From: Methanobacteriota archaeon
Lineage (GTDB): Archaea; Thermoplasmatota; Poseidoniia; Poseidoniales; Poseidoniaceae
Direction: 5' to 3'
Assembly: GCA_002689345.1 (NCBI GenBank)
Contig: NZFU01000002.1
Coordinates: 8,438-72,437 of the forward strand
DNA length: 64,000 nt
A program made the translations under genes and the position numbers. The stretch's first letter is position 1; each line of letters opens with the position of its first letter. Below, in pieces: positions 1 to 64,000 of the stretch. The notes below the pieces were generated by a model, which was given only the letters and a program-made list of their open reading frames with translations, was not told where the DNA came from and did no database searches.

Positions 1-1399
1 CGTCATCATCTTCATCGGAATCGTCGTCTTCATCGGAATCGTCGTCATCGGAGTCATCGTCATCTTCATCGGAATCGTCATCTTCTTCATCATCAGATTT
101 ACCAGACTTCTTTTTCACTCTCTCTCGTAGAGATGGAGCATAACTTAGGTGTAAATATGCAATAATTGCAAGTCCAATTACGCCTAGTATAATCATAACA
201 ATTCCATCGTTATAGAAACCAGCCGGCATACTTGAAGCATCATTTTCTCCACTAAACGGAGTCAATGAATTAGAACAATCATTTGCATCTATTTTCGGGT
301 CACATGGATATGTTTCCTTCATAATCAGTTCGCCACTACATGGGTCAGGAATTGTCTCAATGTCTGCTTCACATAGACTCCAAGTACCCCATTCAACATC
401 ATTGCCAGCAGCATCGGTATGTCCTTCATAGATAATGTTTCCACCAGTTCCATCAACCAATAGTCCCATGCCATTTACAACCCATAATCCAATGAATGTC
501 ACCATTAGGAAATATGCTATTGGATAGAATACATCATTTGCTTTCTTACCCATCAGCATTTTTTGCATTGGTGAAGGGAATTGCTTAATTTTTGGAATCT
601 TTCCAGGTTTAATTCCTATGCGTAAATCATCTAGTGCTTTTACTAATTCATTAGCGTCAACACGCCTATCTTCATTAGTATCTAGATAATTCAATATTGC
701 AGTTACTTCAGATGGAGACAATTTGTCCCCACCTATCTTTTCAATGCCCTTCTGCAACTCAGGGGCGTCGATCATGTTATCATCGCTACTATCCATTTCT
801 GCAAAAGCCTCTCCAGCAGTCATTCCAGATTCAGCTATGGCTAGAGCAAGGCTCTCAAATGCCATTACTGTGGCTGAATGATCCTTTTCTTCAGATTCTT
901 CTTCCTCAGAGTCATCTTCATCCGATTCTTCTTCTGCAGAGTCGTCCTCTTCTTCTGCTTCTTCTTCCTCAGAGTCATCTTCATCTGATTCTTCTTCTGC
1001 AGAGTCATCCTCTTCTTCTGCTTCATCTTCTGCTGAATCATCCTCATCATCGGCTTCTTCTTCTGCAGAGCCATCATCTTCTTCGGCTCCCTCAGAGTCA
1101 TCCTCTTCTTCAGTAGAAACTTCAATGTCGTCTTCAATAGCCTCTTCAACTACAGGAGGAGTTTCAATTTCATCAACTGAATCAACTTCTTCACTTACGA
1201 ATGAAACGCCACATTTGGAACATGATACAGAGTCTGCAGGCTGCAGTTCTCCACATGCGCCACATTCACCTAATTCCTCTTCAGAAACACCGCCAAAGCG
1301 AATATTACAATTGGAACAGGACTCACTATCAAGTGGAATGATTGCACGGCAAGCACCACACTCTGCCATCGGGATATCTTGGTTTTCTTCTTCAGACAT
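1..1399 (-). CDS. Partial CDS: the 3' end lies beyond the window start. It encodes a membrane protein with an N-terminal double zinc ribbon, a long polyacidic repeat linker, a canonical EF-hand pair, two TM helices flanking a Cys-containing loop, and a poly-Asp/Ser acidic tail. It was not in the ORF track because it has no stop in the window.
   Basis: Translating the minus strand from ATG (complement of 1397-1399) gives an open frame down to base 1 with no stop. The protein begins MSEEENQDIPMAECGACRAIIPLDSESCSNCNIRF and then ECGACGELQPADSVSCSKCGVSF, which gives two CxxC..CxxC ribbons. Next comes a run of DDSAEEESDEDDSEEEE repeats. Two 12-residue loops fit the EF-hand consensus (D at positions 1, 3 and 5, and E at position 12): DSSDDNMIDAPE and DTNEDRRVDANE. 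Hydrophobic helices are VFYPIAYFLMVTFIGLWVV and GIVMIILGVIGLAIIAYLHL. A second in-frame ATG sits at 229. The three ORF-track entries 697-1116(+), 865-1149(-) and 1125-1454(+) are wrong-frame readings of this repeat. Confidence 0.6.
   Translation of the reverse strand, partial: MSEEENQDIPMAECGACRAIIPLDSESCSNCNIRFGGVSEEELGECGACGELQPADSVSCSKCGVSFVSEEVDSVDEIETPPVVEEAIEDDIEVSTEEEDDSEGAEEDDGSAEEEADDEDDSAEDEAEEEDDSAEEESDEDDSEEEEAEEEDDSAEEESDEDDSEEEESEEKDHSATVMAFESLALAIAESGMTAGEAFAEMDSSDDNMIDAPELQKGIEKIGGDKLSPSEVTAILNYLDTNEDRRVDANELVKALDDLRIGIKPGKIPKIKQFPSPMQKMLMGKKANDVFYPIAYFLMVTFIGLWVVNGMGLLVDGTGGNIIYEGHTDAAGNDVEWGTWSLCEADIETIPDPCSGELIMKETYPCDPKIDANDCSNSLTPFSGENDASSMPAGFYNDGIVMIILGVIGLAIIAYLHLSYAPSLRERVKKKSGKSDDEEDDDSDEDDDDSDDDDSDEDDDSDEDDD
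880..1040. repeat. Tandem, roughly 66-bp in-frame duplication encoding the acidic EEAEEEDDSAEEESDEDDSEEE module
   Basis: The sequence from about 897-962 is nearly identical to 963-1028. Both copies translate to the same acidic peptide on the minus strand. Confidence 0.6.
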
Positions 1400-1495
1400 T
1401 ACTGCCACTCATGTTTCCGACCCCATTACACGATATAATGGTTCATGGACTTGAAGCGCTAGGGTCCCGTTAGACGGGGCTAAGGAGGTGTGTCG

Positions 1496-2368
1496 ATGGG
1501 AGCAATGGAATTAGGACGAATTTATACATTGAATCTGGTATCACAGGATGAAATGCTTGGATATGTTGATACCGTGTCAATGAAGGACCAAGAACATGTT
1601 TTGCTATTGTCAAGACTACCTCAGCGTAGATTATTAGAGCATGTAGATCTTGACAAAGTTGAGGCGTATTGGGTAACAACTCAAGATGTTACAGGTTCAA
1701 TACAGCCCTCATTGGAGCAAATTCACGATTTGGTAGTTTCTAGAGTGGAAAATCACACAGGAATTGCTATTATCGAGGGAATCGAATGGCTAATTTCCAT
1801 ACACGGTTTTTCCGAGGTGTTACGTATGGTGATGAAAATGAAGGATTCTTTACACAGGAAACCTTGGTCAATTCTCCTAGTGGTTGCAGAAGATATCTTT
1901 GATGAGGTTCAAATCACTAAATGGCAACGCGAAGCCCCATCTTGGAATATTCCAAAGAATGTTGAATTTGTGGAATTTGATGAGGTCGCAGAAGATACTG
2001 AAGAATTAGAACTCGAGTTAAACGAAAAGCCCCTAAACGATGATGGTTCTACCCCATTATCATTCCTCGTTAGAATTCCTAGAGAAGGATATTCAAAAGA
2101 TATTGCACGCCGTCGAATTCTACAATGGAGGCGGATGGGATTAGATGTTTCTTCTGCCGAGCCTGCACTGTTTCAAGACTCAGACGACAAGGGATTTGAA
2201 ATCTATAAATCAGTTGAGAGAAAGGTCAGAAGGGCTATCGAACTAGATAATCGTCTCGACATTCTATTAGAAAGAGGACACCGTTCTGAAGTGACAAAGA
2301 TGCGCTTCAGAGTTAGACAACTAACTGGATTTGATGATGTGGAATCACGAATTGACAAACTTATCTAG
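1496..2368 (+). CDS. Hypothetical protein with a possible DUF835-like (degenerate RecA/KaiC-like) domain
   Basis: The ORF runs 1490-2368. The first ATG is at 1496 and is preceded by AAGGAGGTG at 1483-1491. The central region (AYWVTT...GIAIIEGIEWLISIHGFSEVLRMVMKMKD...ILLVVAEDIFDE) resembles the archaeal DUF835 pattern as I recall it. This is not verifiable here. Confidence 0.4.
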   Translation: MGAMELGRIYTLNLVSQDEMLGYVDTVSMKDQEHVLLLSRLPQRRLLEHVDLDKVEAYWVTTQDVTGSIQPSLEQIHDLVVSRVENHTGIAIIEGIEWLISIHGFSEVLRMVMKMKDSLHRKPWSILLVVAEDIFDEVQITKWQREAPSWNIPKNVEFVEFDEVAEDTEELELELNEKPLNDDGSTPLSFLVRIPREGYSKDIARRRILQWRRMGLDVSSAEPALFQDSDDKGFEIYKSVERKVRRAIELDNRLDILLERGHRSEVTKMRFRVRQLTGFDDVESRIDKLI

Positions 2369-3902
2369 GTAGTCTGCCACATTCGGCCTCTATCCTAGCT
2401 AGCCAACCACCATTAGACAGTTCTGTAGCAATACTTTCGATCTCATCTGATGTCGATCTATCTCCTGATAATGGAGCAGATATCTTACGCACTAAAGTGT
2501 ATAGTGATTTGACATGGTTGGCGGGCTCTGCATTTCGATATTCGAGTGCTTCACATGCAATGATTAGTTCACATGCTAAAACCTGAGATAAGTGATTGCA
2601 AGATTGAATTAGATTCCAACAAGCAGTTGCTCCCATTGACACATGGTCTTCTTGCCCTCCGGATGTAGGTGTTGAAAACGCAGAACGTGGCATTGTTCGG
2701 CCATGCATTTCAGCCAGTGCCGCAGCAGCAACATAATGGACAATCATCATACCAGACTCAAGTCCCGAGTTGGTTGCCAAAAATGCAGGCAAATTGCTAC
2801 GAGATGGATCTACGATTTGATCAATTCTTCTTTCACTAATGTGCGCTAATTCGAAAATGGCATGCGACATTCCGTCAGCTGCAAGCGCTAAGACTTCACC
2901 ATGGAAATTGCCTTGACTTATCACTTCATCAACACCAGGATTAGACGGGTTCGGGAAAATTAATGGATTGTCTGTGGCACTGTTTATTTCAATGTCCAGC
3001 GTTGCTGACATATTCCTAAACCGCTCTAGTACTGCGCCATGTACCTGGGGGATACATCTGAATGAATATGCATCTTGTACTCTATCACAATCAGCATGCG
3101 ATGCAAGGATAGGTGATTTATCCATTATTTTTGTAATCCTTTCAGCTACTAGTGACTGACCATGATGTGGCCTAGCTTGTTGTACGCGGGGGTCCATCGG
3201 TTTGATTGAACACTCTCTGGCCTCTATCGAAACACAAGCGATCAAGTCAGCTAATGGTAATAGATTGGAAAGCATATTTTCAGCACGGGTCAAAAATGAA
3301 CACATTTGACTTGTCCCATTAATTAGAGAGAGGCCATCTTTAGCGGATAAATCAACACCGATTAATCCCTTTTCGGTTAGCATTGATGTAGTTGGTATTG
3401 GTCCATCTTCGCCCCATACTTCACCTTCTCCAATCAGTGCTAGTGCCATATGTGACAAAGGTGCTAAATCACCAGATGCTCCTAAAGAACCAATGCGAGG
3501 GACTACTGGAATAATGTCGAGATTTAGATAGGCAATGATTTGCTCAATAACAGTTCTTTGAATTCCTGAATGCCCCTTGACTAGAGAGTTGGCCCTTACG
3601 CACATCATTGCCCTTGTATCAGATATGGACATTCTTTCACCAATGGCACAGGCATGAGACCGAATTAGATTGACCTGCAATGCAGCGAGGTCCTCTGGCG
3701 AGATTGATTCACTAACAAGTGCACCAAACCCTGTGTTGATTCCATATACTGTCTTACCACTTTGGAGAATCTCGTCTACAACTTTACGAGAAGCCTCGAC
3801 CTTTAGCCATGCATCTGATGCGACTTCTACCTTTTCACCCATTGAAACCAATGAGATTTCTGTAGATGAAAGTGTATTCCCGTCTAGTTTGATACTTCCC
3901 AT
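2361..3902 (-). CDS. hutH: Histidine ammonia-lyase
   Basis: 513-aa protein. It has the MIO-forming Ala-Ser-Gly motif (GSLGASGDLAPLSH). An N-terminal GINTGFG motif is present. The length is typical for HAL. Its start ATG overlaps the hutU stop by 1 nt. Confidence 0.9.
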   Translation of the reverse strand: MGSIKLDGNTLSSTEISLVSMGEKVEVASDAWLKVEASRKVVDEILQSGKTVYGINTGFGALVSESISPEDLAALQVNLIRSHACAIGERMSISDTRAMMCVRANSLVKGHSGIQRTVIEQIIAYLNLDIIPVVPRIGSLGASGDLAPLSHMALALIGEGEVWGEDGPIPTTSMLTEKGLIGVDLSAKDGLSLINGTSQMCSFLTRAENMLSNLLPLADLIACVSIEARECSIKPMDPRVQQARPHHGQSLVAERITKIMDKSPILASHADCDRVQDAYSFRCIPQVHGAVLERFRNMSATLDIEINSATDNPLIFPNPSNPGVDEVISQGNFHGEVLALAADGMSHAIFELAHISERRIDQIVDPSRSNLPAFLATNSGLESGMMIVHYVAAAALAEMHGRTMPRSAFSTPTSGGQEDHVSMGATACWNLIQSCNHLSQVLACELIIACEALEYRNAEPANHVKSLYTLVRKISAPLSGDRSTSDEIESIATELSNGGWLARIEAECGRLPR

Positions 3903-5932
3903 TATGATTCACCACCATACACTGAGTCAATGAGGTTGTCCGTTGTGAAGTTGGGTAATGTGACCTTCAATTTCTTATTGGACTCCATGGCGCGTTTAAT
4001 TGCAAAAACCGCACCATCATTTCGAGCCCATGCTCTTCGAGAAATTCCATTATTAACGTCCCAATCCAGCATCGAAAGAAGTTTTCTTTCACTATCTTCA
4101 CTGCCGTCTATCAATAATCCAAAGCCACCGTTAATGACTTCACCCCAACCTACTCCTCCACCGTTATGTAGGCTTATCCAGGTGGCGCCTCTGAATGAAT
4201 CTCCAACGAAGTTTTGCACCGCCATATCAGCCGTAAACATTGAACCATCAGTGATATTTGCAGTTTCACGATATGGGGAATCAGTACCTGATACATCATG
4301 ATGGTCTCGACCTAATACGATGGGAGCGCTAATTATACCACTAGCAATAGCATCATTGAAGGCTTTAGCGATATTTTTTCTGCCTTCGGTATCAGCATAC
4401 AAGATTCGTGCTTGACTTCCAACAACCATTTGATTCTCTGCAGCTTGTTCAATCCATCTGATGTTATCGAGCATTTGCTGCTTAATCTCATCTGGAGAAT
4501 TGCTAGCCATCTCCTTTAGGACTTTAGCGGCAATAGCATCACTCTTGGCTAGATCAGATGGATCACAGGAAGTACATACCCACCTGAATGGTCCAAAGCC
4601 GTAATCAAAGCACATAGGCCCCATTATATCCTCAACATAACTAGGATATCTGAATCCGTCACCTTTGGCATTCATCACATCAGCTCCAGCTCTAGATGCT
4701 TCTAGTAAGAATGCATTACCATAGTCCCAGAAATAAGTCCCGTTCGAAACTAGGGAATTAACAGCAGCAGCATGTCTGCGAAGGGTTTTCTGTACTTCTA
4801 AGCGAAATTGTTCAGGATCGGATGCCATCATTTCCTTGCCTTCTTCGAATGACAAAGTAACTGGATAATATCCACCTTGCCATGGATTATGTAAACTTGT
4901 TTGGTCGGATAGTAAGTCGATTCTGACATTTCTTTCAACCATTCTTTCCAACAATTCGACAATATTTCCTATGTGGCCAATCGATATTGCTTCTCCACTA
5001 TTTTTGGCATTCAACATTCTGTCAATAGCATCATCGGTTGAATTTGCTATTACCGATAACCAACCTTGTTCATGTCTCTTAGTAGCTGCATGAGGGTTAA
5101 TTTCGCTAACAATACACGATGCCCCTGCGATTACAGCAGCCTTTGCTTGTGCACCACTCATTCCACCCAATCCAGATGTGATGAATGTAATTCCAGCAAG
5201 GTCATCCTTTGCTCCGCAAAACTTCCTAGCTGCATTTAACACTGTAATCGTCGTTCCATGGACAATGCCTTGAGGTCCGATGTACATGTAAGAGCCTGCC
5301 GTCATTTGACCATATTGACTGACGCCTAATGCATTCATTCTGTCATAATCATCTTGTGATGAATAGTTTGGAATAACCATTCCATTTGTTATTACAACCC
5401 TAGGTGCGTCTTTAGAGGAAGGAAATAACCCCAGTGGATGACCTGAATACATTACAAGAGTTTGGTCATCTTCCATTTCACATAGATATTTCATCACAAG
5501 TCTATATTGAGCCCAATTCTGGAATACTGCTCCATTACCACCGTATGTGATTAATTCATGAGGGAATTGGGCAACTTCTTTGTCTAAATTATTGTGAATC
5601 ATCAACATTATTGCAGCAGCCTGCTTAGATTTTGCTGGGTAGGAATCAATTGGATATGCCTTCATAGCATATTCTGTAGGACGATATCTCATCATCCATA
5701 TACGACCATGGGTTTCAAGTTCATCTGCAAATTCTTTTGCCAAGGATTGGTGCAAACTAGAATCAAAATATCTTAACGCATTACGTAAAGCCAATTTTTT
5801 TTCTTCGAGAGATAGAATTTGACGTCTTTTTGGTGCATGATCAACATCCTGAGAAATCCCAGGATGTTCAGGTAGAGATTTGGGTATTCCAGTGCCGACA
5901 TGTGCGCGCATAGCATCAATATCGGTTGGCAT
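3902..5932 (-). CDS. hutU: Urocanate hydratase
   Basis: 676-aa protein. Urocanase-typical blocks are present (GSYMYIGPQGIVHGT, NAD-binding GGMSGAQ). It lies directly upstream of hutH and is co-oriented with it. Confidence 0.9.
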   Translation of the reverse strand: MPTDIDAMRAHVGTGIPKSLPEHPGISQDVDHAPKRRQILSLEEKKLALRNALRYFDSSLHQSLAKEFADELETHGRIWMMRYRPTEYAMKAYPIDSYPAKSKQAAAIMLMIHNNLDKEVAQFPHELITYGGNGAVFQNWAQYRLVMKYLCEMEDDQTLVMYSGHPLGLFPSSKDAPRVVITNGMVIPNYSSQDDYDRMNALGVSQYGQMTAGSYMYIGPQGIVHGTTITVLNAARKFCGAKDDLAGITFITSGLGGMSGAQAKAAVIAGASCIVSEINPHAATKRHEQGWLSVIANSTDDAIDRMLNAKNSGEAISIGHIGNIVELLERMVERNVRIDLLSDQTSLHNPWQGGYYPVTLSFEEGKEMMASDPEQFRLEVQKTLRRHAAAVNSLVSNGTYFWDYGNAFLLEASRAGADVMNAKGDGFRYPSYVEDIMGPMCFDYGFGPFRWVCTSCDPSDLAKSDAIAAKVLKEMASNSPDEIKQQMLDNIRWIEQAAENQMVVGSQARILYADTEGRKNIAKAFNDAIASGIISAPIVLGRDHHDVSGTDSPYRETANITDGSMFTADMAVQNFVGDSFRGATWISLHNGGGVGWGEVINGGFGLLIDGSEDSERKLLSMLDWDVNNGISRRAWARNDGAVFAIKRAMESNKKLKVTLPNFTTDNLIDSVYGGES

Positions 5933-6012
5933 GTTATTGCCGAGTAGTAACCGCCTTATTGATTTTGTAATGAATCGTCATACCTATGAGAGAGCACTTG
6001 TACGCATAAAAC

Positions 6013-7881
6013 ATGGAGGAGGATGTGTATGAAGCTGAATTGGCGAGTGCTGACGATGGTAAATCAATCCTCAATGAATTAATGGGAGCAACAATCGCAG
6101 TATCGATAGCCTTCCTGATGGTAGCGATTGTATTTGGTGATGCTATTGATTCCGAATTAACAAATAATGAAGAAGAATCTGGTGTGAGAGTTCCAGTTTG
6201 GGATCGAGGTAAACTGGATTATGTCACAGACTTGGACAATGGTTTTGTAATGGAGTTTGGAGAATATGAGGTACTTGAAACTGATAATGAATGGAATTCA
6301 ACACATGTTTTCGTTGAATATGAATTACCACTGGATGAAGGCGGAGCAGCCCCTAATGGTAAGATTTCGTTAGCATATTGGCGACCTAATGTCCCAGACG
6401 GAGTCACAGTTCCAGTAATTGCAGAATTCGGACCTTACTTCCAAGAGCCTAGTGTTCAAACCCCTACTATCGAAGTGCCTGGTAGTTGGTTGGGCCAGAT
6501 GGTTATCGACCAAATATTACCTCATGGATATGCCTTTGCTCAAGTTTCAGTAACTGGTACTGGGCGCTCAAATCATTGTATGGACTTGATGGGTACTGCT
6601 GAACAATTGGGCAATGATGCTGCAGTTTCATGGCTAGGCAGCCAAGAATGGTCTAATGGAAATGTAGCTATGATTGGAAAATCATATGATGGATCAACTC
6701 CATGGCAAGCAGCAATGTTTGGCAATGAGCACCTCAAAACTATAGTTCCTATCTCTGGATTAATTGGCGTTAAGGAATTAATGTGGAAGAATGGTTCTTC
6801 TGAAGCTAGAGCTCCAATAATGCATAATGGGGTCTATGGGTCATATGGATTCGATGGTGATGAAGAGGACTACGGTAATCTATGTCCTGATTACATCATT
6901 GGACCAGGAACTGGAGTTTCAGCATGGATGTTTGGCTCTGAAGTTGCAGGCGATTACTGGGAGGAAAGATACTTCCTAGATAGAGTCATAGAAAATTATG
7001 GCGGATCTGTCTATCTCGTTCAAGGTATGCATGATTGGAATGTCGACCCCCATATGGCAGTACCCACAATCAACCGTTTGAAGGATAATGGAATAGAGGC
7101 CAAGGGACTATTCGGTCAATGGGACCATGATTATCCAGATAGGCCTATTCAACTTGATGACCGCTCGGAATTGGGCGGTAGAGGCGGTGAGGCCTTTCCA
7201 GAAATGATACGTTTTGATTGGATGCAGGATTTACTAGAATGGTTTGACTGGTATCTCAAAGGTGAAGGCAGAGCTCCTGGATTACATGTGGAAATTCAAT
7301 CAAATCAAGGTTCATGGAGAATCGAAGACCGTTATCCTGCAAGTGATACAACAGAAGTAATAATGTCTCTAGGAACTGACTTAAGCCGTATATCTGGAGG
7401 TGCTAATGTACTCCCCGATGCTTCCACTGGACCTGTCTATGAGAGTGCTCCTCTCGAATCCGACATGTACATACAGGGACTTCCTAGATTGCATGTAGAA
7501 GTATCTACTACGACTATCGGTGGGCAACTTTACGCATTGTTAGAGGATTGTGATGGTAGTAATTGTATCCATATTGGACATGCAATTATGGATTTAAGAT
7601 ACCATTCTGGTGGTGAAGAATTATCTTCTACATGGACTCCAATTGTTGGAACTATAACTGCTAAGATGGAATTCTTTGCATTAGATGCTGAGATAGCAGC
7701 AGGACATACCATCAGGGTGTCATTATTATCCACGGGTGAAGATTACCTACCTGCATCAACATCTTCGATTGTGACAATTCAAGAAGGTGAAGGTAGTACA
7801 TTGCAATTGGATACCTTTGAACCGGACGAAAAATTGTATTGGATGCCGCCAGTTTGCACTCATGCTGTTTGTACTGCCTGA
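6013..7881 (+). CDS. S15-family (CocE/NonD, X-Pro dipeptidyl-peptidase-like) serine hydrolase with an N-terminal membrane anchor
   Basis: GKSYDGSTPWQAA matches the GxSYxG nucleophile elbow of the S15 family. The N-terminal hydrophobic helix is ATIAVSIAFLMVAIVFG. The protein is 622 aa. Confidence 0.7.
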   Translation: MEEDVYEAELASADDGKSILNELMGATIAVSIAFLMVAIVFGDAIDSELTNNEEESGVRVPVWDRGKLDYVTDLDNGFVMEFGEYEVLETDNEWNSTHVFVEYELPLDEGGAAPNGKISLAYWRPNVPDGVTVPVIAEFGPYFQEPSVQTPTIEVPGSWLGQMVIDQILPHGYAFAQVSVTGTGRSNHCMDLMGTAEQLGNDAAVSWLGSQEWSNGNVAMIGKSYDGSTPWQAAMFGNEHLKTIVPISGLIGVKELMWKNGSSEARAPIMHNGVYGSYGFDGDEEDYGNLCPDYIIGPGTGVSAWMFGSEVAGDYWEERYFLDRVIENYGGSVYLVQGMHDWNVDPHMAVPTINRLKDNGIEAKGLFGQWDHDYPDRPIQLDDRSELGGRGGEAFPEMIRFDWMQDLLEWFDWYLKGEGRAPGLHVEIQSNQGSWRIEDRYPASDTTEVIMSLGTDLSRISGGANVLPDASTGPVYESAPLESDMYIQGLPRLHVEVSTTTIGGQLYALLEDCDGSNCIHIGHAIMDLRYHSGGEELSSTWTPIVGTITAKMEFFALDAEIAAGHTIRVSLLSTGEDYLPASTSSIVTIQEGEGSTLQLDTFEPDEKLYWMPPVCTHAVCTA

Positions 7882-9116
7882 TTATCCGGCCTCCACATTG
7901 TGAAAATGATTCCAAAGAATATCATTGCACATGCAAACCAAATCATTCCTAACTTTAGAGATAGGTCGGTATTGTCTAGTAGCCATCCTGCAGTGAATGT
8001 ACTAAGGCTGAACGATATTGACATGAGCAACATATCAATACTGAAAACTCTGCCACGAACTTCATCCTCTACCCATTGCTGAGTCAAAATTGTGGAAAGA
8101 ACCCAATTTGCACCACTAGCTGAGTGTGCTATAATTACTAAACCAATTGTTAGGTATAAGTTCTCAAATATTGTAATCCCAATCAACAGATAAAAGAATC
8201 CTGAAACCGATACTAGTATTCCGACTAATGCTGGCCATTTATTCTTGTCAACCAAGTATTTCCTTGCTATGATGGGACCAATGCCGGTACCAATTCCCCT
8301 GGCCATGAAAAACAGACCAATGCCTGCAGCCATCTCCCCAGGAGACATTCTTGAACCTGCAAGAACAAGAAATACAGCTGCTAATCCTCCACCCGCTAGA
8401 TTCCATGTCGTCTTAGCGAAAACAATTCTCTTCAACCTTGGTTCACTGATCAACCTTGAGAATCCTGCCTTAATATTAGCAAATGCAGTACTCAAGATCG
8501 GACCTTTCATATCATTGCTAACATTTTGTGGTACTCTTAATGGCAAGAGAATTAATGCTCCAAGTAAAAAGGTAAGTGAATCAATAATGAATGCAACATT
8601 CACGCCGTACTCCGAAACCACTAATCCACCTAGGAATGCGCCTGTTGCTAAAGCAGTGGACCATGTGGCAGCATCCAGTGCATTTGCGGTAGCCAATTCC
8701 TCTTTGGAAACAATATTTGGTAATGCTGCCCTTTCTGCCGTCATATATGCGCCGTGAAGAACCATCATGACTCCGGAGAGTCCGATTAGCCACCACATAT
8801 CTTCAGGGCCATCAACGAGCAGGAAACACAATGCTAAGCCGACCTGTAGTAAATTTGAAACTACCATTATCCATTTTCGAGACCATCTGTCAGAAAGAAG
8901 TCCAGTTATAGGTTGTAATACTGCGAATCCTAACATTCTGATTGTAAATAAGAATCCAAGCATGGCTTCTGAACCTGAATATTTCAAAATTAATGTGAAC
9001 AGAGCTATCGTATTGAACCATTCACCCATCATTGAGATTACAGCTGCAAACCAAAAAGTTCGAAACTTTTTATTGGTTTTGAGTAACTCATAATATCCTA
9101 CTTCTGACAAAATCAC
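7860..9116 (-). CDS. MFS transporter
   Basis: The protein has about 12 predicted TM helices and MFS-like loop motifs. The start was moved to GTG at 9114-9116 so that it overlaps the upstream TGA stop as GTGA. The annotated 9167 start would overlap the upstream gene by 55 nt. Confidence 0.65.
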   Translation of the reverse strand: MILSEVGYYELLKTNKKFRTFWFAAVISMMGEWFNTIALFTLILKYSGSEAMLGFLFTIRMLGFAVLQPITGLLSDRWSRKWIMVVSNLLQVGLALCFLLVDGPEDMWWLIGLSGVMMVLHGAYMTAERAALPNIVSKEELATANALDAATWSTALATGAFLGGLVVSEYGVNVAFIIDSLTFLLGALILLPLRVPQNVSNDMKGPILSTAFANIKAGFSRLISEPRLKRIVFAKTTWNLAGGGLAAVFLVLAGSRMSPGEMAAGIGLFFMARGIGTGIGPIIARKYLVDKNKWPALVGILVSVSGFFYLLIGITIFENLYLTIGLVIIAHSASGANWVLSTILTQQWVEDEVRGRVFSIDMLLMSISFSLSTFTAGWLLDNTDLSLKLGMIWFACAMIFFGIIFTMWRPDNQAVQTA

Positions 9117-11407
9117 TCCTCCTCTGAATCCGCTTGCCCGGGTTCGAGGAGGCTGCATATAATCCATTTCGAAGTAGGAGTATTCGATTTTGTAGCAGTG
9201 GATTCTAATGGGACGAGAACATTTGCTTCAGGGAAATATGTGGCGATATTTCCTCTTGGAATATCGTATGCAACAAGTTGCCATCCATCACTTCTTCGTG
9301 TTTTACCCTCATGATGAGATACAATATCTACGATATGCCTTGACTTCCATCCACGCTCAATCATATCTGTGGCATTCATCAATACTACTCTTCGATTGCC
9401 GTGAATGCCGCGATATCTATCATGTAAATCATAAATTGTAGTATTGTATTGGTCATGTGACCTTATTGTCATCATTACAAATTTATCATCATCCAAAGAT
9501 ACATCAGGTAATTCGTGTGATATGAAATGAGCCATTTTATCTGGAGTGTTGAATGATCGACTATCTCTAGGAGGATTAGGTAATGCAAAACCGTTTTCAC
9601 TTCGTACTCGCTCATTATAATCTTCAAATCCAGCTAATGCTAAACTCATTAATTCACGTATGTTATCATAGTTTTCAGCGAATGACATCCAATCTCTGTC
9701 ATCATTTAAGACTGCAGTGGCTAATGATGCTACAATCCACGGCTCACTGCGTAACTGTTCACTAGCAGGCCTCAGTCCTCCTTTTGATGTGTGAACAATA
9801 CCCATGGAATTCTCAACAGATACAAATTGTAAACCTGAACTTTGATGATCGATTTCAGTTCTTCCAAGACAAGGTAGTATTAGCGCGGTAGATCCAGTGA
9901 CAAGATGCGACCTATTCAATTTGGTAGAGACTTGGACAGTCAGTTTGACATTGGTTAGCCCTTCTGCTGTTGCAAGAGTATCTGGTGTGGCTGATAGGAA
10001 ATTTCCCCCCATGCAGAAGAATAGGTCTGCATTACCCTCACGCATCTGTGTTATGGCCTCGACAACATCGACTCCATGCTCCCTTGGGCTAACAATTCCA
10101 CATGCTGAATCAAGCCTTTCAAGGAATGCTTCGCTAGGTCTTTCCCATATACCGACTGTTCTATCTCCCTGAACATTTGAATGGCCACGAACAGGGCATA
10201 ATCCGGCCCCTTTCTTCCCAATATGGCCACCCATCAACATCAGATTGCTAACTTCCTGTATTACAGCAACACCATTCCTGTGTTGAGTAAGACCCATAGC
10301 CCAACATGCTATTGTTGCATCTGATTTGGCTAGCATACGTCCAGCGGATTCAATTTGGAAGCGTGTAAGTCCTGAGTCATTCTCTATTTGTTCCCAAGAT
10401 GTATTGTTCACATTTTGACGCATTGATTCAATACCTTTTGTTGAATTTTTTATGAAATCATTATCCAATGCATCCAATTCAAACTGGACTTTCATTAAAC
10501 CATGCATTAAAGCCGCATCGCCACCAATTTTCACCTGTAAATGAATATCAGCTAGAGGCTCACTTCCGAATGACATTTTCATGTAATCCTGTGGATGTTT
10601 GAATCTAACTAAACCAGTCTCCGGTAGTGGATTCACATGAATGATTTTCGCACCATTTCTTTTTGCATCTCTTAATGCAGTCAGCATACGAGGATGATTG
10701 GTTCCAGGATTCTGTCCAATAACCAATATCACATCTGAATGATTAAAATCATCTAATGAAACTGTACCCTTGCCAATTCCTATGGTTTCACCCAAACCTC
10801 TTCCACTAGATTCATGACACATGTTGGAACAATCTGGCATATTATTTGTACCTAAAGTCCTGGCAAATAATTGGTACATAAAGGCCGCCTCGTTAGAGGT
10901 GCGACCCGATGTATAGAATATCGAGCGGTTAGGGTCTCCACTTTCATCAATTACTTTAGCAATTAAATCAAAGGCATCTTTCCATGAAATTTTCTCGTAG
11001 TATTTGCTATCAGGAGCAAGTACTACTGGATGTGTGATTCTACCTTGTTTATTCAACCAGTAATCACTTTTCAAAGACAAATCTTCAACACTATTACGTG
11101 CAAAGAAACTAGGATTAACTAGGCCCTTCATCGCTTCATCAGCTACCGCCTTTGCACCATTCTCACAAAACTCGAACATTGTCGAATGTTCAGGGTCAGG
11201 CCAAGCACAACCCGGGCAATCGAAACCAGATGGCTGGTTGACCGTTGTAAGCGTCTTAATTGTCTTATTAAGGCCCATTTTTTTGATACCATGTATCATC
11301 GAAGAAGTTGCAGCAGGAATACCTGCAGCTATCGATTTTGGTTTCTTAATTTTCAATGTATTACGGTCAGGCGGAGTTGTTGCGACGACATCTCTTCTAC
11401 CTGACAT
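9113..11407 (-). CDS. Molybdopterin oxidoreductase alpha subunit, formate-dehydrogenase-like (YdeP/FdhF-like family)
   Basis: It has the N-terminal FDCPGCAWPDP...FEFCENGAKA Fe-S motif that is typical of YdeP-like FDH-alpha homologues. The protein is about 765 aa with a MopB fold, and FdhD lies next to it. The first ATG is at 11407. The ORF-track start at 11437 is TTG. Confidence 0.8.
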   Translation of the reverse strand: MSGRRDVVATTPPDRNTLKIKKPKSIAAGIPAATSSMIHGIKKMGLNKTIKTLTTVNQPSGFDCPGCAWPDPEHSTMFEFCENGAKAVADEAMKGLVNPSFFARNSVEDLSLKSDYWLNKQGRITHPVVLAPDSKYYEKISWKDAFDLIAKVIDESGDPNRSIFYTSGRTSNEAAFMYQLFARTLGTNNMPDCSNMCHESSGRGLGETIGIGKGTVSLDDFNHSDVILVIGQNPGTNHPRMLTALRDAKRNGAKIIHVNPLPETGLVRFKHPQDYMKMSFGSEPLADIHLQVKIGGDAALMHGLMKVQFELDALDNDFIKNSTKGIESMRQNVNNTSWEQIENDSGLTRFQIESAGRMLAKSDATIACWAMGLTQHRNGVAVIQEVSNLMLMGGHIGKKGAGLCPVRGHSNVQGDRTVGIWERPSEAFLERLDSACGIVSPREHGVDVVEAITQMREGNADLFFCMGGNFLSATPDTLATAEGLTNVKLTVQVSTKLNRSHLVTGSTALILPCLGRTEIDHQSSGLQFVSVENSMGIVHTSKGGLRPASEQLRSEPWIVASLATAVLNDDRDWMSFAENYDNIRELMSLALAGFEDYNERVRSENGFALPNPPRDSRSFNTPDKMAHFISHELPDVSLDDDKFVMMTIRSHDQYNTTIYDLHDRYRGIHGNRRVVLMNATDMIERGWKSRHIVDIVSHHEGKTRRSDGWQLVAYDIPRGNIATYFPEANVLVPLESTATKSNTPTSKWIICSLLEPGQADSEEE

Positions 11408-12155
11408 TATTGTCCGGGTTTGGCGAAGGCTTGTCAATGATGCGGCTCAAATCACCTATAACTGCAGGAGTTTTGCTACTTGCAAAGCCAATCAAAGTCA
11501 TTCCACTTGCTCGCGCTAGTGATTCTGCAGCGGAACTTATTGCGCCCACAGCAATGATCAATTCAATACCTGAACGAACAGATTTGGCTACCAACTCCCA
11601 CCCGATTCTACCAGATAATCCTAAAATTTGGACAGGGATATCGTTGCGTATAGCCCCTCCGACCACTTTGTCCACTGCATTATGCCTACCAATATCTTCA
11701 CGAATAATCAGCAATTTCCCATTCTGATCAAATAATGCAGCAGCATGCATACCACCTGTTGCCTCAAACCATGGTTGATTTAATTTCATTTCATTCATCA
11801 TTGAATCCAATTGACCTGTGAGAAAAACAGTCCGGTCAACGAACTCTGATGGCATTGGGACATCTCCAGTTGTGCATGCTCCACAGGCCGCAGTAAGTAA
11901 GTCATCACTAGGCCGACTGCGTACTTGACCCGATACAAAGACCTCAGTTCCTTTGACCTCGATAGAATCCACCCGACCTCTGCCTTCACAAAAAATGTGC
12001 CCAAATGCCAAATCTCCTAAATCGAATGGCGAAGCTAATATTCTGACAACAGTATTGCCATCACATTGTATTGTTATTATGGATTCTTCAGCCAATTCAT
12101 CGATTTCGGGATTAGGATATTCACCACCTAATCGATGCACAGGACGCTTTACCAT
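11397..12155 (-). CDS. fdhD: Formate dehydrogenase accessory sulfurtransferase FdhD
   Basis: The GRHNAVDKVVG motif and the 252-aa length fit FdhD. It sits upstream of the FDH-like gene. AGGAGA lies 7 nt before the ATG. Confidence 0.8.
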   Translation of the reverse strand: MVKRPVHRLGGEYPNPEIDELAEESIITIQCDGNTVVRILASPFDLGDLAFGHIFCEGRGRVDSIEVKGTEVFVSGQVRSRPSDDLLTAACGACTTGDVPMPSEFVDRTVFLTGQLDSMMNEMKLNQPWFEATGGMHAAALFDQNGKLLIIREDIGRHNAVDKVVGGAIRNDIPVQILGLSGRIGWELVAKSVRSGIELIIAVGAISSAAESLARASGMTLIGFASSKTPAVIGDLSRIIDKPSPNPDNNVR

Positions 12156-12198
12156 AACTATCTCCTACAGACTATACTCAATAGCAATTGTCATTGAA

Positions 12199-12744
12199 TT
12201 ATTCGGGCCTTTCTATGTCGAAGAATTCAAATTGTAAATCCACTAATTCAGAAGATGATTTCGCTTCACAATATGCGTCTAAAGGTTCCTTGTTCAAGAT
12301 GAAAAATTGTTCACCCCAACGGAATGCACCTAGCAATTTTCTAGCTTGTTTTTCTCTACCTATCAAGTATAGTGATGCTGCTAGGGCTTCAGCGGTAGTC
12401 ATCTTCCCAGGTTTACCCCAATTCACTGGATTTGCTGCAAGTAAAAGAGGTAGCATTCTAGGTTTCAGTTTGGTTCTCCTCATTACTTGGGCAACTGAAT
12501 CTTCAATCTGTGCCCATGAACAATCAAGTCCTACTAAAGAACCTCCTTCTTCCAGTAAAAGAGAATGGTCTTCTGGGCCCAATACCTTACCACAGAGGGG
12601 CTCAAGAATGATTCCTCTTCTAGGTAATTGATTGAATCGTTCATGTAATTTCAAGTCGTTTCTACGTGATAGTCTAACAGCAGTATTCTTTTTCGGATCG
12701 TCCTGGGCAAGCCAAATAGCATGTACAGGGATGTCTTTGTGCAT
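12199..12744 (-). CDS. tsr3: Tsr3/DUF367 family 16S rRNA aminocarboxypropyltransferase
   Basis: 181-aa protein. It carries the DCSW motif and LPLLLAANPVNWGKP, and the overall pattern fits DUF367. Confidence 0.65.
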   Translation of the reverse strand: MHKDIPVHAIWLAQDDPKKNTAVRLSRRNDLKLHERFNQLPRRGIILEPLCGKVLGPEDHSLLLEEGGSLVGLDCSWAQIEDSVAQVMRRTKLKPRMLPLLLAANPVNWGKPGKMTTAEALAASLYLIGREKQARKLLGAFRWGEQFFILNKEPLDAYCEAKSSSELVDLQFEFFDIERPE

Positions 12745-12747
12745 TGT

Positions 12748-13257
12748 TCATTCCTTTCCGCCAAGCAAGAAATCACCGAGTGTCAACCCTCTAGGGTTTC
12801 CACTATTCACGTGTCTATTTTCGTCAGGACTAGACTCTACCATCAATGTGATATCAAGTGCTCTCTCTAATTTTCTAATAACTGCATCAGTTGGTCTTTT
12901 ACCAGATTCAACATTATTGATGACATTTATTTTTTCAGCCATCTTACGTGCTAATTCTCTCTTATCCCACCCACGCTTAGTTCGTGCGGTTGCCACTCTT
13001 TTGGAGAAATCCGAGGCTAATTCCTTTTCACCCCTCAGCATGATGTCTTTGCCCTTGCGGCCAATTCCACCATAACCTCCTGAAGTTGAAGTAGGAGTGG
13101 TTCTGGCTTTTGCTAAGCCAGGAGCTACTTTTTTCTCATCCAAACCCATCTTGTCAGTGCAACGTTTGCATGCTTGAACTTCGGCTCTGCCCATCATGAC
13201 AGACCTTGTACCAACCTTCATTGCCCCACATAGTTCACAGTCCGCCACAATAGCCAC
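12748..13257 (-). CDS. Archaeal multiprotein-bridging factor 1 (aMBF1), a zinc ribbon plus an HTH-XRE domain
   Basis: The N-terminus has CELCGA...CKRC. The C-terminus has an XRE-type HTH (GKRPTDAVIRKLERALDITL). The 169-aa length is typical. The start is GTG, which is needed to include the first Cys pair. Confidence 0.7.
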   Translation of the reverse strand: MAIVADCELCGAMKVGTRSVMMGRAEVQACKRCTDKMGLDEKKVAPGLAKARTTPTSTSGGYGGIGRKGKDIMLRGEKELASDFSKRVATARTKRGWDKRELARKMAEKINVINNVESGKRPTDAVIRKLERALDITLMVESSPDENRHVNSGNPRGLTLGDFLLGGKE

Positions 13258-13360
13258 CTAATGCGTTGTTGTGGCCGCGCTTCATCAAGGCTTCGTAAAG
13301 ACTGGCAAATGAAGCATTATACACGGATATTTGAAGAAGGACGGCCACCGGACTCACTAT

Positions 13361-14581
13361 ATGGGCACAGAGGTCGACCAAGGCTCGAGCGAACCGCTCA
13401 ATATTGATGATAATGATTTGAAATCATTAGAACTCGATTACAAGCAACTTCAAGATGAAGCACAGAGGCTATTATCCGAACGTGTTCATTTAGAAAATGA
13501 TCTTGCCAATGTCAAAAAACGTGCAAGTCGTTTAGATGAAGAAGTACGTATATTGAAGAGCCCACCACTAATTGTTGGCCATCTACAAGATGTACTCGAT
13601 GAGGAAAGGGCAATTGTTCGTTCATCCAATGGTACTGTGTTTCAAGTTTCTATAAATCAAAGGCTTGACCCTGAGAAATTACGCCCAGGTACTAGAATCG
13701 CCCTTAATCAAGATACTCTTTCGATTATTGAAATACTACATGATGCATGGGATCCAATGGTCTCTGGTGCTGAGATGATTGAGAAACCGAATATTGATTA
13801 CGAGAATGTTGGGGGGCTAGATGAACAAATTTTGCAGGTACGTGAAGCAATTGAACTGCCTCTAGAGAAACCAGAATTGTTCCGAAAAGTGGGTATCGAG
13901 CCACCTAAAGGAATTCTACTAGTTGGCCCACCTGGCTGTGGTAAGACTATGCTTGCTAAGGCTGTCGCTAGTCAAACAAAGGCATCTTTTATTCGCATGG
14001 TGGGGTCAGAACTAGCACAGAAGTATATTGGTGAAGGGGGAAGAATGGTGAGAGAATTATTTTCTTTGGCCAAAGATAAATCACCAGCAATTATTTTCCT
14101 AGATGAAATCGATGCTATTGGTGCAAAGAGGCTTGATTCAGCAACCAGTGGCGATAGAGAAGTTCAGAGAACATTGATGCAACTATTAGCCGAATTGGAT
14201 GGTTTTGATTCATTGGAAGATGTCAAGATAATAGCAGCCACCAATAGACCGGATATTCTAGATGATGCTTTACTAAGGCCTGGTAGGTTCGATAGGGTTA
14301 TCGAAATCCCTCTGCCGGATGAAAGCGGCAGGAAAACAATATTGTCAATTCATTTGGAAAGAATGTCTACCTCTAGAGTTAATATTGCCAAAATTGTTGA
14401 GATGACCGAGGGATTCAGCGGGGCTGAATTGAAGGCCACTACTGTTGAGTCGGGAATGATTGCAATTAGAGATGGTCGTTCTAAAGTTAAGCAAAATGAC
14501 GTGATATTAGCAGTCGAGAGAATCAAAAAGAAGCGCGAGTCGAACGGTATTTCAACTTCACCTGACGCTCTTTATGGCTGA
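13361..14581 (+). CDS. pan: Proteasome-activating nucleotidase
   Basis: It has an N-terminal coiled coil, then an OB domain, then an AAA+ domain with Walker A (GPPGCGKT) and Walker B (IIFLDEID). The first ATG is at 13361. The ORF-track start at 13331 is TTG. Confidence 0.9.
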   Translation: MGTEVDQGSSEPLNIDDNDLKSLELDYKQLQDEAQRLLSERVHLENDLANVKKRASRLDEEVRILKSPPLIVGHLQDVLDEERAIVRSSNGTVFQVSINQRLDPEKLRPGTRIALNQDTLSIIEILHDAWDPMVSGAEMIEKPNIDYENVGGLDEQILQVREAIELPLEKPELFRKVGIEPPKGILLVGPPGCGKTMLAKAVASQTKASFIRMVGSELAQKYIGEGGRMVRELFSLAKDKSPAIIFLDEIDAIGAKRLDSATSGDREVQRTLMQLLAELDGFDSLEDVKIIAATNRPDILDDALLRPGRFDRVIEIPLPDESGRKTILSIHLERMSTSRVNIAKIVEMTEGFSGAELKATTVESGMIAIRDGRSKVKQNDVILAVERIKKKRESNGISTSPDALYG

Positions 14582-14625
14582 TTGTTTCGGCAATGTTCAT
14601 CAGTTGTCGGTTTTGACAACAGCAT

Positions 14626-15657
14626 ATGTCCAAGAGAATTGTTGAGTGCGTACCCAATTTCTCAGAGGGTAGAGATCAATCAATTATCAAAGCGATTAGT
14701 GATGCTGGGCGTGGTATTGAAGGAGCGCGGGTGCTAGGTATAGAGCCCGATGGAGACTACAATCGAACCGTATTGACGATTGCTGGTGAACCCGCTGCGG
14801 TTAGTGAAGCTGCATTTAGAGTAATCAAAGCAGCATTTGAGAATATCGACATGAGTTCTCATGAAGGAGAACATCCTCGTATAGGCGCTGTCGATGTTTG
14901 TCCATTTGTGCCCTTAGAAGGTGTAACGATGGATGAATGTGCAATTCTTTCACGCGAATTAGCAATACGAGTGTCTAATGATTTAGAATTGCCAACTTTC
15001 CTTTATGGCGCCGCAGCAACTTCACCAGATAGAGAATTACTTTCAGATTTACGAAGAGGACAATACGAAGGTCTGAAGGAAAGATTGGACAATAATGGCC
15101 CGAATATGCCAGATTTCGGGCCAATGGAATGGAATGAATCTGTTGCCAGATTCGGCGCAGTTGTAATTGGTGCTAGGCAAATATTGGTGGCTTACAATGT
15201 CAACGTCGATGAAACCGATGCGATGGCTGCTAAGAAAGCAGGGTCTTTGGTCAGGTCTACAGGAAGGTTACTGAAAAGGGAAGATGGTAGAAGGACACGC
15301 ATTCCCGGGATGTTGCCTATGGTTCAGGGCATGGGGCTGCCTTTAGATGCCCATGGAATTTCACAAGTATCAATGAATCTCAGGGATGTTTCAGTTACAC
15401 CAATGCATATTGCTTTCGAGGCTGTTAAATCAATTGTAAATGATCACGGAGTCGATACTTGTGGCTCTGAACTTGTTGGTTTAGTTCCATTATCGGCAAT
15501 GTTGGAATCTGGTAAATGGTACGCTCCAGAAGGTTGCAGTGATAATAACGAACTTGTTTCTGCTGCAATAAAGGGGCTTGGATTAGACTCTCTAGGCCCA
15601 TTCAATCCTGATGAAAGGATAATTGAGTGGGCTTTAGAAAAGGGGGTAGAAGCATGA
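14626..15657 (+). CDS. Glutamate formimidoyltransferase (FTCD N-terminal-type)
   Basis: It has the RIVECVPNFSEGRD N-terminus that is characteristic of the formiminotransferase domain. The protein is 343 aa. Confidence 0.8.
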   Translation: MSKRIVECVPNFSEGRDQSIIKAISDAGRGIEGARVLGIEPDGDYNRTVLTIAGEPAAVSEAAFRVIKAAFENIDMSSHEGEHPRIGAVDVCPFVPLEGVTMDECAILSRELAIRVSNDLELPTFLYGAAATSPDRELLSDLRRGQYEGLKERLDNNGPNMPDFGPMEWNESVARFGAVVIGARQILVAYNVNVDETDAMAAKKAGSLVRSTGRLLKREDGRRTRIPGMLPMVQGMGLPLDAHGISQVSMNLRDVSVTPMHIAFEAVKSIVNDHGVDTCGSELVGLVPLSAMLESGKWYAPEGCSDNNELVSAAIKGLGLDSLGPFNPDERIIEWALEKGVEA

Positions 15658-16283
15658 AAACACCATGGATGGAAATGACAGTTAGAGATTTTCAAGCGGC
15701 CTTAGCATCATCATCACCTACTCCTGGTGGTGGAACTGCTGCTGCCATTTCATTAGGCCAAGCATCAGCATTGACCATAATGGTCAGTGATTTGACAATA
15801 GGTAAAGAAAAATGGCAGGAGGGATGGGATATTGCCAACCATGCTATGTTAGCAGCAGTGAAAATAATGAGTAGAGCTGGTGTATTAGCCGATGAAGATA
15901 GCAATGCGTTTGATGATGTAATGGCATCATTCAAGTTACCCAAGGATGATGATGAGCAAAAGGATGCACGTAGGAAAGCCATACGTTCTGCTACACTTCA
16001 GGCTACGCAGATACCATATGAGACTGCCAAATTATCATTGCAACTATTGGAGATGTTACCCGATTTGGCTCGTAAGGGCAATGCCAATGCAGTAAGTGAT
16101 GTTGGTGTTGCTGGACTACTTGCAAGTGCTGCTTGCAAGGGTGCTTTGTTCAATGTCGATATCAATTTGTCAAGTCTACCATCTGAAATGGCGGCTGAAA
16201 TAAGACAAGGGGCACCAGAAATTCTAGAAAAATCTCGTGTTTTATCACGCGAAATTATGGATGCGGTTAGAGATAGGCTGTAA
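15654..16283 (+). CDS. Formimidoyltetrahydrofolate cyclodeaminase
   Basis: It has the TPGGGTAAAISLGQASAL motif of the cyclodeaminase domain. The ATG at 15654 overlaps the upstream TGA as ATGA, and GGGGGT lies upstream. This indicates translational coupling. Confidence 0.8.
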   Translation: MKTPWMEMTVRDFQAALASSSPTPGGGTAAAISLGQASALTIMVSDLTIGKEKWQEGWDIANHAMLAAVKIMSRAGVLADEDSNAFDDVMASFKLPKDDDEQKDARRKAIRSATLQATQIPYETAKLSLQLLEMLPDLARKGNANAVSDVGVAGLLASAACKGALFNVDINLSSLPSEMAAEIRQGAPEILEKSRVLSREIMDAVRDRL

Positions 16284-18521
16284 TCAGCGAACCTGTGAGC
16301 CAGGAGAGATGTCTCCATCAATGGTGACTAGTTTTACACCACCATTGCCATCATCGGCAGCTAACATCATTCCTTCACTCATCACTCCACGTAGTTTACG
16401 AGGTTTGAGATTAGCAACAAATACCACTGATTTACCAACCATTTCTTCGGCTGTGTAATACTCTTTAAGGCCAGCACAAATAGTTCGGCCATTCTCACTT
16501 CCATCATCAATAGTTACTACGAATAACTTGTCTGCATTCTCATGATCGCTTACATCAGTAATCATTCCCACTCGTAATTCAACTTCCATAAACGTCTCAA
16601 AATCGAGATGTGTGGTTCCTTCTGGCATTTTTCTTCCTTCCTTTTTCTTCTTCTTTCCGCCCTTGACAGCATGTGTTGGGTCGGCACTAGTTTGTGAATC
16701 ATTACTTGCTAACGATTTCTCTTGTTCGAGAATTTCATCTAAATCTAATCTTTGGAATAGTGGCTTTGCTTCCTGGTCACTCCATTTTGGCTCGACAGTC
16801 CAATTGATAGCAGATTGCCACATTGTTAGAGAAACGTCTCCTTGTTCACCCAATGCTTGCCACAATCTCTGGGCGCTGAATGGTAGGAATGGCTGAGTTG
16901 TAATCGCTAAAAATCGTGATACTCTCCAGCCAAATGCCAATTTGGCCATGGATTCTTTAGCACCATCGCCATCTAAATCTTTCAAAAATTTCCAAGGTGT
17001 TGCTGACTGTAACATCTGATTACCCATTTGGGCAGCGGTCATTATACCACGTAGTGCTTCTTTGTAGCGATGTCTTTCAAGGCTAGTTGTGACCTGAGCA
17101 TGGATTTCTTCAAGGCGGTTCATTTCATTAGAACATAGATTTAGGTCTTCAAATGTAGACAATGATCTATCGGATGGTAGCCTTGCGCCTAAGGTAAGTA
17201 CACGATGGACGAAGTTACCATATGCGGCAATCAATTCTGAATTGATTTTCTCAACAAAGTCAGGCCAATTGAAATCTGTATCATGATTCTCCGGCATATT
17301 GATTGAGAGATAATAGCGGAGGGTATCTGGGTCAAATCTCTCTAAGAAAGAGGGTAGCCAAACTGCATGTTTTCTCGATTTAGAGAACTGTCCACCTGAT
17401 AACATTAGATATTCCATTGCGGGGACGTTATCCTCGAGGTGTAATTCTCCAGGCCCAGGAAGACTAGGATTTGTGGAGGAATCCAAACCCTTTGCTGCAT
17501 GGTTAAGACCCATAATTAGAGCTGGCCAAATAACTGTATGGAACGGAATATTATCCTTTCCAAGGAAGTACAGATGCCTAGGTGTTTCTCCATTTTCAGA
17601 TATTTTCCACCACTTTTCCCAATCGTCATGTCCAGCATGACGTTGAGACCATAGTTTAGCACAGGAGTAGTACCCTTGAACCGCTTCAAACCAGACATAG
17701 ATACACTTTCCTTCCCATTCATCTCCTTCTAATGGTAGAGGTATTCCCCAGTCGAGATCACGAGTTACTGCACGAGGCCTCAGGCCCATGTCGAGCCATT
17801 GTTTGGTCATGGCTCTGACATTGGATTTCCAGACATCTTGCCTTTGACTAGCATGGGTCTCGAGCGCTTCTTGAAACAAATCTAGGCGATAGAATAGGTG
17901 CTCTGTGTCACGGATTTCTATAGTAGCTTCAGGATTCATTTTGGATTTTGGATTTTTCAATTCATGGGCTTCGTATGTAACTCCACATTCGTCACACTGG
18001 TCCCCCCTTGCTCCACTCGCTCCACAACTAGGACAATCTCCCTCAACATATCTGTCTGGTAAGAATCTCCCCCCGTTTTCACGGATTTCATAATATTGCT
18101 GCATAACCTTACGCTCGAAAAGTCCAGCATCCATCAGTGATTGGAAATTTTCTGAAACTATTTTGTGGTGCTCGGGGTCACTTGTTCTATTGAATAGTGA
18201 ACCGCCATATTCAACACCTCTAGGGTCAATATTAGGCTCCCAGCTACAACCAAGGTCAAGTAGTGCTTTTGTGTTTAGAGCATGATATTTATCAACAATA
18301 TCCTGAGGTTTAACTCCTTGAGTTTCCGCTGCAACAGTGATTGGAGTTCCATGCTCATCAGAACCGGAAACCATCAGTACGCGATTTCCTTTAGCGCGCT
18401 CAAACCTAGATTGAATATCGGGCGGCAAATAACAACCAGCAACGTGTCCCAGATGCAGAGGGCCGTTAGCGTACGGCCATGCAACACAAACAAGAACATG
18501 CTCGCCACTCACCTGTGTCAC
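16284..18521 (-). CDS. metG: Methionyl-tRNA synthetase with a C-terminal tRNA-binding (EMAP-like) domain
   Basis: It has the HLGH (HIGH) motif and the KMSKS-region SGGQFSKSRKH. Cys clusters of the CP-domain zinc knuckle are present. A K-rich linker precedes the C-terminal OB domain. The start codon is GTG. Confidence 0.9.
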   Translation of the reverse strand: MTQVSGEHVLVCVAWPYANGPLHLGHVAGCYLPPDIQSRFERAKGNRVLMVSGSDEHGTPITVAAETQGVKPQDIVDKYHALNTKALLDLGCSWEPNIDPRGVEYGGSLFNRTSDPEHHKIVSENFQSLMDAGLFERKVMQQYYEIRENGGRFLPDRYVEGDCPSCGASGARGDQCDECGVTYEAHELKNPKSKMNPEATIEIRDTEHLFYRLDLFQEALETHASQRQDVWKSNVRAMTKQWLDMGLRPRAVTRDLDWGIPLPLEGDEWEGKCIYVWFEAVQGYYSCAKLWSQRHAGHDDWEKWWKISENGETPRHLYFLGKDNIPFHTVIWPALIMGLNHAAKGLDSSTNPSLPGPGELHLEDNVPAMEYLMLSGGQFSKSRKHAVWLPSFLERFDPDTLRYYLSINMPENHDTDFNWPDFVEKINSELIAAYGNFVHRVLTLGARLPSDRSLSTFEDLNLCSNEMNRLEEIHAQVTTSLERHRYKEALRGIMTAAQMGNQMLQSATPWKFLKDLDGDGAKESMAKLAFGWRVSRFLAITTQPFLPFSAQRLWQALGEQGDVSLTMWQSAINWTVEPKWSDQEAKPLFQRLDLDEILEQEKSLASNDSQTSADPTHAVKGGKKKKKEGRKMPEGTTHLDFETFMEVELRVGMITDVSDHENADKLFVVTIDDGSENGRTICAGLKEYYTAEEMVGKSVVFVANLKPRKLRGVMSEGMMLAADDGNGGVKLVTIDGDISPGSQVR

Positions 18522-18640
18522 CTAACCTGTCGGATGCAATGAACTACATGAGTCCTGTGCATGTCAGGCTTGCGAAGGCTCAAGAACTGAAGGCTCCACA
18601 GACACATTGGGCCGATTGGCCGAGGAGTTCATTGAACCCC

Positions 18641-19675
18641 ATGGCAGACTACACATTACTGATTATTTATGCATCCCTTGCGTTGGGTGTTTCATTCATC
18701 TGTTCCCTGCTAGAAGCAGTACTGCTATCTATGTCAGTATCTCACGTTAGTGTCATTAACAAGTCTGGTGATAAAAATGGATCTAGGTGGGCGCGTCTAA
18801 AAGAAGATGATTCAGTCAAACCACTAACTGCCATATTGACTTTGAATACAATTGCGCACACTATGGGTGCTGCGGGTGTGGGTTCTGAAGTATCTCGTAT
18901 CTGGGGCGATGACAAGCTCACAATAGCATCGATATTTTTGACATTGGCAGTATTATTCCTATCGGAGATTATACCCAAAACTCTTGGTTCCGCCTACTGG
19001 AAAGTATTTTCGAGACCATCTGGAATAGTATTGTCAGGGATGACTAAAATCCTATCACCATTCTTTGTACCACTATTGTGGTTTAAGCGCTTGTTACCAA
19101 AGGCAGAGACCTCTTCAGTAACTCGTGATGAACTCCATGCTTTAGCCGATATCGGCGAAGAAGAAGGTGAGTTGGAAGAAGATGAAGAGACAGTCATCCA
19201 CAATCTATTGGCTCTAAGAGAAATCCCAGTAAAGGATGTAATGACTCCAAGAACTGTAACATTATCCTTTGATCATGATTGGACAATCCGTCAAGTTTTA
19301 GACGATACCAAGATTTTACGATTTGGCAGAATGCCAGTATATGAAGAAACTATTGATTCTCTATCTGGATTCGTTTTGCGCTCAGATATATTGATGGCTG
19401 CATCTATGGATCAATGGGATACAACTCTATTGGACCTGAAAAAGCCATTATTGACTATCGGTATTGACGATAGTGTTGACCTGGCGCTTGATAGATTCCT
19501 TGAATCAAAGGTCCAGATACTAGCTGCATTAGACGAATTTGGCGGCACTGCAGGTATTATCACCATGGAAGACGTAATTGAAACTCTTCTTGGTGAAGAA
19601 ATAGTAGATGAATTAGACGAACACGAAGATATGCGTGAGTTAGCACGTGAGCAAGCTGCTAGTGAAGAAGAGTGA
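18641..19675 (+). CDS. DUF21 (CNNM) plus CBS-pair membrane protein, a putative Mg/Co efflux or hemolysin family member
   Basis: It has four N-terminal TM helices and then CBS-like segments. The start was trimmed to the ATG at 18641 (MADYTLL...) to avoid a 42-nt divergent overlap with the metG start. Confidence 0.65.
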   Translation: MADYTLLIIYASLALGVSFICSLLEAVLLSMSVSHVSVINKSGDKNGSRWARLKEDDSVKPLTAILTLNTIAHTMGAAGVGSEVSRIWGDDKLTIASIFLTLAVLFLSEIIPKTLGSAYWKVFSRPSGIVLSGMTKILSPFFVPLLWFKRLLPKAETSSVTRDELHALADIGEEEGELEEDEETVIHNLLALREIPVKDVMTPRTVTLSFDHDWTIRQVLDDTKILRFGRMPVYEETIDSLSGFVLRSDILMAASMDQWDTTLLDLKKPLLTIGIDDSVDLALDRFLESKVQILAALDEFGGTAGIITMEDVIETLLGEEIVDELDEHEDMRELAREQAASEEE

Positions 19676-20611
19676 TTACAATATTTTGTTATCAATCCAC
19701 TCTAATATCAGTGCATCTCTTTCCTCATTAACTCTGTTTTTTGAGTGAGTGAGAGATGTTAGTAAATGTGGATATACTTCTACATCTTGGTCTAATAGTA
19801 AATCATAGTGGTACCTTCCAAGCCTAGAATCATTCTCTGCTTGTAGTAGAAGTATGGGGGCCTTTGGTACACCCCATGAAGGAATGTCAATATCTCTCCA
19901 TTCAATATTACCTATTTCAGGATGTATTTTGTTGAAACCTTTCATCGCCCATCGTTTGAATAGGGGGAACATGAATGGTATATTGGATGTTAATTCTTTC
20001 ATTATTGGCGAATATGCAACCATTGGCGACTCTAGCATTAGTGTGCCATAACTGTCCTTCCACCACCCTTGGTGGCGTGTGTTGTGCATGCCTATACAGA
20101 TGAATGCCCCTAGGCTATGTCCAAAAAAGTGAACCTTGTTAATTTTAGATTGATCTACAGACTCTAGTAATATCTTGAGGTCTTGGATTACTTTACCTGC
20201 AGTCCATTCTGGTGTGTCAGGAGCCATTCCGTGCCCTCTCATATCATGGGCTAGTGTATGTAGCCCTTTATTGCGAAATAATTGAATTCTTTCTGTGAAT
20301 TTTTCACTTGAAGATTGCCATCCATGTACGAAAACTACCATGTCTGATTTATTCGGTTGATAGTTAACATATCCATAGACATCGACTCCATTGTTATCTA
20401 AATTTATGATATCCCAATCTTTATTGGAAAAAGGAAGACTTCTCTTAGTTGGTCCGCGGAATATTAGTCGCAATAATATTTGATGAACCAATATTAGAAT
20501 AGTAATGCTGACTAGAGCTATTGAATAAGGTGTCAGTATTGACAAAACAGCACATGTGGCAATTAATGTTAGTATGGCATAGCCATCCCAGGTCGCCTTA
20601 CGGCGGTCCAT
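19676..20611 (-). CDS. Alpha/beta hydrolase with an N-terminal TM anchor
   Basis: The GHSLG nucleophile elbow is present, with HGW upstream. The N-terminal hydrophobic helix is YAILTLIATCAVLSIL. Confidence 0.6.
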   Translation of the reverse strand: MDRRKATWDGYAILTLIATCAVLSILTPYSIALVSITILILVHQILLRLIFRGPTKRSLPFSNKDWDIINLDNNGVDVYGYVNYQPNKSDMVVFVHGWQSSSEKFTERIQLFRNKGLHTLAHDMRGHGMAPDTPEWTAGKVIQDLKILLESVDQSKINKVHFFGHSLGAFICIGMHNTRHQGWWKDSYGTLMLESPMVAYSPIMKELTSNIPFMFPLFKRWAMKGFNKIHPEIGNIEWRDIDIPSWGVPKAPILLLQAENDSRLGRYHYDLLLDQDVEVYPHLLTSLTHSKNRVNEERDALILEWIDNKIL

Positions 20612-20613
20612 AT

Positions 20614-21480
20614 TCAGTCCTCAGTTTCTTCTACTGATTCGCCTTCAACAGATTCCTCTTCGGCCTTAGCAGCTCTCGCCTCTGCCTTTTTCTGAGCTTT
20701 TTCTTGGCGCTCAACTTGCTTTTCTTGCCACTTGTCACCAAAGTCACCAAGAGATTCAAATCTAGCTATCCAACCAGTTTCATTTCCAGTAGCTACGTGC
20801 TTAACCAGGTATGCGCTAAATGCTAAATCGAAAATTCCTTGAGAAAAATCTGAATTCTTCTTGAAGAAGAAATTTAATATCCAAATGACAATCATTACTG
20901 CACCAATAGCTACGTTTGTCACACCGCCACTTTGTCCAAGGTTCTGGAAATTCATTCCAATTAGAATGAATCCAATTAGGAATAAGAATCCTAGGCTGTT
21001 ATTCAAAACCGCATGTATGAATATTGGTTTGGACCCAGAGGAATTGATGTATTTGGTACGAGAAACGAATTCTCCGATATTCCTACCAGCCCATATAGGG
21101 ATGACAAGCCAGTTGACAAGTATCATTAGGAATGCTCCTATGAAAGGTATTGTCAAATCTGGATCTCCGAATGCGAATATTGCAAGTGTTCCAATAAGGA
21201 CTCCGAAGTTCCATGCGAAATTAATCAACCAACCGATATAACGAGGCATTTTACCTGATAGTTCGTATCCTTCTGGAAGACCACTAGGGCGTAGTTTTTC
21301 CGTTTTAGCTGCTTTTGGAGCTGCTCTCTTTGCAACTGCTTTCTTCGCTGCTGCTTTCTTTGGCGCCGCCTTCTTTGGCGCTGCTTTCTTTGGCGCTGCT
21401 TTCTTAGGAGCTGCTTTCTTTGCAACAGCTTTTGCTGGCTTATCTTCATCAAGATTTTCGACTTTGTCAAGTAATCCCAT
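20614..21480 (-). CDS. RDD-family-like membrane protein with an N-terminal KKAAP-repeat (histone H1-like) tail and an acidic coiled-coil C-terminus
   Basis: The sequence (KKAAP)x5 is followed by IGWLINFAWNFGVLIG..AGRNIGEFVSRTKYINSSGSKP, which is RDD-like. The C-terminus is KQVERQEKAQKKAEARAAKAEEESVEGE. The first ATG is at 21480. Confidence 0.5.
   Translation of the reverse strand: MGLLDKVENLDEDKPAKAVAKKAAPKKAAPKKAAPKKAAPKKAAAKKAVAKRAAPKAAKTEKLRPSGLPEGYELSGKMPRYIGWLINFAWNFGVLIGTLAIFAFGDPDLTIPFIGAFLMILVNWLVIPIWAGRNIGEFVSRTKYINSSGSKPIFIHAVLNNSLGFLFLIGFILIGMNFQNLGQSGGVTNVAIGAVMIVIWILNFFFKKNSDFSQGIFDLAFSAYLVKHVATGNETGWIARFESLGDFGDKWQEKQVERQEKAQKKAEARAAKAEEESVEGESVEETED
21322..21425. repeat. 15-bp tandem repeat (gctgctttctttggc)n encoding the KKAAP repeats
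   Basis: About 6 near-perfect 15-bp copies are read directly in the sequence. Confidence 0.7.
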
Positions 21481-21490
21481 TTTTGTCACC

Positions 21491-22645
21491 TCAACTATAC
21501 ATTGCACCGATTGCACGGTATGTTTCGAATTCTTCTGAATCTACGAATTCAGCTATAGCATCTTCAGGCATTCCGCCCAATAATGTGTCGACGACCGAGA
21601 AGAACTCAGAACGGTCATCTTCAGTGGAGTTTTCTGGAGATGAGCCTACGCTACGGTAAACTTCAAACCCATCGGATTTAGTAAATTCCTCAATTTTATC
21701 TTCGGGAAGATTAGAACCTAATAGTGCATCAACAATTGATACAAACTCTAAGAATAAATCGTCAGATTCGTCAGCGGGTTCAGCAACATAAGATTCTTCT
21801 TCTTCATCAACCTCAGCCTCATATTCCTCTTCGTCATCCGATTCAATCAATTCATCTATATCGGCCTCACCAGCAATTACAGCCTTGACTAATTTACGCT
21901 CAGACATTAATGATTCAAGCATTGGTCTTAATTCACGAAGTAATTCGCGGTCACCTTCATCTTTAGCAGATTGGTACTCCGGTTTGAGTCTACGTAATTC
22001 ATCTTCGATGGTTGTTAGTTGAGTATTCAACTCCACTAATGTATTTCCATCAAGGTGGCTTTGCTCTTCCTCTTCTTGATTTAGTAGTTGGACGGTTGGA
22101 GAATCTCTCACTTCAGCAACTTTGTCATCGCGCTCTTCTTTACGCATTACTATGATGTCACGGTCTAGTTCATGCCCAAATCTATCTGAATATCGATCGA
22201 GTAAACTGCCGATTTCGCCCTGGCTAATTCGGTCAATGTGCCCATAAACCTGTTGAAGCGGTTTACCACTCTTTTTGGCATACAGGCCGGAATATGAATC
22301 CTCTTCAACAACTTCTGGTTCCGGAGCTGGTGCTGGACTAGGTGGTAATGCCTCAATAGCGGGTTTTGGAGGAGGCATGACGGGCGCTTCAGCAGTTGCT
22401 GGCGTAGGTACTGGTGGTGGCCCTGCTGGAGAACTAGGAGCAGGTGGTGGAGCAGGGGCCGGAGGCGCAGGTAATGGTGCAGGAGGAGGAAGGGGTGCTG
22501 CAGGTAATGGAGCCGGTGGTGGAGGCAATGGCATACCCGGTGCAGGTGGCATTGGCATGCCTGGAGGTGGTGGCATTGGCATAGGCGGTAGGCCTGGCGG
22601 AGGGGGTAAATCGTTGCCTTTATTCTTCTTCTTACCCAGCCCCAT
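21491..22645 (-). CDS. Polyproline-rich, acidic, intrinsically disordered protein with two tandem roughly 40-aa acidic EF..VD.LLG..PED.I.EF..S..FE.YR..G modules
   Basis: Residues 10-110 are PPPPGLPPMPMPPPPGMP...APLPAPP. The C-terminus shows a clear internal duplication (DLFLEFVSIVDALLGSNLPEDKIEEFTKSDGFEVYRSVG versus SEFFSVVDTLLGGMPEDAIAEFVDSEEFETYRAIG), which supports this frame. The start was set to the ATG at 22645 to avoid overlapping priS. Confidence 0.5.
   Translation of the reverse strand: MGLGKKKNKGNDLPPPPGLPPMPMPPPPGMPMPPAPGMPLPPPPAPLPAAPLPPPAPLPAPPAPAPPPAPSSPAGPPPVPTPATAEAPVMPPPKPAIEALPPSPAPAPEPEVVEEDSYSGLYAKKSGKPLQQVYGHIDRISQGEIGSLLDRYSDRFGHELDRDIIVMRKEERDDKVAEVRDSPTVQLLNQEEEEQSHLDGNTLVELNTQLTTIEDELRRLKPEYQSAKDEGDRELLRELRPMLESLMSERKLVKAVIAGEADIDELIESDDEEEYEAEVDEEEESYVAEPADESDDLFLEFVSIVDALLGSNLPEDKIEEFTKSDGFEVYRSVGSSPENSTEDDRSEFFSVVDTLLGGMPEDAIAEFVDSEEFETYRAIGAMYS
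22290..22620. repeat. GC-rich low-complexity stretch (Pro/Ala codon repeats) that is open in three frames
   Basis: The spurious ORFs 22165-22659(-) and 22275-22766(+) arise here. Confidence 0.6.
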
Positions 22646-22728
22646 GGTGTGCACCTCATACCTCGTGGGCAGTAATCTGCCCTTGAACGTTGCCATTGGT
22701 CGAACCATACGTAGTATGGTATTGCGAC

Positions 22729-23967
22729 CTAAGATACAAGACGAGCCCATCCTTTCAAAATCATGAAAGTCGCCCCTGCCTCATGTATCTCAATTACATC
22801 ACCAGTAGACCCATCAATGATGCGATCATCGAATCTTGCAATCGCATCATCAACAGTGATTTCTATTCGTACTAATTCGTCTCGTGAAAGAGCTATTCCT
22901 TCACTAAGACAGTCAAATGAATTTGACCCATCTGGGTCGAGGCGATGGAGTGGGAATTCAGTGACCCTCATTCCACTCTTACCATGTAGCGAACCAGGCC
23001 ATCGGATTTGGCGTCTAGTATCGATAGTCACTACTTCATCTGTTTCTCCAGCACTACCCAACACAACACTTGAATCGGCCCTGATTAAATTCTGAAATAG
23101 TAATGCGTGATTATTCAAAGCAGTCAATCTTCCATTCAACACTCGTTGTCTGCGACTATCGGATTGCATTAACTCGGATAATTTCTCAACACTAGCTTTG
23201 CCTCGAAGTCCCTTTATTCCCTCTCTATCCATCATTTCCTGTAAAGATGCAGTCATTACCTTCAACATCTTGGTATCTCCTTCGTAAATAGAATCCAATT
23301 TACCAACAACCGATTCTATTCCTACTCCAACACGTTTGGCCCATCCTGTTGCGCCAGATTGACGCGACCTCTCTAAAAGGTCGCTTACCTCTACGCCTTC
23401 TCCGCGTATATGGCTAACTAATTCTCTTCTTGCTTCAGAACCAAGATGGAAGAATTTGGGATCTCGGTAATGCAGATGGAATCCTCGGTGCCCTGAAAAT
23501 GTAACCTGTAAATACTCTTCTTTGAATCCAAAATCTGGCTGCAAAAAATCATTCCATAGGGACCATGCTTGTTCTTGAATAACATCTATCATTCCGGGGA
23601 AGTCTTTGTCGGTCACACCTGGCAAATGGTCACCATCTAGATCGAAAATCAAGTCAGCACCCAACCAATCTTTGTCTGCCATCTTCAATTCATGGGGTTT
23701 TTTCCAGTATGCAGTTGAATAGAAACACGAATGTTGCGGCCTTTCACATATGAATCTCCGCACACTTTCCATATCAGAAAATGCCTTGTGCCGTAGGGGC
23801 ATTCCTCCTCCGAATGGAATAAACATCCATTCTCTAGTTCTTAGTCGAGGCGGGGTCCACAATTGTGCAGTACGATAGTACTGTGTAAATCGATGCGCGA
23901 ACCTAGCCCAGCCTGAAATTGTACCACCTCTGAGGTAGGTAGTTGGCGGAGACCTTTGAATCTTCAC
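22729..23967 (-). CDS. priS: DNA primase small (catalytic) subunit PriS
   Basis: It has the DLIFDLDGDH catalytic aspartate motif and REWMFIPFGG..RH. The protein is about 410 aa. The start is GTG, overlapping the upstream TGA as GTGA. Confidence 0.8.
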   Translation of the reverse strand: MKIQRSPPTTYLRGGTISGWARFAHRFTQYYRTAQLWTPPRLRTREWMFIPFGGGMPLRHKAFSDMESVRRFICERPQHSCFYSTAYWKKPHELKMADKDWLGADLIFDLDGDHLPGVTDKDFPGMIDVIQEQAWSLWNDFLQPDFGFKEEYLQVTFSGHRGFHLHYRDPKFFHLGSEARRELVSHIRGEGVEVSDLLERSRQSGATGWAKRVGVGIESVVGKLDSIYEGDTKMLKVMTASLQEMMDREGIKGLRGKASVEKLSELMQSDSRRQRVLNGRLTALNNHALLFQNLIRADSSVVLGSAGETDEVVTIDTRRQIRWPGSLHGKSGMRVTEFPLHRLDPDGSNSFDCLSEGIALSRDELVRIEITVDDAIARFDDRIIDGSTGDVIEIHEAGATFMILKGWARLVS

Positions 23968-24167
23968 TCTTTCCAGAAGCGAGTTTCTCTTTGAATTTCA
24001 ACAGTTGCAGTATCGGCACCAGTTAGTTCAACATAGTGTTCCCAGCAAAAATAGTTCTTGTCAACTACCATTGCTTCGCCGAAAGTCATACGTGTGCCGC
24101 AAGATTTGCACCGAGGGCCAAGTTCGCCATTTGGAGTCTGAGCAAGTTGGATATGTTCGTGTGGCAT
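23964..24167 (-). CDS. Small (67 aa) zinc-ribbon-like protein translationally coupled to priS
   Basis: It has CKSCG...(17)...CWEH. Its stop overlaps the priS GTG start. Confidence 0.4.
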   Translation of the reverse strand: MPHEHIQLAQTPNGELGPRCKSCGTRMTFGEAMVVDKNYFCWEHYVELTGADTATVEIQRETRFWKE

Positions 24168-24217
24168 GGGTCTTCCTCATTATGGCGTGACAGGATGAAG
24201 TCTTTGAATGTGGCGTA

Positions 24218-24700
24218 TCACCAGTCGATTTCCGTGCTTTCATCGCACAAGGCGAGTAAATCCAAAGCAACTTCGCACGATTCTGAAATTTCAGGTATTT
24301 TATCACTCAAAAATTTGAGCAATACTGGTTTAGCACTGCGATCACCTATGGCGCCAAGTGCCTCAGCGGCTTCATGGCGCACCATGACATGCTCTTGTTC
24401 ATCGCTCAGGACCTCGATTAATTTAGGAACTGCTAGTGGATCTTGCATTTGTCCAAGGACATATGCTAACTCGTGGCGCAACAATGCACTATGAGAATCA
24501 AATCCATCGCATAAAGCCATCACTGCATTACTCGTTCTATCATTCCTTAGCGAGAAAACTGCTCTCATTCTGAGGAACATTTTGATGTCCTCGTCAAGAA
24601 GAGTGTTGCGAAGTGAAGATACATTCGATTCCTTAGATGGTGGAGCAGGATCTACAGAACCATATTCTGAAACACCAGGGATTCGGTCTGCAATACTCAT
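24218..24700 (-). CDS. Half-size deoxyhypusine hydroxylase (DOHH)-like HEAT-repeat protein with two His-Glu motifs
   Basis: It contains SVDPAPP, SALLRHELAYVLGQMQDP, MVRHEAAEALGAIGD and SCEVALDL. These match blocks I recall from each half of eukaryotic DOHH (HE metal-binding dyads, AEALGAIG, SCEVALD). The protein is 160 aa, about one DOHH lobe. Confidence 0.55.
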   Translation of the reverse strand: MSIADRIPGVSEYGSVDPAPPSKESNVSSLRNTLLDEDIKMFLRMRAVFSLRNDRTSNAVMALCDGFDSHSALLRHELAYVLGQMQDPLAVPKLIEVLSDEQEHVMVRHEAAEALGAIGDRSAKPVLLKFLSDKIPEISESCEVALDLLALCDESTEIDW

Positions 24701-24703
24701 GAA

Positions 24704-25588
24704 TTATTCACCAGAACCGATAAAACTCATACCATCAACGTCGAAATTGGGGTCTATGAGGCCTATTCGTTGCCCCTCTTTCAAAAACATCCTAATCGAC
24801 TCTCGCCCTTCAGACTTGTAATCAATGGTTCTTTCGTTAACATACATAGATACGAATTCCTTATTGGTTTCGTCATCTATACCTCTACCCCATTTTTTAG
24901 CGAATTCTAGTGCCGTATCAGGGTTTGCGATAGAATGTTCGATACTCATTTTCGTATACATTGTCACATCCTCCATAGTTTGGTTACCCAAATCTTTGCG
25001 AACCACATTTCCTCCAAGAGGCATAGGTAATCCTCCAGTCTTTTCATTCCACCAGACTCCCAAATCAACTAAGACGTCTAAGTCGTGATCAACATAAGTC
25101 AATTGTCCTTCGTGAATAATTAGTCCTGACAAGTAACTTCCATCTAGGATTTTAGGAATGATTTCATCGAATGGTACTACTTCGTAAACCAAGTCGCCCC
25201 AGCATAGCCGAATCCCAAGATATGCACTTGTTTTGAATCCAGGGACAGCAATAGCACTATTCTTTGCATCTTCAATGGTTACTCCCTTCTTACAGACGAC
25301 CATTGGCCCATATCCCTCACCCATAGATGCCCCGCAGTTCATCAATGCATAATCATCTGAAATCTCAGGGAATGCATGGATACTGACAGCAGAAACTTCT
25401 AACTCCTTGTTCATAGCTCTGTGATTTAATGTTTCAATGTCTTGCAATTCATGTACAAAATCATAACCGGGAGTAGGAAATGCATTCGTAGTCATAGCAT
25501 GAAACATGAAAGCATCATCAGGGTCTGGTGAGTGACCGATTCTTACAATCTTGTCTCCGGTATTATTCGTGGGTAATTTAGTATTCAT
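24704..25588 (-). CDS. mqnD: 1,4-dihydroxy-6-naphthoate synthase (futalosine pathway) MqnD
   Basis: It has the IGHSPDPDDAFMFHAM and DIETLNHRAM motifs that are characteristic of MqnA/MqnD-fold proteins. Its longer length and these motifs fit MqnD. An alternative start lies at 25627. Confidence 0.65.
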   Translation of the reverse strand: MNTKLPTNNTGDKIVRIGHSPDPDDAFMFHAMTTNAFPTPGYDFVHELQDIETLNHRAMNKELEVSAVSIHAFPEISDDYALMNCGASMGEGYGPMVVCKKGVTIEDAKNSAIAVPGFKTSAYLGIRLCWGDLVYEVVPFDEIIPKILDGSYLSGLIIHEGQLTYVDHDLDVLVDLGVWWNEKTGGLPMPLGGNVVRKDLGNQTMEDVTMYTKMSIEHSIANPDTALEFAKKWGRGIDDETNKEFVSMYVNERTIDYKSEGRESIRMFLKEGQRIGLIDPNFDVDGMSFIGSGE

Positions 25589-25607
25589 TTTATCACCTAT
25601 TGTAGTA

Positions 25608-26099
25608 TCAATGACATGCTTTGCCAAATTTCTTCAATCGCCAGTAATTATACGGCCATGGAGTTATGAATCCTGCGAATAACATGATTGGAATAACCCA
25701 CCATGTAAGTATAGCGCCACCAGTCATCAATAGATCAACTAAATTCATTGCCGCCTCCATGGAAATCATGGATATTAGGGACATGCCAATAGCTACTTTG
25801 AATGCCTCTTTCAATATCATTTGCTTAGCTAATATTAAGGTTTCAAGAGCAATAGATGTTAGTAATCCATTAATCATTGCTAAAGCCATTATACTCATGG
25901 CGGACCAGCCAGAATCTGTATAGATGAATTGGAAGGCAGCAATAGTCCCAAAATCACCAATAGAACATCCAATGAGGCACCATTTCGTATTATTAGCAGA
26001 AGTTTTCCAGACCTCTTTATCTTTCCAAGAGAATACAGAAACTGTCGATGATTCATCATCGGTATCACAGCAGGAGCCGTCGCCCATCTCTGCGTCCAT
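25608..26099 (-). CDS. Small polytopic membrane protein with an acidic Cys-containing N-terminus
   Basis: It is 163 aa with 3-4 predicted TM helices. No family was recognised. Confidence 0.35.
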   Translation of the reverse strand: MDAEMGDGSCCDTDDESSTVSVFSWKDKEVWKTSANNTKWCLIGCSIGDFGTIAAFQFIYTDSGWSAMSIMALAMINGLLTSIALETLILAKQMILKEAFKVAIGMSLISMISMEAAMNLVDLLMTGGAILTWWVIPIMLFAGFITPWPYNYWRLKKFGKACH

Positions 26100-26228
26100 G
26101 GACTAGCGAATAGTGTAGGGTTTTTGAATAGTGGTATGTTGCTGGGAGGTGAAAATATAGTAACAAATACTAATATTTCGTCCAAATCCTCCGTTAGACT
26201 TTCAAGTTTGATGTGTCCTAAGTGTATT

Positions 26229-28586
26229 ATGGAGGGTAGTTTGAGATCTAGGCTCATTCTATCTATTACCGTTATTATTTTGGGAATAACACCCATTATT
26301 TCAGCAAATCCAAGCGGGTTGACATACTTAGACTCAACATGGTCTACCTACGATGCTGAAGATGGAGAATTAGTCGATATAAACTCAAACCATACTATTG
26401 TGGCATCTGTTCATGACGATAAGGTAATTTTGTTCAATTCTTCATCATTGGAAAAAATTGCAACCTTTCCATTTGACAGGATATCTACAATCAAGTTTTC
26501 TCCAAGTGGGGACTTATTGGCTGTGAATAAAGTTACTAGTACTCAAAATAAAGATTCGTTAAAACTCATTGACGTCGCTTCACTTACAGTTTTGGAACAG
26601 AGCGGAATATCTGATGGTAAAGCAAAAGATATCGATTGGAGTAATGATGGACAAATAATAGCAGCACCTGGCCCTGATGGTGATGTAGAACTATACAAGC
26701 GCTCAGATTTATCTGTCAAAGATACGCTACATAGCGTCCATAATGTTGATGTGAACTGTATTGATTACAGATTTGATGATGCATATGTGATAACTGGAGA
26801 TGAATCTGGACGATATGCTGTTTGGAATACTACTAGTGAGGGTGCCAGCCATAGAGAGGGTGATTATCGCGAATATGATGAAAACCTCTTAGATTGTAAA
26901 TTCACTCCGAATGGAGAAGATATAGTATTACTTGGGGAAAGTGGGGAAATAACCTCCAGAGGATTTCCTGATTGGGGAGTAATTCACCAAAATACAATAG
27001 AAGGTGCGAAAGAAATACTCTTTTCCAAATCTGGCACTAGAATGCATGTATTGGTGGAATCTGATGATTTCAGAGGTTTGCTAACATACGATTATGATAC
27101 GTTTAGCGAGATTAAGCGAACCACATTTTTCCACAATGTCGAAGATATCGCCTTCATCGAGGATGAATATAGTCGCCTTCAAGCATTATATGTTGCAGGA
27201 GGGACTGGCCAAATCTCTGTATATCTGAGGGATTATACTCCTGATGGTTTCAACGAACCTGGTGCAGATTTAGATGGTGACCTGGTGCCAGATAACTTGG
27301 ACCCGGATGATGATGGCGACGGATTGATTGATGATTGGGATAACGACATCGGCTGTGATGCACCAGATGGTACTCCTTGCTCCCAATATGCAGATTTAAC
27401 TAAAATTCGAAGCATCGAGATAGATGTTGGTGAGGAATTCACTATACGCGATAGAATAACACTTCCAACAGAAGATTCCAGCAATATTAGAAACTTGAGT
27501 CGCAATGCAATAGCGGTTGATCAGAAAATAAGCTCACATGAGGCGCAACTCTTTGCCGATGCAATGTGCTCGAATATGGATCATGGAGACATTATCGAAC
27601 AGTGGAGAGAATCCATTGGATTATCGAATGGTAAATTGGGAGAGGCGGTAGTGCATTGCATACTCGATGATGGAATGACTTTTGTTAAAATTGGAGACTC
27701 ATCGACTCAAATTACACTTTCTGTGATTACAACATTCACTTATCAAAGTAATATCACGCTCCCCCTTAACATTACACTAAACCGGCAACCACTACCTACT
27801 GATGGCTCGATAGGTTGGCTAGCCCCCTCTCATCCAATCGCTTTGTCGTTCAGTGGCAAAGGGATTATTGGAGAAGAGATTCCAATGTGGCAAAATAAGG
27901 ATGGCGATGTTGTAAAAGTAGAATTAGAACCAATGATTGAACAGGAGCCCACTATATTGGAAACAGCCCTAGATTGGGCTCTACATCCAATTGCATTTGT
28001 ATTTTATTTAGCTGGAATAATAGCCTTGGGAACTCTATGGATTAGAAGGGAAAATCAAATTGATATCGATTTGGATGATGACATGGATGATGACATGGAT
28101 GAGAATTCAGATGATGATGATGATGAAGATGATGATTTAGATGAAGAATTTGAAAATCAATCTGATGATGATTCGAACGATATTGTAAATGATGAAGAGC
28201 CTAAAGAGAGGCCAAAACGTACCCCTCCTAGCAAAGAACGTACTATGTACACAACATCGCCACAACAATCACTGGCGAAAAAGAAGAAAGTAAATCCGAC
28301 CACCTTGAATAAAGATGGACCAATAATGAAAACTAAGCGTAAACGATTGATTGCTCCTGAAGATGAGCCTATTGTTGCTAAGAAGAAAGTTATAGTTGCG
28401 CCAGTTGAGCCTAAGATTAAGAAAAGAAAGGTGAAGGTTGTTCAAGAAACAGTTCCAGAAGAGCCTAAGAAGAAAAAACGTAAATCGGTTCGTAGGAAGG
28501 GCAAAACTAAATCTAAATCATCTAAAAAAATCGATGAGAAGAATCTCCAAGACAATCTTGTAAACGATTTCCTGTCTGAAGATTGA
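26229..28586 (+). CDS. Membrane-anchored WD40/beta-propeller protein with a signal peptide, a C-terminal TM helix, and then a cytoplasmic polyacidic plus polybasic tail
   Basis: The signal peptide is MEGSLRSRLILSITVIILGITPIISANP. WD-like blades follow. The TM helix is IAFVFYLAGIIALGTLWI, followed by DDDMDDDMDENSDDDDDEDDD and then KKKK/KRKR-rich C-terminal 150 aa. The ORF-track start at 26124 is TTG. The ATG at 26229 gives a clean signal peptide. Confidence 0.55.
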   Translation: MEGSLRSRLILSITVIILGITPIISANPSGLTYLDSTWSTYDAEDGELVDINSNHTIVASVHDDKVILFNSSSLEKIATFPFDRISTIKFSPSGDLLAVNKVTSTQNKDSLKLIDVASLTVLEQSGISDGKAKDIDWSNDGQIIAAPGPDGDVELYKRSDLSVKDTLHSVHNVDVNCIDYRFDDAYVITGDESGRYAVWNTTSEGASHREGDYREYDENLLDCKFTPNGEDIVLLGESGEITSRGFPDWGVIHQNTIEGAKEILFSKSGTRMHVLVESDDFRGLLTYDYDTFSEIKRTTFFHNVEDIAFIEDEYSRLQALYVAGGTGQISVYLRDYTPDGFNEPGADLDGDLVPDNLDPDDDGDGLIDDWDNDIGCDAPDGTPCSQYADLTKIRSIEIDVGEEFTIRDRITLPTEDSSNIRNLSRNAIAVDQKISSHEAQLFADAMCSNMDHGDIIEQWRESIGLSNGKLGEAVVHCILDDGMTFVKIGDSSTQITLSVITTFTYQSNITLPLNITLNRQPLPTDGSIGWLAPSHPIALSFSGKGIIGEEIPMWQNKDGDVVKVELEPMIEQEPTILETALDWALHPIAFVFYLAGIIALGTLWIRRENQIDIDLDDDMDDDMDENSDDDDDEDDDLDEEFENQSDDDSNDIVNDEEPKERPKRTPPSKERTMYTTSPQQSLAKKKKVNPTTLNKDGPIMKTKRKRLIAPEDEPIVAKKKVIVAPVEPKIKKRKVKVVQETVPEEPKKKKRKSVRRKGKTKSKSSKKIDEKNLQDNLVNDFLSED

Positions 28587-29375
28587 TCACCAGGCCATAA
28601 CCGGATCTTCTTCCATGTTACATGCTAGTTTGAGGAACTGCTGCAACCCTTCCATGTCCTCTGTGTCCATTCGATTTATCACTTCACCAAAATAACGTTG
28701 TAATCTCTCTATGGTTTGCGAGGATTTCCTACTACTGATATTGATTACATCATTTCTGACATTACTACTATTTTCAAAATCAACCAATCTTTTCAGCAAG
28801 GCTGCATGAGCTGTTTTGACAGACTCGATGTCTGAATCCTTCCTAGCAGCAAATACTCCGAACACCATTGGATGACCGCTTACCATATTCCATTCTTCTC
28901 CTAAGTCCATACGAACTAATTCGGGAAAATCTCTAGATGCTTCTAAAGCACGGTCGCCGATTAACAAACACCCATCGCATGTGTTTAGCATTCCTTCTAA
29001 ATCAGGACCCATCTCGGTATAAGAGGGATTTAGATTTCTTTTTTCGATTAGAAACTTGAGTAAAGCAACAGATGTGGCGGAATCGGAGGGGAGTGCTATG
29101 GATTTCATATCTTTGATTCTAGATGAGCCGAATAAAAGTACACTTCCAACCTCGCCCTTGCTAGAGATAGATAAATCTGGGACTAAAACCAAGTCATGAC
29201 TATTTTTTGCATAATCGGCAGCCGGAATTGGGGCCAGAATACAATCCCTGCGTAACAAATGACCAGTTAGCCATGATGGCGGCGCAGGTAACACCTTCCA
29301 TGAATTATCAAGGCCATAGAACAGTGGTTCACAATTAATGAATGATACACGGCCAATTGTTCTATCCCAAGACAT
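28587..29375 (-). CDS. mqnA: Chorismate dehydratase (futalosine pathway) MqnA
   Basis: It has the TIGRVSFINCEPLFYGL N-terminus typical of MqnA. The protein is 262 aa. It is adjacent to a radical-SAM mqn gene. Confidence 0.65.
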   Translation of the reverse strand: MSWDRTIGRVSFINCEPLFYGLDNSWKVLPAPPSWLTGHLLRRDCILAPIPAADYAKNSHDLVLVPDLSISSKGEVGSVLLFGSSRIKDMKSIALPSDSATSVALLKFLIEKRNLNPSYTEMGPDLEGMLNTCDGCLLIGDRALEASRDFPELVRMDLGEEWNMVSGHPMVFGVFAARKDSDIESVKTAHAALLKRLVDFENSSNVRNDVINISSRKSSQTIERLQRYFGEVINRMDTEDMEGLQQFLKLACNMEEDPVMAW

Positions 29376-30578
29376 CTAATCACCTGTAGCCATACGTAAA
29401 CTCCGACGTTCGGGTACATTTGGTATTATGTATTTTTCAAAGGATGAATATGTGGTGTTTCTCTGTATGGGTACTGAACCTGAATTTTCTACGATTTTTG
29501 CTAACTTAGCACCATCGTGATTCAATGGCGCGGTTGAGCCCGCCAAGTGCATAATAGATTCCTTGTGTACGGTGCCATCAATATCGTCAGCACCATACTG
29601 TAATGCCAATTCTGTCATTTCGTCACCAATATTCATACGATATGCCTTGATATGTGGTATATTGTTTAACATTAGACGAGAAACGGCTATCACTCTAAGA
29701 ATCTCAGTCCCAGTAGCTAATTGGGCTTCAGGTAAGCGTGAATCATCGGGCAAGAACGGATATGGTACGAAGCATTGGAAACCAGAGGTTTCAGATTGTA
29801 ACTCCCTCAATTTCAATAAATGAGTGATTCTTTGATCATTTGTTTCCACCGTCCCAAATAGCATTGTACAATTGGTAGGAATATCGAGCGAATGGGCTGT
29901 TCGATGGATTTCAAGATATTCTTCAGAAGATTCCTTTCCTTTGCAAATAATTTCTCGCACACTGTCATCTAAAATTTCGGCTCCTCCTCCAGGAAGGGAT
30001 CCTAGGCCTGAATCCTTCAATTGCTGTAGTACCTGTTCGATCGAGCAATTTGAAAGGCCAGCAATATGCTTGATTTCGACAGCGGTCAATGCTTTGATGT
30101 GAATGTGAGGGAACTCTTCTTTTACTTGGCTAAATAGTTCACAATAATATTCAGCATCCCAGTCGGGATGAAGCCCTCCTACTGAGTGAACTTCATCAAC
30201 ATGAGATGAATAGGTACGCAAATCTTCGATATATTCGGATATCTCCATCTGGTAAGCATCTGCTGCTCTTCGCCCCCTTCTGAATGCACAAAACTTGCAA
30301 GCAAGAGTGCATATATTCGTTTGATTGATGTGTACGTTCATATTGAAAAACACATGATTACCAAACCTTGCTTGTTTAACCAAATTTGCGATTTGCCCAA
30401 TTACATCTAATTCCTTAGAAGTGAAAAGGAAATTACCATCATCTCTAGAAAGCGGAATATTTTTTGACAACTTTTCAATAATTTCGGCAAACGAATCAGG
30501 CCATGATTGACTAAGCAAAGAATGAGACAGGTTTTGCTGCCAATCGGCCAACTCACCTGCTGCCATGGTTTTGCGCAC
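29376..30578 (-). CDS. Radical SAM menaquinone biosynthesis enzyme (MqnC or MqnE family)
   Basis: It has the CTLACKFCAF (CxxxCxxC) motif. The protein is 400 aa. It is in an operon with mqnA. MqnC and MqnE cannot be distinguished by eye. Confidence 0.65.
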   Translation of the reverse strand: MRKTMAAGELADWQQNLSHSLLSQSWPDSFAEIIEKLSKNIPLSRDDGNFLFTSKELDVIGQIANLVKQARFGNHVFFNMNVHINQTNICTLACKFCAFRRGRRAADAYQMEISEYIEDLRTYSSHVDEVHSVGGLHPDWDAEYYCELFSQVKEEFPHIHIKALTAVEIKHIAGLSNCSIEQVLQQLKDSGLGSLPGGGAEILDDSVREIICKGKESSEEYLEIHRTAHSLDIPTNCTMLFGTVETNDQRITHLLKLRELQSETSGFQCFVPYPFLPDDSRLPEAQLATGTEILRVIAVSRLMLNNIPHIKAYRMNIGDEMTELALQYGADDIDGTVHKESIMHLAGSTAPLNHDGAKLAKIVENSGSVPIQRNTTYSSFEKYIIPNVPERRSLRMATGD

Positions 30579-30603
30579 GCACCCCAGTTATTGAATCCAA
30601 CCC

Positions 30604-33426
30604 TCAGGTGCGACGGTTAGTTCTAACACGGAATATACCAGTAGATTGCAATAACTTGCGGAATTCCTCAATCATAAACACAGTGCTGGCCACTAATATG
30701 ACAATGAACCAATCTGCTCTTTCCAAAGGAGTAGTCGATAATAATTCGCCGACTTCAAAATTCGTAAGCGGTATGGACCATTCAGCTCCTTGTACTGCGA
30801 TTAGTAACAGTGACATCGAGAAGAAGACTGCGAGATAAATTGCTCTGTTGGAGAATAGACCCAGTTTAAACACACTGTCTTCACTGCTACGGCAATTCAT
30901 TACATTGAATAATTGATAGACGATAAACACACTGAAACACATCGTCCTTGCATAAGCATCACCGTTACTTAGAGCCAAATAGTAAACGATTAGAGTTCCA
31001 GTAACCATGACTGCACCGAGGTAGAATATCAAAAGTAAGTCTTTGAGATTGGGGAGAGATTCGTCTACTGGGCGCGGAGGCCGGTCCATGACATTAGAGT
31101 GCTTTCTTTCAACACCTAATGCAACGGCAGGTGGCCCATCCATCAGAATATTGATCACAAGTATTTGGGTTGCCGTCAAGGGCAATGGCCATTGGAATAC
31201 GACGGATGCTAGCATTAGTAATGCTACGGCAGCGACATTTGTTGAGACTTGATATCGTACGAAATTTCGTATATTGGCGTATATTTTACGCCCTTCCTCT
31301 ACCGCATTGACGATATTAGCAAAATTGTCATCTTGCAATACCATATCAGATGCGTCTTTAGCAACGTCTGTTCCAGCAATACCCATTGAAATGCCGATAT
31401 TTGCGCGGGATAATGCAGGTGCGTCATTTACTCCATCGCCAGTCATGGCAACAACTTCTCCCTCGTCTTGTAGCGCTGTTACAATGCGCATTTTCTGTTC
31501 AGGAGTTACGCGACTAAAGATAGCAGCGCCCTTAACAATATCACGCATAGCCTCATCATCGAGAACCTCCAATCTATCTCCACCGATAGATTCGATATGT
31601 GGTTTTGTAATGTTTAGGTCTTCTCCAATAGACTGAGCGGTCATTTGCTGGTCCCCTGTTATCATCTTTACACGGATACCTGCCTTTTGGCACCTGGCTA
31701 TAGCATCATAAACCTCAGCACGAGGTGGGTCCATAATTCCAACCATTCCAAGGAAAATCAGATTGTCTTCCATTGTAGTCATATCAGTAGTATCTTCTCC
31801 AGGTTCAACCTTCCTAGCACACAATGCAATAACTCTCATAGCTTTACTAGCCATGTCACTATTAGCATTCGAAGCGTATTCAAAGTCCCCCTTCTCAATA
31901 GGAACAATTTCGCCATTGTTAACTTTCCACTTCACCAGTTGTTTGAAACCACCCGCACCACCTTTGGAAAACACCCATTGGTCGCCTTCATATTCATGAA
32001 TCACAGACATTCTTTTACGGTCCGTATTGAAGAAGAATTCATGCCTGCGCGGATGTCTTTGAGCAAACTTAGCTACTGAGCCATTAATCTTGTACCCCAA
32101 AACTGCACAAGCACTGTCAGTAGGATCTCCGATAGCTGACCATTGGCCATCGACTTCCGCTATTTGTGAATTATGGCATAAAGATAGACAGGTTGCAGCC
32201 AATCGGAATCCCAAATCGCTTTGTAATTCAGCCATTTCTTCATCGCTTAATTCTTCACCATCGTGCATTAGCTTGCCTTCAGGGCGGAAACCTTCGCCAC
32301 TAATTCCAAACGTCTTTGTTGGTAACATCAAACGTCTAACAGTCATCTGATTCTTAGTTAGTGTACCAGTCTTATCTGTACAAATAACGGTTGTTGACCC
32401 TAGTGTTTCAACAGCCTTCATTCTACGAATGATAGCCTTGTGCCTAGCCATATTCCTCATACCAATAGCCAAAGTGGTTACCAAAATTATCGGCAACCCT
32501 TCTGGTACAATAGCCACGAATATTGCAATAGCGATCAAGAGTTGTGCTTTGGCTTCTTTGACTAAATCGCCACCATCGACATATGCTAATATCAATTCGA
32601 TTGAAACGATTAATGTTGCAACTATTAGAGCGATGAAGCCTAGGAATTTTCCGAGTGATTCCAATTTATGCTCTAGCGGTGTTTTCGGAGTTTCAGCCTC
32701 GGCAATATCGCTGGCAATGCGGCCAAGTTCAGTACTCATGCCAGTGGAAGTAACAATTCCTACAGCCCTGCCTGTGGAGATTGTTGTACCCATGTAAAGC
32801 ATGTTTTTCCTATCGGCTAGTAACGTTTCAGGAGGTAGAGGGTCAGTAGTGACCTTTGCAGGCATCGATTCGCCAGTTAGGGCAGATTCGTGCACTTTAC
32901 ATTGCCATGACTCATTAACGCGTAAATCAGCAGGAACGTTGAGACCTTCCTCGATTTTAACTATATCACCAGGGACCAACTGAGTAGTGCTCAACTCAAT
33001 TTCCATTCCATCTCTACAGACGACACATCTCGAGATTGTCATCTGTTTTAGAGCACCCATCTCTTGTTCAGCCTTATTTTCCTGCCAAAAGCCGAAGAAG
33101 GCGTTAGCGGTCAAAACAATAGCGATGAATATGGCATCTCCTGGTTGATCGGGATGAGTGGCTAAAGCAAGTAGAGCCGCCCCTATTAGCAAATAATTCA
33201 AAGGATCATGATATTGAGAAATAAAACGAATGAAATTAGAAGTTTTCTCGGGTTCTTGTAATTTATTCTCACCGAATTCCTCCAATCGCTTTTCGGCCTC
33301 TGAAGAAGTTAATCCACCAAGAGGGGTGTCGAGGTCAAGCAGTACATCTTCACTACTCTTGGTATGCCATAAAATATCTGACATGATATCACCAAGGCTG
33401 GATGCCCTTATATTGCGGTATAACAC
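30604..33426 (-). CDS. P-type ATPase, Ca2+-transporting (P2 type)
   Basis: It has the phosphorylation motif ICTDKTGTLT and the TGES-like SALTGES motif. The hinge MTGDGVNDAPAL is present. The protein is 940 aa with 10 TM helices. Confidence 0.85.
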   Translation of the reverse strand: MLYRNIRASSLGDIMSDILWHTKSSEDVLLDLDTPLGGLTSSEAEKRLEEFGENKLQEPEKTSNFIRFISQYHDPLNYLLIGAALLALATHPDQPGDAIFIAIVLTANAFFGFWQENKAEQEMGALKQMTISRCVVCRDGMEIELSTTQLVPGDIVKIEEGLNVPADLRVNESWQCKVHESALTGESMPAKVTTDPLPPETLLADRKNMLYMGTTISTGRAVGIVTSTGMSTELGRIASDIAEAETPKTPLEHKLESLGKFLGFIALIVATLIVSIELILAYVDGGDLVKEAKAQLLIAIAIFVAIVPEGLPIILVTTLAIGMRNMARHKAIIRRMKAVETLGSTTVICTDKTGTLTKNQMTVRRLMLPTKTFGISGEGFRPEGKLMHDGEELSDEEMAELQSDLGFRLAATCLSLCHNSQIAEVDGQWSAIGDPTDSACAVLGYKINGSVAKFAQRHPRRHEFFFNTDRKRMSVIHEYEGDQWVFSKGGAGGFKQLVKWKVNNGEIVPIEKGDFEYASNANSDMASKAMRVIALCARKVEPGEDTTDMTTMEDNLIFLGMVGIMDPPRAEVYDAIARCQKAGIRVKMITGDQQMTAQSIGEDLNITKPHIESIGGDRLEVLDDEAMRDIVKGAAIFSRVTPEQKMRIVTALQDEGEVVAMTGDGVNDAPALSRANIGISMGIAGTDVAKDASDMVLQDDNFANIVNAVEEGRKIYANIRNFVRYQVSTNVAAVALLMLASVVFQWPLPLTATQILVINILMDGPPAVALGVERKHSNVMDRPPRPVDESLPNLKDLLLIFYLGAVMVTGTLIVYYLALSNGDAYARTMCFSVFIVYQLFNVMNCRSSEDSVFKLGLFSNRAIYLAVFFSMSLLLIAVQGAEWSIPLTNFEVGELLSTTPLERADWFIVILVASTVFMIEEFRKLLQSTGIFRVRTNRRT

Positions 33427-33504
33427 CGACTTATGATTATACGGGTGGGAATCCCATTCAATTATAGCCGATTATTTCACATGCCGGTTATTTGTGGGAC
33501 CTCT

Positions 33505-35652
33505 ATGAGCGGAGCAGGAGAGCCATGGATTCCCGCTGATAGAAATGTCAAGGAATTGACTACACGTGTCATCATCATTGGTATTTTGTTAGGCGGAATT
33601 ATGACTGCTGCAAACGCCTATCTTGGGCTATATGTTGGAATGACAGTCTCAGCTTCAATTCCAGCTGCTGTAATGAGTATGATTATTTTGAGGGGTTTGA
33701 AATTTAAGGATGTGACAATTCTTGAGAACAATTCCGTTCAAACTATGGCTAGTGCAGGAGAATCATTGGCTGCAGGTGTTATTTTCACAGTACCTGCTTT
33801 ACTGGTAATCGGAATATGGAATGATATTCAATGGCTAGAAACTTTCCTTATTGCCATTTTAGGTGGTCTGCTAGGTACTATGTTCACAATAGCATTGAGG
33901 AGACTATTCATTGTTGAAGAAGCATTGCCTTATCCAGAAGGAGTCGCATGCAGAGAAGTACTAGTGGCTGGTGAAAAAGGTGGTTCTGGATTGATTGCAA
34001 TTATCTATGCCCTATTGATTGGAGCAACTTATGGTTGGATGGTTAAAGCATTCAAAGCCACTCATGCACACGTAGAAGGTGTAGCAAGTACCTTGGGAAC
34101 TAGATTTTATGGTGGTGGTGAATTATCATTGGCTTTACTATCTGTAGGATACATTGTAGGATTAAGGATCGCATCCTTCATATTCCTTGGAGGAGTTGTA
34201 GGATTCGCGATATTAGTGCCCATTTATGGTCTGATGAATGGTTTTCCAAATGGCTCTGGAATGTTGGAGTCAATTGTAACAGCTGATTACTACGCGGTTT
34301 GGTCGGAACAAATTCGTTATGTTGGTGTCGGAGCAATGGTCGTAGGCGGTGTATACACGCTATGGTCGATGCGTAAAACAATTGCAGAAGGATTGCTCAA
34401 GGCGTTCAAAAAATCAGATGGCGACTCGGAACAATTGCGAACAGAAATGGATTTACCATTGGATAAAGTGATGATATTTTGTGGGATATTAGTCATCTTA
34501 ATTTTCCTATTCTATTGGTATGCAACAGGAAATGTGATGATGGCTTTAGCAGGCGCACTTTTCCTAGCAGTGGTTTCTTTCTTCTTTGCCGCAGTTGCAG
34601 GATATATTGCCGGAGTTGTAGGCTCTTCGAATTCGCCAGTATCTGGAATGACAATTGCAACCCTTCTATTCACAATCGGATTAGTTTGGGTAGTTGGCGG
34701 ATTAATCATGAAGATGGAAGAAACCGATATGATGGTTGCAACTATGTTTATTGCAGCAATAGTGGCAACTTCGGCCGCTATAGCGGGCGATGTAATGCAA
34801 GACCTGAAAACTGGTCATATGCTTGGTGCAACACCTTGGAGACAACAGATTGCTGAAATCATAGGCGTTACTGTTGGAGCACTAGTTATAGGTCCTGTAC
34901 TTTCAATACTTCATGATGCCTTTCAGATTTCTAAGACGGCCTGTGCAGCAACAAATTCTCGACTTACTGCAGATGGTGCAGAATCATGGGAATTGTATAA
35001 TTGTAGTGATGCACTATTCGCCCCACAAGCAGAACTGATAGGTGCTATTGTACAGGGTGCATTTGGTGGAGATCTTAATCTGCCAATGGTTTTACTAGGT
35101 GCTGCAATAGCAATAATTTTGATTAAATTAGCAATGCCAGTAATGAGTGTCGCTATTGGAATATATCTACCTCTGTCATTATCTGTTCCAATCATGGCAG
35201 GAGGAATAATTTCACATGTTCTTCTTTCGAGTGCTAGATTACGCATAGATGGTACATTGGATGGAAAGCCTTCAGAAAAAGCAATTTTGGCAACAAAGGA
35301 AGTACAGGACAAGGGCGTTCTTATTGGGGCAGGATTCATCGCAGGCGAGTCTCTGATGGGTGTACTATTGGCAGTATTCATTGTACTAGATAATAAATAT
35401 TCAAACTTAGGTATTCTACCTTCAGATTGGTTTGGAGGCATCGGCACATTAGGTAATCTTGCATCGCTGCTATTCTTTGGATGGTTCGTTGCAGTATTCA
35501 TCATGCTTTCAGCACGCGCTTTGCCAAAGAAAGGAAATCTTGGAGGCGACTTTGTATATGTTCTATCCGATGCTGCTAAGAGGTTGAAAGTAGCACTGAG
35601 TCCGCCGCCATTATCTGATTTTATTGTTAAAGAAAATTCCAAGGATGAATAA
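33505..35652 (+). CDS. OPT family oligopeptide transporter
   Basis: It is about 715 aa with about 16 TM helices and OPT-like motifs. The first convincing start is the ATG at 33505. Alternatives are 33481 and 33433. Confidence 0.75.
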   Translation: MSGAGEPWIPADRNVKELTTRVIIIGILLGGIMTAANAYLGLYVGMTVSASIPAAVMSMIILRGLKFKDVTILENNSVQTMASAGESLAAGVIFTVPALLVIGIWNDIQWLETFLIAILGGLLGTMFTIALRRLFIVEEALPYPEGVACREVLVAGEKGGSGLIAIIYALLIGATYGWMVKAFKATHAHVEGVASTLGTRFYGGGELSLALLSVGYIVGLRIASFIFLGGVVGFAILVPIYGLMNGFPNGSGMLESIVTADYYAVWSEQIRYVGVGAMVVGGVYTLWSMRKTIAEGLLKAFKKSDGDSEQLRTEMDLPLDKVMIFCGILVILIFLFYWYATGNVMMALAGALFLAVVSFFFAAVAGYIAGVVGSSNSPVSGMTIATLLFTIGLVWVVGGLIMKMEETDMMVATMFIAAIVATSAAIAGDVMQDLKTGHMLGATPWRQQIAEIIGVTVGALVIGPVLSILHDAFQISKTACAATNSRLTADGAESWELYNCSDALFAPQAELIGAIVQGAFGGDLNLPMVLLGAAIAIILIKLAMPVMSVAIGIYLPLSLSVPIMAGGIISHVLLSSARLRIDGTLDGKPSEKAILATKEVQDKGVLIGAGFIAGESLMGVLLAVFIVLDNKYSNLGILPSDWFGGIGTLGNLASLLFFGWFVAVFIMLSARALPKKGNLGGDFVYVLSDAAKRLKVALSPPPLSDFIVKENSKDE

Positions 35653-35687
35653 TTATCTTTGAACACAACCATCAAAGGCCATAGTCG

Positions 35688-36542
35688 ATGGGCATTTCTT
35701 CGGAAGGGTCTATTGTGGCTGGCATGAGTATCTCTGAATTAGAAGAAATGGCAAGAAAATGCCGGATTGAAATTTGTAAAATGACTCATCGTGCCCAAGC
35801 AGGTCACCCTGGTGGTTCACTTTCCGAAATTGACATTTTATGCGCTCTTTATGGACACAGGCTTCGTGCAAAACCTGACGACCCTGATTGGAATGATCGA
35901 GATCGATTCATCCTATCAAAAGGCCATGCATCTCCAGGAATGTATGCGGTTCTAGCTGAAATGGGGTTCATTACCCATGAGGATTTGAAAACTTACAGAG
36001 TAAAGGGCGGTGTATGCCAAGGCCACGTCGATATGAAGTGGTGCCCAGGTGTCGACTTTTCAGCAGGTAGTTTAGGAATGGGACTGTCTTTTGGCATGGG
36101 CTGTGCTGTAGCGGCAAATATTGACCAATCAGAAAGAAACGCATACGTAATGGTTGGAGATGGTGAAATTCAAGAAGGTAGTATATGGGAGGCTGCAATG
36201 GCGGCTGCTCATCATGAATTGGGTAATCTAAAACTATTTTTGGATTGTAATGGAATCCAAAATGATGATTTCTGTGAAGCGCAGATGCGTATGTTCGATA
36301 TTCCTGCAAAGTGGAATTCCTTTGGCTGGGCTGTCAAAGTCATCGATGGACACAATATGTCCGATATTGTTGATGCAATAGATTGGATGGATACAGTGAA
36401 GGACAAACCGGCAGTAGTGATTGCTCAGACTGTTAAAGGCAAAGGAGTATCGTTTATGGAAAACAATCCTGCCTTCCATGGTGCAGCGCCTTCTGACGAA
36501 CAATTGGCTCAAGCACTATCTGAATTGGGGGTGAGCGCATGA
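35688..36542 (+). CDS. Transketolase, N-terminal (TPP-binding) subunit
   Basis: It has the GHPGGSLS and GDGE..EGS motifs. It is a split archaeal-type transketolase. An alternative ATG lies at 35724. Confidence 0.85.
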   Translation: MGISSEGSIVAGMSISELEEMARKCRIEICKMTHRAQAGHPGGSLSEIDILCALYGHRLRAKPDDPDWNDRDRFILSKGHASPGMYAVLAEMGFITHEDLKTYRVKGGVCQGHVDMKWCPGVDFSAGSLGMGLSFGMGCAVAANIDQSERNAYVMVGDGEIQEGSIWEAAMAAAHHELGNLKLFLDCNGIQNDDFCEAQMRMFDIPAKWNSFGWAVKVIDGHNMSDIVDAIDWMDTVKDKPAVVIAQTVKGKGVSFMENNPAFHGAAPSDEQLAQALSELGVSA

Positions 36543-37477
36543 GTCGAATGGCTGCTACCAGAGATGGCTATGGTGCTGCATTGCTCGAACTTGCTGACAA
36601 TCCAAAAGTTGTGGTGTTAGAAGCAGATTTAGGTAAATCGACTAAATCTTTACACTTTAGAAAAGCGCATCCAGAAAGAACGGTATCTTGCGGAATAGGT
36701 GAGCAAAATATGCTTCTAGTTGGGGCTGGACTTGCATCGAGTGGATACATTCCTTTTGCTAGTACATTTGCTATATTCACCGAACGTGCATTTGAACAGA
36801 TGCGGAATGGTGTTGCCAGACCTAATCTTGCTGTCCACCTATGTGGATCTCATGGCGGGACACATACTGGAACTGATGGTTCTAGTGCTCAATCAATCGA
36901 GGACTTAGCAATATATCGAACTCTACCAAATGTAGTTGTTATGCATCCGTGTGATGATGTTTCTACCAAGGAATTGACTAAGCAATTACCTAGCCTAGGA
37001 CAACCGTCTTACACACGCACTGCTAGAAACAAAACACCTGTATTATACGATGGAAGAGAAAACGAAATTCGTATCGGTAAAGGAATCGTTCTATCGGAGG
37101 GCAGTGATGTAGCAATCGTAGCATGTGGTGTATTGGTCCACGAAGCGATGGATGCTGCAAAGGCCTTGAGTGATGAAGGAATCAGTGCAACGGTAGTGGA
37201 TATGCATACTATCAAACCACTGGATACTGATTTATTGGATGATTTGGCCAAGAAATGTGGCGCTGTAGTTACCGCTGAAGATCATTCCATTATTGGAGGA
37301 TTAGGTGGAGCTGTAGCTGAACATCTGATTTCCTCACACCCAGTTCCGATGGAGAGAATTGGAGTTCCAGATAGATTTGGAGAATCGGCTGGTTCAGAGG
37401 AAATGTTGGAAATGATGGGATTAAAATCACATCATATTTCTGACGCTGCCAAGAAGGCAATCGCGAGCAAGGTTTGA
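36539..37477 (+). CDS. Transketolase, C-terminal subunit
   Basis: It has the pyrimidine-binding and C-terminal domains. There is a 4-nt overlap with the N-terminal subunit gene. Confidence 0.85.
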   Translation: MSRMAATRDGYGAALLELADNPKVVVLEADLGKSTKSLHFRKAHPERTVSCGIGEQNMLLVGAGLASSGYIPFASTFAIFTERAFEQMRNGVARPNLAVHLCGSHGGTHTGTDGSSAQSIEDLAIYRTLPNVVVMHPCDDVSTKELTKQLPSLGQPSYTRTARNKTPVLYDGRENEIRIGKGIVLSEGSDVAIVACGVLVHEAMDAAKALSDEGISATVVDMHTIKPLDTDLLDDLAKKCGAVVTAEDHSIIGGLGGAVAEHLISSHPVPMERIGVPDRFGESAGSEEMLEMMGLKSHHISDAAKKAIASKV

Positions 37478-37503
37478 AGCACCGCCTATTACAGCGGGGT
37501 CAC

Positions 37504-38163
37504 ATGGAGTTCTTTCTAGACACCGCTGATGTTGATGAGATTCGAGAAATAGCCTCTTGGGGCATACTTGATGGCGTAACCACAAACCCTTCACTGATAA
37601 AGAAAAGTGGAAGAGATTTCAAAACAGTGGTTGCAGAGATTGCCGCTATATGTGATGGTCCTATTTCTGCAGAAGTAACCGCATTGGATACTGATGGAAT
37701 GGTAGAACAGGGAAGGGCCTTGAAGGCAGAATTACCTGAGAATGTAATCATAAAAATACCATGCACTCCAGAAGGTTTGGCAGCAACTAAGATATTGACT
37801 GCTGATGGAATTAGGACAAATGTTACGCTAATATTTTCAGCTTCGCAAGCATTGATGGCTGCAAAGGCAGGAGCGACTTATGTTTCTCCATTTATTGGAC
37901 GAATTGATGACACTGGTGCAGATGGGATGACCCTGATTGCCGAGATAATGGCAACATGGGAAAATTACAATGTCGAGACTAAGGTATTGGCCGCATCTAT
38001 TCGCCACCCAACTCACGTTTTAGCGTGTATGCAATTAGGCGCACATACGGTAACTATGCCGACAAAGATATTCCGCCAATTGATGAGCCACCCTCTAACA
38101 GATAAAGGGCTAGCAGGCTTCATGAAAGACTGGGCTGAGGTTGAAGCGGCAGGTAATGCTTGA
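37504..38163 (+). CDS. tal: Transaldolase (short Tal/fructose-6-phosphate aldolase type)
   Basis: It has the MEFFLDTADVDEI N-terminus and a Schiff-base Lys region. It is about 220 aa. The start was trimmed to the ATG at 37504. Confidence 0.85.
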   Translation: MEFFLDTADVDEIREIASWGILDGVTTNPSLIKKSGRDFKTVVAEIAAICDGPISAEVTALDTDGMVEQGRALKAELPENVIIKIPCTPEGLAATKILTADGIRTNVTLIFSASQALMAAKAGATYVSPFIGRIDDTGADGMTLIAEIMATWENYNVETKVLAASIRHPTHVLACMQLGAHTVTMPTKIFRQLMSHPLTDKGLAGFMKDWAEVEAAGNA

Positions 38164-38216
38164 AGCGAACGCTTGATAATGAGTACCTGCCCACATCTCA
38201 ATGGGAGGCGGTAACT

Positions 38217-38765
38217 ATGAGTGGTCATGATGACAAAGTCAAGCGTCTTCTCGATGGGGAAATCGATGAGGAAGAAATCGCCTCAGACCCTGTTTTATCG
38301 AGTTTGGCTGAGAGGATTTTCGGACTCAATATAGAGCCGATTACACCATCAAAACCAACTCAAGAATCAGGGCTACCAGAGGTTGAAGTTGTTACGGCTA
38401 AAACCAATCTAGACTCAATGATTGAAGTTGTCCCAGGTATTGATTTGCCTGCGCCATTACCTATGCCTGCTTTGCCAGATATCCCTGGAAAAGGTACTGC
38501 AAAGAAAGGCGGATTAATGAAAGTGTTTGGATTCCTAGCACTTGCAACATCGATTGCAAATATGTTTGGAGCATTTGGATTCCTAAATTCACAGTGTACT
38601 GTTGAAAAATGTACATCAGAGGCCACCAGAATCAATTGGATCGATATTCATAATATCGGTAATGAGCAAGGATGGTCACTACCGCTACCAGAATTAGGAA
38701 TACCTGATTATGTAGCAGTGGCATCTAGTTTGCTAGTTCTGATTCTGGCTCTGCGCCGTAAATAA
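38217..38765 (+). CDS. Hypothetical protein with a C-terminal TM helix
   Basis: The ATG at 38217 is preceded by GGGAGGCGG 6 nt upstream. The ORF-track start at 38160 is TTG. Confidence 0.4.
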   Translation: MSGHDDKVKRLLDGEIDEEEIASDPVLSSLAERIFGLNIEPITPSKPTQESGLPEVEVVTAKTNLDSMIEVVPGIDLPAPLPMPALPDIPGKGTAKKGGLMKVFGFLALATSIANMFGAFGFLNSQCTVEKCTSEATRINWIDIHNIGNEQGWSLPLPELGIPDYVAVASSLLVLILALRRK

Positions 38766-38804
38766 TGCGGCAATTTGATGAACAGTCATCCATGAGTGGT
38801 TAAT

Positions 38805-40298
38805 ATGGGCAGCGGTAAAGCCAAGCGCGGAATACCTTCCAAGGTTGATGATTTCAACTCATGGTATCCATTTATTGTCGAGGCCGCAGAACTTGTGGAC
38901 AAGCGTTATCCGATTAAGGGAATGGACGTGTGGAGGCCTTACGGATGGCGTACGATGAAATTAATCGATGCTTTGACTCATGAGGAAATGGAACGTACAG
39001 AGCACGAAGAAGTTAATTTCCCATTATTGATTCCTGAGAATTTACTAGAGAAGGAAAATGCACTGGTAGCCCGATTAAAGAGGGCACGAGAAGAAGGTGT
39101 TGATCCAGATGATTTACGTGATGAAGACGAAGAGGGCGGTTTCAAGAAAGAGGTATATTGGGTTAAACATGCAGGAGATAATGAACTCGACATCCCAATG
39201 TTCCTCAGACCAACAAGTGAGACTGCAATGTATACGATGTTCCCTCTATGGGTTCGCTCACACAAGGATTTACCCCTGAAAGTATACCAAATGGTCAATA
39301 CTTTCAGGTATGAAACAAAGCAAACTCGATCATTTATCCGTGTAAGAGAGATTCACTTTTTCGAAGCTCATACCGCACATGCAGACGAAGATTGTGCTAC
39401 TAGACAAATAGCACAAGATTTGGAAATTGTTGATAATTTAATGCATGATCTTTGCTTACCTGTCATCAAGGCCAAGCGTCCAGTATGGGATACATTCCCA
39501 GGAGCATGGTACACTATTGGAATTGATGCAATAATGCCAAATGGCCGCACTCTACAAGTTGCATCTTGCCATCATTATAGAGACCAATGGGCCAAAGCAT
39601 TCGATTTGACATATGAGAATTTAGATGCTCAGCAGCAGCATTGCCATCAGACTACATATGGAATGTCTGAAAGGCTATTAGGTGCAATAGTTGGCATGCA
39701 TGGTGACGATAATGGATTGATAATGCCTCCAGCAATCGCTCCATACCAAGTTGTCATTTGTCCAATGATTAGAAAGAATTCTGAAGTTGATACAGTTGCT
39801 AAAGCCAAAGAGGTTGCAACAATTCTCAAGGCTGCTGGACTACGTGTTAAAGTTGATTCTAGGGACATTCATGCGGGACAGAAATACTTTGATTGGGAAA
39901 TCAAAGGTGTTCCATTACGATTAGATATCGGGCCTAGAGATATTGAAAATGACTCTGCCTTTGCTGCTAGAAGAACTGGTGGAAAGGAACCTCTGCCTTT
40001 GGCCACTATTGCTGAAGATTGTAAACGTGTATTATCTGAAATTTCTGATGAGTTGAGAGCACGAGCGAAATCTCATACCGAGAATGTAGTAATACAATTA
40101 ACCGATTTAGAAAAGGTAGAGGATGGTAAAATCTACGAGCTTGCATTTGACGGAACCGATGCTCATGCAGAAACTATAGAGCGTACAACAGGCCTCTCAT
40201 TCTTAGGCGATGCTACCGACCCATATGATGAGGAAAGACCTTGTTTTATGTCAGGTAAAATGACTACACGGCGAGTTATTTTAGCAAAGACATACTGA
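38805..40298 (+). CDS. proS: Prolyl-tRNA synthetase (archaeal/eukaryotic type)
   Basis: It has class II aaRS motifs and an archaeal-type C-terminal zinc-binding extension. The first ATG is at 38805. Confidence 0.9.
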   Translation: MGSGKAKRGIPSKVDDFNSWYPFIVEAAELVDKRYPIKGMDVWRPYGWRTMKLIDALTHEEMERTEHEEVNFPLLIPENLLEKENALVARLKRAREEGVDPDDLRDEDEEGGFKKEVYWVKHAGDNELDIPMFLRPTSETAMYTMFPLWVRSHKDLPLKVYQMVNTFRYETKQTRSFIRVREIHFFEAHTAHADEDCATRQIAQDLEIVDNLMHDLCLPVIKAKRPVWDTFPGAWYTIGIDAIMPNGRTLQVASCHHYRDQWAKAFDLTYENLDAQQQHCHQTTYGMSERLLGAIVGMHGDDNGLIMPPAIAPYQVVICPMIRKNSEVDTVAKAKEVATILKAAGLRVKVDSRDIHAGQKYFDWEIKGVPLRLDIGPRDIENDSAFAARRTGGKEPLPLATIAEDCKRVLSEISDELRARAKSHTENVVIQLTDLEKVEDGKIYELAFDGTDAHAETIERTTGLSFLGDATDPYDEERPCFMSGKMTTRRVILAKTY

Positions 40299-41663
40299 TT
40301 ACATTTCGAGTCCATCGAAATCCATTTCAGTATCACGCATCATGCGCTTCATCTGTTTATTCATCTTACGATTACCGCTCATACCCTTCATCATCTTACG
40401 TGAACGGTTCCATTGTCCGATGAGTTCTCTAACATCCTTTTCTTTGACACCAGAGCCTCTAGCAATACGGCGGATCCTATCTGCTTTGATTTTAGCAGGC
40501 TCATCCTTTTCATAATTGGTCATAGAATCCATTATAACGCGGTAGCGGTCAAGATTGGCTTGCATAGCCTCTTTCTGATTCTTACCCATAGCACCCATTC
40601 CTCCAAACATACCTGAAGGCAAGAATGAAAGTAACTTGTCGATGGTTCCTACTTTAGACATCATTTCCATTTGCGAATACATGTCATTAAGAGTGAAGCG
40701 GCCAGACATCATACGTTGAGTGATGCGCATAGCTTCCTCTTCATCCATATCTTCTGGTGCAAGATCGATTAATCCACGAATATCTCCCATACCTAGTAGG
40801 CGAGAAATGAATCGATCAGATTCGAATTTTTCTAAGTCTGAAACTTTCTCACCCGTACCGATATACATTACTGGTGCGCCAGTGGTGGCTACTGCAGATA
40901 ATGCACCTCCACCACGAGCAGTACCGTCTAGTTTAGTAATCACGATACCTGTTACACCAGCCAAATCATGGAAATTAGCAGCTACTGGACCTGCGGATTG
41001 ACCAACTTGAGCATCTATTACCAAGAATCGCTCGTTAGCATTAGCAACTTCAGATATTTGTTCTAATTCGACTACTAATTCCTCATCCAGTTTATGTCTA
41101 CCTGCTGTATCAATTATGACTAAATCTGCTGAGGAGTGAGCTTTCAAACCATTTTTTACAATATCTACAGCACTCTTGTTTTCAGGCTCGCCATAGACCT
41201 CAACAGTTGAATCTTCCAATAATTGTGATAGTTGATTGTATGCGCCTGGACGGTGTACGTCGGCCTCAATAACAGCGACACGGACCCCGTGCCTTCTGCG
41301 ATACCACTCAGCAAGTTTTGCAGTACTGGTAGTCTTACCATTACCATACAAACCCACCATGAGGATAGTTGATTGGTGAGGACGGACTTCTCGTGATGGT
41401 CCCAATAAGCGAACCAACTCAGTATAGAGTATATTCATTGCATGAGTTTGAAGAGTTACACCTGGACGAGGCTCCTCTTCACGCAATCTAATCTCAAGCT
41501 TTTCAGTGATTTCTTTGGTCTGGCGGACGTTGAAATCTGCTTCCTGTAGTGCTCTTCTTAGAGAGCGAAGCATCTCTTTTAATTCGTCCTCATCCAACTT
41601 CCTTCTACTCTTGAGCATCCCTAGTGCAGAGAAGATTCCCCTAGAGAGTGACTCGAGTGCCAT
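40299..41663 (-). CDS. srp54: Signal recognition particle protein SRP54
   Basis: It has an N domain, a G domain ([14 protein letters not shown]) and a Met-rich M domain. The ATG is at 41663. The ORF-track start at 41675 is TTG. Confidence 0.9.
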
Positions 41664-41705
41664 GCTGCTGTCCAAAAGCGCATTTGGTTTGAACCCAACG
41701 GAAGA

Positions 41706-42869
41706 TTATTCGGGAGGAAATGTCAATCTCAATACATCATCTTCGAGTTTAGCTTGGACTTGGCTAGCTTTAGCAGGTCTATCGAAAGGAACTGGATGTT
41801 CTCGTGAATTAATGCCAACAAGAACGGTGCCCGATTCACTGCGTAAAGACAAATCTTCACGATCTATACCGGGGAGGTGAAGATAGACATCATCGCCATC
41901 GGACCAAGTTCCTCGATGGACTTCTAATCCAAGTCCGATTTCGAAAGGACCTAAACCATCTGCAACCTTAATTTCACCATGCAATTCAGAACTAATATTA
42001 CGTAATGATTCGATTCCGTGGATATCTGAATCCTTTAACTCCACTTCATGAAGATGTAAATTAGGTAGTTGTAATTCTAATTGTTCTACATTATCCCGTT
42101 CGTTTTTCCTACGAGTTTGAATAAATTCGTGTTCTAGATTAGGAGTCATTCTGTTAACGACACAGCCAGTAACGGGTAATTCGAATTCAGTAAGAGACTT
42201 ATGGGCCCTCACGGTTTCATTTACGCCCATCTTTTCAGGAATTGTTACCAAAGTAAAACGAGTAACTTCTGGATTGCAAAGTATTCTACGTACATGCAGG
42301 ACTCGTCTGCGGAACTTTTCAAGTTCATTTCTCATCTTTTCGCCATCTTTGGCACCAAACATCATTGCTCTTATTCCGCCGGTCAGTCGATGCATTCTGA
42401 TTATCTTATCAGCCCATTTCTCTATGATCTCTGGAAGGGCTAAGAAACGAAGTGTGTGCCCAGTAGGTGCTGTATCAAATACAATAACATCCCAATCTGG
42501 ATTTTCTAAATGTTTTAGCAGTTCATCAAAAGCCATTGCCTCATCCAAACCTGGCAATACCATCTCGGATGCATTGAGGTCAGGGTTTTCACCACCCATA
42601 AGTGGGCCTAAACTTTCAGTCAACTTTGGGATATGGTCAGATATTCTTGCTTCAGGGTCTAGTTCCAAGCCCCAAAGGCCTTCAACACCTTCAACTTGGG
42701 TAGGTTCAGGGCCTAATTGAACACCGAGGCTATCCGATGTACTGTGAGCCGGGTCACTACTAACAAGTAGTACTTTCAAGCCAGAATCAGCCAATCCTAC
42801 CGCTGTTGAAGTTGACGTTGTAGTCTTACCAACTCCACCCTTCCCGCCGAATAGTAATAGCCGTGCCAT
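41706..42869 (-). CDS. ArsA/GET3-like ATPase fused to a C-terminal HSP20/alpha-crystallin-like domain
   Basis: It has the deviant Walker A GGKGGVGKTT. The C-terminal 90 aa (EIKVADGLGPFEIGLGLEVHRGTWSDGDDVYLHLPGIDREDLSLRSESGTVLVGI...) has the beta-sandwich pattern of small HSP/CS domains. Confidence 0.7.
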   Translation of the reverse strand: MARLLLFGGKGGVGKTTTSTSTAVGLADSGLKVLLVSSDPAHSTSDSLGVQLGPEPTQVEGVEGLWGLELDPEARISDHIPKLTESLGPLMGGENPDLNASEMVLPGLDEAMAFDELLKHLENPDWDVIVFDTAPTGHTLRFLALPEIIEKWADKIIRMHRLTGGIRAMMFGAKDGEKMRNELEKFRRRVLHVRRILCNPEVTRFTLVTIPEKMGVNETVRAHKSLTEFELPVTGCVVNRMTPNLEHEFIQTRRKNERDNVEQLELQLPNLHLHEVELKDSDIHGIESLRNISSELHGEIKVADGLGPFEIGLGLEVHRGTWSDGDDVYLHLPGIDREDLSLRSESGTVLVGINSREHPVPFDRPAKASQVQAKLEDDVLRLTFPPE

Positions 42870-42946
42870 GTCACAGGCTCGAGTTGGGCATATTCAAGCC
42901 TTAGGTTACACAACTCACTTGAATAGGGCATTACAGGACTAACATC

Positions 42947-43666
42947 ATGGCAAGCGACTTGGTGCTGTTTCAAGTTGCTTCTATCACTGCATTAGTCGGC
43001 ATGGGTTTGGGCTGGCGCGGAGTTATGACTCGCTATTCTGGATTCTATGATTTGCCGACTGCATGGAGTATGATGTTCTGGGGTATTTTACTCGGTGGAT
43101 TTTATGGTAGTATAGCTGACAGAGTACTGTTAATACCTTATATCGAGAGTCAAAATCTGCCATTTAGAAATGTTACGATTTCACTATTATTAGCAGTAAT
43201 TGTCCATTTGATACTGCGAATGAAAAAAGTACGACGAACTGGTTCTCAGCCAACAACAGGATGGGCTTTGGGCTTAGCAGTTGGTGGAATGGTAGCGATG
43301 TTTGTAATTTTCAGATTATTGCAACTAAATCCAATTAGTTTGGAACTGATCTCGACCATTGTTCTAGTAGCAATCATTTCACCTCGTTCACATGCTCTAA
43401 TATTCTGTGCACACGGATATGGAATGCTATCGGGTAAGCGTTGGAGTATTGTAATCAAAACATTTGTTTGGTCGGCTCTAATTATTACATCTCTGTATTC
43501 TGCAATCATTTATCCATTGGTTTGGATATTCCTTATCCCTCCAATATTATTGGCTGAAAAGAAGGCTCATGATTGGGTTTGGGCTGCCGTACCTAGGCCT
43601 GCTAGAAGACGGCTGCGAAGAATATGGTCAGATGCGTCGAGAACAAAGCATGCTGAAGAAGAGTAG
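42947..43666 (+). CDS. Polytopic membrane protein, hypothetical
   Basis: It has 6-7 hydrophobic helices and a basic C-terminus (RPARRRLRRIW). Confidence 0.4.
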   Translation: MASDLVLFQVASITALVGMGLGWRGVMTRYSGFYDLPTAWSMMFWGILLGGFYGSIADRVLLIPYIESQNLPFRNVTISLLLAVIVHLILRMKKVRRTGSQPTTGWALGLAVGGMVAMFVIFRLLQLNPISLELISTIVLVAIISPRSHALIFCAHGYGMLSGKRWSIVIKTFVWSALIITSLYSAIIYPLVWIFLIPPILLAEKKAHDWVWAAVPRPARRRLRRIWSDASRTKHAEEE

Positions 43667-43777
43667 GTATTTGCTTACAAAGAGTACTAGTATTGATTAT
43701 AGCATCGATTTTACCCCTAGATTCACTTTTATTATGGGGCAGAACCTTCATGGGGGTACCGTTCAGCCTAGAAATCA

Positions 43778-45337
43778 ATGGGAACTTGTCCCTTCTGTCG
43801 CGCCCAAACCTTACCGGGCGATTCTATCTGCTATAGTTGTGGTAGAGTAATCACAGGCGCATCAGGTATGGATTCTCGTGTTAAGGGAGAATTCATGCGA
43901 ACTCCGACTCGAAGAGCAAAGCGTGGAGTAGCCCCTAGGCAAGCCATGGCTAGTGGCAAAACAAAGCGTGGAGGGCGTAAGAAAAGGAGTAGAATAAATC
44001 AACTTGGTTTGATCGCTCTTATCGCATTCGTCTTCTTCACACCAGATGCTCGTCAATTTGTATTGGCCAAATGGGCTGAGGTTGAAGAATATATCATGGA
44101 TGGGCTAGCTCCTCACCAAGTATATCCTCTAGAAGCAGAATATACAGTTGTTCGAAGTATTGATTTATGGAATAATGGCACAGGTAATGGCCATTTGGAA
44201 GAATCAATTCCATTACCAGTAGATGTTTCGAGTAATGAAAGGGATTCTGTAGCTCTTGCATTTACCGATGGAACTGAAGTTCCAACATCACAAATTCAAA
44301 CTATTTTGTCTTTGGAATTACGTATAGATGGAGAGATAATTAGTATTCCAATGGATGGTAGTATTAGAAGTAAGGCAAATGCCATCAATACTTCTGATAA
44401 TAGTCAAGTTTGGTGGCCTAATCAAAATTACAATGATTCAGACATGTGTCCGCACGGGCCATGTGTTCGAGTCTCAATCGATGTACCAAGTGGGACTCAT
44501 GAAACTGTTGATTTTGCAGTAACTCTGCATTCAGCCACACATACATGGTGGCATTCAACCCGAATGGATAGCAAAATTGAAGGTAAATCTGAAGGTGTTA
44601 GCGTTGCTCGCTCTGGTACTTTTGATGACATTGCCCAAAGAGGTGAAGGTATTCAATCATCTACATTCGCATCAATGCCATGGTATGACAGAAATGATGG
44701 TAATAATCCATCTAATTGGGCTATTGATGGAAGACAATCTAATGCTCCAACAATATTCCAGACCGCCGCTAGTATTGAAGCATCTTTACCTGGTAATCTG
44801 AAGGATAATGCCTATGCATATGCTAGAGCAACTTTCGATTGGTTAAACGATAATGTTCCTTACGATACAAATGCACCTAATGTGGCTAGGAGTGGCGAGC
44901 AATGTCTCGATGCAGGAATGGGAGATTGTGATGAGCAATCTAACGCATTCATGAGTATTATGCGCATTAAAGGAATTCCAACATGGTATGTCTTTGGAGC
45001 ATTAGCTGATTCACAATTCGAGTCATGGCAAGGTCATGCATGGGCATACATTTTACTTCCAATGTCTGATGAATGGTGTGAAGAAAATGGAGTCGTATTA
45101 AAAACATGCTTTGTTGAAGGTTCAGTAGACGTAGTAAACCACAAATGGCTAGTACATACACCTACTGCATATATCGATTGGATTGAAAAATCACCATGGA
45201 CCAATGTAGATGGTTACTATTCGGGTGGCACAATGAGTGGAAACGATTTCAACCGAGTTAGATCATTTTACACAGAGGGATACGAAGTAATTGGTGGAAC
45301 TTGGAATAATAAATGGATAGGAGAGGATCTATCATGA
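43778..45337 (+). CDS. Zinc-ribbon, TM, and extracellular transglutaminase-like cysteine protease domain protein
   Basis: The N-terminus is CPFCRAQ...CYSCG, followed by a polybasic stretch and then a TM helix (LGLIALIAFVFF). The C-terminal core is CLDAGMGDCDEQSNAFMSIMR...GHAWAYI...D, which fits the Cys-His-Asp transglutaminase-like core. Confidence 0.6.
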   Translation: MGTCPFCRAQTLPGDSICYSCGRVITGASGMDSRVKGEFMRTPTRRAKRGVAPRQAMASGKTKRGGRKKRSRINQLGLIALIAFVFFTPDARQFVLAKWAEVEEYIMDGLAPHQVYPLEAEYTVVRSIDLWNNGTGNGHLEESIPLPVDVSSNERDSVALAFTDGTEVPTSQIQTILSLELRIDGEIISIPMDGSIRSKANAINTSDNSQVWWPNQNYNDSDMCPHGPCVRVSIDVPSGTHETVDFAVTLHSATHTWWHSTRMDSKIEGKSEGVSVARSGTFDDIAQRGEGIQSSTFASMPWYDRNDGNNPSNWAIDGRQSNAPTIFQTAASIEASLPGNLKDNAYAYARATFDWLNDNVPYDTNAPNVARSGEQCLDAGMGDCDEQSNAFMSIMRIKGIPTWYVFGALADSQFESWQGHAWAYILLPMSDEWCEENGVVLKTCFVEGSVDVVNHKWLVHTPTAYIDWIEKSPWTNVDGYYSGGTMSGNDFNRVRSFYTEGYEVIGGTWNNKWIGEDLS

Positions 45338-46749
45338 GGATAATTATTGGCGGTGGTGGACGAGTAGGTACTGGTTTAGCCAAAGCATTACGCAGTGAAG
45401 ATAAGGATGTTGTATTGGTTGATAACAATGCCAGAGCTGTCAAGAATTCTCAGGGGATGGATATTCTAGTACTCCATGGAGACATTACTCACCGACAAAA
45501 ATTTGTGGAGGCGGGAATTGAAACCGCTCAGGTATATATCGCAGCAACAAATTCTGATGAAAGAAACATTCTTTCTTGCGCTTTAGCAAAACATGTTCAC
45601 AAAGAACAGACCAAAGGTAAGAGTGAATTAATGACAATTTGTCGAGTTCGAGACCAGATATTTGTTAATGAATTTAAATCAGGTAAGTTGTCGAAGTGGG
45701 CAGGTGTAGACCATGTTGTAAGCCCTATTGATGGCGCTATTGAACGCCTGATGTCTGGATTGCGCTCATCATCCTTAACCGAAGTAATTCCTTTCGATGC
45801 TGATGCATATATTGTTGAATTGGATGTAAAATCTGAAGCAGGTGGTGTCGTTCATAGAACTCTAAGAGAATCGGGAGCAAAGGTTGAGGGAGGTATGCCT
45901 TTGGTTGTTGGATTGAAGCGGGATGGAACACCCGGTAAGGTTCCTAGTGCCGATGATCAAATACTTCCTAATGATAGAGTTGCTATAGCAACTGCTGGTG
46001 AAGCTTCATTCAATCGAATTCTACGAATATTTGGCCATGCTCCAATCGATTTCCCTGACAAGCCTCAGGTTGCTATTTTTGGAGCAGGGCGTGTTGGTGT
46101 ACGCTTAGCAAAAGCTTGGTTAAATGCTGGTGCAAAGGTTACTGTTGTTGAAAGAGAATTAGAAAAAGCGAATAATTTGGCTGGTTCTGACATTGGAAAT
46201 ATGAAAGGTATAGAAATTATACATGGTGATCATCTAGACAAAAATTTACTTTCTGAAATTGAAATAGGTTCACACGACATAGCCATTTCAGCATTGAATG
46301 ATGACCACGCTTCAATCGCTGCAGTACTCTTAGCAATCGATATGGGGGTTGAGAGAACTGGACTAATTTTGTATGATGCAGATTTAGTGAATGTTGTTAG
46401 AAGAATGGGAATTACATTTTCGGTTGATAGGAAGCGAGTTGCAATCGATTCGATTCTAGCACGCATACATTCTGAACTACCAGGTCCTTATGCAGTGCTA
46501 TCTAGTGTCCCCGATGTAATTGGAATATGTCTACCTGTCAATGCAGATGTGAAGTTTGCAGGCAAGACTATTTTGGATGCAGGATTGCCAGAATGGTGTA
46601 AAGTTGCCTTCATTCAGCGCAAAAATATACACGATGAATGGGAGACTATGCGACCTTCCTCTTCAAAAACACTGCTTGAAGGAGATCGCCTAACAATATT
46701 CTTACCACCTGACCGTGTTGATGATTTGGAGAAGAAATTCAAGGTGTGA
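45334..46749 (+). CDS. trkA: Potassium uptake protein TrkA (2x RCK_N plus RCK_C)
   Basis: Two GxGxxG Rossmann motifs are present (IIIGGGGRVG and IFGAGRVG). The ATG at 45334 overlaps the upstream TGA as ATGA, and GGAGAGG lies upstream. Confidence 0.8.
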   Translation: MRIIIGGGGRVGTGLAKALRSEDKDVVLVDNNARAVKNSQGMDILVLHGDITHRQKFVEAGIETAQVYIAATNSDERNILSCALAKHVHKEQTKGKSELMTICRVRDQIFVNEFKSGKLSKWAGVDHVVSPIDGAIERLMSGLRSSSLTEVIPFDADAYIVELDVKSEAGGVVHRTLRESGAKVEGGMPLVVGLKRDGTPGKVPSADDQILPNDRVAIATAGEASFNRILRIFGHAPIDFPDKPQVAIFGAGRVGVRLAKAWLNAGAKVTVVERELEKANNLAGSDIGNMKGIEIIHGDHLDKNLLSEIEIGSHDIAISALNDDHASIAAVLLAIDMGVERTGLILYDADLVNVVRRMGITFSVDRKRVAIDSILARIHSELPGPYAVLSSVPDVIGICLPVNADVKFAGKTILDAGLPEWCKVAFIQRKNIHDEWETMRPSSSKTLLEGDRLTIFLPPDRVDDLEKKFKV

Positions 46750-46752
46750 ACA

Positions 46753-48393
46753 ATGCGCCGTGACGTACTATCACTAATCGTCGGATGGACGATGATGGCA
46801 ATGTTGGTTCCATTGTCATTCAGTTTCTTGGTTACTTGGTGGCTAGATGGTTTTTCAACCGCCATGGTATCATTTATGCTGCCATTAGTGTTTTCAGGAA
46901 TAATTGGTTTAGCGTTACTAAGTTTAGGAGTACGGTCTGATACTACCGAGAGGCTTAGGGATAGAGAAGCATTTGCCGCAGTTGCCTTAGCGTGGCCAGT
47001 TGCAGTATTTATTGGGAGTTTTCCATTTTGGCTAGGTGGAGTTTTTCATGGACCATTCACAGATGGTTCGGAAATGGCTGACATCGGTCGAGGATTTGTC
47101 AATTCATGGTTTGAGTCGATGTCTGGATTCACAACAACTGGTGCAACAGTTATCGAACATTCGATGAGCCCGAATTGTATTCCAGGAACAACGCCAGATT
47201 GTATTAACGCTCAACCAAAGGGGATTTTGATTTGGCGTTCACTTACACAATGGTTAGGTGGCATGGGAATAATCATGCTTGGATTGATGCTACTGTCAAG
47301 AGTTTTAGGCGGAGGGATGGCGCTTGCAAGGGCCGAATTGACTGGTCCTTCACTATCCAAATTACGTCCTAAATTACAACAGACTGCTTTGGCTCTTTGG
47401 ACGATTTATATCGTATTAACCGCTCTTGAAATCCTGCTATTATGGGGGATTGGAGATCTTACATTTTTTGATGCATTTAACCATGGACTAACCACAATGC
47501 CTTCAGGCGGTTTCTCAACACATGATGCATCTATTGGATACTACGATAGTTTTGTTGTCGAATCGATAATCATATGTTTCATGTTCCTTGCTGGAGTGAA
47601 TTTCACATTGATATGGCTTGCATGGGAAAAGCAGTGGGACAAGGTACTTTCAGACCAAGAAGGTCGGAGTTATGTGATTGTTATACTTGCAACAACAGCA
47701 TTTGTATTCATTGCTCTGCTATCACAAGGTAGTAGTTTCAGTGAAGGATTCTTCGAGTCATTATTCACTGTTGTTTCAATTGGAACTTCGACGGGATATA
47801 CCACTACTGATTACATGCTTTGGCCAGTGGTAACGCACATACTTCTATTCTTATTGATGATTGTAGGTGCTTGTGCCGGTTCCACAAGTGGGGGACTGAA
47901 AATAATGAGGGTAAAATTAGCCCTTAAAATAGCTTGGAGAGAAATCGGAAGAATCGCTCAACCAAAGCGTGTTTTTAGAATAAGAATGAATGATGAAGTT
48001 GTCGAAGGAGAGCGCCTAGGTTTAATCGTTGGAATGTTATTTGTTTGGACCGGATTATTTGCCATTTCATGCATCGTATTAGCAGTTACAATGCCTAATT
48101 CTGATTTTGAATCAGTAGTGGCAGTTGTTGCATCTTCATTAGGAAATACCGGACCAACCTTAGGAGATTATGGTCCATCCAATACATGGGCATCGCTAGG
48201 AACGCCTTCATTGGTCATTACATCGATATTGATGTGGTTTGGAAGGCTGGAATTGATGACAGCATTACTATTGCTTCATCCAAGAACTTGGGCAAGAGAA
48301 GAAAGAGAAGCTCCAGATAGGGCTTCTGTGAAGTTAATTCGAGAATTATTCGATAAGATGGAAGACCGTGCAAATGATAAGGAAAAGGATTAG
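46753..48393 (+). CDS. trkH: TrkH/KtrB-type potassium transporter membrane subunit
   Basis: It is 546 aa with multiple M-P-M repeats bearing selectivity-filter Gly motifs. It lies immediately downstream of trkA. Confidence 0.85.
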   Translation: MRRDVLSLIVGWTMMAMLVPLSFSFLVTWWLDGFSTAMVSFMLPLVFSGIIGLALLSLGVRSDTTERLRDREAFAAVALAWPVAVFIGSFPFWLGGVFHGPFTDGSEMADIGRGFVNSWFESMSGFTTTGATVIEHSMSPNCIPGTTPDCINAQPKGILIWRSLTQWLGGMGIIMLGLMLLSRVLGGGMALARAELTGPSLSKLRPKLQQTALALWTIYIVLTALEILLLWGIGDLTFFDAFNHGLTTMPSGGFSTHDASIGYYDSFVVESIIICFMFLAGVNFTLIWLAWEKQWDKVLSDQEGRSYVIVILATTAFVFIALLSQGSSFSEGFFESLFTVVSIGTSTGYTTTDYMLWPVVTHILLFLLMIVGACAGSTSGGLKIMRVKLALKIAWREIGRIAQPKRVFRIRMNDEVVEGERLGLIVGMLFVWTGLFAISCIVLAVTMPNSDFESVVAVVASSLGNTGPTLGDYGPSNTWASLGTPSLVITSILMWFGRLELMTALLLLHPRTWAREEREAPDRASVKLIRELFDKMEDRANDKEKD

Positions 48394-49895
48394 AATAGAG
48401 TTTTTTGGCCTGCATCTACTTCTGCTTCTTCTTCAACAATCTCTTCGGGAACGGTTTTCTCACTAACAATTACCTCTTTGATAATTGGTAGGATTTGCTT
48501 TTCCAATTCCTTTGAATATCGCTCCATCAATTGCTTTGTTGTTCTATGAGACATCTTCAGTCCACATATCGCAGCATGCTCCTCAGGCGATAACCCAAGA
48601 GCCAAAGAGATGGAAAAGTCTTCACTATTTTCTGATTGGACAGCGACAAGTGAAGGGAGTAATTCTTCTCTAACTGCTTTTTTAGAGCAACCACAAGTAT
48701 CGGCCAATCTATCGACAACTGATCGTTTAATCCATGCAGAATCCCTACGTAAGAAACCAGGGTATGAGCAAAATATTCTCCCTTCGATGGGTTTTGAAGT
48801 AGTTACACTTGAAGATAAACCTGCCAAATTCGAAGACCAATACCATGAGCGGTGAGCGGTGTTTCTAAATCTTGTAGTGAGTAAATTATCAGCGACTGAG
48901 AGGGCGGTTGAGCCTCTGCGAACCGCATTTTTATCGGTGAAAACAACACCATTATTCCAAGATACCCAAGCCACTAAATCGTCTGGACTTTTATCTAGAG
49001 AGCGTGTTGCTTTCATGGCATCAAAGGCGGTACGTGACCTGTATAACAGATCGAGCCCAGGGAATATTTCTACTGTTGTATCACGAACTCCAGTCTCGAT
49101 ATTTTCTTTGACCATTTCCTTTGTCAGATTTGAATCTATTAATGAGCACATGACTTGTAGATCTCTTACTAAAGCCCGCAAGTCTCCCGGATTGTTGTTA
49201 ACTAATTCATCAATCGCTCCAGGATCAGCGGTGAAACCTTCTTCCTTGATTACCCGTAAAGCAATTCGTCTTAGAGCTTCATTAGATGCCCTGTCAAAAC
49301 GAATAGTGATTACATGTCGACTAAACCGGTCTCGTGCGGTACGCCAAGTAGATGATGAGCGACCCCATAATCCCATTTCATCATTACATGCCAATATTAC
49401 TGGTTGACGAGTCTGCGAAAGTAAGTTTAGTAATTCGGCCTTACCACCACTATCTCCTTTGAGAACTCTTGAACTATCCTTATCTTCTCCTGAAACTGAC
49501 GAAGATATTCTTTCATCAGAAACTGCTCTTAATCCACCAGATAAATGGTCCACTTCATCTAGCAAAATTAGAGTCCTATCTGGTTTTGAGCCAGGAGTCA
49601 TGAACAAAGAACCATGAGTCGAAGCATGTGTTGCTGCTTTTCTTATCGCTCCTGCATTCCTAGCATCACTGGCATTCAATTCGATTACTTGCCAGCCCAT
49701 ATCGGCAGCTACAGCTCGTGCAATCGTTGTTTTACCTACACCTGGAGGGCCGATCAGTAAGAGGCCAGGTTTGTCGGGTTTGCCTTGCTGCCATTGGTCA
49801 AGCCAAACGCGTATCTTTTTCCTTTGAGCCTCATTTCCTTCCAATTGTCTTTCGCTCAAAGGGCGGTGACGCTCAGTCCAATCACTCGCCACCAT
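48390..49895 (-). CDS. rfcL: Replication factor C large subunit
   Basis: It has the WTERHRP...LLIGPPGVGKTT Walker A motif and the DEVD Walker B motif. The C-terminal acidic tail is typical of archaeal RfcL. Confidence 0.8.
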   Translation of the reverse strand: MVASDWTERHRPLSERQLEGNEAQRKKIRVWLDQWQQGKPDKPGLLLIGPPGVGKTTIARAVAADMGWQVIELNASDARNAGAIRKAATHASTHGSLFMTPGSKPDRTLILLDEVDHLSGGLRAVSDERISSSVSGEDKDSSRVLKGDSGGKAELLNLLSQTRQPVILACNDEMGLWGRSSSTWRTARDRFSRHVITIRFDRASNEALRRIALRVIKEEGFTADPGAIDELVNNNPGDLRALVRDLQVMCSLIDSNLTKEMVKENIETGVRDTTVEIFPGLDLLYRSRTAFDAMKATRSLDKSPDDLVAWVSWNNGVVFTDKNAVRRGSTALSVADNLLTTRFRNTAHRSWYWSSNLAGLSSSVTTSKPIEGRIFCSYPGFLRRDSAWIKRSVVDRLADTCGCSKKAVREELLPSLVAVQSENSEDFSISLALGLSPEEHAAICGLKMSHRTTKQLMERYSKELEKQILPIIKEVIVSEKTVPEEIVEEEAEVDAGQKTLF

Positions 49896-49936
49896 GAACC
49901 TTGATTTGCAAGGCCCCCTTTGAACATTGACATCGA

Positions 49937-51607
49937 TTAGAATGGCAAATCATCGATTGAAACTCTAACTTGTTCACCAGAATCTCTAGAACGAAGTGTA
50001 ACTGAATTATCGGTTAATGAATCATGATCGATTGTTATACACCAAGGAACTCCAATTTCATCAGCCCTAGCATATCTACGGCCGATTGAGCCACTGGCAT
50101 CATATACCGAAAATACATCTTTTCTACCACATAAATCACGATGAATTGTCTGGGCTAATTCACCCATTCCATCCTTCTCATACAATGGTAATACAGTCAC
50201 ATCAACCGGAGCAATAGCCTCTGGTAGTGTCAAAAGAGTGTAATCTTCGCCAGATTTTTCAGTCTCTGTGTAACTATGGTCTAATAGATGCCAGATTATT
50301 CGATCAATACCAAATGCTGGTTCGACAACATGTGGAATGAACCATTCGCCATTTACATTTTCAGTTCTCTGAACTCGCTTGACATGTTCGGCGAGAATCT
50401 CAACATCTATTCCATCGATTGCTATAGTTTTGGGGAATGATGTATCTGATGACATTTCTTCAACAGCAGATTTGACCTGCCCGGCTAATGCTCTAAATGC
50501 AGGTCCTGCCTTAGCGCCATCTATGGTCCAGCCATCAATCTCAACGACTTTAGGTTCATCAAAGGTTCTCCATGCTCGCAACCTTTGACCAGTAGCGTCC
50601 TCATGCGCTGCTAAATCATAGCAGCCACGATGAGCAATACCTACACATTCAACCCATCCATATGAGCCAAATATTTCTGCATCCCAGCAATCTTCAGCAT
50701 AGTGAGCCATTTCATCAGATTCATGTTGTCTAAACCTCAAGTGATTTGGGTTAATACCTACATTAGTCAAGAAATCCATAGTCCATCCCATGAAGAAACC
50801 AACTGTAGGGTGGCGGATTATTCCTTGCTGTACTGCATTTCCAATAGTCATACTAATTTCACCAGACCCATCAGCAAGCAAAGTTACTTCATTATTCCAA
50901 AGTGAAAAGTCATGATTAGGTTGAACTTCAGGATCAATAAAATATTCCAATTCAGCCATGTTGAATTCTCTTAGTCGAATCATTCCCTGACGAGGACTTA
51001 TTTCGTTACGGTAACCTTTGCCAGTCTGAACTGCACCGAATGGAAGACGTTCTCTAAAATGACGATATATCGAAGTGAAGGATGTGAACATACCCTGTGC
51101 GGTCTCAGGTCTCAAGAAACCCTGCCTACCTGAAGTACCTGCACCTATTTTTGTATTGAACATCAAATTTTGGGCTTCGATTTGTCCCCAAGAACAGTCA
51201 CCACAATTAGGACATTCTGGGTTATGCTTAGCGATTAATTTGCTAAGTTCATCTTTACTAAGGGCATCAGCATTAGGATATTCATCTTCGATTAGGTGGT
51301 CTGCACGGCTTGCTTCGCCACATTTTTGACATTCGGTCAAATAATCACTGAATTCACCAACATGGCCACTAGCTTCCAATACAGCATATGGAGTTACAGT
51401 TGGACAAGAAATCTCTACGATATTACCTAGACTTTGCCAATGATTAATCCAATTCTGATTAACACGGTTGCGTAATCTCCCTCCAACTGGGCCAAAATCA
51501 TACAAGCCAGCTGCGCCTCCATGAATTTCAAATGCAGGTAGTATTACTCCACGACGCTTTAGCATACCTGTAAGTCTGCCAAGACGCTCGTTAGAGAACT
51601 CCTCCAT
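49937..51607 (-). CDS. glyS: Glycyl-tRNA synthetase (archaeal/eukaryotic alpha2 type)
   Basis: It has class II motifs (FEIHGG..GLYDFGPVG and the GYRNE motif 2) and a C-terminal anticodon-binding domain. Confidence 0.9.
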   Translation of the reverse strand: MEEFSNERLGRLTGMLKRRGVILPAFEIHGGAAGLYDFGPVGGRLRNRVNQNWINHWQSLGNIVEISCPTVTPYAVLEASGHVGEFSDYLTECQKCGEASRADHLIEDEYPNADALSKDELSKLIAKHNPECPNCGDCSWGQIEAQNLMFNTKIGAGTSGRQGFLRPETAQGMFTSFTSIYRHFRERLPFGAVQTGKGYRNEISPRQGMIRLREFNMAELEYFIDPEVQPNHDFSLWNNEVTLLADGSGEISMTIGNAVQQGIIRHPTVGFFMGWTMDFLTNVGINPNHLRFRQHESDEMAHYAEDCWDAEIFGSYGWVECVGIAHRGCYDLAAHEDATGQRLRAWRTFDEPKVVEIDGWTIDGAKAGPAFRALAGQVKSAVEEMSSDTSFPKTIAIDGIDVEILAEHVKRVQRTENVNGEWFIPHVVEPAFGIDRIIWHLLDHSYTETEKSGEDYTLLTLPEAIAPVDVTVLPLYEKDGMGELAQTIHRDLCGRKDVFSVYDASGSIGRRYARADEIGVPWCITIDHDSLTDNSVTLRSRDSGEQVRVSIDDLPF

Positions 51608-51831
51608 GCACCTGCGTGACTAAAGGGGTACATGAGCCCACCTCCCAGAAAAGGTAAGATTTGGTGATTAGCACTGTTTGTAGTGGATTCGGAATACCAA
51701 TATTCTAATTCTTAGCAAAATGGCACTCTATCGCATGGTTTTACCATATTATAATCACATCAATTGAATATTGAAATATACAAAACATTCATCATCTCCG
51801 TACGCACGCTGTGCAAACACGCAAAGCGTAA

Positions 51832-54800
51832 GTGAGAAAAATGGCAAATATCTCTTACTTAGAAAATCCTCTCGAATCAGAGGTTTTGTATGAGACATTA
51901 TGTCAACCAGTAAGGAATTGGTTTAAAGATAAATTCCCTGATTTTACCAAACCTCAGAAATTAGCAATTCCTTCGATTATGGATGGAGACCATCTATTAC
52001 TTTGTTCACCAACCGGTTCTGGAAAGACACTAACGGCATTCCTAACTATTATCGATAAATTGGTCAGACATGCCTTAGATGGAACTTTAGAACAACGTGT
52101 CTACTGTCTTTACATATCTCCAATAAAAGCTCTAGCAAATGATATTCAAAAGAACTTGATTGGACCGCTTGGGGAAATAGAGGAGAAATATCTACCAGAT
52201 AGGGCTCAAGGGAAAATTCGAGTAGGTCTTAGGACTGGTGATACCCCTCAATCTGAAAGGCAAAAGATGCTGCGTAAGCCACCTCATATTCTGATTACAA
52301 CACCAGAGAGTATGGCTATTGCTATCTCATCACCTCGATTCCAACCTATTGTATCCAATGTTGAATGGATAATTATTGATGAGATGCACTCATTGGTTCC
52401 AACAAAGCGAGGAGTACATTTAGCACTTACAATTTCACTTCTAGATACGATTCTAGAGAGACCAGTTCAACGAATTGGTATATCTGCTACGATGGAACCA
52501 TTGGAAACTGTAGCAGAATATCTAGTAGCAAGTGATGACCGCGAAAGTCGTAATGCAAGTCAGGATGTAAAGATTGCAAAGATTAGTGGAGCTAGAGAAT
52601 TAGATTTAGACATCCTATTGTGCTCTCCAAAATTCAGTGACCTTTCGGTGATGAAAGTTCTAGAGATGAATGTAGAAATGATCGCTGATCTAATCAGTGC
52701 ACATAACACAACTCTAGTATTCGCAAATACAAGAAAAATGACTGAAACTTTGGTACAAAAGTTACGTCCTTACTTAGGCGAATTAATCGCAGGTCACCAC
52801 GGTTCTATGGACAAGAGAATCCGTCTTGATGTCGAGAGGAAATTAAAACTGGGCCATTTGAGGGCAGTTGTCACTTCATCTTCCTTGGAAATGGGTATTG
52901 ATATCGGTTCTGTCGACATGGTAATCCAAATCGGCTCGCCAGGAGACATTGCTACAGCATTGCAAAGAATAGGTAGAGCAGGACACCACGTAGGCGGAAT
53001 TCCTCGTGCTAGGTTCTTGCCAACGAGTGTAGATGATCTAATCGAATTAGCTGCATTACAAGCAGCAATTCAAACTGGTGAAATGGATAAATTAGATTTT
53101 CCACAAAATAGTTTAGATGTTTTAGCACAGTTCTTGATAGGTCTCGTAATTATCAATGAACGAGATATTGATGAAGCCTATGAAGTAGTTACTAGCACTT
53201 GGTCATATCGAAATTTGAGATATGATGATTTTATTGAAGTTCTAGATATGCTTGAAGAAGAACGTCGTGTTTGGATTGATTGGGAAGAAAACCTCTATGG
53301 AAAGCGCGGATATTCAAGAATGATTTACTACACAAATATTGGTACTATCGCTCCTGATAATTCATACCTAGTATTCAATGCCGAAGGAAGTATCTTGGGG
53401 CAATTATCATCTTCATTCGTTGCAAACCTAAGAGGCGGAGATGTCATTCTTCTTGGAGGCTCCACTTACAGAGTAACCAATATTCAAGGAACAAGAGTAA
53501 ATGTTGCCTCAGTTACAGGATACAGGCCAACAGTCCCTTCATGGAGTGGTGAAGCTAGAAGCCGTTCAAGGGAGTTATCTGGGGCGTTGTTAGACCTCAT
53601 AGGACATTGTGTTAACACTCTAAGACGTCAAAACGACCCTCGTGTAATTCTAAGAGATGCTTATGGATTGAGCGAAGGTGTATCTAATACAATAGCTAGG
53701 CATTTAGAAGAGCATACTCTCGATTCATTCCAGGTACCCGATCCAAATCGACTAATTGTTGAACAAATCGTTTCTGGTGGAATGCCAACATACCTGATAA
53801 CATCTTGTCGAGGAAGAGGATTCAATACTGCATTAGGATACTTTATGGCAGGATTGGCAGAAAAAGATGGTATCGCTGTGCTAGAGTTGTCATTTGATGA
53901 AAATGGATTACTTATCAAAACTAGTCAAGAAGTAGACCCAGGAAAAATGTATGAGTCATTCCAATCCAATGACCATCTAGAGGTCATTGAAAGATATATT
54001 GTAAATACACAAATATTTGCTAAGAGATTCAGAGAAGTTGCAGGCCGCTCACTAATTATTCCTAAGAGAATCGGGGCTGAAGAAGTGAGCCCTCAGCAAT
54101 TCCAGCAACGCGCAGATTCATTGTTGCAGAGACATCGTTCGATTGAAGATTCATTATTGATTAAAGAAGCGAAGGCTGAAATTATGTTCGGTGATATCGA
54201 CATAAAATCACTAAATGACTTCTTAGAATCCAGTAAAGACTCTGAAGCAAGAATCGTTCACACAAAGGTTCCTGTTCCTTCAAGGCTCGGAATGAGCCTT
54301 TACATGAGTACTTTCGAAGATCTACTGTCAATGAAGACAAGAGCGTTCCTTGTCAAAGACATAGACCCTGAAATTTTACGCCGATTGTTGGGTAATAGGA
54401 GTCTTGCAACTGAATTAACCGATGAGCAATTAGCAGATTACTATTCCAATAAGGTCCCTAATCCAACCAATGCTTCACAACTTCTGCACCTAATGAGTAA
54501 AGGTGGAGGTTTAGATCGTAATTGGGAAAACCCTCTGTATGCTGCTAAACTAGCAGGTATCGAACACAGCCTTATCGAAAAATGGGTTGCTGATTTAGCA
54601 CAACAAGGTGAAATTACAAAATTGCGTTCAACTGGAATGAAAGAACTTGATGACAAATGGTTTACTTCATACATGGCTGAAATCCATGGCTCTCTAGGAT
54701 GTATTGCTGAAGCTGGTGGCAAGGACATGGAAGATATTCGTGACCTTTACACCAAGGGCATTACATATGAGGTAGCAACTGATTTTAATGGATTAAAGCC

Positions 54801-57126
54801 TACTAAATGGGTTGAAAAAACCATTTCAGATCCCCATGAAGCATTACGTGTGAAAATTATCGAAATGCTGGGCAGTGAAGGTCCTGCTAAGGGCGACCAA
54901 ATTTCTGGAAGACTGCCTTTCCCACAGGGACAAATCGATTCAATTTTGCATGAATTAGAGATGCGAAATGTAATTTCAGTCGGATTCTTTACTCAAACAG
55001 AAGATGCCGAATACATCCTCAAAGTCGATGAGCATAGAATTACTGGCGGAGAGGAAGATGTTGTCGAATATCGATGGGTTCAGAACCTAGTTATGAGTAA
55101 ATCATTCGAGACATACCCCGATGGATTTACTGCATTCGATCAACATATTCTATTCCAAAAACAGCAAGAAATGCTGTATAGAGTAGATGGATTCAGATAT
55201 GCTGATTGGAAAGATGTTCAACTTGACTCAGATGTTGTCATGGGTAGGCTATTGCATAACAGAATAGGTTATACCACTCGTAAAAATATTCCAATGCTAC
55301 TGGGTTTGAAGCCAGAACCTTGGCTGGGCGAAATGGAAAAATTGATTCTTGAAAAGGTACCGAAGGGTGAAAATCTAACTCGTCAAGAAATTTTGGCTGA
55401 TTTCCCTAAGGGCGAGGAACACAAATCTCTTCAAAGGGATTTGAAGAATGCAATTAGCAATCTAGAAAGACAGTTATGTTTGGTCAAACAATTCGAGGAT
55501 GTTGTTGGACGCAGACGAAGACTGTCGCTATTCCACCGTGTTCATGATGTCTATGAATCAATGGATTTCGAAGATGCATTGGTTGAAGTAATCAAGCGAA
55601 TGGGGCCTGTTAAGGCGTTCACTCTACGTTATTATGTATCCAGAAGTGTTGAGGAATTGGCATTAGCACTACGAAATTTAGAGAACGATGGACGAATTGC
55701 TAGAGTTATGGCATTAGTGCCAGAACCTGAAGCATTTTACGTACTTCCAGATGAAGTATCTAGTCTTAGTTCACCTAATAGAGAAGATAGAACGTTACGT
55801 ATTCTTACTCAATCCGACCCATATGTTTCGAGATTCATTTGGGAAGTTCGCTCAGTGCTTGATAGAGGATGGTATCTACCGGTATTCAAAGGGGTTGACC
55901 CTATTGGAAAGGTGTTGATGTTCAAGATTAATGATTATCTTGAGATTAAGGACATGCATATTCCTTATGCCTATCTTGATGAATTCTGTACAGCTTTTGA
56001 GAAATTACTAGACAATCATTCTGACCAGTTGGTAGATGTTGCTGTACTATCCCAATTCAATGGAATACCTGTTACTGAATTAGAAGATGACTTTAGAAAT
56101 GCTCTGGAAGGAATAGGATTCAAGTTAGCGGGGGAGAGAATGATTCGTGGAGGAATCGTCGATCCGCAACCAAGAGAAATTGCTGAAAGAGCATTATTCC
56201 ACCGACATCATTTACATCAAAACTCGCGATTAGAAAACGAAATTGAAGCACTGGAAAGTGTTCAAGAAGTTAGAGATGATTTCGGGCTACGTGGACGTGC
56301 TGAAGTCTATCGGGTTAGCCTGAAAAACATGGCTAGTGCCCATCAGTTGCACCAAGGAATCAATTTACGAGGACACCAAGTATGGGCATCGTATGACCAC
56401 TTTTCGACTTTACTTGCTATACGAGGACAAGAACCTGTTGAAGAATTACTAGATGTGCTTGAATTCTTCGAAACTCATAGTGACCCTAATCTATTCATGG
56501 AAAGACATGCAATGAAGCGTGCTGCTTTCAGAAAATTGATTCAGCCATTATTGCGAAGTGGCCATATGGTTCAGGATTACCGTGGAGGTTTCCGTTCTGT
56601 AGCACCTCGGCAAGGATTAGACCCGGTTATTTTGCGAAGAGAATATCTGAGAAGGTTAGTTTCAGATTACCCTGTAATAACTCTCAAACAATTCACTCGT
56701 CTAGCAGGAACACCATTTAAGCCTGAAGAATTGAAGGCGATATTAACTGAATTTGAAGAAGATTCAACACTGATTAAGGGATTCTTGATTCAGGATTTGC
56801 ATGAGGTTTGTTGGGGTAGAAAAGATCTGCTCAATGAAGCCAAAGATGTGCCACCAATCCGTGATTTCGTAATTCCGCCATCTGACCCGATTGCGCCATA
56901 CTTTGCTGATGTGTTGAAACAAAAGTTCGGATTTGGTAGTGCTTACCTAGTATTCAGGAATGCAGAACCTGTAGCCGCTTTCAAAGCTAATACTCGAGAT
57001 AAGGTGATAGATGTCACTGATTATGAAGGTTCGGAAAAGGGTTGGAGAATCGTTAAAGAATTCGCATGGGAACATCAAATGCCACTCAAGACCGAATTGA
57101 GAATTGGTGGCAAGAGAAGAAAGTGA
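51832..57126 (+). CDS. lhr: Lhr-like superfamily-2 DNA helicase, long form (1764 aa) with a roughly 850-aa C-terminal extension
   Basis: Motif I is CSPTGSGKT and motif II is IIDEMH. ISPIKALANDI is typical of the Lhr core. Motif VI is QRIGRAGH. The C-terminal half contains repeated winged-helix-like segments. Confidence 0.7.
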   Translation: MRKMANISYLENPLESEVLYETLCQPVRNWFKDKFPDFTKPQKLAIPSIMDGDHLLLCSPTGSGKTLTAFLTIIDKLVRHALDGTLEQRVYCLYISPIKALANDIQKNLIGPLGEIEEKYLPDRAQGKIRVGLRTGDTPQSERQKMLRKPPHILITTPESMAIAISSPRFQPIVSNVEWIIIDEMHSLVPTKRGVHLALTISLLDTILERPVQRIGISATMEPLETVAEYLVASDDRESRNASQDVKIAKISGARELDLDILLCSPKFSDLSVMKVLEMNVEMIADLISAHNTTLVFANTRKMTETLVQKLRPYLGELIAGHHGSMDKRIRLDVERKLKLGHLRAVVTSSSLEMGIDIGSVDMVIQIGSPGDIATALQRIGRAGHHVGGIPRARFLPTSVDDLIELAALQAAIQTGEMDKLDFPQNSLDVLAQFLIGLVIINERDIDEAYEVVTSTWSYRNLRYDDFIEVLDMLEEERRVWIDWEENLYGKRGYSRMIYYTNIGTIAPDNSYLVFNAEGSILGQLSSSFVANLRGGDVILLGGSTYRVTNIQGTRVNVASVTGYRPTVPSWSGEARSRSRELSGALLDLIGHCVNTLRRQNDPRVILRDAYGLSEGVSNTIARHLEEHTLDSFQVPDPNRLIVEQIVSGGMPTYLITSCRGRGFNTALGYFMAGLAEKDGIAVLELSFDENGLLIKTSQEVDPGKMYESFQSNDHLEVIERYIVNTQIFAKRFREVAGRSLIIPKRIGAEEVSPQQFQQRADSLLQRHRSIEDSLLIKEAKAEIMFGDIDIKSLNDFLESSKDSEARIVHTKVPVPSRLGMSLYMSTFEDLLSMKTRAFLVKDIDPEILRRLLGNRSLATELTDEQLADYYSNKVPNPTNASQLLHLMSKGGGLDRNWENPLYAAKLAGIEHSLIEKWVADLAQQGEITKLRSTGMKELDDKWFTSYMAEIHGSLGCIAEAGGKDMEDIRDLYTKGITYEVATDFNGLKPTKWVEKTISDPHEALRVKIIEMLGSEGPAKGDQISGRLPFPQGQIDSILHELEMRNVISVGFFTQTEDAEYILKVDEHRITGGEEDVVEYRWVQNLVMSKSFETYPDGFTAFDQHILFQKQQEMLYRVDGFRYADWKDVQLDSDVVMGRLLHNRIGYTTRKNIPMLLGLKPEPWLGEMEKLILEKVPKGENLTRQEILADFPKGEEHKSLQRDLKNAISNLERQLCLVKQFEDVVGRRRRLSLFHRVHDVYESMDFEDALVEVIKRMGPVKAFTLRYYVSRSVEELALALRNLENDGRIARVMALVPEPEAFYVLPDEVSSLSSPNREDRTLRILTQSDPYVSRFIWEVRSVLDRGWYLPVFKGVDPIGKVLMFKINDYLEIKDMHIPYAYLDEFCTAFEKLLDNHSDQLVDVAVLSQFNGIPVTELEDDFRNALEGIGFKLAGERMIRGGIVDPQPREIAERALFHRHHLHQNSRLENEIEALESVQEVRDDFGLRGRAEVYRVSLKNMASAHQLHQGINLRGHQVWASYDHFSTLLAIRGQEPVEELLDVLEFFETHSDPNLFMERHAMKRAAFRKLIQPLLRSGHMVQDYRGGFRSVAPRQGLDPVILRREYLRRLVSDYPVITLKQFTRLAGTPFKPEELKAILTEFEEDSTLIKGFLIQDLHEVCWGRKDLLNEAKDVPPIRDFVIPPSDPIAPYFADVLKQKFGFGSAYLVFRNAEPVAAFKANTRDKVIDVTDYEGSEKGWRIVKEFAWEHQMPLKTELRIGGKRRK

Positions 57127-57175
57127 CAAACTTTCTTACCAATATCATCTAATCACAATTTTCAGTCCAATAATC

Positions 57176-60100
57176 ATGGACATGAGAAGTGTTAGATTAA
57201 ATAACAAGGAAATGGGACGGACAATTGTGAACCGTAAGGCGTTTATCCTAATTGCTCTGATGATTTTAGTTTCAGCAAGTCCACTATTATCTTCAACATC
57301 TGCTAACGAAGTCGAAGATATTGTGATTCTTGATACTGCAGTCAATCCTGCCAATAACCACACCTACCATTTGTTATCAGCATCATCTTGGAGTGATGCT
57401 GCAACCGTTGCTCGTAGTCTTGATGGATTCTTGGTAACCATAGATGATGCTGAAGAAGACGAGTGGATTTTCGATACATTTGCCAGTGGAAATGACACCA
57501 CACGTCACCTATGGATCGGTCTTTCAGATTCACAAGAAGAGGGAGATTATCGCTGGCATGATGGAACTCCATTCATGTATCGAAATTGGGGTGAAGGGCA
57601 GCCTGGAAGTGGGGATGACGAAGATTATGTCCACATTACAGGAACCAATATGGGATCTATCGAGCCAGCGGATTGGAACGATTTAGAAGATGACCCACAA
57701 TACTTCCCTGTCTATGGGGTAGTTGAGATTGGTGAAGGTGCTGATTATGCCCTCAGGTTTGATGGCGATGACGACCACATAATCATCGATGAAGAAATGC
57801 CAGATTGGGATGGCCATATTGAGATTGAAGCATGGGTCAATGTTCCAGATACAGATGGAATACAATTTATCACAATGTTCGGAGATTATGGATGGGGTCT
57901 TTATCTGAATAATGGAGACTTAGCCTATTCAAATCAATATTCAATGTCACAGAATCCAGTTTCAAACCAATCCATTCAAGAAAATGTATGGACTCATGTT
58001 AAGGTAGTCGTAAATACCACAAACGGTGGTGAATTTTTCATTGACAACCAATCAGCAGGTTTGATTGATGTAAATGATTCACAAATTCCAAGTGGTGACT
58101 TCGGTTCAAATGACTGCTTCCAATCAGGAGATGATTGTGATGAGTTGTTTATTGGAAAGATGGGAGCAGGTTGTGACTGTAACTACTTCCGTGGAATGCT
58201 TGATGATGTTATTATTAGTAATTCGATGAATGAAAGTATGTGGATGTTCACTGAAGGTGAAGGTGCATCAACCGTTGATTCACAAAATCGTGAGGGGGAA
58301 ATAATTGGCGCATCATGGGTTATGCCCGATGGAACAATTATTGCCCAGGCTGTTGAAATAGAAAATGGTGAATTCTATGATGGAATCGATGCAAATGCTG
58401 GAGACACCTTGCTATTTTTCATGGAGATTCCTGAAAACACCCAATATCTGAGTCTCAGTATGTACACATGGGAATTTGATTTCGAAGCGGAAGAAACATC
58501 TGAAGAAATAGAAATTGAAATATATATTTCGAAAGATGAAATTCCTTCGGCTTGGGACCATGACTATGAAGTGATCACATATGATTGGGGATTGTATGTC
58601 TATGAATACTTTGAATGGCCTGATGAAGGGACATATTGGATGACAGTTTCTTCCAATTATGAAATTTCAAACCTAGAGATAAATGCATACTGGGAACTTG
58701 CACCTGAGCCGCCGGAACTCGATGATATGACTGAACTTAATGATGGCATTGCAGTTACTGGTCAAACCATCACAAGAAATAGTGACAAACCCCTCTACTA
58801 CTATGTAGATTTACAAGATGAGTTGGCAGAATTACGTGTCAACACATGGGGCGGACCTGGTGATTGTGAACTGCACATAGCCCTAGGAGCCCTACCGATG
58901 ACCGATGATTGGGGATGGGATGATTTTGAGTCACAAAGTTCGAGTTCAGACACTAGCGGTCGACAAATCGGTGGTGGGCAAGAAACCTCAGACCATTCAT
59001 ACAATCCGGGTAATGATGAAACTGTGCAAATTTTCGATGCCCAACCGGGTATTTACTACATCATGATGACATCTTATAGTGGATGCAGACAAGTATCAAT
59101 ACAAGCTGATTTCACATATAGTCCAGACAATGTTGACCCTGAATCTGCTATCGAATTAACCGCTGGAATTTCCTATGGTCCACTTAGTGGATTCGAGGGA
59201 TTAGACCAATATTTCTACATCGATGTACCAGTGGGAACTGAGCGCTTAGAAGTTGATTTGAATAATGGTGATGGAGAGGCTAAATTGATGATGAGGCTCG
59301 ACCAATATCCAACATGGACAACCTATGACAAGCACTCTAATGCACCAGGTGCTGGTGATAAAATTGGATTTAATGATCCAACTCCTGGACGATGGTACAT
59401 ATTATTGGGCAGTGAAGAATATTACAGTCGTATCGATATTACAGCATCCTTTGAAGACCGCTATGTATGGACATATGATGGTGAACCTATTCAGTTATTC
59501 AATGATGAAGAGATTGGAGGAATTAGTGCTCCAGAAGGAGAAGAATTGTACTTCTTCATAGATTTAGGTGATGATGTTGCTTCAGATTTATTCATTGAAA
59601 CATGGGGTGGCGAAGGCGACCTAGCACTATTTGCCGAAGTTGAGGAAATCGACTGGGAAGACATGAACGGTGGCGGGCCAGGAGGTCGACAATGGGGCGA
59701 AAATGGAGAATATGAATCCGATAATGGTGAGGCTAATGAAGAAATAAGTATATTCTTTGCAACAGGTCAAATAGACATCACAATGTATGCAAATACTGAC
59801 ATTGAGGATATATCGATTATCGCAGTATGGGAAATATTTGATGCACCGGGACCTGGGCCAGACCCAGACCCAGACCCAGAACCAAACCCAGACCTAGAAA
59901 TTATTCCGTGTGATGAATATGCTTTGGAATTGTTTGAAGAGATGGATAGAAACTCTGATGGCGATTTAGGTCCAGAAGAAATGGATGAAGATGAATTAGA
60001 AGAATTTGACACCAACAGGGATGGTGTTATTGACATCAATGAATTAACAATGAGTGCTTGTACATGTGAAAATGAAATATGGATGACATTCATGCAAGTA

Positions 60101-60631
60101 GATTCTGATGAGTTGAGCATTGAATTCATGTCAAGTGTGGCTTGGAAGAATGAACATGATTTCTTTGCAATCGATAGAAATAATGACAATTATATTGACT
60201 CGATAGAAGTTGATGATTATGCTGAAACCTGTGTAACAACTTATGATCCTAATGACCGTGATGGAGATGGAACTCCAGACGATAAGGATGCATTCCCAGA
60301 TGACCCAGACGAAGACACTGACACTGACGGGGATGGAGTTGGTGATAATTCCGATATTATTGCCTCTGTAGACAATGACATTATTTGGGTATCATCTAGC
60401 ATATTAGGATTGATTTTAGTTACTGTGTTAGGTTATGTATTCATGCGTTCAAAGAGTGAACCTGAATATGCTTGGGAATATCACAAAGATAAGATGTCTG
60501 AATCTATGCTGGATAATTTACAACCAGTAAATGATGATTTAGCACCCGAAGAGGTCCCCCCAGCTTTAGACTTAGGACCACCAACAAAGGATGTTCCTGA
60601 CGATATGAAAGTTGCAGATCTCTACGATTGA
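57176..60631 (+). CDS. Large cell-surface protein with a signal peptide, a C-type-lectin-like domain, a LamG/ConA-like domain, about 4 PPC (pre-peptidase C-terminal) domains, a PD-repeat linker, EF-hand/dockerin-like Ca loops, TSP3-like poly-Asp repeats, a TM anchor, and a 70-aa cytoplasmic tail
   Basis: The CTLD-like block is WSDAATVARSLDGFLVTIDDAEEDEWIFDTF...HLWIGLSDSQEEGDYRWHDGTPFMYRNWGEGQPG...WNDLEDD, which includes WIGL and WND. LamG-like beta strands follow. PPC-like blocks are YYYVDL...GDCELHIALG..GIYYIMM, QYFYIDVPVG...GRWYILL and LYFFIDLG...GDLALFA. EF loops are DRNSDGDLGPEE, DTNRDGVIDINE and DRNNDNYIDSIE. The TSP3-like run is DPNDRDGDGTPDDKDAFPDDPDEDTDTDGDGVGDNSD. The TM helix is ILGLILVTVLGYVFM. 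The start was set to the ATG at 57176. Alternatives are 57212, or TTG at 57104. Confidence 0.65.
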   Translation: MDMRSVRLNNKEMGRTIVNRKAFILIALMILVSASPLLSSTSANEVEDIVILDTAVNPANNHTYHLLSASSWSDAATVARSLDGFLVTIDDAEEDEWIFDTFASGNDTTRHLWIGLSDSQEEGDYRWHDGTPFMYRNWGEGQPGSGDDEDYVHITGTNMGSIEPADWNDLEDDPQYFPVYGVVEIGEGADYALRFDGDDDHIIIDEEMPDWDGHIEIEAWVNVPDTDGIQFITMFGDYGWGLYLNNGDLAYSNQYSMSQNPVSNQSIQENVWTHVKVVVNTTNGGEFFIDNQSAGLIDVNDSQIPSGDFGSNDCFQSGDDCDELFIGKMGAGCDCNYFRGMLDDVIISNSMNESMWMFTEGEGASTVDSQNREGEIIGASWVMPDGTIIAQAVEIENGEFYDGIDANAGDTLLFFMEIPENTQYLSLSMYTWEFDFEAEETSEEIEIEIYISKDEIPSAWDHDYEVITYDWGLYVYEYFEWPDEGTYWMTVSSNYEISNLEINAYWELAPEPPELDDMTELNDGIAVTGQTITRNSDKPLYYYVDLQDELAELRVNTWGGPGDCELHIALGALPMTDDWGWDDFESQSSSSDTSGRQIGGGQETSDHSYNPGNDETVQIFDAQPGIYYIMMTSYSGCRQVSIQADFTYSPDNVDPESAIELTAGISYGPLSGFEGLDQYFYIDVPVGTERLEVDLNNGDGEAKLMMRLDQYPTWTTYDKHSNAPGAGDKIGFNDPTPGRWYILLGSEEYYSRIDITASFEDRYVWTYDGEPIQLFNDEEIGGISAPEGEELYFFIDLGDDVASDLFIETWGGEGDLALFAEVEEIDWEDMNGGGPGGRQWGENGEYESDNGEANEEISIFFATGQIDITMYANTDIEDISIIAVWEIFDAPGPGPDPDPDPEPNPDLEIIPCDEYALELFEEMDRNSDGDLGPEEMDEDELEEFDTNRDGVIDINELTMSACTCENEIWMTFMQVDSDELSIEFMSSVAWKNEHDFFAIDRNNDNYIDSIEVDDYAETCVTTYDPNDRDGDGTPDDKDAFPDDPDEDTDTDGDGVGDNSDIIASVDNDIIWVSSSILGLILVTVLGYVFMRSKSEPEYAWEYHKDKMSESMLDNLQPVNDDLAPEEVPPALDLGPPTKDVPDDMKVADLYD

Positions 60632-61581
60632 GATTTCTTTCTACCCGGAGCAAGACCTAATGGTCGCAATAACGCAAGTACGTGCCTATGCATTTGAGGC
60701 AGCATTTCAAACAAGACTAATGCTAGCAAAAACATAGCACCTAGAGATACAAACCTAGATGCATATGCATGGCCAAATTCGAATATGCTTAGATTCATCC
60801 ACTGCCATTCAGGATATCCCATCTGTAACCAAATAAGTCCTGCATTTCTAAACAAATTCAGGATATGAATCAGAGATAATGCAATGAATAGAGCTCTAAC
60901 ACGCTTTCTCCAGTCAATGTCGAGAACTGATATCGCTCCAACAAATATTATCATCGATTGAATAGCAGTACATGCTAGAACGAAATTAATGTATAGTGGC
61001 TCACCATTTACTAGTAACTCGGTATGAAATGAAAACTCAGACATTTCATCTGTTAAGAACCATTTATTTCCATCCCAATCATTCCAGAGAACTTGTTCTG
61101 AATTAGCAGGGTTGGCATATGTATCACCTAAAGTAACATCAGCACCTCCACCAAATGAAAGTAGAGCCGCTGATTGCCATGCGACGAACCAAATTGCTAG
61201 TATATTCAGCATTGGAACATGAGCGATTAGTAGGTATGGAAGTCCTGCTACTGCAACCGTACCTCTAAACCATTTCAATGCTTTAGCATATTTTTCCTCT
61301 GAAACATTTCTCTCCCAAAGTGCAATAGCAACTGCTCCCGGTAATGTAAGGGCACTCATTATTGTCAGCACTGGATCATCATGAGTGATGTAAAAACCAA
61401 CATCATTAAAGAAATAAAAACCAGTGAAAATCCAACCTAGTGGAGCTATTGATTCAAAGCGACCTTTGCGGCTTTTCCAGGTGATAAAAAGAATCAACAT
61501 GCCAATCACACCGAGAACGGTTGCGATTGACCTATCGACCAGATAGTCGCCTGCCATGCTACGCCAAGAATGGTGTTTCAT
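60622..61581 (-). CDS. Polytopic membrane protein, a candidate exosortase/archaeosortase-family transpeptidase
   Basis: It is 319 aa with about 8 TM helices. An extracytoplasmic loop precedes a TM helix containing VLACTAIQS (compare the exosortase ACSG Cys motif). NLFRNAGLIWL follows (compare the conserved N..R motif), and then FEFGHAYASR. It is flanked on both sides by secreted-protein genes. This call is from memory of the motifs and is tentative. Confidence 0.35.
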   Translation of the reverse strand: MKHHSWRSMAGDYLVDRSIATVLGVIGMLILFITWKSRKGRFESIAPLGWIFTGFYFFNDVGFYITHDDPVLTIMSALTLPGAVAIALWERNVSEEKYAKALKWFRGTVAVAGLPYLLIAHVPMLNILAIWFVAWQSAALLSFGGGADVTLGDTYANPANSEQVLWNDWDGNKWFLTDEMSEFSFHTELLVNGEPLYINFVLACTAIQSMIIFVGAISVLDIDWRKRVRALFIALSLIHILNLFRNAGLIWLQMGYPEWQWMNLSIFEFGHAYASRFVSLGAMFLLALVLFEMLPQMHRHVLALLRPLGLAPGRKKSQS

Positions 61582-61819
61582 CTAATGGCTTCGCCTTAAT
61601 GGGCATAGGAGGTTCCTTTCGAAGAACATGGTAAAAGAGCCATTGGGAGAGTCAAAATTCAATATTGACTTGTATTGACGGCTGAATTCAATTCTTGTAT
61701 ATTACTAGGCTCCATATTCTAACTTTAAAATGTGATTCTGAATTTTAGATCATAAATTTGATTTGAATTATTTTTTACATCCCTCACTAAATTTACACGT
61801 AAGGTTATTTTTTCTAACA

Positions 61820-61832
61820 AACGATAAATAGA
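61820..61832 (+). promoter_or_regulatory. TATA-box-like element (cgATAAATAgag) about 26 nt upstream of ATG 61853, consistent with a leaderless archaeal promoter
   Basis: It lies in an AT-rich 270-bp divergent intergenic region. Its spacing to the start codon matches the archaeal TATA position of -26/-27. A second TTTAAAA element lies at about 61724. Confidence 0.3.
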
Positions 61833-61852
61833 GAAGAGTATGTCACCAATTG

Positions 61853-64000
61853 ATGCTCGCCAATCCGACCGCTAGGACTTCCATAATACTCGTGTTCCTT
61901 CTAATCTCTTCTTTGGCTTCAGGGATGTTTTCTGATTTGACTGAATTGCAAGATGAAAATACACAGGAAGAAGTTACTGGACGCTCTTTGAGTCAATTAG
62001 GATGGGAATGGGCCATAAAAGATCAAAACGCGGGCAATACGATTTCCAAAGCCCTTCATGTAGATGCAACTGATGGGGATATTTTCGTTGCAGGAGTATT
62101 TTCAGGGGGTACTATAGTCCTTGGAAATGATGTATTACTAAACCGAGGTGGTTTCGATATTTTCTTAGGAAAACTCGATTATCAAGGCAATTGGATTTGG
62201 GGAACTTCAATCGGGGGGCCTGGTGACGACCAAATTCAGGATATGGTTGTCGATTCTAATGAGGTAATAACTCTAGTGGGTGCATTCAATTCTAGTGTTT
62301 TCACTGCAGGTAATCATTCTGTAAATAATGGCGGAGGATATGATGGATTCATAGTAAACCATCTGAATTCAAGCGGTGGATGGATGAATCTAGATTCGAT
62401 TACTGGAAGTGGTAATGAAAACATTACAGGAGTTGATGTAAACTCATCAGGAGGGTTGATTGTTTCTGGTTGGTTTGATGGTTCAAGTGCTCAACTAGGC
62501 CAAGTCAATCTTACATCGAATGGTGGAGCGGACATGTTTTTCGCAACTGTTTCAAATACTGGATATTGGGGCTGGGTTAGGCAATATGGAAGTGCAGGTG
62601 ATGAGAAGGCTAACGATATAGTTTGGAGCCCCTCGAATAAATTCGTTGCAGTAGGGGAGTTCAATAGTTCATCTTTACAATTCAATTCATCTACTGTATC
62701 TCACGGTGGTGGACAAGGACTGGATAGTTTTGTTATCAGGTCAAATATGAATGCTGTTGAATGGGTTAGGAAGCCAATTTACATCCAAGGTGACCGTGCA
62801 ACGCACGTTACTATTGATGGAATTGGAAACACGTTTGTTGGAGGCCAATATGAGATTGGCAATACAATGACTTGGGGTGCTGTTCAAGCTAGTTGCTATA
62901 ATGGATTGAAGGGCTTTTATGTAACAAAAATTTCAAGCGCAGGTTCAGTTGGGTGGGCTCAAAACTACTGCGCTAGATATAGTTCAAACTATTATCAGTC
63001 ATCATTGACAAGCCTAAATTCAACCGGTTCTGTTTTGATTGTGGGTTCTGAAACAAATACGGGTATCAAGACTGAAGGCTCTACATCTTGGAGCAATTGT
63101 GGAGGCCATAATTATCGAAATACAGCCTTATTCAAATTAGCTGCTAGTTCAGGACAAGTTGACACCTGTACTTCGATTATGGATACAACTGTTGGAGGGG
63201 CTGTTTGGCAATCGGCACCAATCAACAAAATGATATTAGCAATGGAGAGACATGGGGATTATGATAACACCAACGGAATACAGGCTGACATCGATACTGA
63301 TACATCAGCTGTTCTAATTTCAAATATGTCATCTAATGGTAATTCATTACAATGGCAAAAAAGTGTTGGAGCAACCGATCATGATTCCATATTTGCGATA
63401 GATTATTCCAATTCTTCTGGAATAATTACAGTAGCAGGAATTATGCAAAGTAACTCTTTGAGATTGGGTTCACATGTACTTAGTATGGGAGATAATCCAA
63501 AGGGTGAAGGGGCGGCCTTCTTTATTGCTCAGATAGATTCTAACGGTAATTGGATTGGTGGAGAAGTAGCACCCTTTGGTATGAATGATTTGAGCGATAA
63601 CTATCCAAAATGGTATTTGGGCGGAGATATGGCTGTTGCCGCAAACGGCACAGTATATCTTCTAGGGCTATATGATCAATCGATTTATTTTAATGGGTCC
63701 AATTATTCACTTAATGAATATTATAACAATCAATACTTCTTAGCAAGTTGGAACGCTACTAATGGGTGGTTACATGCAGAAAACCTACCATTAAATGATA
63801 ATGAAGAAGCAAAAATTGCTTTGGATGGAAATGGAACATTGTACTTGGTTGGTAAATGCCAGTATAACACTTACATGAATCTCCAATCGTATTCAAGTGG
63901 TGGATGTATTGCAAAACGTAGTGTGGGTTGGGATTGGATACACCATGGCGGTGGTGGTTGCGAGATCGATGCTGTTGCAGCAACTACAAACGGTGCATAT
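61853..64000 (+). CDS. Partial CDS (5' end in the window, open to the window end; at least 716 aa): a secreted beta-propeller repeat (SBBP-like) protein with a signal peptide and many N-x-S/T sequons. It was not in the ORF track.
   Basis: I translated every codon manually from ATG 61853 to 64000 and found no stop. The N-terminus MLANPTARTSIILVFLLISSLASG is a signal peptide. Repeats such as GGPGDDQIQDMVVDSNEVITLVGAFNSSVFTAG, SAGDEKANDIVWSPSNKFVAVGEFNSSSLQF and GGGYDGFIVNHLNSSGGW recur about every 45-50 aa, which fits the SBBP pattern (G.D.a.gIavDssGn.yvtG.t.s.dF). Confidence 0.6.
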   Translation, partial: MLANPTARTSIILVFLLISSLASGMFSDLTELQDENTQEEVTGRSLSQLGWEWAIKDQNAGNTISKALHVDATDGDIFVAGVFSGGTIVLGNDVLLNRGGFDIFLGKLDYQGNWIWGTSIGGPGDDQIQDMVVDSNEVITLVGAFNSSVFTAGNHSVNNGGGYDGFIVNHLNSSGGWMNLDSITGSGNENITGVDVNSSGGLIVSGWFDGSSAQLGQVNLTSNGGADMFFATVSNTGYWGWVRQYGSAGDEKANDIVWSPSNKFVAVGEFNSSSLQFNSSTVSHGGGQGLDSFVIRSNMNAVEWVRKPIYIQGDRATHVTIDGIGNTFVGGQYEIGNTMTWGAVQASCYNGLKGFYVTKISSAGSVGWAQNYCARYSSNYYQSSLTSLNSTGSVLIVGSETNTGIKTEGSTSWSNCGGHNYRNTALFKLAASSGQVDTCTSIMDTTVGGAVWQSAPINKMILAMERHGDYDNTNGIQADIDTDTSAVLISNMSSNGNSLQWQKSVGATDHDSIFAIDYSNSSGIITVAGIMQSNSLRLGSHVLSMGDNPKGEGAAFFIAQIDSNGNWIGGEVAPFGMNDLSDNYPKWYLGGDMAVAANGTVYLLGLYDQSIYFNGSNYSLNEYYNNQYFLASWNATNGWLHAENLPLNDNEEAKIALDGNGTLYLVGKCQYNTYMNLQSYSSGGCIAKRSVGWDWIHHGGGGCEIDAVAATTNGAY

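Follow-up and report, generated by a model that had tools for sequence, protein, structure and literature searches.

A cysteine-free C-type lectin-like domain in a conserved, predicted surface protein of Poseidoniales archaea

The locus and the domain order of its protein

The window, a 64-kb stretch of DNA from a Poseidoniaceae archaeon (MGIIa; Marine Group II, Poseidoniales), carries on its forward strand a lectin-like gene at 57176..60631, which starts with an ATG at 57176, ends with a stop codon at 60629-60631 and encodes a protein of 1151 aa. Judging from its predicted export and topology, the product would be a membrane-anchored surface protein of type I. This is the open reading frame singled out in an earlier note on this DNA, apart from its exact length, which had been given as 1150 aa. 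Public sequence data hold a protein of the same length with ~100% identity (P0001). The composition is acidic (D+E 22%, K+R 3.6%, pI ~4.05), and with eight invariant cysteines, located in the LamG and EF-hand modules, the whole protein is not cysteine-poor. An NCBIfam scan of the protein gave no match and it contains no catalytic domain. Scans of the window for Rfam families and tRNAs were negative, and a six-frame scan with a CTLD profile found no second C-type lectin-like domain (CTLD) there.

On the reverse strand lies an archaeosortase A gene (artA, 60622..61581; TIGR04125, 92.5 bits against a cut-off of 75), which is convergent to the lectin gene and overlaps it by 10 nt with its 3' end. 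The order Lhr helicase - lectin - convergent artA was found in 33 of the 34 full-length loci of species-representative genomes and occurs in both Poseidoniales families. The lectin family occupies one and the same genomic position order-wide and is a core gene of the Poseidoniales. It comprises >330 clusters at 90% identity from both families, and some of its members have already been named 'lectin-like protein' by NCBI; a literature search found no description of this Poseidoniales lectin family. The statement of the earlier note that CTLDs are rare in archaea is therefore overstated, given these clusters, the CTLDs of halomucin and a protein from a Nitrosopumilus MAG (see below). With its core status, its conserved synteny and its invariant loops, the gene differs from fast-evolving adhesins, which speaks against such a role.

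The coding region begins with a poorly conserved, signal-peptide-like segment (57176..57304), in which basic RK is followed by the hydrophobic stretch AFILIALMILVSASPLL and by STSA; the putative cleavage site was read from the sequence and is not a tool prediction. All further features are likewise encoded on the forward strand. Behind the CTLD, which is treated separately below, follows a Laminin_G_3 or concanavalin-A-like domain (57743..58231, ~aa 190-352) with four invariant cysteines (314, 321, 333 and 335). Scanned alone, this domain reaches 33.6 bits with Laminin_G_3 (PF13385; cut-off 27.6), whereas in the whole-protein scan it stays slightly under the cut-off with 27.3 bits; a phmmer search of the segment against PDB sequences gave nothing significant. 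The next part consists of four PPC-like beta-sandwich domains at 58301..58711 (aa 376-512), 58712..59131 (aa 513-652), 59132..59470 (aa 653-765) and 59471..59851 (aa 766-892). Pfam PPC (PF04151) matches the third one strongly (aa 678-744, 38.6 bits against a cut-off of 25.9) and the second one weakly; the first one has no Pfam match and the fourth one was assigned by hhalign, according to which all four segments of aa 376-892 are mutually homologous with probabilities of 84-99%. A Pro/Asp-rich linker, PGPGPDPDPDPEPNPD, closes this part at 59852..59896.

The EF-hand module (59897..60244, aa 908-1023) has four loops. Three of them (924-935, 945-956 and 1000-1011) are canonical, with 12 residues each and no variation at the ligand positions 1, 3, 5 and 12, and the other is degenerate; the module also contains four invariant cysteines (912, 962, 964 and 1019). 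EF-hand_5 (36 bits), EF-hand_6 (34 bits) and EF-hand_1 (30.6 bits) all score above their cut-offs, and the module also matches CaBP4 (E 2.8e-6). It is followed by two thrombospondin-type-3-like acidic repeats, DRDGDGTPDDKDAFPDDP...DTDGDGVGDNSD (60245..60355), whose motif DxDGDGxxDxxDxFP is invariant in the family, with Phe where TSP3 repeats have the Cys of 'CP'. Pfam TSP_3 (PF02412) reaches only an insignificant 8.4 bits here (cut-off 25; E 2.3), and we therefore call this run a TSP3-like motif and no more. A predicted transmembrane helix (60380..60445, aa 1069-1090) without PGF upstream of it leads into an acidic cytoplasmic tail of 61 aa (1091-1151; 60446..60628) with conserved short motifs: the invariant W1100, MSExML (1107-1112), PPALDLGP (1128-1135) and a terminal DL[FY]D. 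Other surface proteins of the Poseidoniales share this TSP3-TM-tail anchor, and the MGIIb branch of the family carries a different, W-rich C-terminal mini-domain. PGF-type C-termini are missing from all ORFs of the window. As a substrate of archaeosortase A the protein was rejected, because it combines a missing PGF with a long acidic tail after the TM helix and no NCBIfam match. The domain list of the earlier note is thus largely borne out: the LamG domain, the four PPC domains, the (PD)n linker, the three canonical EF-hand loops and a TM anchor without PGF-CTERM are all present, while of the TSP3 module the acidic motif stands without the Pfam match, and the cytoplasmic tail has ~61 instead of 70 aa.

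The cysteine-free C-type lectin-like domain

The CTLD is encoded at 57326..57730 (aa 51-185) and was identified with Pfam, phmmer, AF2 and Foldseek. Pfam Lectin_C (PF00059) matches aa 69-163 with 42.2 bits (cut-off 22.6, E 1.5e-10), and the same match is precomputed for nearly all relatives. With phmmer, single-CRD chains of the PDB were found with E-values down to ~3e-12; the best sequence matches are CTLDs of the mannose-receptor family, with an antifreeze protein and lithostathine likewise among the PDB matches. The hallmarks WIGL (113-116), NWGEGQP (137-143) and WND (167-169) are all located, with W113, G115 and L116 of the WIGL-type core invariant in the family. For structure prediction, a first AF2 model from a shallow alignment of 26 sequences of the own family alone was set aside (pLDDT 58.7, long loop unresolved); the deep alignment of 56 sequences, which includes divergent cysteine-free CTLDs, yielded a model with a pLDDT of 88.8 and a pTM of 0.83. 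In a Foldseek search of the PDB, the best 50 matches to this model are all CRDs (probability 1.00, TM 0.66-0.86), among them Mincle, CEL-I, CD23 and aggrecan domains with 22-29% identity, and the rmsd to the aggrecan CTLD is 1.8 Å. The model displays the double-loop alpha/beta topology of CTLDs, and as modelled the N-terminal domain is a true C-type lectin fold. The CTLD that the earlier note had placed at about residues 60-200 on the basis of WIGL, the GEGQP position and WND is therefore confirmed by a significant Lectin_C match and a canonical topology. Together with LamG, it forms the best-conserved part of the protein, with column identities of 0.73-0.91 compared to 0.4-0.7 in stalk and tail.

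In this fold, the four canonical cysteines (C1-C4, two disulfides) are absent, as the earlier note had also recognised: aa 45-200 contain not a single Cys, neither here nor in any of the full-length relatives (111/111). C1 is replaced by A79, C2 by Y151, C3 by D172 and C4 by V183, and across the family these positions hold A, Y or F, D or N, and V, respectively. Accordingly, the HMMER alignment places 'EDYV' opposite the 'EDCV' of animal CRDs, and QPG opposite EPN/EPS. The feature is not unique to this protein, as cysteine-free CTLDs form a large and widespread metagenomic subtype.

Residue conservation in the putative Ca/sugar site was counted in 111 full-length relatives, down to 45% overall identity. 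Q142, P143, W167, N168, D169 and D118 are invariant, and E149 (107/111), E122 and D150 are conserved in at least 93%. The triplet is QPG here instead of EPN or QPD, and its third residue is G in 60, S in 41 and V in 5 relatives, or another residue in the rest, with QPS found in other lineages. In consequence, one canonical Ca/sugar ligand is missing, and the residue after the triplet, which we take to be the equivalent of MBP-A N188, is also not Asn. The remaining site-2 ligands, WND and the Glu before C2, are in place. Besides, the family has an insertion of its own with seven residues (GTNMGxIxP), placed after the C2 position and before WND, which may give the site a geometry other than that of canonical CRDs. 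Sugar binding is absent from many animal CTLDs whose triplet is degenerate. As the third ligand is absent while Q142, P143, E149 and WND are conserved, Ca-dependent glycan binding by this CTLD is plausible rather than proven. Since the binding loops do not vary across the order, a single conserved ligand seems more likely than a range of targets. A DGR-diversified variable protein of the CLec fold was dismissed, because the binding-loop residues are invariant in the 111 proteins and not hypervariable.

Possible functions of the surface protein

As the best explanation of the whole, which we hold with slightly more than even confidence, we propose that this type I surface protein binds, with the help of Ca2+, a single conserved ligand that is a glycan or glycoconjugate. 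A Sec-type signal peptide would export the N-terminus, and the distal head would be formed by the cysteine-free CTLD packed beside the ConA-like Laminin_G_3 domain, both of them typical carbohydrate-binding folds. The four PPC beta-sandwich domains and the Pro/Asp linker would act as a stalk, whereas the EF-hands, with two probable disulfides, and the TSP3-like DxDGDG repeats are predicted to bind seawater Ca2+ and to stiffen the base. One TM helix would anchor the protein and leave the 61-aa tail with its conserved motifs inside the cell. The predicted glycan site is formed by Q142, P143, E149, N168 and D169 in the long loop of the CTLD, and D118, E122 and D150 make up a predicted auxiliary Ca site. 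Binding may fix the cell to particles or exopolymers rich in polysaccharide, or keep such substrates at its surface; the earlier note had suggested a Ca-dependent glycan-binding adhesin, possibly for particles or algal cells. Several features favour this reading, in which export, topology, the filling of the sites with Ca2+, the binding of carbohydrate and the ecological part are inferred: a Lectin_C match above threshold, a confident model, top PDB fold matches that are all sugar-binding CRDs, the high conservation of CTLD and LamG, the invariant CTLD residues, the invariant EF ligand positions with significant EF-hand HMMs, the acidic pI of 4.05, and an anchor that other Poseidoniales surface proteins use as well. 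This is in line with the adhesion and particle association inferred for MGII in the literature (PMC6461757). The G, S or V at the third triplet position and a following residue other than Asn speak against a lectin.

The same triplet, QPG or QPS without the Asn behind it, would be expected if the CTLD were instead a non-carbohydrate-binding module for a protein, mineral or other surface, and the protein an adhesin or receptor with a non-glycan ligand. Many CTLDs bind non-glycan ligands, for example those of the NK-receptor, antifreeze and lithostathine types, and the sequence matches fit in here, as the best ones belong to the mannose-receptor family, in which many CTLDs do not bind sugar, and those in the PDB include an antifreeze protein and lithostathine. 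However, four of five site-2 and three of four site-1 ligand positions are strictly conserved order-wide, which would be surprising for a domain that makes no use of a Ca2+ site, and the LamG domain next to it has a carbohydrate-binding fold, too; we regard a non-glycan ligand as unlikely.

A structural envelope component, associated with the S-layer or binding the cell's own surface glycans and possibly linked to archaeosortase A, instead of an adhesin for foreign material, would account for the conserved Lhr - lectin - artA position (33/34 loci, both families), for the invariant binding loops of the CTLD and for the many Ca2+ sites, which are also often found in S-layer proteins. Yet synteny extends over the entire region, a housekeeping block, which makes the adjacency to artA little informative; lectin gene and artA are convergent and hence cannot be co-transcribed, and the protein ends with a TM helix and a 61-aa tail instead of a PGF-CTERM, all of which makes such a role quite unlikely. 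Distinctly improbable is also the idea of an order-defining core envelope protein instead of an optional adhesin, in which the disulfide-free CTLD with its non-canonical QP[G/S] Ca site recognises a single conserved ligand and the artA pairing and the tail motifs reflect a functional link. If this were true, the ligand might be a glycan of the cell's own surface or a polymer found throughout the sea, and the link might be, for example, a new sorting or anchoring route or an outside-in coupling. For a transmembrane receptor that relays ligand binding outside via the cytoplasmic tail to intracellular partners, one could cite the family-wide tail motifs (W1100, MSExML, PPALDLGP, DL[FY]D) and the deviating W-rich mini-domain of the MGIIb branch. 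Such a receptor is very improbable, given that the tail has no recognisable signalling domain, and similar tails on unrelated Poseidoniales surface proteins suggest a generic anchoring or sorting role.

Glycan binding at the cell surface would be of interest as Marine Group II ranks among the most abundant archaeal groups of surface oceans, and to our knowledge none of its members has been cultured. Their attachment to particles or phytoplankton polymers has been inferred solely from flagellar and 'thrombospondin' genes (PMC6461757). The lectin family now provides a concrete, order-wide conserved candidate for sugar or particle binding by MGII. Since the ligand-binding domain is cysteine-free, soluble expression in E. 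coli should work, which makes the ligand specificity directly testable. Besides, a large subtype of prokaryotic CTLDs keeps the canonical C-type lectin fold although the disulfides typical of it are missing, which bears on the evolution and stabilisation of this fold.

Comparison with known systems

'Thrombospondin' genes are widespread in Poseidoniales, and a role in adhesion has been inferred for them (Rinke et al. 2019, PMC6461757). In prokaryotic thrombospondin-type surface proteins, acidic DxDGDGxxDxxDxFP repeats likewise adjoin the membrane anchor; in comparison, the lectin protein has two repeats alone, which remain below the Pfam TSP_3 threshold. Among archaea, paired CTLDs are described for halomucin (HmuI) of Haloquadratum walsbyi HBSQ001, a giant secreted or surface protein with a proposed protective or attachment role (PMC3119063). 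The likeness to halomucin, which has mucin-like repeats and is several times longer than the lectin protein, is drawn from its description. Furthermore, the halomucin CTLDs are strain-specific and dispensable (deleted in C23), whereas the CTLD of the lectin family belongs to its best-conserved parts and is kept order-wide.

With the animal Ca2+-dependent CRDs (Mincle, CEL-I, CD23, DC-SIGN, aggrecan, mannose-receptor family), the archaeal CTLD has the fold in common and shares WIGL, WND, the Gln-Pro of the triplet, the Glu two residues before C2 and the site-1 acidic residues of GLSD...EG. Unlike them, it lacks the cysteines, has QPG/QPS in place of EPN/QPD and a seven-residue insertion before WND, and is the N-terminal domain of a predicted type I membrane protein from archaea. 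Prokaryote-type CTLDs without cysteines also occur in uncharacterised multi-CTLD proteins from metagenomes, one cluster of which includes the Nitrosopumilus sp. MAG protein QMU54492.1, the only named source in the two clusters examined. They show the same replacements (A / Y or F / x / V) and an NPxNGHxY-like N-terminal strand, at 28-48% identity to the archaeal domain. In contrast to the QPG/S of the archaeal family, they mostly keep EPN (62/99) or QPD (18/99), and they are built as tandem arrays, whereas the archaeal family combines a single CTLD with LamG-PPC-EF-TSP3-TM.

Fold and putative binding site of the cysteine-free domain

The N-terminal C-type lectin-like domain (CTLD, aa 51-185) of the lectin protein scored 42.2 bits against Pfam Lectin_C (aa 69-163, E 1.5e-10; gathering score 22.6). 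In a phmmer search of PDB sequences, residues 45-195 matched 182 chains, with single-domain matches down to an E of about 3e-12. All of the best 60 chains listed are C-type lectin-like domain proteins, mostly CRDs, and include type II antifreeze protein and lithostathine as non-sugar members. The PDB CRD alignments put Q142-P143-G144 opposite EPN, and 'QPGSGD..DEDYV' of our CTLD pairs with 'EPSHENNRQEDCV' of a mannose-receptor CTLD. Therefore, the motif positions assigned in the earlier note are correct, and Tyr151 takes the place of cysteine C2.

A first AF2 model of the CTLD, with 26 close relatives in the alignment, was poor (pLDDT 58.7). With divergent cysteine-free CTLDs added to the alignment, recovered by exhaustive profile search, the model reached a pLDDT of 88.8 and a pTM of 0.83 and showed the order beta0-beta1-alpha1-beta-alpha2-beta2-long loop-beta3-beta4-beta5. 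Foldseek returned 470 PDB matches to the CTLD model at E <= 1e-3, and all of the best 50 are canonical CRDs (probability 1.00, TM up to 0.86, rmsd down to 1.7-1.8 Å), among them Mincle, CEL-I, CD23, aggrecan, MGL, ASGR1, DC-SIGN and SIGN-R1. Pfam, AF2 and Foldseek thus gave both a Lectin_C match and a CTLD topology; the cysteine-less CTLD surface protein described in the earlier note is confirmed and its structural interpretation supported.

A search of 5.8 billion proteins, in which 8000 candidates were scored, revealed 332 relatives at E <= 1e-3. Of these, the 120 listed share 45-100% identity with the query, most spanning at least 92% of it, and are assigned, where a source is named, to Euryarchaeota, Candidatus Poseidoniaceae or Candidatus Thalassarchaeaceae; the name 'lectin-like protein' is already attached to one of them, and 'pre-peptidase C-terminal domain-containing protein' to others. 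None of the 111 full-length relatives in the alignment has a cysteine in the CTLD segment. The C1 and C4 positions hold invariant A79 and V183, C2 holds Y or F (Y151 in the lectin protein) and C3 D or N (D172). This is not a general avoidance of cysteine, because LamG and the EF module each contain four invariant cysteines, eight in all outside the CTLD.

In the same 111 proteins, Q142, P143, W167, N168, D169 and D118 are invariant and E149, E122 and D150 are conserved to at least 93%. As third residue of the triplet, 60 proteins have G, 41 S and 5 V, and the others a different residue, though almost never D or N; the next position holds S, D or A, not N. Mapped onto the structures of rat MBP-A and DC-SIGN, the principal Ca2+ site presumably keeps four of five ligands and the auxiliary site three of four. 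Upstream of WND lies a seven-residue insertion specific to the Poseidoniales lectin family, in which T157, N158 and I162 are invariant.

Proposed stalk, EF module and membrane anchor

Laminin_G_3 was over threshold when the domain was scanned alone (33.6 vs 27.6 bits). Pfam detected one solid (aa 678-744) and one weak PPC domain; profile-profile comparison showed that four adjoining segments (aa 376-512, 513-652, 653-765 and 766-892) are all homologous to one another, with hhalign probabilities of 84-99% and E values from 7e-6 to 1.5e-16, which bears out the earlier count of four PPC domains. Next comes a PGPGPDPDPDPEPNPD linker. The EF region is over threshold for three EF-hand HMMs, matches CaBP4 in the PDB (E 2.8e-6) and keeps loop positions 1, 3, 5 and 12 invariant in three loops. 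Likewise invariant in the family is the acidic run DRDGDGTPDDKDAFPDDP...DTDGDGVGDNSD, which Pfam TSP_3 matches with an E of 2.3 only.

The protein ends with a TM helix (aa 1069-1090) and a cytoplasmic tail of 61 aa, and carries no PGF-CTERM signal. The MGIIa-type tail (window 60446..60628) contains an invariant W1100, MSExML and PPALDLGP, and finishes with DL[FY]D. In more distant orthologues, of the other branch, the tail is of a second, W-rich type with a WW-like end (LMGM..DG.E.IE.P..SG..W.R..P..W); C-termini noted in this comparison are those of the public proteins P0071, P0073, P0091, P0100 and P0111. A W-rich end was also seen on an unrelated surface protein of locus L084. The same C-terminal cassette of TSP3-like repeats, TM helix and tail is found on unrelated surface proteins of Poseidoniales and Thermoplasmata, as in loci L084 (132..3944) and L041 (1089..4640), where TSP3-like DxDGDGxGDNxDxFP repeats stand with a single TM helix and a cytoplasmic tail. 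The cassette is therefore a generic anchor of the lineage, and appears to serve throughout it as an alternative to anchoring by PGF-CTERM.

Gene start and conserved neighbourhood

The lectin ORF extends from 57104 to 60631 on the + strand. The ATG at 57176 proposed in the earlier note yields 1151 aa and agrees with public gene calls (P0001, a public protein of 1151 aa and about 100% identity). The alternative TTG start at 57104 would result in an overlap with the 3' end of the upstream Lhr-type helicase gene (window 51832..57126, +, 1764 aa). After the ATG, a basic, a hydrophobic and then a small-residue stretch (RK-AFILIALMILVSASPLL-SSTSA) make up a putative Sec signal peptide. The protein is strongly acidic (D+E 22%, K+R 3.6%, pI about 4.05).

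Downstream, the archaeosortase A gene (artA, 60622..61581, - strand; TIGR04125, 92.5 bits vs a cut-off of 75) is convergent with the lectin gene, with a 10-nt overlap; no PGF-CTERM proteins are encoded anywhere in the window. Among the 34 loci of species-representative genomes whose orthologue is full or nearly full, 33 have artA directly downstream on the opposite strand; Lhr lies upstream wherever the upstream flank is long enough. Contigs with orthologues at 51% and 57% identity show the order class II tRNA synthetase - Lhr - lectin - artA - ... - TiaS - ... - proteasome alpha - SBDS, and the closest representatives (75-76% identity) belong to Poseidoniaceae (MGIIa) MAGs. This synteny and these nearest representatives place the lectin gene, conserved and syntenic, in the core genome of Poseidoniales and not in an island. 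Since the whole block is syntenic and the genes are convergent, the adjacency of artA is weak evidence of a functional link. In related loci the helicase comprises DEAD, Helicase_C, WHD_Lhr, DEAD_assoc and AlkZ-like domains. Over its C-terminal 500 aa, identity within the order is 70-95%, and the gene is always directly upstream of the lectin.

Several further loci were recorded. The sole orthologue-like locus without artA within 3.5 kb downstream, L031 (JAYPDK010000012.1, 1..2094), aligns with aa 378-1070 (41% identity); it may represent a paralogue or have been rearranged. Two contigs that bear the names of Salipiger bermudensis and Rhodobiaceae MAGs, L014 (CAXQWT010000099.1) and L038 (CALDQY010000164.1), carry a Poseidoniales-type lectin gene or its 3' part plus artA, L014 also Lhr, and are probably mis-binned archaeal sequence. 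A large ORF running past the window end (61832..64000, +; >720 aa) has a signal-peptide-like N-terminus, G/S/N-rich repeats (perhaps a beta-propeller) and no Pfam matches; it is missing at that position in the related loci L001 and L004, where artA is followed by a ~200-aa hydrolase and TiaS.

Putative function and comparison with other CTLDs

The protein is best regarded as a putative Ca2+-stabilised, membrane-anchored surface lectin, whose CTLD and LamG head would bind one conserved glycan-type ligand; the Ca-dependent glycan-binding adhesin proposed in the earlier note is plausible. A diversifying adhesin is disfavoured, because the binding loops are invariant over the entire order and the gene is located in the core genome. 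These same two features would also allow for self-glycan binding or a structural envelope role, and the missing third ligand of the triplet makes a non-carbohydrate ligand for the CTLD a possibility.

When 1.84 billion representatives were searched exhaustively with a CTLD profile, 23,026 proteins matched at E <= 1e-3, the best 150 of which gave 147 new representatives and 99 near-full-length domain matches. Within this sample, biased since the search profile was built from cysteine-free sequences, 67 of the 99 domains are without cysteine and have the same A / Y or F / x / V replacements; the triplets of the 99 are mostly canonical (EPN 62, QPD 18), and WND occurs in 74. One cysteine-free cluster includes the Nitrosopumilus sp. 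MAG protein QMU54492.1, and other such proteins come from contigs of prokaryotic size (up to 2.25 Mb). The disulfide-free CTLD is therefore a widespread, apparently prokaryotic, uncharacterised subtype, which seems undescribed; no solved structure of it is among the PDB matches (phmmer best 60 of 182; Foldseek best 50 of 470). In a large set of metagenomic proteins (P0123, P0127, P0149, P0205, P0238 and others), cysteine-free CTLDs occur in tandem; EPN/QPD and WND are intact, and an NPxNGHxY motif is present N-terminally.

Among the papers covered by our literature search, none describes the Poseidoniales lectin family. Adhesion of Poseidoniales has been inferred from flagellar, 'thrombospondin' and flotillin genes (Rinke et al., PMC6461757), and the lectin gene may have been counted among these 'thrombospondin' genes. 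The cysteine loss is less unusual than the earlier note held, and the rarity of CTLDs in archaea is weakened by the Nitrosopumilus cluster and by Haloquadratum halomucin, whose CTLDs are strain-specific and dispensable (PMC3119063). Compared with other cysteine-free CTLDs, the Poseidoniales lectin family is distinguished by its own QP[G/S] triplet, the insertion before WND, a single-copy CTLD and its domain combination.
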